From positions 28,523 to 60,522 of the forward strand of contig NZ_VWWL01000025.1 in NCBI RefSeq assembly GCF_011752995.1: a DNA stretch of 32,000 nucleotides, written 5' to 3'. The notes beneath the pieces were generated by a model. The model had not been told where the DNA came from. It made no database searches and saw nothing but the letters and a program-made list of their open reading frames with translations. Shown in pieces: positions 1-32,000 of the stretch. Source of the DNA: Burkholderia sp. Ax-1724 (GTDB lineage Bacteria; Pseudomonadota; Gammaproteobacteria; Burkholderiales; Burkholderiaceae). The position numbers and the translations under genes were made by a program. How positions within the stretch are numbered: position 1 is the stretch's first letter; each line of letters begins with the position of its first letter.

Positions 1-1
1 G

Positions 2-1516
2 CTCACGCGCGACACGCACGACCCGCGCATGGCGCAGCGCGCCACCGAAATCGCGCTGGCCGCGCAAAGCCCGTCGGACGCGCTGGCCGCCGCGCAATTG
101 TGGCAGCAGTACGCGCCGGATTCGGAGCGCGCCGCGCAACTCGACGCCTCGCTGCTCGTGCTGTCCGGCAAGCCCGACGACGCGGCGCCGATCCTCGCGC
201 GCGAACTGGCGAAGGTGCCCGAGGAAAACCGCGGCAACGCGATCCTCTCGCTGCAGTTGCTGCTCTCGCGCGGCCCGAATCGCATCGGCGGTCTGCATGT
301 ATTGCAGGACCTCGCGAAGAACGACCTGAACCGGCCCGAAGCGCAACTCGCGCTCGCCCGTCAGCAGTTGCTGTCCGACGACGCGCCGGGCGCCCGCAAA
401 TCGCTCGAGCAGGCGCTGACCCTGAAACCCGACTATCTGCCGGCGGCGCTGACGCTCTCGCAAATGGGCCCGGAAGAGCGCAAGGAAGGCATCGCGTCGC
501 TCGAAAAATACGTGCAGCAGAATCCGAAATCGCATGACGCGCGGCTCGCGCTCGCGCAGATGTATCTCGCGAGCGACCGTCTCGACGACGCGCAGAAGCA
601 GTTCGAGAGCATGCGCAAGGCGAACCCGAACGACCTCACGCCGTTGATGGCGCTCGCGCTGATCAAGATCCAGCAGAAAAATTTCGCCGACGCGCAGACC
701 TATCTGACGCAATACGCGCAGCTGGCTGACAAGACGCCGGGCGCCGATGCGGGCCAGGCCTACATCTACCTGGCGCAACTGTCGCTCGAACAGAAAAACG
801 AAGCGGCAGCGAACGACTGGCTCAACAAGATTGCGCCGACCAGCCAGCAGTACATGCCCGCGCAGATCACGCGCGCGCAGCTGCTCGCGAAGCAGGGCAA
901 GACCGACGACGCGCGCAAGCTGCTCGCCGGCCTGCAGACCTCCGACCCGCGCGACATGGCGCTGATCGCGCGCACCGACGCCGCGATCCTGTTCGACGCG
1001 AAGCGCTACCCCGAGGCCGAAGAGCGCCTGCAGCAAGCCACGGCAAACTTCCCCGACGACCCCGACCTCACCTACGACTACGCGATGGCCGCCGAAAAGA
1101 CCGGCCATTACGACATCATGGAAGCGCAGTTGCGCAAGCTGATGAAGACGCAGCCGGACAATCCGCAGGCGTACAACGCGCTCGGCTATTCGCTGGCCGA
1201 TCGCAATCAGCGTCTTCCGGAAGCGGACAAGCTGGTCGAAAAGGCCTCGGCCCTCGCGCCGAACGACGCGTTCATCATGGACAGCGTGGGCTGGGTCAAA
1301 TACCGGATGGGCAACACGGCGGATGCGATCAAGCTGCTGCGCAAGGCGTACAGCATCCAGCCGAACGCCGAAATCGGCGCACACCTCGGCGAAGTGCTGT
1401 GGAAAACCGGCGAGCAGGACGAGGCGCGCGCAGCATTCCGTGCCGCGCGCAAGCTCGAGCCGGACAACGACACCCTCGTCAAAACGCTGCAACGTCTTCA
1501 GGTAAACGATCTTTGA
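2..1516 (+). CDS. Tetratricopeptide-repeat protein; 5' end probably outside the window
   Basis: Long ORF with high-GC codon bias and repeated TPR-like A/L/Y-rich 34-aa units. The frame stays open upstream of the ATG at 29 back to base 2. Its stop overlaps the lolB start (TGATG at 1514-1518). Confidence 0.8.
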   Translation, partial: LTRDTHDPRMAQRATEIALAAQSPSDALAAAQLWQQYAPDSERAAQLDASLLVLSGKPDDAAPILARELAKVPEENRGNAILSLQLLLSRGPNRIGGLHVLQDLAKNDLNRPEAQLALARQQLLSDDAPGARKSLEQALTLKPDYLPAALTLSQMGPEERKEGIASLEKYVQQNPKSHDARLALAQMYLASDRLDDAQKQFESMRKANPNDLTPLMALALIKIQQKNFADAQTYLTQYAQLADKTPGADAGQAYIYLAQLSLEQKNEAAANDWLNKIAPTSQQYMPAQITRAQLLAKQGKTDDARKLLAGLQTSDPRDMALIARTDAAILFDAKRYPEAEERLQQATANFPDDPDLTYDYAMAAEKTGHYDIMEAQLRKLMKTQPDNPQAYNALGYSLADRNQRLPEADKLVEKASALAPNDAFIMDSVGWVKYRMGNTADAIKLLRKAYSIQPNAEIGAHLGEVLWKTGEQDEARAAFRAARKLEPDNDTLVKTLQRLQVNDL

Positions 1517-2148
1517 TGCGTCTTTCCCGTTTGATTTCCTGTTCCGGGGCGCCGCGCGGCATGGCGCTCGGATTCGCGGCGGCGGCCGTTGTCGCGCTGG
1601 CGGGCTGCGCGTCGGTGCAACCGCAGGGGGCGTCCACGTCGAAGGCCGCGACCGAAGTGACCGCGCAAACGAGCCGCTCGTATCAGGGCCGTTTCGCGGT
1701 CCAGTACAACGACCAGAACGGCCAGCAACGCAACGCCTACGGCAACTTCTCGTGGCAGGAAACCGGCGACACCGTGACCCTGCAATTGCGCAATCCGCTT
1801 GGTCAGACCCTGGCTATCGTCACGTCGTCGCCGGCCTCGGCCACGCTCGAATTGCCGAACCGCGCACCGCTCACCGCGGATAACGTCTCCACGCTGATGC
1901 AGAATGCACTCGGGTTCACGCTGCCGGTCGAAGGTCTGCGCTACTGGCTGCAGCCGTCTCCCGCACCGACCTCGCGCGCGAAGACCGAGAACGACCCGCA
2001 GCAGCCGTCGCGCTTGAAGCAGATCACGCAGGACGGCTGGACCATCGACTATCTCGCGTATGCCGATGCACCGGCTACCGGCGTAAAGCGCCTCAATCTG
2101 AGCCGCTCGGAGCCGCCGCTCGACATCAAGCTCGTGCTGGATCAGTGA
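1516..2148 (+). CDS. lolB: Outer-membrane lipoprotein LolB
   Basis: Signal peptide with lipobox (VALAGC) directly after the internal Met MRLSRL. Conserved position upstream of ispE. The track ORF starting at 1399 is an upstream extension overlapping the TPR gene. Confidence 0.8.
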   Translation: MRLSRLISCSGAPRGMALGFAAAAVVALAGCASVQPQGASTSKAATEVTAQTSRSYQGRFAVQYNDQNGQQRNAYGNFSWQETGDTVTLQLRNPLGQTLAIVTSSPASATLELPNRAPLTADNVSTLMQNALGFTLPVEGLRYWLQPSPAPTSRAKTENDPQQPSRLKQITQDGWTIDYLAYADAPATGVKRLNLSRSEPPLDIKLVLDQ

Positions 2149-2277
2149 CGGCTTTTCGCCAGGGCGGCCGGTACGACGGCCGCTTTCGAAGGCCGCTTTG
2201 AAAACCTTCGCCCCTGCATCCGTTCACGCAGCGTTACCGCCCGTTTGGCGCCACCTTGGCGCAGGTAGCTTTCACTC

Positions 2278-3159
2278 ATGATCGAAACAACCGATTCGCT
2301 GCGCGATTGCCTCGCGCCAGCGAAACTGAATCTCTTCCTGCACATCACGGGCCGCCGGCCAGATGGCTATCACACTCTGCAAACGGTCTTTCAGCTGCTC
2401 GACTGGGGCGACACGCTGCACTTCACGCGCCGCGACGACGGGCTCATCACACGCCGCACCGAAATCGCCGATGTGCCGCCCGAGCATGACCTCACGGTAC
2501 GCGCCGCGACGCTGCTGAAAGCGCACACGGGTTCGCGCGAGGGCGTCGACATCGAAATCGACAAGCGCCTGCCGATGGGCGCCGGACTCGGCGGTGGCAG
2601 CTCGGACGCAGCGACGACGCTGCTCGCGCTCAATCGCTTATGGAAACTCGACCTGCCGCGCCAGGAATTGCAGGATCTTGCGCTGAAGCTCGGTGCGGAC
2701 GTGCCTTTTTTCGTATTTGGGAAAAATGCCTTCGCAGAGGGTGTTGGGGAAGCGTTAGACGTTGTACAATTGCCGCCGCGTCACTTCCTGGTAGTGACAC
2801 CGAGGGTGCAGGTTCCAACTGCAGCGATTTTTTCCGAAAAAGCGTTGACAAGAGATACAAAGCCCCTCATAATTACGGACTTTCCTGCAGAACACAGCTG
2901 CAACACTGATTGGCCGGAAAGTTTTGGCCGGAATGACATGCAGCAGGTTGTCGTAGGAAAGTACGCGGAAGTAGCGCAAGTGCTGCGATGGTTTGAAAAC
3001 ATCGCGCCAGCGCGGATGTCCGGATCGGGTGCGAGTGTTTTTGCAGCGTTCCGTAGCAAAGCCGAGGCAGAAGCGGCGCAAGCCAAGTTGCCAAGCGAAT
3101 GGAACAGTGCAGTGGCAGCGAGCCTGGATCAGCATCCACTCTTTGCTTTCGCGTCATAA
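2278..3159 (+). CDS. ispE: 4-diphosphocytidyl-2-C-methyl-D-erythritol kinase
   Basis: [20 protein letters not shown] and [25 protein letters not shown]-kinase motifs. Canonical lolB-ispE-tRNA-Gln-prs synteny. Confidence 0.93.
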
Positions 3160-3211
3160 GTTTTGCATCGTCGAACGAAACTCCACGGTCGGCGGAGCTC
3201 AAAGTTAGTGT

Positions 3212-3288
3212 AGGGGAGTCGCCAAGCTGGTTAAGGCACCGGATTTTGATTCCGGCATGCAAAGGTTCGAATCCTTTCTCCCCTGCCA
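3212..3288 (+). tRNA. tRNA-Gln (anticodon UUG)
   Basis: 77 nt. Acceptor stem AGGGGAG/CTCCCCT, anticodon stem CCGGA/TCCGG with loop TTTTGAT (TTG), T-arm GGTTCGAATCC, encoded CCA end. Close to the E. coli tRNA-Gln layout. Confidence 0.92.
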
Positions 3289-3362
3289 AAAATTCTCGTA
3301 GTTCGCTGTGGTTCGTCACAGCAATCATATCTCTCCCGCCCCCAGCCTGAAGTAGGTGCACG

Positions 3363-4319
3363 ATGAGCAGCCATGACGGCCTGATGGTTTTTACTGGCAA
3401 CGCAAATCCCGCGCTTGCCCAGGAAGTCGTCAAAAACCTCGGTATTCCCCTCGGCAAAGCAATGGTCAGCCGTTTTTCGGACGGTGAGATCCAGGTCGAG
3501 ATTCAGGAAAACGTGCGTGGCAAGGATGTCTTCGTCCTGCAATCCACGTGTGCACCGACGAACGACAATCTGATGGAACTGATGATCATGGTCGATGCGC
3601 TCAAACGCGCATCCGCAGGCCGGATCACCGCAGCCATCCCCTACTTCGGTTATGCCCGTCAGGATCGGCGCCCGCGTTCGGCGCGCGTCGCCATCTCGGC
3701 GAAGGTCGTGGCGAACATGCTGGAAATCGCCGGCGTCGAGCGGATCATCACGATGGATCTGCACGCTGACCAGATTCAAGGCTTCTTCGACATCCCGGTC
3801 GACAACATCTACGCAACGCCCGTGTTGCTCGGCGATCTGCGCAAGCAGAACTACGACAACCTGCTGGTCGTTTCGCCGGACGTCGGCGGCGTGGTGCGCG
3901 CCCGTGCACTGGCAAAGCAGCTCAATTGCGATCTCGCGATCATCGACAAGCGTCGCCCGAAGGCGAACGTCGCCGAAGTGATGAACATCATCGGTGAAGT
4001 CGAAGGCCGCACCTGCGTGATCATGGACGACATGGTCGACACGGCCGGCACGCTGTGCAAGGCCGCGCAGGTTCTGAAGGAACGCGGCGCGAAGCAGGTG
4101 TTCGCGTACGCCACTCACCCGGTTCTGTCGGGCGGCGCAGGCGAGCGTATCGCCGCTTCCGCACTCGACGAACTTGTGGTCACGGACACGATCCCGCTCG
4201 GCGAAGAAGCCCGTTCGTGCGCAAAGATCCGTTCGTTGACGAGCGCCGGCCTGCTCGCCGAAACGTTCTCGCGCATCCGCCGCGGCGATTCGGTCATGTC
4301 GCTGTTCGCCGAGAGTTAA
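3363..4319 (+). CDS. prs: Ribose-phosphate pyrophosphokinase
   Basis: 318 aa. FSDGEI, YARQDRR and DLHA..IQGFF motifs, plus the PRPP-binding loop VSPDVGG. Confidence 0.95.
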
Positions 4320-4331
4320 GCATTTGCGAAG

Positions 4332-4369
4332 ACGCCGCGTACCGCTTCATGCGACACGCGGCGTTTTTG
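4332..4369 (+). terminator. Rho-independent terminator after prs
   Basis: 9-bp stem ACGCCGCGT/ACGCGGCGT followed by a TTTTT run. Confidence 0.7.
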
Positions 4370-4482
4370 CACAATCGGCATGAACGAACGAAGGTTCGTG
4401 CCGCTATCCCGGGCCTCAGCCATTACGGCTTCGAGGCCCTGTTTTTACTGCCTGGTCGCGGGCAGTGCATTGGAGATTCAAC

Positions 4483-5097
4483 ATGAAAGTAGTCGCTTTC
4501 GAGCGTTCCCTGCAAGGTACGGGTGCGAGCCGCCGCCTGCGTAACTCGGGTAAGACCCCGGGTATCGTTTATGGCGCGGGTGCTGACACGCAACTGATCG
4601 AACTCGATCACAACGCCCTGTGGCACGCGCTCAAGAAAGAAGTTTTCCACTCGTCGATCCTCGAACTGGAAGTGGCCGGCAAGTCGCAACAGGTTCTGCT
4701 GCGCGACGTGCAATACCACCCGTTCCGTCAGCTCGTGCTGCACGTGGACTTCCAGCGCGTCGACGCATCGAAGAAGCTGCACACCAAGGTGCCGCTGCAC
4801 TTCCTGAACCAGGAAAGCAACCCGGCAGTGAAGCTGTCGAGCGCGGTGATCTCGCACGTCCTCAACGAAATCGAAATCGAGTGCCTGCCGTCGGCACTGC
4901 CCGAATTCATCGAAGTCGACCTCGCGAAGATCGAAGCAGGTCAATCGGTTCACGCGAAGGACATCCCGTTGCCGGCAGGTGTGGCGCTCGTCGCCCACGT
5001 CGACGCGGAAAACCCGGTGGTTGCTGCTGCAACGATCCCGGCTGGCGCGATCTCCGGAGACGCCGCTGCTGCTGAAGGCGAAACGCCGGCTGCTTAA
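4483..5097 (+). CDS. rplY: 50S ribosomal protein L25 / general stress protein Ctc
   Basis: [20 protein letters not shown]... typical L25/Ctc N-terminus. GGAG Shine-Dalgarno (SD) upstream of the ATG at 4483. Ala-rich C-terminal tail. Confidence 0.9.
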
Positions 5098-5159
5098 GGG
5101 CCCTTCGGTTCAGAGCAAGCAATCCTCTCGATCCGTTTCCCATGAAACGGTCGATGTGA

Positions 5160-5191
5160 CCCGCCGAGGTTCGCCCTGGCGGGTTTTTTTT
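5160..5191 (+). terminator. Rho-independent terminator after rplY
   Basis: Stem CCCGCC/GGCGGG followed by a T8 run. Confidence 0.7.
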
Positions 5192-5246
5192 CGGCTTTTT
5201 GGGTCCGGCTGCAGTTCCCTTCCGGGCCAGATGGACTCACGCAATC

Positions 5247-5852
5247 ATGATCAAGCTGATCGTCGGGCTCGGCAATCCGGGCGCCGAATACACCGCGACG
5301 CGTCACAACGCCGGCTTCTGGCTGGTCGATCAACTCGCGCGCGAGGCAGGCACGACGCTGCGCGACGAGCGGCGCTTCCACGGTTTTTACGCGAAAGCGC
5401 GGCTGCACGGCGAGGAAGTGCATCTGCTGGAGCCGCAAACCTATATGAACCGTTCCGGCCAATCGGTCGTGGCGGTGGCGCAGTTCTTCAAGATTCTTCC
5501 CGACGAGATTCTGGTCGCGCACGACGAGCTCGACATGCCGCCCGGCAGCGTCAAGCTGAAGCTCGGTGGCGGCAGCGGCGGGCATAATGGACTGAAGGAC
5601 ATCAGCGCGCATCTGTCGTCGCAGCAATACTGGCGGCTGCGGATCGGCATCGGCCATCCGCGCGACCTGATTCCCGAAAGCGCGCGCGCCGGCGCCAAAC
5701 CCGACGTCGCCAATTACGTGCTGAAACCGCCGCGCCGCGAAGAGCAGGATGTGATCGACGCGTCGATCGAACGCGCCCTCGCGGTCATGCCCCAGGTCAT
5801 CAAGGGCGAGCTGGAGCGCGCGATGATGCAGCTGCATCGCAATAACGGCTGA
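5247..5852 (+). CDS. pth: Peptidyl-tRNA hydrolase
   Basis: [25 protein letters not shown] canonical Pth N-terminus. The internal ATG at 5247 is preferred over the track start at 5199. Confidence 0.93.
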
Positions 5853-5916
5853 ATAACGGCTGACCGGCGCGGCCGGCCGCCATCGCCATTGCAATCGACA
5901 TCGCCAGGAGAATCGC

Positions 5917-6996
5917 TTGAGCCGTTACTGGAGTGACATCGTCCACCGTTTGACGCCGTATGTGCCGGGCGAACAGCCCGCGCTCGCGCATCCGGTGAAG
6001 CTGAACACCAACGAGAATCCCTACCCGCCGTCGCCGCGCGTGCTCGCGGCGATCCGCCAGGAACTCGGCGACACGGCCGAAGCGCTGCGCCGCTATCCGG
6101 ACCCTACCGCGCGCAAGCTGCGCGAAACGGTCGCTGCCTATCACGGCATCCGCGCCGAACAGGTGTTTGCGGGCAACGGCTCGGACGAGGTGCTCGCGCT
6201 CACGTTCCAGGCCTTGCTCAAGCACGGCAAGCCGCTGCTGTTCCCCGACATCACGTACAGCTTCTATCCGACCTACGCCAGGCTGTTCGAAGTCGATTAC
6301 CAGACCATCGCGCTCGACGACAACTTTGCGATCGACATCGACGATTACGCGGTGGAGAACGGCGGCATCCTGTTTCCGAACCCGAATGCGCCGACCGGCC
6401 GCCCGTTGCCGCTCGCGGACATCGAACGTCTCGTGGCGCGCCATCCGGATTCGGTCGTGGTAATCGACGAGGCTTACGTCGATTTCGGCGCCGAATCGGC
6501 AATTGCGCTGATCGATCGCTATCCGAATCTGCTCGTCGTGCAGACCGTGTCGAAATCGCGTTCGCTGGCCGGCATGCGCGTCGGCCTCGCGTTCGGCAAT
6601 CCGGAGCTGATCGACGCGCTGAACCGCGTGAAAGACAGCTTCAACTCCTACCCGCTCGATCGGCTCGCCCAAGCGGCCGCGACCGCCGCCTACGAAGACG
6701 ACGCCTGGTTCCGCGACTGCTGCGCGAAGGTGATCGCGAGCCGCGAGCGCCTGGCCGCGGAACTGGGCGCGCTCGGCTTCGAAGTCTTGCCGTCGGCCGC
6801 GAATCTGCTGTTCGCGCGCCATGCGGGCTACGACGCGGCGACGCTCGCATTGCGGCTCAGGGAGAAAGAAATTTTCGTGCGCCATTTCAAGGCGCCGCGT
6901 ATCGACCAGCACCTGCGAATTTCGATCGGCACCGATGCTGAATGCGACATTCTGCTGGATGCGTTACGCGCTATTTTCAGCACGTACGCCGGATAG
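5917..6996 (+). CDS. hisC: Histidinol-phosphate aminotransferase family (class II PLP aminotransferase)
   Basis: [12 protein letters not shown] and [12 protein letters not shown] (PLP-lysine) motifs. TTG start 7 nt after an AGGAG SD. Confidence 0.85.
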
Positions 6997-7051
6997 CGAT
7001 GCGCGCCTCGGCGGCCTGAGGAAAACACCACCGCAAAACAAAAGCCAGAAA

Positions 7052-7091
7052 CAAAAATGGCGAAGACCCATTCAGCCTTCGCCATTTTTTT
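7052..7091. terminator. Bidirectional terminator between the convergent hisC-like and ferredoxin genes
   Basis: A-run, stem ATGGCGAAG/CTTCGCCAT, T-run. Confidence 0.7.
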
Positions 7092-7114
7092 GCTGCACGC
7101 ATCAACCCCGAACG

Positions 7115-7416
<302 letters not shown>

Positions 7417-7462
7417 TAGCCTTCCGCACGGTCGTGCAAAATTCCCCGAAATCCACGTTTTT

Positions 7463-7480
7463 GAGTTGCGGCTGAGTTGC
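7463..7480 (+). promoter_or_regulatory. Tandem GAGTTGC repeats, 11-bp spacing (candidate integrase arm-type sites, left end)
   Basis: GAGTTGC at 7463 and 7474. The same motif, spacing and orientation recur at 27018 and 27029. Confidence 0.45.
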
Positions 7481-7535
7481 ACAGGTGTTGCAGATTTTGC
7501 AGCGCGCAAAGTCCAGATAGCACGCCAGGCCATGA

Positions 7536-7658
<123 letters not shown>

Positions 7659-7904
7659 GTTCCATCGACGTTTCCCCTACGGTTCACCAAACGAGCCGCC
7701 ATGTGTTTGGCCGACCTGTTCGACATCTGCGCAGCCTCAAGCTCAAGCAAAGCGCCAGAACGCCGTTAAATCGATGGCGTGCTATGGCTGCACTGATTGA
7801 ACGGCCAATTTGTTCCCTGGTCCGATTATCGGATCTCTCCATAGCCGCAGGGCATATGGCATCCCTGACCTTGCCTGAACTCCCCCTGTTTCCGACTCAA
7901 CGAA

Positions 7905-8501
7905 ATGAGCAGCTTCAACGCAATCCTCGACAAAATTCTGTCTGGGCTACCGGACAATTATTACCTCGCGGGCCACAAGGAAGACGGCGCATTCGACCGA
8001 GAGATTTTGCAACCGTGTGAGAGTCAAGCCGAGATAGACCCCCAGACCATCGAGGCCGAAGTACTGGCAAGCTGGCAGGTGACGCCGCGCACTCACGAGA
8101 ATCTTATTGGCATCGCGTACGCCTATGCTGTTGCCGCTAAACGTGCCAGAGATCAAGACAGAGCATGGACGTATCTTTGCCAAGCACAGTATTGGTACGG
8201 GGTATCGTCGGCAACCATCGTGCTACCTGATGCGGTAGAGCGTGCCCATGTGACCAAGGCATCCAATGGCGCATCCAAGCGCAATGAGAAGTACGAGCCG
8301 TTGCGTTTGCTGGCACGTGAACTGGCCGCATCGGGCAAGTATCAGAGCAAGCGGAACGCGGCGCTATCGATCAGAGAGCCGATTCTTTCGAAAGCCAAGG
8401 ATCTCAAAGTCAATCTGTCCGAGGATCAAGCCGAGAGAACGATCACGAAGTGGCTGGACGGCATGACGTTTGCCCGCAAACGGTCCACCACTTGCGGCTA
8501 A
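7905..8501 (+). CDS. Hypothetical protein (198 aa)
   Basis: Clean ORF with an ATG start. No motif recognised. Confidence 0.55.
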   Translation: MSSFNAILDKILSGLPDNYYLAGHKEDGAFDREILQPCESQAEIDPQTIEAEVLASWQVTPRTHENLIGIAYAYAVAAKRARDQDRAWTYLCQAQYWYGVSSATIVLPDAVERAHVTKASNGASKRNEKYEPLRLLARELAASGKYQSKRNAALSIREPILSKAKDLKVNLSEDQAERTITKWLDGMTFARKRSTTCG

Positions 8502-8611
8502 ACAGCGTATGTGATGCGGCAAATGCAATTTTGCTGCAAACCGCTCCTAAATAAAATTCAATCCGTCGATTCACCGAACGACGATCAATCGAATTTTATA
8601 AGGAGCGGAAT

Positions 8612-9820
8612 ATGCAGGAACTCAATCAACTTAAATCCTCCGAACACAAGTCCGATAAGCCGACTTGCACGCCCGAAAGTAATTTCTCAAGCCTCATTAA
8701 AAGTGCAATCAATCTCGGTAGCGGCTATCGCCAGAGGTCGCGAGAAATTGCAGCGGTTCATTATGCAGCTGCTCACAAATACCATACCGACGAATCCAAC
8801 CGCGGCGCGTATGAAGAAGAATTGAAAAAGCTTTGCGTGGAAAATAAAATCGAGGTAACGCCCGGTAAAACGTCCCCTTATCACAAGATCGTGCGCCTTA
8901 CTTTTACTGATGCGACGAAGCAATATGTCTCGGATAAGGTTCACGTTCTCTCCGTGGCACTCGCAAAACAAATCGAACCTGAAAATTTCTTGGTCTGGCT
9001 TGAAAACGAGAGGGGTGAGCGAAAGATTGTTGAAACCTATAGGCGAGACGGATCTTGCAAGCAGAATCCCACCAACAACGACGATCAAGATGTAATTGCA
9101 GACGATCTGTATCGTGAGCATAATCGGAATATGCAAGCGCAACGCGCTCGGCAGCATTCAGTCGTATTCGTAATTGATGCAGCTACGGCATCGCAAGTTC
9201 TGCCGAAATTGCAGATCGATACGGAATGTGCAGCGATTATTGCACGCCAAACCGATGGCAGCTTTGTCATTAAGGCAGTCGTCGCAGATCGTGATATTGC
9301 CGAAGATGTTTATGTCGGTTACTACCGCATCAACTCACATGTAATCGATTCGGCAGTCAAACAGAGGCAGATTGCTGAAATTCTCGAAAGCACGGACGAC
9401 CTGTCCGTTGCTGACATCCGAAAGAAACTTGGCGATGAGATTGCCAATAAAGCAGTTGAAGCAGCTAGGCAAGTCAGCGAGTTCAATCGGGAAATGTCGC
9501 GCGTTCCGGACGCACTTAGAAGATACGTTGAACTGTTAAAAAAGGCCGATGTGGCTTTTGCAGCCAATGGTGACGCCTCACATTACGAAGGAGCAATGGA
9601 AGAACTGGAACAAGTACTTGAAGATGATCAATCACTTCAAGGACGCATTGATCGACCATTCGATCGAACAGCAAATCTTTGCCCGGACAATATGCCGCGT
9701 CATATTGGATCAAAATCGAGGCATGCAATGAACACCCTCACCACGACAAAACAGAATGCACTTAGGCGCGCTCTGGAAATCGAATATGCAATCTTTCCCG
9801 GTATTGAATCGAGAACGTAA
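8612..9820 (+). CDS. Hypothetical protein (402 aa), AT-rich foreign gene
   Basis: AAGGAG SD 6 nt upstream of the ATG. A long ORF in AT-rich DNA is unlikely by chance. No motif recognised. Confidence 0.7.
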   Translation: MQELNQLKSSEHKSDKPTCTPESNFSSLIKSAINLGSGYRQRSREIAAVHYAAAHKYHTDESNRGAYEEELKKLCVENKIEVTPGKTSPYHKIVRLTFTDATKQYVSDKVHVLSVALAKQIEPENFLVWLENERGERKIVETYRRDGSCKQNPTNNDDQDVIADDLYREHNRNMQAQRARQHSVVFVIDAATASQVLPKLQIDTECAAIIARQTDGSFVIKAVVADRDIAEDVYVGYYRINSHVIDSAVKQRQIAEILESTDDLSVADIRKKLGDEIANKAVEAARQVSEFNREMSRVPDALRRYVELLKKADVAFAANGDASHYEGAMEELEQVLEDDQSLQGRIDRPFDRTANLCPDNMPRHIGSKSRHAMNTLTTTKQNALRRALEIEYAIFPGIESRT

Positions 9821-9846
9821 AAATAAAATTTACGAAGACTAGAATC

Positions 9847-9867
9847 GAAGTCCGAAAATCGGACTTC
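9847..9867 (+). repeat. Hairpin GAAGTCCGA-AAA-TCGGACTTC (copy 1 of a recurring hairpin family)
   Basis: Perfect 9-bp stem 27 nt after the stop of the 402-aa gene. Related copies at 19260-19282 and 23989-24013. Confidence 0.6.
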
Positions 9868-9896
9868 AAATTAAGCCAAAAAGCAAAAGGACAAAA

Positions 9897-10289
9897 ATGA
9901 ATCACACTCTTAAATTTGATGGGGTATTCCGCGAGGAATTGACTCACGAACCCGATACCTGGATCGCCAAAGCGTTGTTTAACGCGCCCATTGACCACTT
10001 TAATGATAGAGAACGTCATCAAAGAATGGTAGCCGCAGAGTATTTCGAGGAAACAGCAGAAGAGATGGCAATATGGATGCACAATAACTCAGAAGGGAAA
10101 TTGAAATTTGAGAGGTCATTTAATTTCCATGAAGGACAGGCTGAGTTGGCGGCAACCTTGACGTTTCACGATATGAGCGAGTTCGTTTTGTTTGCGATGG
10201 AGTATTCTGTTGAACGACACGGAATCGGCAACACGGTGAGTTGCTTACCGGATATTCTGAAAAAGACCCTTGGAAATTCCACGGAATGA
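9897..10289 (+). CDS. Hypothetical protein (130 aa)
   Basis: ORF in AT-rich DNA with an AAAGGA SD. No motif recognised. Confidence 0.6.
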   Translation: MNHTLKFDGVFREELTHEPDTWIAKALFNAPIDHFNDRERHQRMVAAEYFEETAEEMAIWMHNNSEGKLKFERSFNFHEGQAELAATLTFHDMSEFVLFAMEYSVERHGIGNTVSCLPDILKKTLGNSTE

Positions 10290-10426
10290 CGCGACCAAGG
10301 CAGTATTGCATGTTGTCGTAGGGGTCATCAGTCTTCCCTTGATGATCCACTACCCCCTCGCTATCCTCGTTTTATCTAGGCATTTCACTCGATGCCGTTC
10401 CGATACGAAGCATAGCAAGGGGTTAA

Positions 10427-10852
10427 ATGTTCGCAATCACACGTTTCCACAATTTCATGTCGCTGTATCAAGGGCGGTACGCTACCGCCCTTGCAAAATC
10501 GCTTGGCACGTCGGTGTTCGCAGCAAAGGCGCTCGACATCGTCCTGTCCACCGGTGAAATCTCACTCGACAAGTTGCGTCTGCTACTCGGTTGCAGTCGC
10601 GGACAGGCAGTTGGTGCCGCATTCGACCTGCACGAGCAGGGCCTAGCCCAAGTCATCAAATTGACAAAAACCTCGAACAGCGAATACTTCCTCGCACCAA
10701 TCGACGCACAATGCGAAGCTGCACGCCGCTATCGCGCCAAGTTGGAACGACTCGGCCGTGACATGGGCCTATCCGATGCTTTCGAAAAGGCGTTGCCTGC
10801 CTTGCAGGCGATCTTCATGGAAGCCCTATCTACGATGGAAGCAAACCAGTAG
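10427..10852 (+). CDS. Winged-helix (MarR-like) protein, paralog A
   Basis: FHNFMSLYQGRYATALAKSLG...GCSRGQAVGAAFDLHEQGLAQV is collinear with the convergent neighbour on the minus strand. Confidence 0.6.
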   Translation: MFAITRFHNFMSLYQGRYATALAKSLGTSVFAAKALDIVLSTGEISLDKLRLLLGCSRGQAVGAAFDLHEQGLAQVIKLTKTSNSEYFLAPIDAQCEAARRYRAKLERLGRDMGLSDAFEKALPALQAIFMEALSTMEANQ

Positions 10853-10884
10853 CACCATCGGCGTTCGGCGGCGCTCGGCACAGC

Positions 10885-11364
10885 TCATACAACCCGCGCC
10901 AATATCCTCCGCTGTGCCTGATACTGGACGTTCTGCGCATCGCCCTGCAGTTCCTCAAGCGCTTTCGTCAGCACGTCCTGATACATCGGTAACAGGGATG
11001 CCAACTGCTCGGTAACTCCGGCCTCGGCTGCCAGATTGAACACCAGTTTGTCATACCCCTCGAATCCGAAAAGTCGCCCCCGTATCGGCTTCAACACCCG
11101 TTGCCGATTGTCGTCACCCTCTTCCGCTATATCGATGTAACCGAGGTGTTGTAGGTCAAATGCAGCGCCGATGATTTGGCCCTGACTTCCGCCAAGGATG
11201 CAGCTCAACTCGTGAAGGGTCATGCCGGGAAATTTCCGGATCAGCCCCAAGGCTCGCGCAGCCATAGGCGTCATCTGCAATGCATGGCCTAGCGCCGATG
11301 CGCGGCAGCTTTCGTAGACAGACATGAACGTGTGGAACTGGGAAAGTGTATCGCTCGTTGTCAT
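10885..11364 (-). CDS. Winged-helix (MarR-like) protein, paralog B
   Basis: FHTFMSVYESCRASALGHALQ...GGSQGQIIGAAFDLQHLGYIDI. The internal ATG at 11364 (MTTSD...) is preferred over the track start at 11427. Confidence 0.6.
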   Translation of the reverse strand: MTTSDTLSQFHTFMSVYESCRASALGHALQMTPMAARALGLIRKFPGMTLHELSCILGGSQGQIIGAAFDLQHLGYIDIAEEGDDNRQRVLKPIRGRLFGFEGYDKLVFNLAAEAGVTEQLASLLPMYQDVLTKALEELQGDAQNVQYQAQRRILARVV

Positions 11365-11472
11365 AGGCTGTTGATTTTTCGGAATAAAATCTGCCGAGCG
11401 GCTTTTGCTTGTGCCCCGACCGCTCACGCAACCTCTGTACGATACGAAAACAGCCCTGAAAATTCAACCGTT

Positions 11473-11516
11473 TTGGAATTAAATATTCCCATTAGGGCGT
11501 TCATCGCAATTGGAAT
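11473..11516. promoter_or_regulatory. Operator-like TTGGAAT repeats in the divergent promoter region
   Basis: TTGGAAT at 11473 and 11510. GGAAT-TAAAT-ATTCC inverted repeat at 11475-11489. AT-rich intergenic region between the paralog B and XRE genes. Confidence 0.35.
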
Positions 11517-11536
11517 GAAGTCGACCATATCGTCCT

Positions 11537-11935
11537 ATGAACATTCATTCCGCTCACACACCCGACGACGCCCAAGACGCCCTCCTAGCTGCCCGCGTCG
11601 GTACCGCCATCGCCGAACAACGACGTGCTCGTGGACTGACCCAAGCCAAGCTTGCGGAGATGATCGACCTGGAGCAGGAAGCGATCAGTCGATGGGAGCG
11701 AGGAACGCGTGTACCGACGTTGCATCGGCTTCAACTACTCAGCGATGCCCTAGGCTGTTCGGTAGACCAACTATTGCAGCGTGGTTCGAAGCGGCCGGAC
11801 GACCAAGTAGCCGTGATCGCGGACGCACTTGAGGGTCTGGATAACGACGAGCGCCTGCTCGTCGTGAATTTCGTCCAGCAGTTAGCCGAGATGCTGAAAG
11901 CAAAGCATCGCAACAAGAGTACCCGGCGCAAGTAG
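11537..11935 (+). CDS. XRE-family helix-turn-helix transcriptional regulator
   Basis: IAEQRRARGLTQAKLAEMIDLEQEAISRWERGTRVPTLHRLQLLSDALGCSVDQLL is a classic HTH_3 pattern. Confidence 0.8.
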   Translation: MNIHSAHTPDDAQDALLAARVGTAIAEQRRARGLTQAKLAEMIDLEQEAISRWERGTRVPTLHRLQLLSDALGCSVDQLLQRGSKRPDDQVAVIADALEGLDNDERLLVVNFVQQLAEMLKAKHRNKSTRRK

Positions 11936-12276
11936 CAAGACTAGATTCGAAGACTATCAGGGCTGGGGCTCAAGCCGTGACAAGAGACCGAGTTCGGCCA
12001 GCCGACACACGGTGCAAGGGCCGTTTCAGGCTGGGTGCGGTCGACCGGACAGACGGCCGAAAGGCTTCGGACTTGTATCTTTAAACCAGACTAGCGCGGT
12101 AGAGTCCAATCGCCGTTAAGGCGACCAGACCGGCTCGCGCAGTTTGGTAGCGGCACTGCTTGGGACGCTTTGCTCGTCGGGCGCTGTACGATGACAGCGG
12201 GCTCGGCCCGCTTAGAGCTAGGCTCGTGGCGCGCACTGCGAGCGTTTGGGGTGAGACAATAGCACTGTAGAAATCG

Positions 12277-12933
12277 GTGGAAACGGAGCGCGAAGTGGAA
12301 AAGGAAAAGCGAAAGGTTGTCGTGCTGCATAGCGGTGGACTGGACTCCACTGTCTGCGTGCTACTTGCCCAGTCGCGCGGCCACGAAGTCGTTAGCCTCG
12401 GCGTCAGCTACAACCAGCATCACCACATCGAGCTGGACTACGCAGCAGCGCAGTGCGCTCGATTCGGCATTGAGCGGAAGATCGTGTCGGTCGCTTGGAG
12501 CAAGCCCGCACGGGAAATCCCAACAAACCGCTCAGTGGCCGAAATCAAGAAGGGGGTTTCGAGTGCGTTCCTTCCTGGGCGCAATGGGATTTTCCTCATG
12601 TTGGCTTCGGCCGAAGCTGCTGGAATTGGCGCCGAAGAAGTGTGGACAGGAATCAACTCGGTCGATTTCTCTGGCTATCCCGACTGCCGCCCCGAGTTCA
12701 TCACAAGTTTCAGAGAGATGCTCTCGTACGCCATTCCCAAGGGCCCAAAGCTCTCCGCGCCGCTGCAAAAGAAGTCGAAGCCTCAGATTGCAAGGCTCGC
12801 CCAGCGTCTGGGTTTGCAGCGCCATGAGACTTGGAGCTGCTACAGGCCAAAGATTGCGGAGGCTGGATTCGTGCCGTGCGGCGCGTGCGACGCGTGCAAG
12901 CTCCACGAGTTCGCGTGGCAGGGCCTTAAGTGA
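12277..12933 (+). CDS. QueC-like PP-loop ATPase (7-cyano-7-deazaguanine synthase family)
   Basis: VVVLHSGGLDSTV PP-loop, GRNGIFL, SCYRP and CGACDACK zinc-cysteine cluster. GTG starts at 12277 or 12295; the latter lies 5 nt after GGAG. Confidence 0.8.
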   Translation: METEREVEKEKRKVVVLHSGGLDSTVCVLLAQSRGHEVVSLGVSYNQHHHIELDYAAAQCARFGIERKIVSVAWSKPAREIPTNRSVAEIKKGVSSAFLPGRNGIFLMLASAEAAGIGAEEVWTGINSVDFSGYPDCRPEFITSFREMLSYAIPKGPKLSAPLQKKSKPQIARLAQRLGLQRHETWSCYRPKIAEAGFVPCGACDACKLHEFAWQGLK

Positions 12934-14168
12934 CGGCGTTCGAGGAGAAAACCCGCGTGAATACAGTTTGTTTAGTCGCCTGTACCAGCAGAAAGGGGGA
13001 TCAGCCGGCCACAGCCGAATTAATCTACCGGTCGCCGCTCTTCTCGGCTGCGCGCAGCTACGCCGAACGGCGCGCTGACCAGTGGTTCATCCTTTCCGCA
13101 AAGCACGGGCTGCTGTCCCCCGGAGACGTAATTGCCCCTTACAACGAGTCGCTCTTGAATCAAAGCGAGGCACAACGACAGGCTTGGGCTGCCGGTGTCC
13201 ATAGAGCCTTCGGTGCGCGCGTGCCCGCCGGGGGGCGCGTCATATTTCTGGCTGGATCCGCGTATCGCTCATATCTTGTCCCTGCATTTGAATCAGAAGG
13301 CCGTGAAACTGCAGCGCCGATGTCGGCGCTGGGAATTGGTAGTCAAGTAGCTTGGCTGCAGAAAGTCGAAAGCGAACACGCACGCCTGTCGCATATTGAT
13401 CGCTTCTATGCGCTTCTGGCACGTGTTGCTGCTTTGAATACCGGTTTGAGCCGAAAACTATCTCAGCAGACAGCCGCGTCTGTTCGACACAAACGCGGCA
13501 TCTACTTCTTCTTTGAAGACGGCGAGATGCGCATGACTGCGCCATTCCAGCACCGAGTTGTTCGAATCGGCACTCATGCGGTCAGCGAAGGGTCAAAGGC
13601 CACCCTGTGGAACCGCCTCCGCACTCACCGTGGCGGAGGCGACGGTCTCGGCAATCACCGGGGATCGGTCTTTCGCCTTCACGTGGGCGAATCCCTCATA
13701 CGACGTGGAAAGCTCGAGCCAATCTTCCCGACGTGGGGCAAGGGGCAGTCTGCATCGGCCGACGTCCGCTCGGCGGAGGAAGAGATTGAGCTCGCAGTCT
13801 CTAAGCACATTGGAGAGATGCAAGTAGCATGGCTGGAGGTGCCTGACACATCGTCGGCGGATAGTGATCGCGGCTACTTGGAAAGGAATTTCATTGCGCT
13901 CCTAGCAGGCCCAACGGGGCCGCTGGATCAGCCAAGTGGGAACTGGCTTGGCCGCTGGAGCACTCGTGAAGCCGTCACAAGCTCAGGGCTCTGGAACGTC
14001 AATCACGTTTACGAGAAATTTGATGCAACGTCTCTAGACGTATTCGAACAACACATTGAAATCGCTGAGGGACGACGTGCGAGAACAGAGCAGTCGTTAG
14101 CTCCGAGTGGATGGCGCCTGCGCATCAAAGAACGCGAAAACGCGAGTGGCCAAATTGATTTGCTATAG
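12930..14168 (+). CDS. Two-domain protein: N-terminal DUF6884-like domain fused to a GIY-YIG-like nuclease domain
   Basis: N-terminus: VCLVACTSRK...WFILSAKHGLLSPGDVIAPYN. C-terminus: GIYFFFEDG...VVRIGTH...LWNRLRTH...FRLHVGESL. The GTG at 12930 overlaps the QueC-like stop (GTGA). An alternative GTG at 12957 lies 8 nt after GAGGAG. Confidence 0.65.
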   Translation: MTAFEEKTRVNTVCLVACTSRKGDQPATAELIYRSPLFSAARSYAERRADQWFILSAKHGLLSPGDVIAPYNESLLNQSEAQRQAWAAGVHRAFGARVPAGGRVIFLAGSAYRSYLVPAFESEGRETAAPMSALGIGSQVAWLQKVESEHARLSHIDRFYALLARVAALNTGLSRKLSQQTAASVRHKRGIYFFFEDGEMRMTAPFQHRVVRIGTHAVSEGSKATLWNRLRTHRGGGDGLGNHRGSVFRLHVGESLIRRGKLEPIFPTWGKGQSASADVRSAEEEIELAVSKHIGEMQVAWLEVPDTSSADSDRGYLERNFIALLAGPTGPLDQPSGNWLGRWSTREAVTSSGLWNVNHVYEKFDATSLDVFEQHIEIAEGRRARTEQSLAPSGWRLRIKERENASGQIDLL

Positions 14169-14176
14169 AGGGGAGC

Positions 14177-15844
14177 ATGACCAAGGAAAAAGAAAACGAT
14201 AAGGATTTTTGCGATCTGCTGAAGCAGTACCCCCGTGCCATCGTGCATTTGCGATCTCAAGTCCGCAAGCATCGCTTCGGCACGATCCTTGGAGCAGGAA
14301 TCAGCGTCGATTTCGGCGCTCCTCAGTGGGGTAAATTAATCAATGACATTGCTTCTGATCCCCAGGTGGACGCAAAAGACGTAGTGGAAGGTAACGCGTT
14401 CAAGAACATGGCTGCGCCCTACCAGACCGAAATTCTCTATCAAAAGTTTCGAGCCGCGTTTTTTGGGAAGTCGACCGAACTATCCCCTGCGGAGGAGCAG
14501 AACACTGCAACGGCAGCGTGGCTCACCATTTGCCAAAAATATTTATACAAAACACCACCAATTGACATAGCCGCTGAGCTGCCGAAGCATCCGTACATGG
14601 AAGCACTGATTCCGCTCGTTCAAGATAGCGCACTAACCGTTAATTTTAACTTCGACGACTATCTCGAGCGAGCGCTCGCCGAAAGGAAACGCGAAAAAGA
14701 CAAGGGCAATCGCGGCTTCGAGGTCGTCACTGATCCTTGGCCACAATTTCGGCGGCAAGACTGTGTGATTTATCATCTGCATGGGTATGTTCCTGCAGGT
14801 CTAATGGAAAAAACGGTCGACCGATTTGTCTTTTCAGAGGCGTCATATTCAAAGCAATACGTCGGAGCGCGCGGCCATGACTCGTCATTTCTTCTTACAC
14901 ACTTCGCCAGAAACACCTGCCTGCTCGTGGGCTGCTCGCTAGAAGCTGAACTTAGAAACGTGTTAATGCGTGGCGCCGAAACAAATCCCGGCAACTTCCA
15001 CTATTATTGCCACTGGATTCCGACTAAGGACACACTTTCCAAGGTCGAGCGGCAGCTAATTTCCGAGACAAATTTCAAAGTTTACAATCTTATAACTCTT
15101 TTTCTGACATCCTCAGAAATCAGGTTATTGCTAAAGCTAATTAATGAAGGTGAGATTTCGGAAGGCAAGCTTAAGGACTTGGCGACACGCAGCGCTACTC
15201 CCCTGAAATACACTTTCTATATGACTGGCTCCATTGGGGTTGGCAAGAGTACGACCACCAGCCATCTCCGCAATTTGAACGTTTTGGACGAGTGGCTCGA
15301 ACCTCGACCCGAGGTGTTAAGCATCCCTTGGGACAAGCTGGCGGACGATCAGAGAGCCTTCGCGGATGAATGGATCGCAAGTCAATTTACGCAAAAGAAT
15401 GACACGCTCAGGCACGAGGAAAATGCCGTGATCAGTGTCGTTGACCGCCCGCCGCTCGACCCACTAGTTTTCACGCCCGAGAGCGAAAGGTCCGCCAAGG
15501 CAAAATTTCTAGCAGATCACCTTTGCCCTGATGACGGACACGGCGGCTACGGCATCGAGAAAGGTGTCGTTATCCTCCTGCTGGGTGACCCCAAAGAGCT
15601 GTCTGCTCGGGTACGTGCCACCGGCAGACAAGAATATACCGCAGGAAAGTTGGAGCGAATGCAGAAAGACATGAAGGCACTGTATCAATCCATGCCGGGA
15701 ACCATCATGATCGATACGCAGTTCATGAGTATCGCGGAGTTAACGAAGCGAGTCGCCGAGGTCATCCACCGTCAGGAATATGTGCCAGCGGATTTGACTA
15801 CAAAGCTGCGGAGCTACATTGGAGCAGGCAGTGGACCGGTTTGA
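14177..15844 (+). CDS. SIR2-like (SIR2_2 type) domain fused to a deoxynucleoside/dNMP-kinase-like P-loop domain
   Basis: SIR2 part: ILGAGISVDFGAPQWGKL, NFNFDDYLE, VIYHLHGYV, LLVGCSLEAE. Kinase part: MTGSIGVGKSTTT Walker A, VVDRPPLDPLVF, LSARVRATGRQEY lid-like motif. AGGGGAG SD. Confidence 0.75.
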   Translation: MTKEKENDKDFCDLLKQYPRAIVHLRSQVRKHRFGTILGAGISVDFGAPQWGKLINDIASDPQVDAKDVVEGNAFKNMAAPYQTEILYQKFRAAFFGKSTELSPAEEQNTATAAWLTICQKYLYKTPPIDIAAELPKHPYMEALIPLVQDSALTVNFNFDDYLERALAERKREKDKGNRGFEVVTDPWPQFRRQDCVIYHLHGYVPAGLMEKTVDRFVFSEASYSKQYVGARGHDSSFLLTHFARNTCLLVGCSLEAELRNVLMRGAETNPGNFHYYCHWIPTKDTLSKVERQLISETNFKVYNLITLFLTSSEIRLLLKLINEGEISEGKLKDLATRSATPLKYTFYMTGSIGVGKSTTTSHLRNLNVLDEWLEPRPEVLSIPWDKLADDQRAFADEWIASQFTQKNDTLRHEENAVISVVDRPPLDPLVFTPESERSAKAKFLADHLCPDDGHGGYGIEKGVVILLLGDPKELSARVRATGRQEYTAGKLERMQKDMKALYQSMPGTIMIDTQFMSIAELTKRVAEVIHRQEYVPADLTTKLRSYIGAGSGPV

Positions 15845-16295
15845 TCACGACCGGCCGCTCGTGTACCTCGCGGCTCCCCTCTTTTCAGAGGCTGAACTCG
15901 ACTTCAACCGCACTCTGGCAGAGCGCATTGAGGCAAGCCTGGATGTCTATCTACCGCAAAGAGACGGCGGCAAGCTCGTTGATCTTCTCGCCTGCGGAGT
16001 GGAGAGACAAGCAGCCTACAAGTCGATTTTCGACCGCGACTTGCGAGCTCTCGAGGCTGCCTGCGCTCTAATTATCGTGCTAGATGGACGTGCGATTGAC
16101 GAAGGCGCAGCCTTCGAACTCGGGTATGCCTATGCCCATTCGAAGCTGTGCTTCGGTCTCCAAACTGATCCGCGACGTTTAGTGCCGGCAGGAAACAATC
16201 CGATGATCGAAATGCCGCTGCAGAAGATTTTCCGCAGTATCGAGAGTGCCGGCGAGTGGGCCGACTCGTTCGCTCGTTTTCAGATAACGCTTTAA
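15819..16295 (+). CDS. Nucleoside 2-deoxyribosyltransferase-like protein
   Basis: VYLAAPLFSEAELDFN and IIVLDGRAIDEGAAFELGYAYA motifs. Start is TTG 15819 or GTG 15831 (6 nt after GGAG); both overlap the end of the SIR2-kinase gene. Confidence 0.75.
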   Translation: MEQAVDRFDHDRPLVYLAAPLFSEAELDFNRTLAERIEASLDVYLPQRDGGKLVDLLACGVERQAAYKSIFDRDLRALEAACALIIVLDGRAIDEGAAFELGYAYAHSKLCFGLQTDPRRLVPAGNNPMIEMPLQKIFRSIESAGEWADSFARFQITL

Positions 16296-16693
16296 CAGGC
16301 CGTCAATATTAAAAGCGCGGGTGCGCAGCGTTCCAGAAGCAAAGCCATTGGCAAAGCGCTAGCTTTTTTGAGGATCAAGGGAACGACGAGGCGATGTCCG
16401 CAGCAGCGGTCGACTTTACTCCGCCGCAGGTCGCGAGAGCCGCCGTTGAGATGGCATGCAGCGAATGTGCCCCCAAGGTCAGCCGTTCATAAGATGGCTG
16501 CCGCCTAGGTCGGTGCCGAACCACCGATCCGGGCGTTTGCTTACCAGATGTTACCGTGAGGCCGCCCATTGCAAGTGACCGACTCCTCAAGCTGCGATAG
16601 CAGCCTTTGCTCGCCGAAGCCAGAGATACCGCAATGGGTCGAGCTCAGCCGCCGGATGCTACAAGCTGAGTCTGAGATAGCGGCTTGTGCTTT

Positions 16694-16873
16694 TTACCGC
16701 ATAGACTCCATCGTACCGTGACTTCCGCAACGCAGGCACCCATCACTATGACTCCAATTGTGATTCGTGCAGCGATGATCTCGGCAGCCGACCGCGCCGC
16801 ACTTGGTACAGCGGTAGACGGTCCCGCTGTGTTGACCTGGTTGATTGGGGATACGACCGGGACAAATTGCCAT
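16694..16873 (-). CDS. Small Cys-rich zinc-ribbon-like protein (59 aa); not in the supplied ORF track
   Basis: Manual translation: MAICPGRIPNQPGQHSGTVYRCTKCGAVGCRDHRCTNHNWSHSDGCLRCGSHGTMESMR*. Two CxxC pairs. AGGAG SD 8 nt upstream of the ATG at 16873. Confidence 0.5.
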   Translation of the reverse strand: MAICPGRIPNQPGQHSGTVYRCTKCGAVGCRDHRCTNHNWSHSDGCLRCGSHGTMESMR

Positions 16874-16894
16874 GCGTGTTTCTCCTTCCGTTGA

Positions 16895-17137
16895 TTAGAC
16901 GCCCGCCACTCTGAACAGGTCTTGCTTCGTTGACGGCGCAAACCGGGTAATGCCGATGTGCCGATTGAAAAGCTGGACTGCTTTGTCAAAATACTGCTGA
17001 TCGGTCATCCGGCACATGTCCTGTCCGAGCGACCAGCCGCTACCGAGTACGTGCGTCAAGTCAGGTCTGTTTTCGCGCCTAAACCCGAGCGCAAACCGGC
17101 GACGTGCTTCTATCTGAGCAGGATTCGCACGGCTCAT
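16895..17137 (-). CDS. Hypothetical protein (80 aa), translationally coupled to the recombinase
   Basis: Its ATG overlaps the recombinase stop (ATGA). No motif recognised. Confidence 0.45.
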   Translation of the reverse strand: MSRANPAQIEARRRFALGFRRENRPDLTHVLGSGWSLGQDMCRMTDQQYFDKAVQLFNRHIGITRFAPSTKQDLFRVAGV

Positions 17138-17703
17138 CAGACTAGATCCACGGCCTTTCGCTGCATGTCGTCATTGACGTCGATATATCGCTGCGTAGTC
17201 GAAATGTCTCGATGACCTGCGAGCGACATCAACACGCGGACGCCGACGCCTTTGCTCGCGAGATTCGTTATGAACGAACGTCGGCCGGAATGGCTGCTCG
17301 CGCCGTGGATACCCGCTTCCTTATAGAGCCAGTGGAAATACTGACAGAGCGTGTTGGCCGTGAACCCCGCCCGCTTCTGCGTATAGAACAACGGGCCGTC
17401 AAGCTTCGGGGTCTTCAAGCTCGCAACATACGCGGCCAACTCGCGCCGCAATTTCTGCCCGAGGAAAACCGTGCGCGCATGCCGGCCCTTGGTCTGCTCT
17501 GGCGCAAGTCGAATTTCTGACTTGATCGAACCATCTGTATCAAGCACATCGCCCACAAGCAATGCAGCGACTTCGCCAACACGCATACCAGCCCAATGCG
17601 TCAGCAACACCATCGCTCGATTGCGCAGCGCATGCCGTCGCAACGAGATATAGGTCAACACCTGCTTGAGTTCCTTTTCCGTAAATGTCTTGGCCTGCTT
17701 CAT
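17137..17703 (-). CDS. Small tyrosine recombinase (catalytic domain only, about 188 aa)
   Basis: AGMRVGE (Arg), HSGRRSF (H-x-x-R) and GHRDISTTQRY (His/Tyr) catalytic signature. The ATG at 17703 (MKQAKTF) is preferred over 17718. Confidence 0.85.
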   Translation of the reverse strand: MKQAKTFTEKELKQVLTYISLRRHALRNRAMVLLTHWAGMRVGEVAALLVGDVLDTDGSIKSEIRLAPEQTKGRHARTVFLGQKLRRELAAYVASLKTPKLDGPLFYTQKRAGFTANTLCQYFHWLYKEAGIHGASSHSGRRSFITNLASKGVGVRVLMSLAGHRDISTTQRYIDVNDDMQRKAVDLV

Positions 17704-18187
17704 TTCGCCCCCGAACAAACAAAATCCATGTCCAGAGGATGTATTCTTTAGTTATACGGATCAACAAAGGAATGACATCGCGCAGATGTCAGAGGAAACA
17801 AGCGCTTACGCGATAACAAAAGGTTTTAGCAAAAACCTTTTATTTCGACCTGATGCCGAAATGGAATGTCGATTAAACCGACAAGTGCGAGCGCGCTGCT
17901 GCGGAAATTTCTTTCTAACAACGCCGTTGAAGTGGAAGCGGAAGTAAAGGGGGGAAGTGGAAGAGGAACGAATGTGATGTCGTCTGGTTATTTCTTATCA
18001 TATGTACTACTCGACATTTGTTCTTCGCCTTGCATCACATGTAGATATCTGTAATTTCTTCGAGCAGTTCTTCATCGAAATCTATAACCGTAGTAAATCA
18101 TTAAAGAGCCTCGCATGCAGAAGCTCTTCGTGTTGAAAGCTGCGAGGACATTTAGTCATCACGCAGCTAGGCGTTTCTGTCGGAACT

Positions 18188-18691
18188 TTATTCCTTGGGG
18201 ATGTGGACGTTGTCGTAGTCCACGTTGTCGGCGTCGCCTATGCCGACTTCTTTGGTGATGTAGTCAATCCAGCCTTCCGGCGTCAGAGATTGAATGTCGA
18301 TCTGAAAATTGCCGAAGTCTGTTTTAAGCCATGCGGTACGGATTGCACTGTCGATCAGTGCTTCGTCGGCACCTACGCGGAAATTTCCGATCATGCAGTG
18401 ATAGTGCAGTTGCTTATTCGTTGCAAGACCTTCCAGAACAGGGATCACATGAACACTTGCACCGAATCGCTTGGCCGCGTTGCCGTACACGATGGAGTTC
18501 AGGCATTGAATAAATTGCCGGAAATTCTCTTTCGCCTCGATTTCCGTCAGATACCTTTGCATGAGCCCCTTGGGACCCATATATTCGCAACGAGACTTCA
18601 TCGTAAGCGTGACCGCATGAGTGAAATTAGATGCATGCTTACACATCCAATCCTGCGTCTCTTGCCTTAGTTTTTCGTTTTTGTTTGTCAT
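18188..18691 (-). CDS. HUH-motif Rep-like protein (inovirus Gp2 / YfjJ-like, 167 aa)
   Basis: Three rolling-circle Rep motifs in order: FTHAVTLTM (I), LHYHCMIG (HUH, II) and IDYITKEVG (Y-x-x-K, III). Confidence 0.6.
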   Translation of the reverse strand: MTNKNEKLRQETQDWMCKHASNFTHAVTLTMKSRCEYMGPKGLMQRYLTEIEAKENFRQFIQCLNSIVYGNAAKRFGASVHVIPVLEGLATNKQLHYHCMIGNFRVGADEALIDSAIRTAWLKTDFGNFQIDIQSLTPEGWIDYITKEVGIGDADNVDYDNVHIPKE

Positions 18692-18804
18692 AGCTGTATT
18701 TATTTCAGCCAGGACAAAACAGCCTATATAACGTCGAAATTATGTTGATTTCACCAGTGGCCGAATACATCCTCCTCTGTATCGAAACGACATATGAGGC
18801 ATAC

Positions 18805-19251
18805 ATGAGCGCAATTGCAAATCTGAAGATCGTCGCCGCGAAACGGCCCGGTGCACTGCCGCAGATCGTACAGCGTCGTAACCGACTGATCGCGCAAATT
18901 TGGGAACAGACGGAACTTGCCAAGGCTCAACAGGCAGGAACGTCGTTTGCACCGACGAAGTTTCGTTCGGTGAAGAATGCCGAAACCGGCGAACGCCGTA
19001 ACGTGGAGGTGCCGAAGCGCGTGCGTGCATGGTGGTGGACTGCGGAGAACGGCCGTGTCCACATGGTCGTGAAATACGGAGCAAAGACGCTGGAGCTTGC
19101 GAAGGGCAAGCAGGCTATCGAAGTCGGTACGCTGGACGAATTGATTCCGACGCTCGACACACTCAAGACGGCGGTTACCGCCGGCGAACTCGATACGCAG
19201 ATCGAAGCTGTCAGTGGTCAAATGCGAACGGGGTTTATCAGCAAGAAGTGA
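18805..19251 (+). CDS. Hypothetical protein (148 aa); its 3' end is duplicated at 23803-23982
   Basis: ATG at 18805, 5 nt after GAGG (the track start at 18742 is less likely). The C-terminal ~60 codons have a diverged copy 4.5 kb downstream. Confidence 0.6.
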   Translation: MSAIANLKIVAAKRPGALPQIVQRRNRLIAQIWEQTELAKAQQAGTSFAPTKFRSVKNAETGERRNVEVPKRVRAWWWTAENGRVHMVVKYGAKTLELAKGKQAIEVGTLDELIPTLDTLKTAVTAGELDTQIEAVSGQMRTGFISKK

Positions 19252-19259
19252 AGTACAGT

Positions 19260-19282
19260 GGAAGTCCGAGTATCGGACTTCC
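19260..19282 (+). repeat. Hairpin GGAAGTCCGA-GTA-TCGGACTTCC (copy 2)
   Basis: Perfect 10-bp stem 9 nt after the stop at 19251. Confidence 0.6.
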
Positions 19283-19318
19283 CACCGCACCGCGGTCGGC
19301 CTTGCCCATGCGGCCCGC

Positions 19319-20035
19319 TTAACTCATTCCGATTTGCTTGGTGATGATCGCAGCGATCACGTTCCAGGCAACCTGCTTGACGCCATCCACTGCCGTCCCG
19401 AAGAAGCGCTGAAATAACGGCTTGACTGTCACCAAGTCCCCAGTATTCGCGCGGCTGACCATTTCTGTGATGTCGGATCGTGCCGCCTCATCCACCGGCT
19501 GCCCTGAGCGCTTGAGCAGATCAAGCAGATGATTGACGACTGCATCATCGTTCGAAACATCCACGCTTAGATGCTGATTCACATCATTTCCGATTCCGAT
19601 CTGAGACTGGTTAAACGTTCCACCGGAAATATGGACGCTGGTTTGACTTGGTCCGCTGTCGCGTGAACTAGGGGCAGGCTTTGCTCGCCGGTATCCCTGT
19701 TCAGTCAGATAGACATACTCCCGCACCGAGTAGCCGCCGATAAAGACGACCGACGAATACGGGTCGTTTTCGTATGCTTTCCACGGGCCAGTTCCAACGT
19801 ACTTTCGCTCCTCCAATTGTTTTAGCGCCAGATCAAAATCGACTTTTGCGAAGCCTCCAGAAGCAAGAATCTCCTGCTCAATTGTCGAGATAAGCGGCCC
19901 AGCGTATCCCTTGTCCAGTTCGTGCGAGCCCAGCATCTGCTGGGTAAAGTCCTTGAGCAAACTCGCTAAGACTGCCTCCGCGGCAATATCTAGTACGTCC
20001 GACACAACAAACCTCTCTCCGCCAATGCTGGGCAC
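19319..20035 (-). CDS. Hypothetical protein (238 aa), third gene of the nuclease/HEPN operon
   Basis: 14-nt gap to the upstream HEPN gene. No confident motif. Confidence 0.6.
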   Translation of the reverse strand: MPSIGGERFVVSDVLDIAAEAVLASLLKDFTQQMLGSHELDKGYAGPLISTIEQEILASGGFAKVDFDLALKQLEERKYVGTGPWKAYENDPYSSVVFIGGYSVREYVYLTEQGYRRAKPAPSSRDSGPSQTSVHISGGTFNQSQIGIGNDVNQHLSVDVSNDDAVVNHLLDLLKRSGQPVDEAARSDITEMVSRANTGDLVTVKPLFQRFFGTAVDGVKQVAWNVIAAIITKQIGMS

Positions 20036-20049
20036 TAGCCCAACGGTGA

Positions 20050-20673
20050 TTAATCAACAAGCTTCCTAACATGGCCCATCACTTTCGCCGCGAGTTGGAA
20101 CAGATCATGCCCTGAAATTTGATTTTTCTCGGATAGCTCGAAGATCTTCTCGTGCTTGTCGATCCCTTTTCGTCCAGGATCTGGATAACGTCCTGCCCAA
20201 TACACAAAGTGAGTTAGCAATTCAAGAATCGCCATATCCTTCTCGTCGAGGCCATCTATAAATTCAGCAAGCTTTTGAAGGTCATGATGCTGGTACTTAT
20301 TTTCTGTCTCAGAATACGCGCCGACGCCCCCGCCCAAGATAACCATAGCCTTTAAGCACACTTCTAGGCTATATCCCACCAACATCAGTGCAACTGCGCA
20401 ATATTGCGTATCGCAGATCCCCCGTATCTCTACCGGCATATTCCCGAATGCAGGCTCATTACTTATGAGCACAATGGCAGCTTGCGTCATCGCTTCCGCC
20501 TGCGCCATCCACAGAATAGGACTTTTCAGATCGTCACTGGTAGGCGGTTGAGCAGGATCAACCGCGGCCCCATTTGCCGCCGCAAGCATTGCCCAACGTA
20601 GCCAAGCAGAACGACTATAGCCTCCCGGGTCTTGTGCAAAAGAGGCTCTATCGGGCAACATCGGATTAAACAC
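20050..20673 (-). CDS. HEPN-domain-like protein (207 aa)
   Basis: GYSLEVCLKAMVI...HHDLQKLAEFI...WAGRYPDPGRKGIDKH, which contains an R-x5-H motif. Confidence 0.5.
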   Translation of the reverse strand: MFNPMLPDRASFAQDPGGYSRSAWLRWAMLAAANGAAVDPAQPPTSDDLKSPILWMAQAEAMTQAAIVLISNEPAFGNMPVEIRGICDTQYCAVALMLVGYSLEVCLKAMVILGGGVGAYSETENKYQHHDLQKLAEFIDGLDEKDMAILELLTHFVYWAGRYPDPGRKGIDKHEKIFELSEKNQISGHDLFQLAAKVMGHVRKLVD

Positions 20674-20687
20674 TATGAAGTCTCCGG

Positions 20688-21647
20688 CTATGAAAGGATT
20701 TCAAGAAAGGGGTTCTTATCAACAATGGCCGCCTGCGACTTACTCTTAAGAAATGCGATCAAATCATCGCGCCGCTGCAATAGCATAACGATCTCATGCA
20801 GTGAACAGAGCAGCATTGTCTTTTGAGTTAGCGCTGAGGTGCATTCTTTGATCACAGGTTCGGTGAAGCCTGCGGAAGAAATGAAAATGCCACGGGCGTT
20901 CGCGCGGAGGAACAAGCGACTGAGGTGGGGAAAGAACTCGCTTGTGCCGACTGGCAATTTGAGCCACTTCATCTCAACAAGGTGCATTGCACCGTCGAGT
21001 TCGATCACGCCATCTATCTGTTCAAGCACTACCGACGTGTCCGGATCTTTTCGGCGAAAGTCTTCTCGCACGAGAATTCCGTACACCCTGAACAGGTCGT
21101 TGAGAACACCTTCAAGCAGCTTACCGCGTTCATGCGGCCTGTCGTCCATGCCGAACAGGGCCGCAAGTCGCGCGTTTACGTCGTCAATCTGCAAGCGCTT
21201 CTTCGCAGCTGCTACCTGCTCTGCGTGCAGACGAACCCGCGTGGCTTCGCGCTCCTCATCTCGTTCCTGCTTCATCCGCGTGAACGAGTCCTTCGCGTTT
21301 ACGGCCTCTCGCACGCTCGCGACGAGTCCTTTCGCCTTTAGCTGATCTTCCGGCCAACAGGTCTCGAAACGCTCAAACTCCACCACTCGCTTGATAATCT
21401 CGCGTCGTGGGCGCAAGCCGCTGTCGCCCCGTGCATTGACCTTTTCGAGAACCCTACGAACAATTTCGAATTTGTTAATGGATTTCGGTGCCGTTGCGAC
21501 CGTTTGCTCGACCATAGCGAGGTCTTCGTTGGCAACACCCGCCCCACGCAGGAATAGCACGACGCCCTTCTTGCCTCGACTGAGGCGAGGAATAGTCTCC
21601 ACAAGTAGATCAAATAGTTCGGGTGGATAGTGAAATGCGTCGGCCAT
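20688..21647 (-). CDS. Protein with a C-terminal Mrr-cat-like PD-(D/E)xK nuclease domain (319 aa)
   Basis: ERGKLLEGVLNDLFRVYGI...QIDGVIELDGAMHLVEMKW (D...E-x-K). The N-terminal half is uncharacterised and includes a charged coiled-coil stretch. Confidence 0.6.
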   Translation of the reverse strand: MADAFHYPPELFDLLVETIPRLSRGKKGVVLFLRGAGVANEDLAMVEQTVATAPKSINKFEIVRRVLEKVNARGDSGLRPRREIIKRVVEFERFETCWPEDQLKAKGLVASVREAVNAKDSFTRMKQERDEEREATRVRLHAEQVAAAKKRLQIDDVNARLAALFGMDDRPHERGKLLEGVLNDLFRVYGILVREDFRRKDPDTSVVLEQIDGVIELDGAMHLVEMKWLKLPVGTSEFFPHLSRLFLRANARGIFISSAGFTEPVIKECTSALTQKTMLLCSLHEIVMLLQRRDDLIAFLKSKSQAAIVDKNPFLEILS

Positions 21648-21840
21648 TGGATTACCTTCAATTCGAATGCACGCTAACGACTAGAGCCGCGACAGTTACA
21701 GCCTTATCACTAGACCATCGCCGCCTTTGCGTTCAAGAGGTGCAGCGCGAAGCTGCACCTTGACTCGCCTCAGTCTCGATCAGCCGGACGATGGATTCGC
21801 CACGCAGCCCCATAGGAATCAACCTTAGGCTACGGCACGT

Positions 21841-22947
21841 TTATATCAATCGGAGTTTAGGCGGGTGTCTTGAAAGCGCTTGAGGGGGGGCCTCGCCTGA
21901 GACCACCGACAGACGCGTCAGTTTGAACGTCAGAGCATTGATCTCGTCCACGCTAATGCACAGATTTCTCGCGATTTCACCTCGACCCAACTTGTGGCTC
22001 TGCAGAAAATCCAACACCTTGGTCAGCAATTGGGAGCTTTCACGCTCCATTGGTTCTGGTTCGTTTGTGCGGTAGCCGTTTTTAGCAATTTCAATGCACA
22101 GATTACGGTAGGTCCACTCAGTGACTTGACCCAATGTGTTGTAACGGTACGCCAGCGCTGCCAGTGATACGCCCCAGTAGTGCTTGAGCTTCACCAAATA
22201 TTTGATGGTAAATGCCGGTGGCTTGTTTGCAACTACACTTTCTTTGGGCATAAGAAAGGCAGCAGCAAATGCATCTGCCTGACGTTCCATCTCCGGGCCA
22301 TGTGCCTCACCGTGCCGCATGCTGTAGACATCGCGTACCAAGTGACCTAATTCATGAGCTGCATCGAAGCGACTGCGCTCGGCGGATTTCATCGTATTAA
22401 GAAAAACGAAAGGCTTACTGTCGTACCACGTACAAAATGCATCAACCTCGCGTGCCTCTTCAGCCAACGAAAAGACGCGAACACCTTTTGACTCCAGCAG
22501 GTGAATCATGTTCGGAATGGGTGCGTTGCCCAAACCCCACATACGGCGCAAGGTGGCAGCGGCTTCTTCCGCCCCGAGGTCGCTGAGGTCTGGGAGATCG
22601 GCTTGTGGCAGGTTAAACCTATCTTCCATCCATTCGTTAATTTTGAAGGCGATAGCACCTGCGCCGAGGGCACAATTTTTCATCGCCTCCGTCATCTTGG
22701 AGAGCGAGCGGAAACTAGCCGCATGCTCTCCAATGGTAGGCATCTTTTCTTCAATGAAAAAAAACTGCTGAGGGAAATTCAGCAGTTTTGCCATTTTTGC
22801 CAGCGTTTCCGAGTCAGGAGCTGAAGTCCCAGTCTCGTAGTTTTGAATGCTACGGCTGGTGACCCCCAGCTCTTTGGCCAATTGAGCTTTTGTGAGCCGC
22901 CTTCTAACCCGGGCAAACGTGATTTGCGAAGGGTTGATTTCTGACAT
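21841..22947 (-). CDS. XRE HTH + ImmA/IrrE (M78, COG2856) zinc-metallopeptidase fusion; RmrA-like antitoxin/regulator
   Basis: N-terminal LTKAQLAKELGVTSRSIQNYETG helix-turn-helix. HELGHLV (HEXXH) and ERQADAFAAAFLMP motifs. Confidence 0.8.
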   Translation of the reverse strand: MSEINPSQITFARVRRRLTKAQLAKELGVTSRSIQNYETGTSAPDSETLAKMAKLLNFPQQFFFIEEKMPTIGEHAASFRSLSKMTEAMKNCALGAGAIAFKINEWMEDRFNLPQADLPDLSDLGAEEAAATLRRMWGLGNAPIPNMIHLLESKGVRVFSLAEEAREVDAFCTWYDSKPFVFLNTMKSAERSRFDAAHELGHLVRDVYSMRHGEAHGPEMERQADAFAAAFLMPKESVVANKPPAFTIKYLVKLKHYWGVSLAALAYRYNTLGQVTEWTYRNLCIEIAKNGYRTNEPEPMERESSQLLTKVLDFLQSHKLGRGEIARNLCISVDEINALTFKLTRLSVVSGEAPPQALSRHPPKLRLI

Positions 22948-22956
22948 GATCGTTAA

Positions 22957-23661
22957 TCAAAAAGTGCCTGTCTTAGGCTCGACTTCCACCGTAGCCGGGG
23001 CATTGGGGGTGTCCTTGCGAATCGTGAACTCTGTGGGGTTGTTCGGAATGCTGCCCAGAATCAAGCGCTCCCCCCACTTAGTGATTTTTTTCTTCCCGAA
23101 CCCCGTCGGGTAGGAGAGCTCGAACCGCACTTCATTTAATGCTTTGTCATAGTGGTAGAGGAAAGCCCAGACCTGTGTTTCCTTGCATTTTTCTTTAATC
23201 AGCTTGAGCGCGTCTTGATTAAACAGTTCGAGCTGGCGATTGGAGTGAACGAAACCCTCAACTACCACACCTTTTTCCGCCTGATTAGCCGGATCTTCGA
23301 AGCCCTGCTTGCCCGTCTCGCTGTTACCGGTCATCACCACAATGGAAATGGAGTGATCTGGCGAACTGATGAACGGGCAATTCTTTTCGTTGTGAATGCG
23401 CCACTGCTTATCGCTCAGCTGGGTACGCAGATCCTCCACCGTCTTCAACCATTGCTGCACCCCCGCCGCGGTAACAGCAGAAGCACGCGTAGTGTCGTTA
23501 CGGGCGCCAAGGCCACTCTGGATGACGTTGGTAAAAAGGCTGACGGCTAAGTCCGATGAAAGCTCTTGCAGCCGCGCATCGACAAGCGACGGCTCAACGA
23601 TAGTCTTGGCACGCGGGGCGAAGGCGTCGGAATAGGACAGCTTGAACTTGGGTTTAGCCAC
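22957..23661 (-). CDS. Hypothetical protein (234 aa); candidate toxin/effector partner of the HTH-ImmA gene (RmrT-like position)
   Basis: GTG start 5 nt after AGGAG. 9-nt gap to the downstream HTH-ImmA gene. No motif recognised. Confidence 0.6.
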   Translation of the reverse strand: MAKPKFKLSYSDAFAPRAKTIVEPSLVDARLQELSSDLAVSLFTNVIQSGLGARNDTTRASAVTAAGVQQWLKTVEDLRTQLSDKQWRIHNEKNCPFISSPDHSISIVVMTGNSETGKQGFEDPANQAEKGVVVEGFVHSNRQLELFNQDALKLIKEKCKETQVWAFLYHYDKALNEVRFELSYPTGFGKKKITKWGERLILGSIPNNPTEFTIRKDTPNAPATVEVEPKTGTF

Positions 23662-23802
23662 GGTGACTCCTGTTCGATTTCCGGAAATTGTACCTCAAGT
23701 CGAGGTTTGAAAAGCGGAAATTTAGTGCCTAGGATCCAGCAACCGCGTGGCGATCTCGTCGTGGGTCTGATCACACCCTGTCGGTCATGCGAAGGCCGCA
23801 CA

Positions 23803-23982
23803 CAGATACGGTGCGACGGCATTGGAAGCTGCGAAGGGCAAGCAGGCGATTGAAGTCGGTATGCTCGCGAACCTGATTCCGACGCTCGACACGCTCAAGA
23901 CAGCGATCGTCGCCGGCGAACTCGATGCTCAGATCGAGGCCGCCGGTGGTCAGATACGGAGTGGGTTTGTCAGCAAGAAGTG
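23803..23982 (+). pseudogene. 3' fragment of a paralog of the 18805-19251 gene
   Basis: About 80% identity by eye to 19072-19251, including the same ...SKK* end. It has no 5' part and is followed by the same type of hairpin. Confidence 0.7.
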
Positions 23983-23988
23983 ATGTAT

Positions 23989-24013
23989 GGTCAGGTCCGA
24001 ACTTCGGACCTGA
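23989..24013 (+). repeat. Hairpin GTCAGGTCCGA-ACT-TCGGACCTGAC (copy 3, variant)
   Basis: Perfect 11-bp stem 7 nt after the pseudogene stop. Confidence 0.6.
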
Positions 24014-24130
24014 CGACCAACGGCAAGACGCTACGTAACAATAGTGCTACTCGTCGGCATGAAGCCGTGCATAGACGGCACCTGCCGGCGTCATGAACCA
24101 ACGTGTGCTCCACGATGTGACGGCGCTTCT

Positions 24131-24952
24131 CTAGCAATCTTCTGAACTCAGACCGACGCCACGTACAAACTTAATCCGCTTCCGTAGAACATGTGGCGCA
24201 TGCGTTTGAAGTGCTTTTTCGACAAACTCTCGTGCCTCTGAACTGATTTTGGATCCGAAAATTACTTCTTTGATTGCCTCCGGTGGTACCGCGAACAGAT
24301 GAATTTTTTTCCCTTCCGGTAAGTCTTTAATCTCCGTGGCTTGTGGAAGGTATTTGATAATTCGCCATTCTTTTTCACTCTCCCAAATCGGCGTCTTTGT
24401 GAAGAATATCTCTTTTGGAATATCCAATCGCCCTGGCTCGACATAGACAACCGGAGACGTCGACGTATACAGAACGTTCATCAGCTGTCCGCAAACTTTT
24501 GGTTCGTCGGGCTTGGGCTGGAAGAATTCATTGTGGGAATCGAGACCGATGACTAACCCCTCGTAATCAGCCGCGTAGTGCGCCCACATTGAAGCATTGT
24601 GTGGATCCTCAGTTAAAGACAAAACACCAACGTTTTTATTGGTAGTTCGCATGAATGCTTCGTAAATCTCTTCCACCTTGGAAACCGGATCAAACTGCTG
24701 CTCCAATTGATCGGCGGCTCCCCGGATTCGTTGCCAAGCTTGATCCGGCGAAATATCTGGATGAAGCAACAACATCTGAAAGTAAGCCCTCTCAATGTTC
24801 CGATCAGTGACGGCTTTCGCATAGGCAATAGGGTCGCGCAGTCGAATATCGGGAACTAGCTCCTGCGGATCGTTCAAGTCCTCGGCCGGGGTGAATCGAA
24901 ACATAAAGTTCGAAAAAAACCTTGGCTCTGCCACATATTTATAGATCAACAT
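24131..24952 (-). CDS. DUF2971-family protein (273 aa)
   Basis: N-terminal LIYKYV...FRFTPAEDLNDPQE pattern typical of DUF2971 (recognised from memory). Confidence 0.65.
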   Translation of the reverse strand: MLIYKYVAEPRFFSNFMFRFTPAEDLNDPQELVPDIRLRDPIAYAKAVTDRNIERAYFQMLLLHPDISPDQAWQRIRGAADQLEQQFDPVSKVEEIYEAFMRTTNKNVGVLSLTEDPHNASMWAHYAADYEGLVIGLDSHNEFFQPKPDEPKVCGQLMNVLYTSTSPVVYVEPGRLDIPKEIFFTKTPIWESEKEWRIIKYLPQATEIKDLPEGKKIHLFAVPPEAIKEVIFGSKISSEAREFVEKALQTHAPHVLRKRIKFVRGVGLSSEDC

Positions 24953-24976
24953 TTATCAGATTTCCTCACGGGATTC

Positions 24977-25558
24977 TTATCGAGCCCTATTGGCTGAAGT
25001 ACGGACCATCCACTGGAGTTCAAGCGTTCGAACTAAAGCAACGAAGCGTTCAGCTTCTTCCGGAGTAGGGCGCTCCTTCGAATGTGCCGCTCGGTTTCGT
25101 ATCGAACGGAGTTCTCGCAAAAGCTCAACTTCGTTTTCGGGGATACGCCTTTCTTGTTCAAGTACGTCCAATACTCCTTGATGCTTCGATACATACATCA
25201 ACATCCTGTCACTGTTCGTCGCATCGGAGGCTTGATACAAATCACCACCAACCGCTTCGAGTCCTTTCCATGCCTCCATGATCACGCCAGTAGGATTAGC
25301 ATTTAAAGCTAGAACGTCGTCGTTAGCCGCTGCGGAAAGAACCTGTAGTTCCGCTGGCGTTTCGATTGTCTTGGCGACCTGCTCAGCAGTATCTAGAGAC
25401 TTCTCGAATTTTCCGGATATACCACCAGGAAGACTGATTTCAGTCAACTTGCCCAGCAGCTCCCCAAATCGCTCACTGAAGCGGAACACCAGAACTATTA
25501 CTGTTATTGGCCACGCCGCAGCCTCAATCACTTTAGATGTAAATGTAAGCCAGTCCAA
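24977..25558 (-). CDS. Membrane-anchored HEPN-like protein (R-x4-H)
   Basis: N-terminal hydrophobic helix WLTFTSKVIEAAAWPITVIVLVF. C-terminal LRELRSIRNRAAHS motif. The TTG at 25558 follows GGGGGAG; the ORF stays open up to 25840, so the start is uncertain. Confidence 0.55.
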   Translation of the reverse strand: MDWLTFTSKVIEAAAWPITVIVLVFRFSERFGELLGKLTEISLPGGISGKFEKSLDTAEQVAKTIETPAELQVLSAAANDDVLALNANPTGVIMEAWKGLEAVGGDLYQASDATNSDRMLMYVSKHQGVLDVLEQERRIPENEVELLRELRSIRNRAAHSKERPTPEEAERFVALVRTLELQWMVRTSANRAR

Positions 25559-25690
25559 AGCACTCCCCCGATTTCGAAGTCTGTTTGGCACGGATGCTAT
25601 CACGCAACAACACAACCGACGGACAACCGTGGATTCGATCTCGGTCGCTCCGGTTGCATAAATACTTGCGATAGCGATTAAGACGACGCC

Positions 25691-25876
25691 ATGAGATACC
25701 ACGAAATCCTGACCTACGCCGGTCTGCACGAAGTAGCAGACCTTGAACAACAGCGCATCAAAGCGCAGCAGCAAGCCGCCAAGCGTCAGACCGCCGCAGC
25801 GAAGCGTGCCGACTTGACGCACCGAATCCAGAAGCTGCAAAAGCAGCTATCCGACCTCAACGCAAAACCGATCTGA
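25691..25876 (+). CDS. Possible small coiled-coil protein (61 aa)
   Basis: High-GC ORF with charged heptad-like sequence and a small hairpin downstream. Weak SD. Confidence 0.3.
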   Translation: MRYHEILTYAGLHEVADLEQQRIKAQQQAAKRQTAAAKRADLTHRIQKLQKQLSDLNAKPI

Positions 25877-25920
25877 CCGGCTTCCGGTAAATTGTCGGTC
25901 GAACCGACGTTTTAGAAGAA

Positions 25921-25956
25921 CGAAGCCCTGTTCGCACGTAATCGAACAGGGCTTCG
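25921..25956 (-). terminator. Strong hairpin downstream of the integrase gene
   Basis: Perfect 14-bp stem CGAAGCCCTGTTCG/CGAACAGGGCTTCG with an 8-nt loop. TTCTTCT follows on the minus strand. Confidence 0.6.
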
Positions 25957-26018
25957 TCGTCAAAGAACTGCGTTTTTCGAGATTTCTCTTGTGTACGGTA
26001 TACACAAGTTATCAGGGC

Positions 26019-32000: not shown

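Follow-up and report, generated by a model that had tools for sequence, protein, structure and literature searches.

A conserved, mobile cassette of QueC, DUF6884, SIR2-kinase and deoxyribosyltransferase genes in Burkholderia as a candidate anti-phage system

What function could hold together genes for a QueC, a DUF6884 protein, a SIR2-kinase fusion and a nucleoside 2'-deoxyribosyltransferase (NDT)? The four genes (g1 to g4) lie side by side in the window, the whole 32,000-nucleotide stretch of Burkholderia sp. Ax-1724 DNA analysed here, and an initial annotation had proposed an undescribed anti-phage operon. The present analysis describes the cassette as a candidate anti-phage system that is conserved and mobile and has not been described before.

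Gene structure and upstream neighbour

All four open reading frames are present on the + strand as previously listed: g1 at 12277..12933 (218 aa), g2 at 12930-14168 (412 aa), g3 at 14177-15844 (555 aa) and g4 at 15819..16295 (158 aa). Read base by base, the coupled junctions are exactly those described before. At 12930..12933 (+), the GTG start of g2 overlaps the TGA stop of g1 in GTGA, which constitutes translational coupling. The 8-nt spacer between g2 and g3 (14169..14176, +), AGGGGAGC, is Shine-Dalgarno-like and abuts the g3 ATG. The stop TGA of g3 occupies 15842-15844, and g3 overlaps g4 at 15819..15844 (+) by 26 nt if g4 starts at TTG 15819, or by 14 nt if it starts at GTG 15831, which is preceded by GGAG at 15821-15824. 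The start of g1 is probably GTG 12295 instead of 12277, because the alignment with every homologue begins only at residue 17; a GGAG at 12284-12287 lies ahead of this GTG.

Upstream of the cassette is an XRE/RstR-like HTH gene (11537..11935, +) with matches to HTH_3 (3.6e-16) and to NCBIfam RstR (5.5e-18, below cutoff). The regulator noted earlier at this place is thus a real gene, but it does not belong to the conserved unit, as the 27 cassette loci examined all lack a homologue of it. The cassette is more than a chance arrangement, given the Pfam scores, the TIGR00364 score and the identical gene order in dozens of unrelated genomes.

Domains of the four proteins

Every motif quoted in the initial annotation was found in the translations, and its calls of QueC, DUF6884, SIR2, kinase and NDT domains held in profile and structure searches.

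g1: By profile score and signature, g1 is classed as a canonical-type QueC of the 7-cyano-7-deazaguanine synthase family. It matches Pfam QueC at 1e-53 and reaches 158.9 bits against TIGR00364 (cutoff 150.3), whereas it scores only 16 bits against the QatC family NF041925 (cutoff 280). Among PDB entries it matches QueC 3bl5 at 5.5e-32 and Cap9 9nto at 1.7e-9. It has the canonical QueC length, in contrast to Cap9 (about 185 aa) and QatC (about 400 aa). The QueC signature, as defined in PMC13329287, is complete in g1 (SGGLDS, YNQHHHIE, LPGRN, GYPDC, Lys and CY..CGACDAC). Across 21 loci this signature varies only at the YxQxH His and at the opening residue of VPxRN, the latter being L in g1.

g2: The N-terminal domain (12966..13364, +) is DUF6884 (Pfam, 4.9e-42), with the YaaA/DpdC-like 'cantaloupe' fold and CxxxK and LSAxxG motifs, and it also matches PADLOC PDC-M57A (6.4e-34) and DpdC (3.2e-4). 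All of 66 sequences keep C18, K22, S56, Y71, G109 and R113. A relative of DUF6884 is PF03883, the family of DpdC, which hydrolyses dPreQ0 in DNA. Base flipping by DUF6884 has been predicted in the Pfam paper, and in halovirus HRTV-29 a DUF6884 gene overlaps DpdA. A role as base/DNA-recognition sensor is proposed for this domain. The C-terminal domain (13380..14066, +; PADLOC PDC-M57B, 8.2e-74) is GIY_YIG_3-like (PF26468) and probably a nuclease effector. The earlier GIY-YIG-like call rests on the precomputed PF26468 label of g2 homologues, on the motifs and on the beta-beta-alpha-alpha-beta-alpha topology of the model, but it gained no support from PDB fold search, PDB profile search, hhalign or the local Pfam copy, and this weighs against the mechanism preferred below. 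Invariant in this domain are G190, Y192, R212, G214, H216, R229, H233, E318 and N320.

g3: The N-terminal half (14234..15181, +) is a SIR2 NADase-type domain (Pfam SIR2_2, 5.4e-13). In Foldseek searches with its model (pLDDT 90, pTM 0.90), the fold is like those of Thoeris ThsA (BcThsA, 9.6e-12), Kongming KomC (KomC/KomBC, TM 0.69-0.74) and DSR2. The base-modified-nucleotide mechanism of Kongming, drawn on as a parallel in the initial annotation, is correct, and the SIR2 half does have a KomC-like fold. G39, G41, N158, F159, D160, H200, G203 and E221 are invariant in 88/88 sequences; in 20 of the 88 family members, however, Asn replaces the canonical 'HG' histidine of SIR2 (H202), which counts against the mechanism preferred below. 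The C-terminal half (15194..15826, +) is a P-loop kinase domain of the deoxynucleoside-kinase/dTMP-kinase fold. Its Pfam match in this protein is weak (AAA_28, E 1e-3), but the fold is clear: Foldseek against BFVD finds viral dNK, dCK, dAK/dGK and dTMP kinases with TM values of up to 0.76 and E values between 4e-5 and 1e-3. Across 23 loci, the generic AAA_28 is matched in all (best 1e-8), Thymidylate_kin in five and dNK in three; a PDB sequence search with this half returned nothing below E 0.05, and the generic Pfam match and this negative result both count against the preferred mechanism. K357, D371, E372, W373, Q403, F404, D423, R424 and R478 are invariant in all 88 sequences, a set that includes residues of Walker A, DR and the lid.

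g4: This gene (15819..16295, +) encodes a type II, DpNDT-like nucleoside 2'-deoxyribosyltransferase (Pfam Nuc_deoxyrib_tr, 1.2e-18). It matches 7o62 (DpNDT) in the PDB at 8.2e-38, with 49% identity over 138 aa, and DpNDT is a biochemically proven deoxyribosyltransferase. All six DpNDT catalytic residues (Y16, D74, D94, E100, N127 and M129) and the tetramer residues F22, E26 and R119 are kept in g4, and they are invariant in 23 loci.

Distribution, modularity and defence context

Cassettes of the same order are found in over 35 loci, which belong to at least six phyla. Among 24 species-representative loci, at least 19 (at least 6 phyla) keep both order and strand, and metagenomes add 11 complete and about 13 partial loci. 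When the distance matrices are compared between the four genes, r lies at 0.75-0.91, and none of 2000 permutations reached the observed values. The co-conservation of the four genes, raised as a question by the initial annotation, is accordingly found across many phyla together with co-divergence.

The cassette had also been taken for a self-contained module. Instead of one indivisible unit, it is a composite of a SIR2-kinase + NDT core pair and a DUF6884 + GIY_YIG_3 module, with QueC as the most peripheral member. Elsewhere the core pair stands by itself, has its order inverted or is accompanied by a KAP NTPase; the pairing outlasts both a drop to 29% identity and an inversion of the gene order, and in several lineages it is found without QueC. 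DUF6884 and GIY_YIG_3 occur without the other genes, as a fusion or a split pair, in at least 8 loci. Moreover, DUF6884-GIY, SIR2-kinase and NDT are combined without QueC in L034, L069 and L118, and in L115 DUF6884 and SIR2-kinase form one directly fused protein. QueC was confined to loci with both modules. Variant loci bear other nucleotide enzymes (HIT, HAD and HhH-GPD-like).

The defence-rich setting described earlier is confirmed and extends to other genomes. RmrTA and PDC-S31 lie in the island of the window, and elsewhere the cassette adjoins BREX, Lamassu with type I R-M, or a Gabija-like pair. Copies also reside within prophages or prophage-like contigs, and P. aeruginosa has an IS-decayed copy. 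The system-profile search (PADLOC-DB) gave no match of the whole cassette to a named system, and literature searches found no paper describing it. The claim of an undescribed system stands for the cassette as a whole but not for gene 2, which is already the PADLOC-DB candidate system PDC-M57, with A and B fused.

A possible mechanism and its rivals

The best explanation, offered tentatively, is a horizontally mobile anti-phage cassette in which the combined action of QueC, NDT and kinase would yield a 7-deazaguanine deoxynucleotide; this product would activate the SIR2 NADase, label DNA for the DUF6884-nuclease, or do both. One module would comprise the ThsA/KomC-like SIR2 NADase fused to the deoxynucleoside-kinase-fold domain (g3) with the DpNDT-type g4; the other, the DpdC/YaaA-like recognition domain fused to the nuclease-like domain (g2), would be joined in the cassette's clade by the canonical-type QueC (g1). 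QueC would convert host 7-carboxy-7-deazaguanine to preQ0 (or the amide ADG); queD, queE and folE are absent from the cassette, which therefore would depend on host CDG. The NDT would then move this base onto deoxyribose from a 2'-deoxynucleoside. Because 7-deazapurines are not handled by purine nucleoside phosphorylase (PNP), an NDT-type transferase is a plausible route. Donor deoxynucleosides are expected to be scarce until the phage breaks down host DNA, so that infection itself may act as the trigger. The resulting 7-deaza-2'-deoxyguanosine derivative would be phosphorylated by the g3 kinase domain. The deoxynucleotide may then activate the fused SIR2 NADase, leading to NAD+ depletion and abortive infection in analogy to Thoeris ThsA or Kongming KomBC; or, placed in replicating DNA, it may be read by DUF6884, which would license the fused nuclease; or both may happen. 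Against this mechanism, the ligand need not be a QueC product, because several lineages have the core pair but no QueC. Further points against it are the dependence on host CDG and the second QueC, given that preQ0 is already made by most hosts.

Alternatively, two co-inherited systems could stand side by side with no shared metabolite or communication: a PDC-M57-type sensor-nuclease (with QueC) and a SIR2-kinase + NDT abortive-infection pair. The two halves could be independent because DUF6884-GIY_YIG_3 exists alone, as does the core pair (or with a KAP NTPase), and defence systems often cluster. We consider this unlikely, since start/stop overlaps link all four genes, over 35 loci of different phyla keep them in one unchanged order, their co-divergence is strong, L115 fuses DUF6884 to SIR2-kinase, and QueC appears only with both modules. 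A further reading lets NDT and kinase sense or deplete phage deoxynucleosides or modified bases, or makes the NDT a TIR-like NAD-processing enzyme, with QueC and DUF6884 in a separate role such as a modification-dependent nuclease detecting 7-deazaguanine-modified phage DNA. Retron Ec86 has NDT-like effectors that deplete NAD+, and NDT and TIR are relatives; the QueC-free core pairs, the viral DUF6884-DpdA link and the HIT, HAD and HhH-GPD-like enzymes fit as well. It is nonetheless slightly less likely still, given the 49% identity of g4 to a true deoxyribosyltransferase with the whole active site kept, and a QueC gene of its own would be superfluous for a modification-dependent nuclease.

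QueC might also act like Cap9 or QatC, adenylating CDG and conjugating it to an amine of g2, g3 or g4, so that 'deazaguanylation' primes or regulates the effectors and no free base is left for the NDT. Both known uses of the QueC fold in defence are protein modification, and Cap9, whose structure g1 matches, modifies a protein N-terminus despite its complete canonical active-site signature. However, g1 exceeds the TIGR00364 cutoff, resembles biosynthetic QueC far more than Cap9 and is of canonical length, g2 and g3 have variable N-termini that lack a conserved glycine, and the NDT-kinase pair would be left unexplained; this we hold to be quite improbable. Very improbable is a non-immune salvage, DNA-hypermodification or nucleoside natural-product pathway yielding 7-deaza-2'-deoxyguanosine nucleotides for the bearer's own DNA or for export. 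QueC, NDT and kinase do form a coherent biosynthetic route, nucleotide-level synthesis of modified dGTP has been proposed for some phages, and the cassette occurs in prophage-like contigs. On the other hand, a SIR2 domain nearest to defence NADases and a nuclease-like protein are unfit for salvage, SIR2-kinase had no match in 50,697 phage genomes, the distribution is sporadic and adjoins BREX, R-M, Lamassu and Gabija genes, and the cassette has no DpdA/TGT, polymerase or exporter.

For the preferred deazaguanine deoxynucleotide mechanism, the four genes look co-transcribed, and product formation in uninfected cells would be a point against it. Its link to 7-deazaguanine is favoured by the QueC gene itself, by the DUF6884 relationship to PF03883, by the viral overlap of DUF6884 with DpdA and by the failure of PNP on 7-deazapurines. 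It is favoured, too, by a separate QueC-like clade with the triad of QueC, kinase and NDT: about 89% of this clade is linked to a PfkB-kinase-NDT fusion.

Gene layout and predicted activities of the four-gene cassette

The four plus-strand open reading frames of the initial annotation are present in the window sequence where they had been placed: g1 (12277-12933), g2 (12930-14168), g3 (14177-15844) and g4 (15819-16295). Base-by-base reading confirms a GTGA start/stop overlap between g1 and g2 at 12930-12933 and an 8-nt spacer between g2 and g3 at 14169-14176 (AGGGGAGC). The overlap of g3 and g4 also holds, as the g3 stop TGA (15842-15844) lies inside g4, whose start is TTG 15819 or, more plausibly, GTG 15831 with GGAG before it. 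The start of g1 is probably GTG 12295, with GGAG at 12284-12287, because its homologues all align from residue 17 onward only. In a scan for consensus promoters and terminators, signals were no commoner than in shuffled sequences.

The QueC-like call for g1 is sustained by Pfam (1e-53), by a TIGR00364 (QueC) score of 158.9 bits with a cutoff of 150.3, and by structure-profile matches of 5.5e-32 to Bacillus subtilis QueC versus 1.7e-9 to Cap9. The catalytic signature of QueC, set by experiment in 2026, consists of SGGxDS, YxQxHxxE, PxRN, YPDC, a Lys, and a Zn-Cys motif with Tyr (PMC13329287). Every canonical QueC motif (PF06508 cluster 1) is found in g1, with VPxRN reading LPGRN and 4 residues inserted in the Zn-Cys motif. 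The motif cores are unvarying across 21 cassette loci, and the His of YxQxH varies. From its sequence, g1 is a predicted canonical-type QueC. Identity with QatC is ruled out by a score of 16 bits against a cutoff of 280 for model NF041925 (PADLOC QatC E 0.055). None of queD, queE and folE is among the recurrent neighbours of the cassette in 27 loci.

The N-terminal domain of g2 is DUF6884 (Pfam 4.9e-42), and the PADLOC models PDC-M57A and PDC-M57B match residues 11-146 (6.4e-34) and 151-379 (8.2e-74), respectively. On these matches, g2 is the PADLOC two-gene candidate PDC-M57 with its A and B components fused. The C-terminal domain, which the initial annotation had read as GIY-YIG-like, carries in g2 homologues the current Pfam label PF26468 'GIY_YIG_3'. 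Its invariant residues (G190-x-Y192, R212-x-G214-T-H216, R229...H233, and E318-x-N320) and the beta-beta-alpha-alpha-beta-alpha topology of the predicted model (pLDDT 87) fit a GIY-YIG core, with Arg standing for the Tyr of 'YIG'. Structural comparison of the g2 model with PDB folds gave nothing at E <= 0.001, the best match being an unrelated hydrolase (E 0.0096, TM 0.17). Single-domain profiles against the PDB returned YaaA at E 0.53 only and no GIY-YIG nuclease. Alignment of the C-domain profile by hhalign with approximate sequences of the I-TevI and UvrC N-termini gave a probability below 1%, and the local Pfam copy, which does not include PF26468, left the domain unmatched even at E 10. 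The DUF6884 assignment holds. For the C-domain, label, motifs and topology point to GIY-YIG and the PDB, hhalign and local Pfam comparisons give no support; the domain is a probable nuclease.

The predicted model of g3 is of high quality (pLDDT 90, pTM 0.90). Foldseek matches its N-terminal half to the defence NADases ThsA (the best, E 1e-11), KomC/KomBC (TM 0.69-0.74) and DSR2. PADLOC gives weak N-terminal matches to ThsA and LmuA models, the ThsA models covering residues 22-68 only. Against a viral fold library, in which SIR2 matches do not crowd the list, the C-terminal half matches deoxynucleoside kinases and dTMP kinases (prob 1.0, TM up to 0.76). Searched as a sequence profile against the PDB, the kinase domain returned nothing below E 0.05, and its classification is drawn solely from this library; Pfam agrees with the kinase fold, finding AAA_28 in 23/23 loci and dNK/Thymidylate_kin now and then. 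Among 88 sequences, the SIR2 residues GxG, N158-F-D160, H200, G203 and E221 and the kinase residues K357, D371-E-W373, Q403-F404, D423-R424 and R478 are invariant. These fold matches and residues uphold the earlier SIR2-kinase call: the N-half is a putative SIR2 NADase-type effector domain like that of KomC, and the C-half is a modelled deoxynucleoside/dNMP kinase fold with P-loop, DR(Y/S)-type Arg and lid arginines. In the SIR2 motif Y-H200-x-H202-G203 (window 14774-14785), the canonical 'HG' His, H202, is Asn in 20 of the 88 sequences and H200 is unvarying; the catalytic His may thus be shifted two residues along the strand in this family.

The smallest protein, g4, shares 49% identity with the characterised type II nucleoside 2'-deoxyribosyltransferase DpNDT of Desulfotalea psychrophila LSv54 (PDB 7O62) and carries its catalytic set at the same positions (Y16, D74, D94, the nucleophile E100, N127 and M129). 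The NDT-like reading is thereby strengthened, and g4 is predicted to be a DpNDT-like type II enzyme.

Conservation and modularity

The SIR2-kinase family is compact. Searched exhaustively, 1.84 billion representatives yielded 181 clusters (50% identity) at E <= 1e-30, nearly all of them full-length at ~550 aa. In a scan of species-representative genomes, 24 loci were identified, which belong to Pseudomonadota, Desulfobacterota/Thermodesulfobacteriota, Nitrospirota, Acidobacteriota, Planctomycetota, the FCB group and Binatia; all loci with sufficient sequence hold the order g1-g2-g3-g4. Over 18 loci, the four genes have pairwise distance matrices whose correlations lie at r 0.75-0.91, values reached by 0 of 2000 permutations. 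The proposed co-conservation of the four genes in unrelated genomes is borne out by this shared order and correlation. None of 5,426 complete E. coli genomes carries the cassette.

The view of the cassette as one self-contained module had to be given up, as the core pair of g3 and g4 and the DUF6884 + GIY_YIG_3 module each occur alone. An Eleftheria plasmid, a prophage and metagenomes carry SIR2-kinase and NDT without the rest of the cassette, and at one locus NDT lies upstream of SIR2-kinase. DUF6884 and GIY_YIG_3 on their own are found as a fusion or as two overlapping genes; the split form of PDC-M57 is seen in metagenomes and at locus L117, where the cassette is otherwise full. A divergent clade has DUF6884-GIY, SIR2-kinase and NDT without QueC, and QueC is seen only at loci having both modules. 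At locus L115 (1790-3850), a single protein of 686 aa has DUF6884 fused to the N-terminus of SIR2-kinase, which ties the two modules together as a Rosetta-stone protein. The module and fusion data argue for three points: DUF6884 would be a portable domain for recognition that either effector can serve, SIR2-kinase and NDT would form an obligate pair, and communication would take place between the modules.

Several variant loci carry further genes. On a plasmid of Rhizobium sp. CC1099 (L029, 3363-9111) and at L023, a 1212-aa KAP P-loop NTPase replaces QueC and DUF6884-GIY; in the Rhizobium variant its gene lies upstream of SIR2-kinase and NDT with a start/stop overlap with the next gene. The QueC-less locus L034 (107-4933) has a HIT-family nucleotide hydrolase/transferase upstream and a weak HhH-GPD glycosylase-like reading frame downstream, and another member of the SIR2-kinase family follows a HAD hydrolase. 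A weak PD-(D/E)XK-like protein of 350-415 aa lies beside the cassette in 7 of 27 loci (L001, 10260-11423; also L010, L012, L013, L014, L024 and L025), usually just downstream of NDT. As a fifth conserved gene it was rejected, being limited to these seven loci and missing from the window. The XRE gene that the initial annotation noted upstream of the cassette (11537-11935, plus strand) is present at no other locus examined, and was likewise set aside as a conserved regulator or part of the unit.

Relation to known systems and proposed mechanism

In full-text literature searches the cassette is not described and PDC-M57 appears in no searchable paper, and a 2026 survey of the QueC family leaves SIR2, DUF6884, GIY-YIG and kinase all unmentioned. 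PADLOC has no model that matches g4. As anticipated, no named system covers the whole cassette: g2 is already catalogued as a PADLOC computational candidate, and the cassette as a whole is undescribed in the literature searched. It is best classed among nucleotide-signal/SIR2 abortive-infection systems, as a variant of them.

The initial annotation had compared the operon with base-modified-nucleotide signalling in the SIR2-containing Kongming system. This mechanism is confirmed: making the base-modified deoxynucleotide signal of Kongming includes a deoxynucleotide kinase step, with the kinase supplied by the phage. Similar to Kongming, the cassette has a SIR2 NADase-type effector domain resembling KomC/KomBC, predicted nucleotide-modifying enzymes in the operon and a predicted deoxynucleotide kinase step. 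In contrast, its kinase is fused to SIR2, its base would be 7-deazaguanine through QueC and NDT instead of hypoxanthine by deamination, and it has an extra protein joining DUF6884 to a probable nuclease domain. Pfam found neither a deaminase domain corresponding to the adenosine/dAMP deaminase KomA nor a HAM1 domain corresponding to the HAM1-like dITP sensor KomB in the cassette and neighbouring reading frames. Thoeris shares the N-terminal SIR2 and C-terminal small-molecule-binding domain of ThsA, the best fold match of g3, and a small TIR/NDT-like partner enzyme that could generate a ligand. However, the C-domain of g3 has a dNK/dTMPK P-loop fold with intact catalytic residues and not the SLOG domain of ThsA or another SLOG/Macro ligand sensor. 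The partner is predicted to be a true NDT (Nuc_deoxyrib_tr) with no TIR match in Pfam and no ThsB match in PADLOC, whereas ThsB is a TIR protein, and cADPR-type chemistry is not implied.

PDC-M57 is strongly matched by g2 in both component models; here, these are fused and set between QueC and SIR2-kinase/NDT. PDC-M57 is a computational candidate only. QatABCD and type IV CBASS likewise draw a QueC-fold PP-loop enzyme into a defence operon, and the KAP NTPase of the Rhizobium core-pair variant belongs to the Pfam family of QatA. In contrast to both, g1 is of canonical type and fails the QatC model, and the cassette has no conserved N-terminal Gly substrate. No QatA, QatB or QatD (KAP ATPase, TatD) and no CD-NTase or TGT-like Cap10 was found in the window. 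DpNDT is a close relative of g4 with an identical active site, but has been studied as an isolated biocatalyst. A separate QueC-like clade, Cluster 4, is linked in ~89% of cases to a PfkB-kinase-NDT fusion and so offers the same triad of activities; it differs in its remodelled QueC-like enzyme, its PfkB kinase and its lack of SIR2 and nuclease, and is interpreted as purine salvage.

In the Dpd system, preQ0 (the nitrile 7-deazaguanine base) is made by QueC, and DpdC (DUF328/PF03883), of the DUF6884 superfamily, hydrolyses dPreQ0 in DNA to dADG, the deoxy form of the amide. Pfam describes DUF6884 as a distant relative of PF03883, and for YfjM its prediction is base flipping from DNA. Matches of g2 to DpdC (3.2e-4) and YaaA are weak, and a divergent GIY_YIG_3 partner matches both families. 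The cassette lacks the DpdA transglycosylase, DpdB and the helicases, with no TGT or ParB-like protein found; the base would enter DNA via the nucleotide pool through NDT and kinase, whereas Dpd exchanges the base in DNA. In Halorubrum virus HRTV-29 of the genus Dpdavirus (L119, 6007-7132, gp32-gp33), the annotated DpdA gene shares its start region with an overlapping DUF6884 gene (Pfam 3e-31), whose product has 35% identity with the N-domain of g2. The original paper entered this DUF6884 gene merely as a 'YaaA' metabolic gene, and the virus itself encodes no pathway for preQ0. From this arrangement, DUF6884 may act like DpdC in the viral modification of DNA with 7-deazaguanine. 7-Deazapurine nucleosides are not processed by PNP, and the cassette may need an NDT for this reason.

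In the proposed mechanism, QueC would make preQ0 or ADG, NDT would convert this to a 7-deaza-2'-deoxyguanosine derivative, and the kinase domain would add the 5'-phosphate. The resulting nucleotide, or a more phosphorylated form, would switch on the fused SIR2 NADase by analogy with ThsA and KomBC. As a second output, the nucleotide would be built into DNA and possibly read by DUF6884, which would license the nuclease. Infection could be signalled by deoxynucleoside donors from phage breakdown of host DNA or by a phage dNMP kinase, as in Kongming. That the cassette serves defence of some kind is highly likely. With its chemistry, trigger and phenotype all predicted, the mechanism as a whole is plausible, a little short of probable. 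Its most specific form is doubtful: an immune 7-deazaguanine 2'-deoxynucleotide, made on demand from a QueC base, an NDT swap onto infection-released deoxyribose and a dedicated kinase, would be both a second messenger for the SIR2 NADase and a 'bait' base in phage DNA, read by a DpdC-like DUF6884 guiding the nuclease.

Among the alternatives, two merely co-located systems would agree with the separate occurrence of the modules, and the L115 fusion argues for communication between them; this reading is unlikely. It is less likely again that NDT and kinase sense or deplete phage-derived nucleosides, or that NDT is a TIR-like NAD enzyme, for which retron Ec86 offers a precedent; the DpNDT catalytic set is retained in g4. 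Cap9-like deazaguanylation of a protein by g1 would follow the use of the QueC fold in type IV CBASS, but g1 is canonical in character and the partner N-termini are variable and without the glycine, so the candidate N-terminal glycine substrate was discarded and the reading is improbable. A non-immune salvage or hypermodification pathway is very improbable, as the SIR2-kinase has no match in 50,697 phage genomes.

If true, the most specific form would provide the first immune signal from the queuosine-precursor pathway and bring enzymatic base-swapping onto deoxyribose into defence for the first time. Immune nucleotides are known to arise by TIR/CD-NTase cyclisation and by Kongming deamination; the proposed mechanism would be a third route with different chemistry, in which a modified base is made, transferred to deoxyribose and then phosphorylated. 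The QueC fold would also be shown in defence in its original biosynthetic role, beyond protein deazaguanylation. DUF6884, including B. subtilis YfjM-type proteins, gains a testable function as a reader of 7-deazaguanine or modified bases, and PDC-M57 gains a context. A compact SIR2-deoxynucleoside-kinase fusion family with an obligate NDT partner is defined, and an immune origin is suggested for the industrially studied DpNDT subfamily. The steps are directly testable, as the four proteins are small and soluble-looking and preQ0 is on sale commercially.

Genomic surroundings

The defence-island setting claimed for the cassette is supported both elsewhere and in the window. At other loci the neighbours are BREX on both sides, DNA methylases and UvrD, Lamassu-like genes with a type I HsdR and an integrase, and a Gabija-like AAA_15/UvrD pair. 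In IMG/VR contigs, a portal/endolysin and a tail gene enclose the full cassette, and the core pair is found within a lambdoid prophage. In P. aeruginosa CP110347 (L003, 3811-10125), IS110 and IS3-type elements stand in place of g1 and the greater part of g2, of which a C-terminal remnant is left; the SIR2-kinase and NDT genes are intact, and this copy is a decayed cassette.

In the window, the cassette sits in a lower-GC island with integrases, Rep genes, RmrTA and PDC-S31. The minus-strand RmrT/RmrA pair (21841-23661) consists of a 368-aa RmrA with HTH and Peptidase_M78 domains (PADLOC 6.8e-151) and an adjoining 234-aa RmrT (6e-56). Also on the minus strand, at 24131-25840, a DUF2971 protein that matches the PADLOC candidate system PDC-S31 (2.3e-31) adjoins a DUF4145/HEPN_Swt1-like protein, and a weak HEPN-like reading frame is located at 20050-20673. 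A truncated tyrosine integrase (193 aa), directly after the cassette, a full integrase and two replication-initiator-like genes (REP_ORF2-G2P and Rep_trans) occupy 17137-17718, 18188-18691, 26019-27005 and 28802-29890. The lower-GC stretch of 7-28 kb looks like a mosaic of integrated elements. Two convergent reading frames at 10427-10852 (plus strand) and 10885-11427 (minus strand) are paralogous and share the motifs FH.FMS.Y....A.AL... and GAAFDL, one of them with a weak MarR_2 match. The sole RNA gene detected in the window, tRNA-Gln(TTG) at 3212-3288, lies in the high-GC core region ~4 kb ahead of the GC drop.
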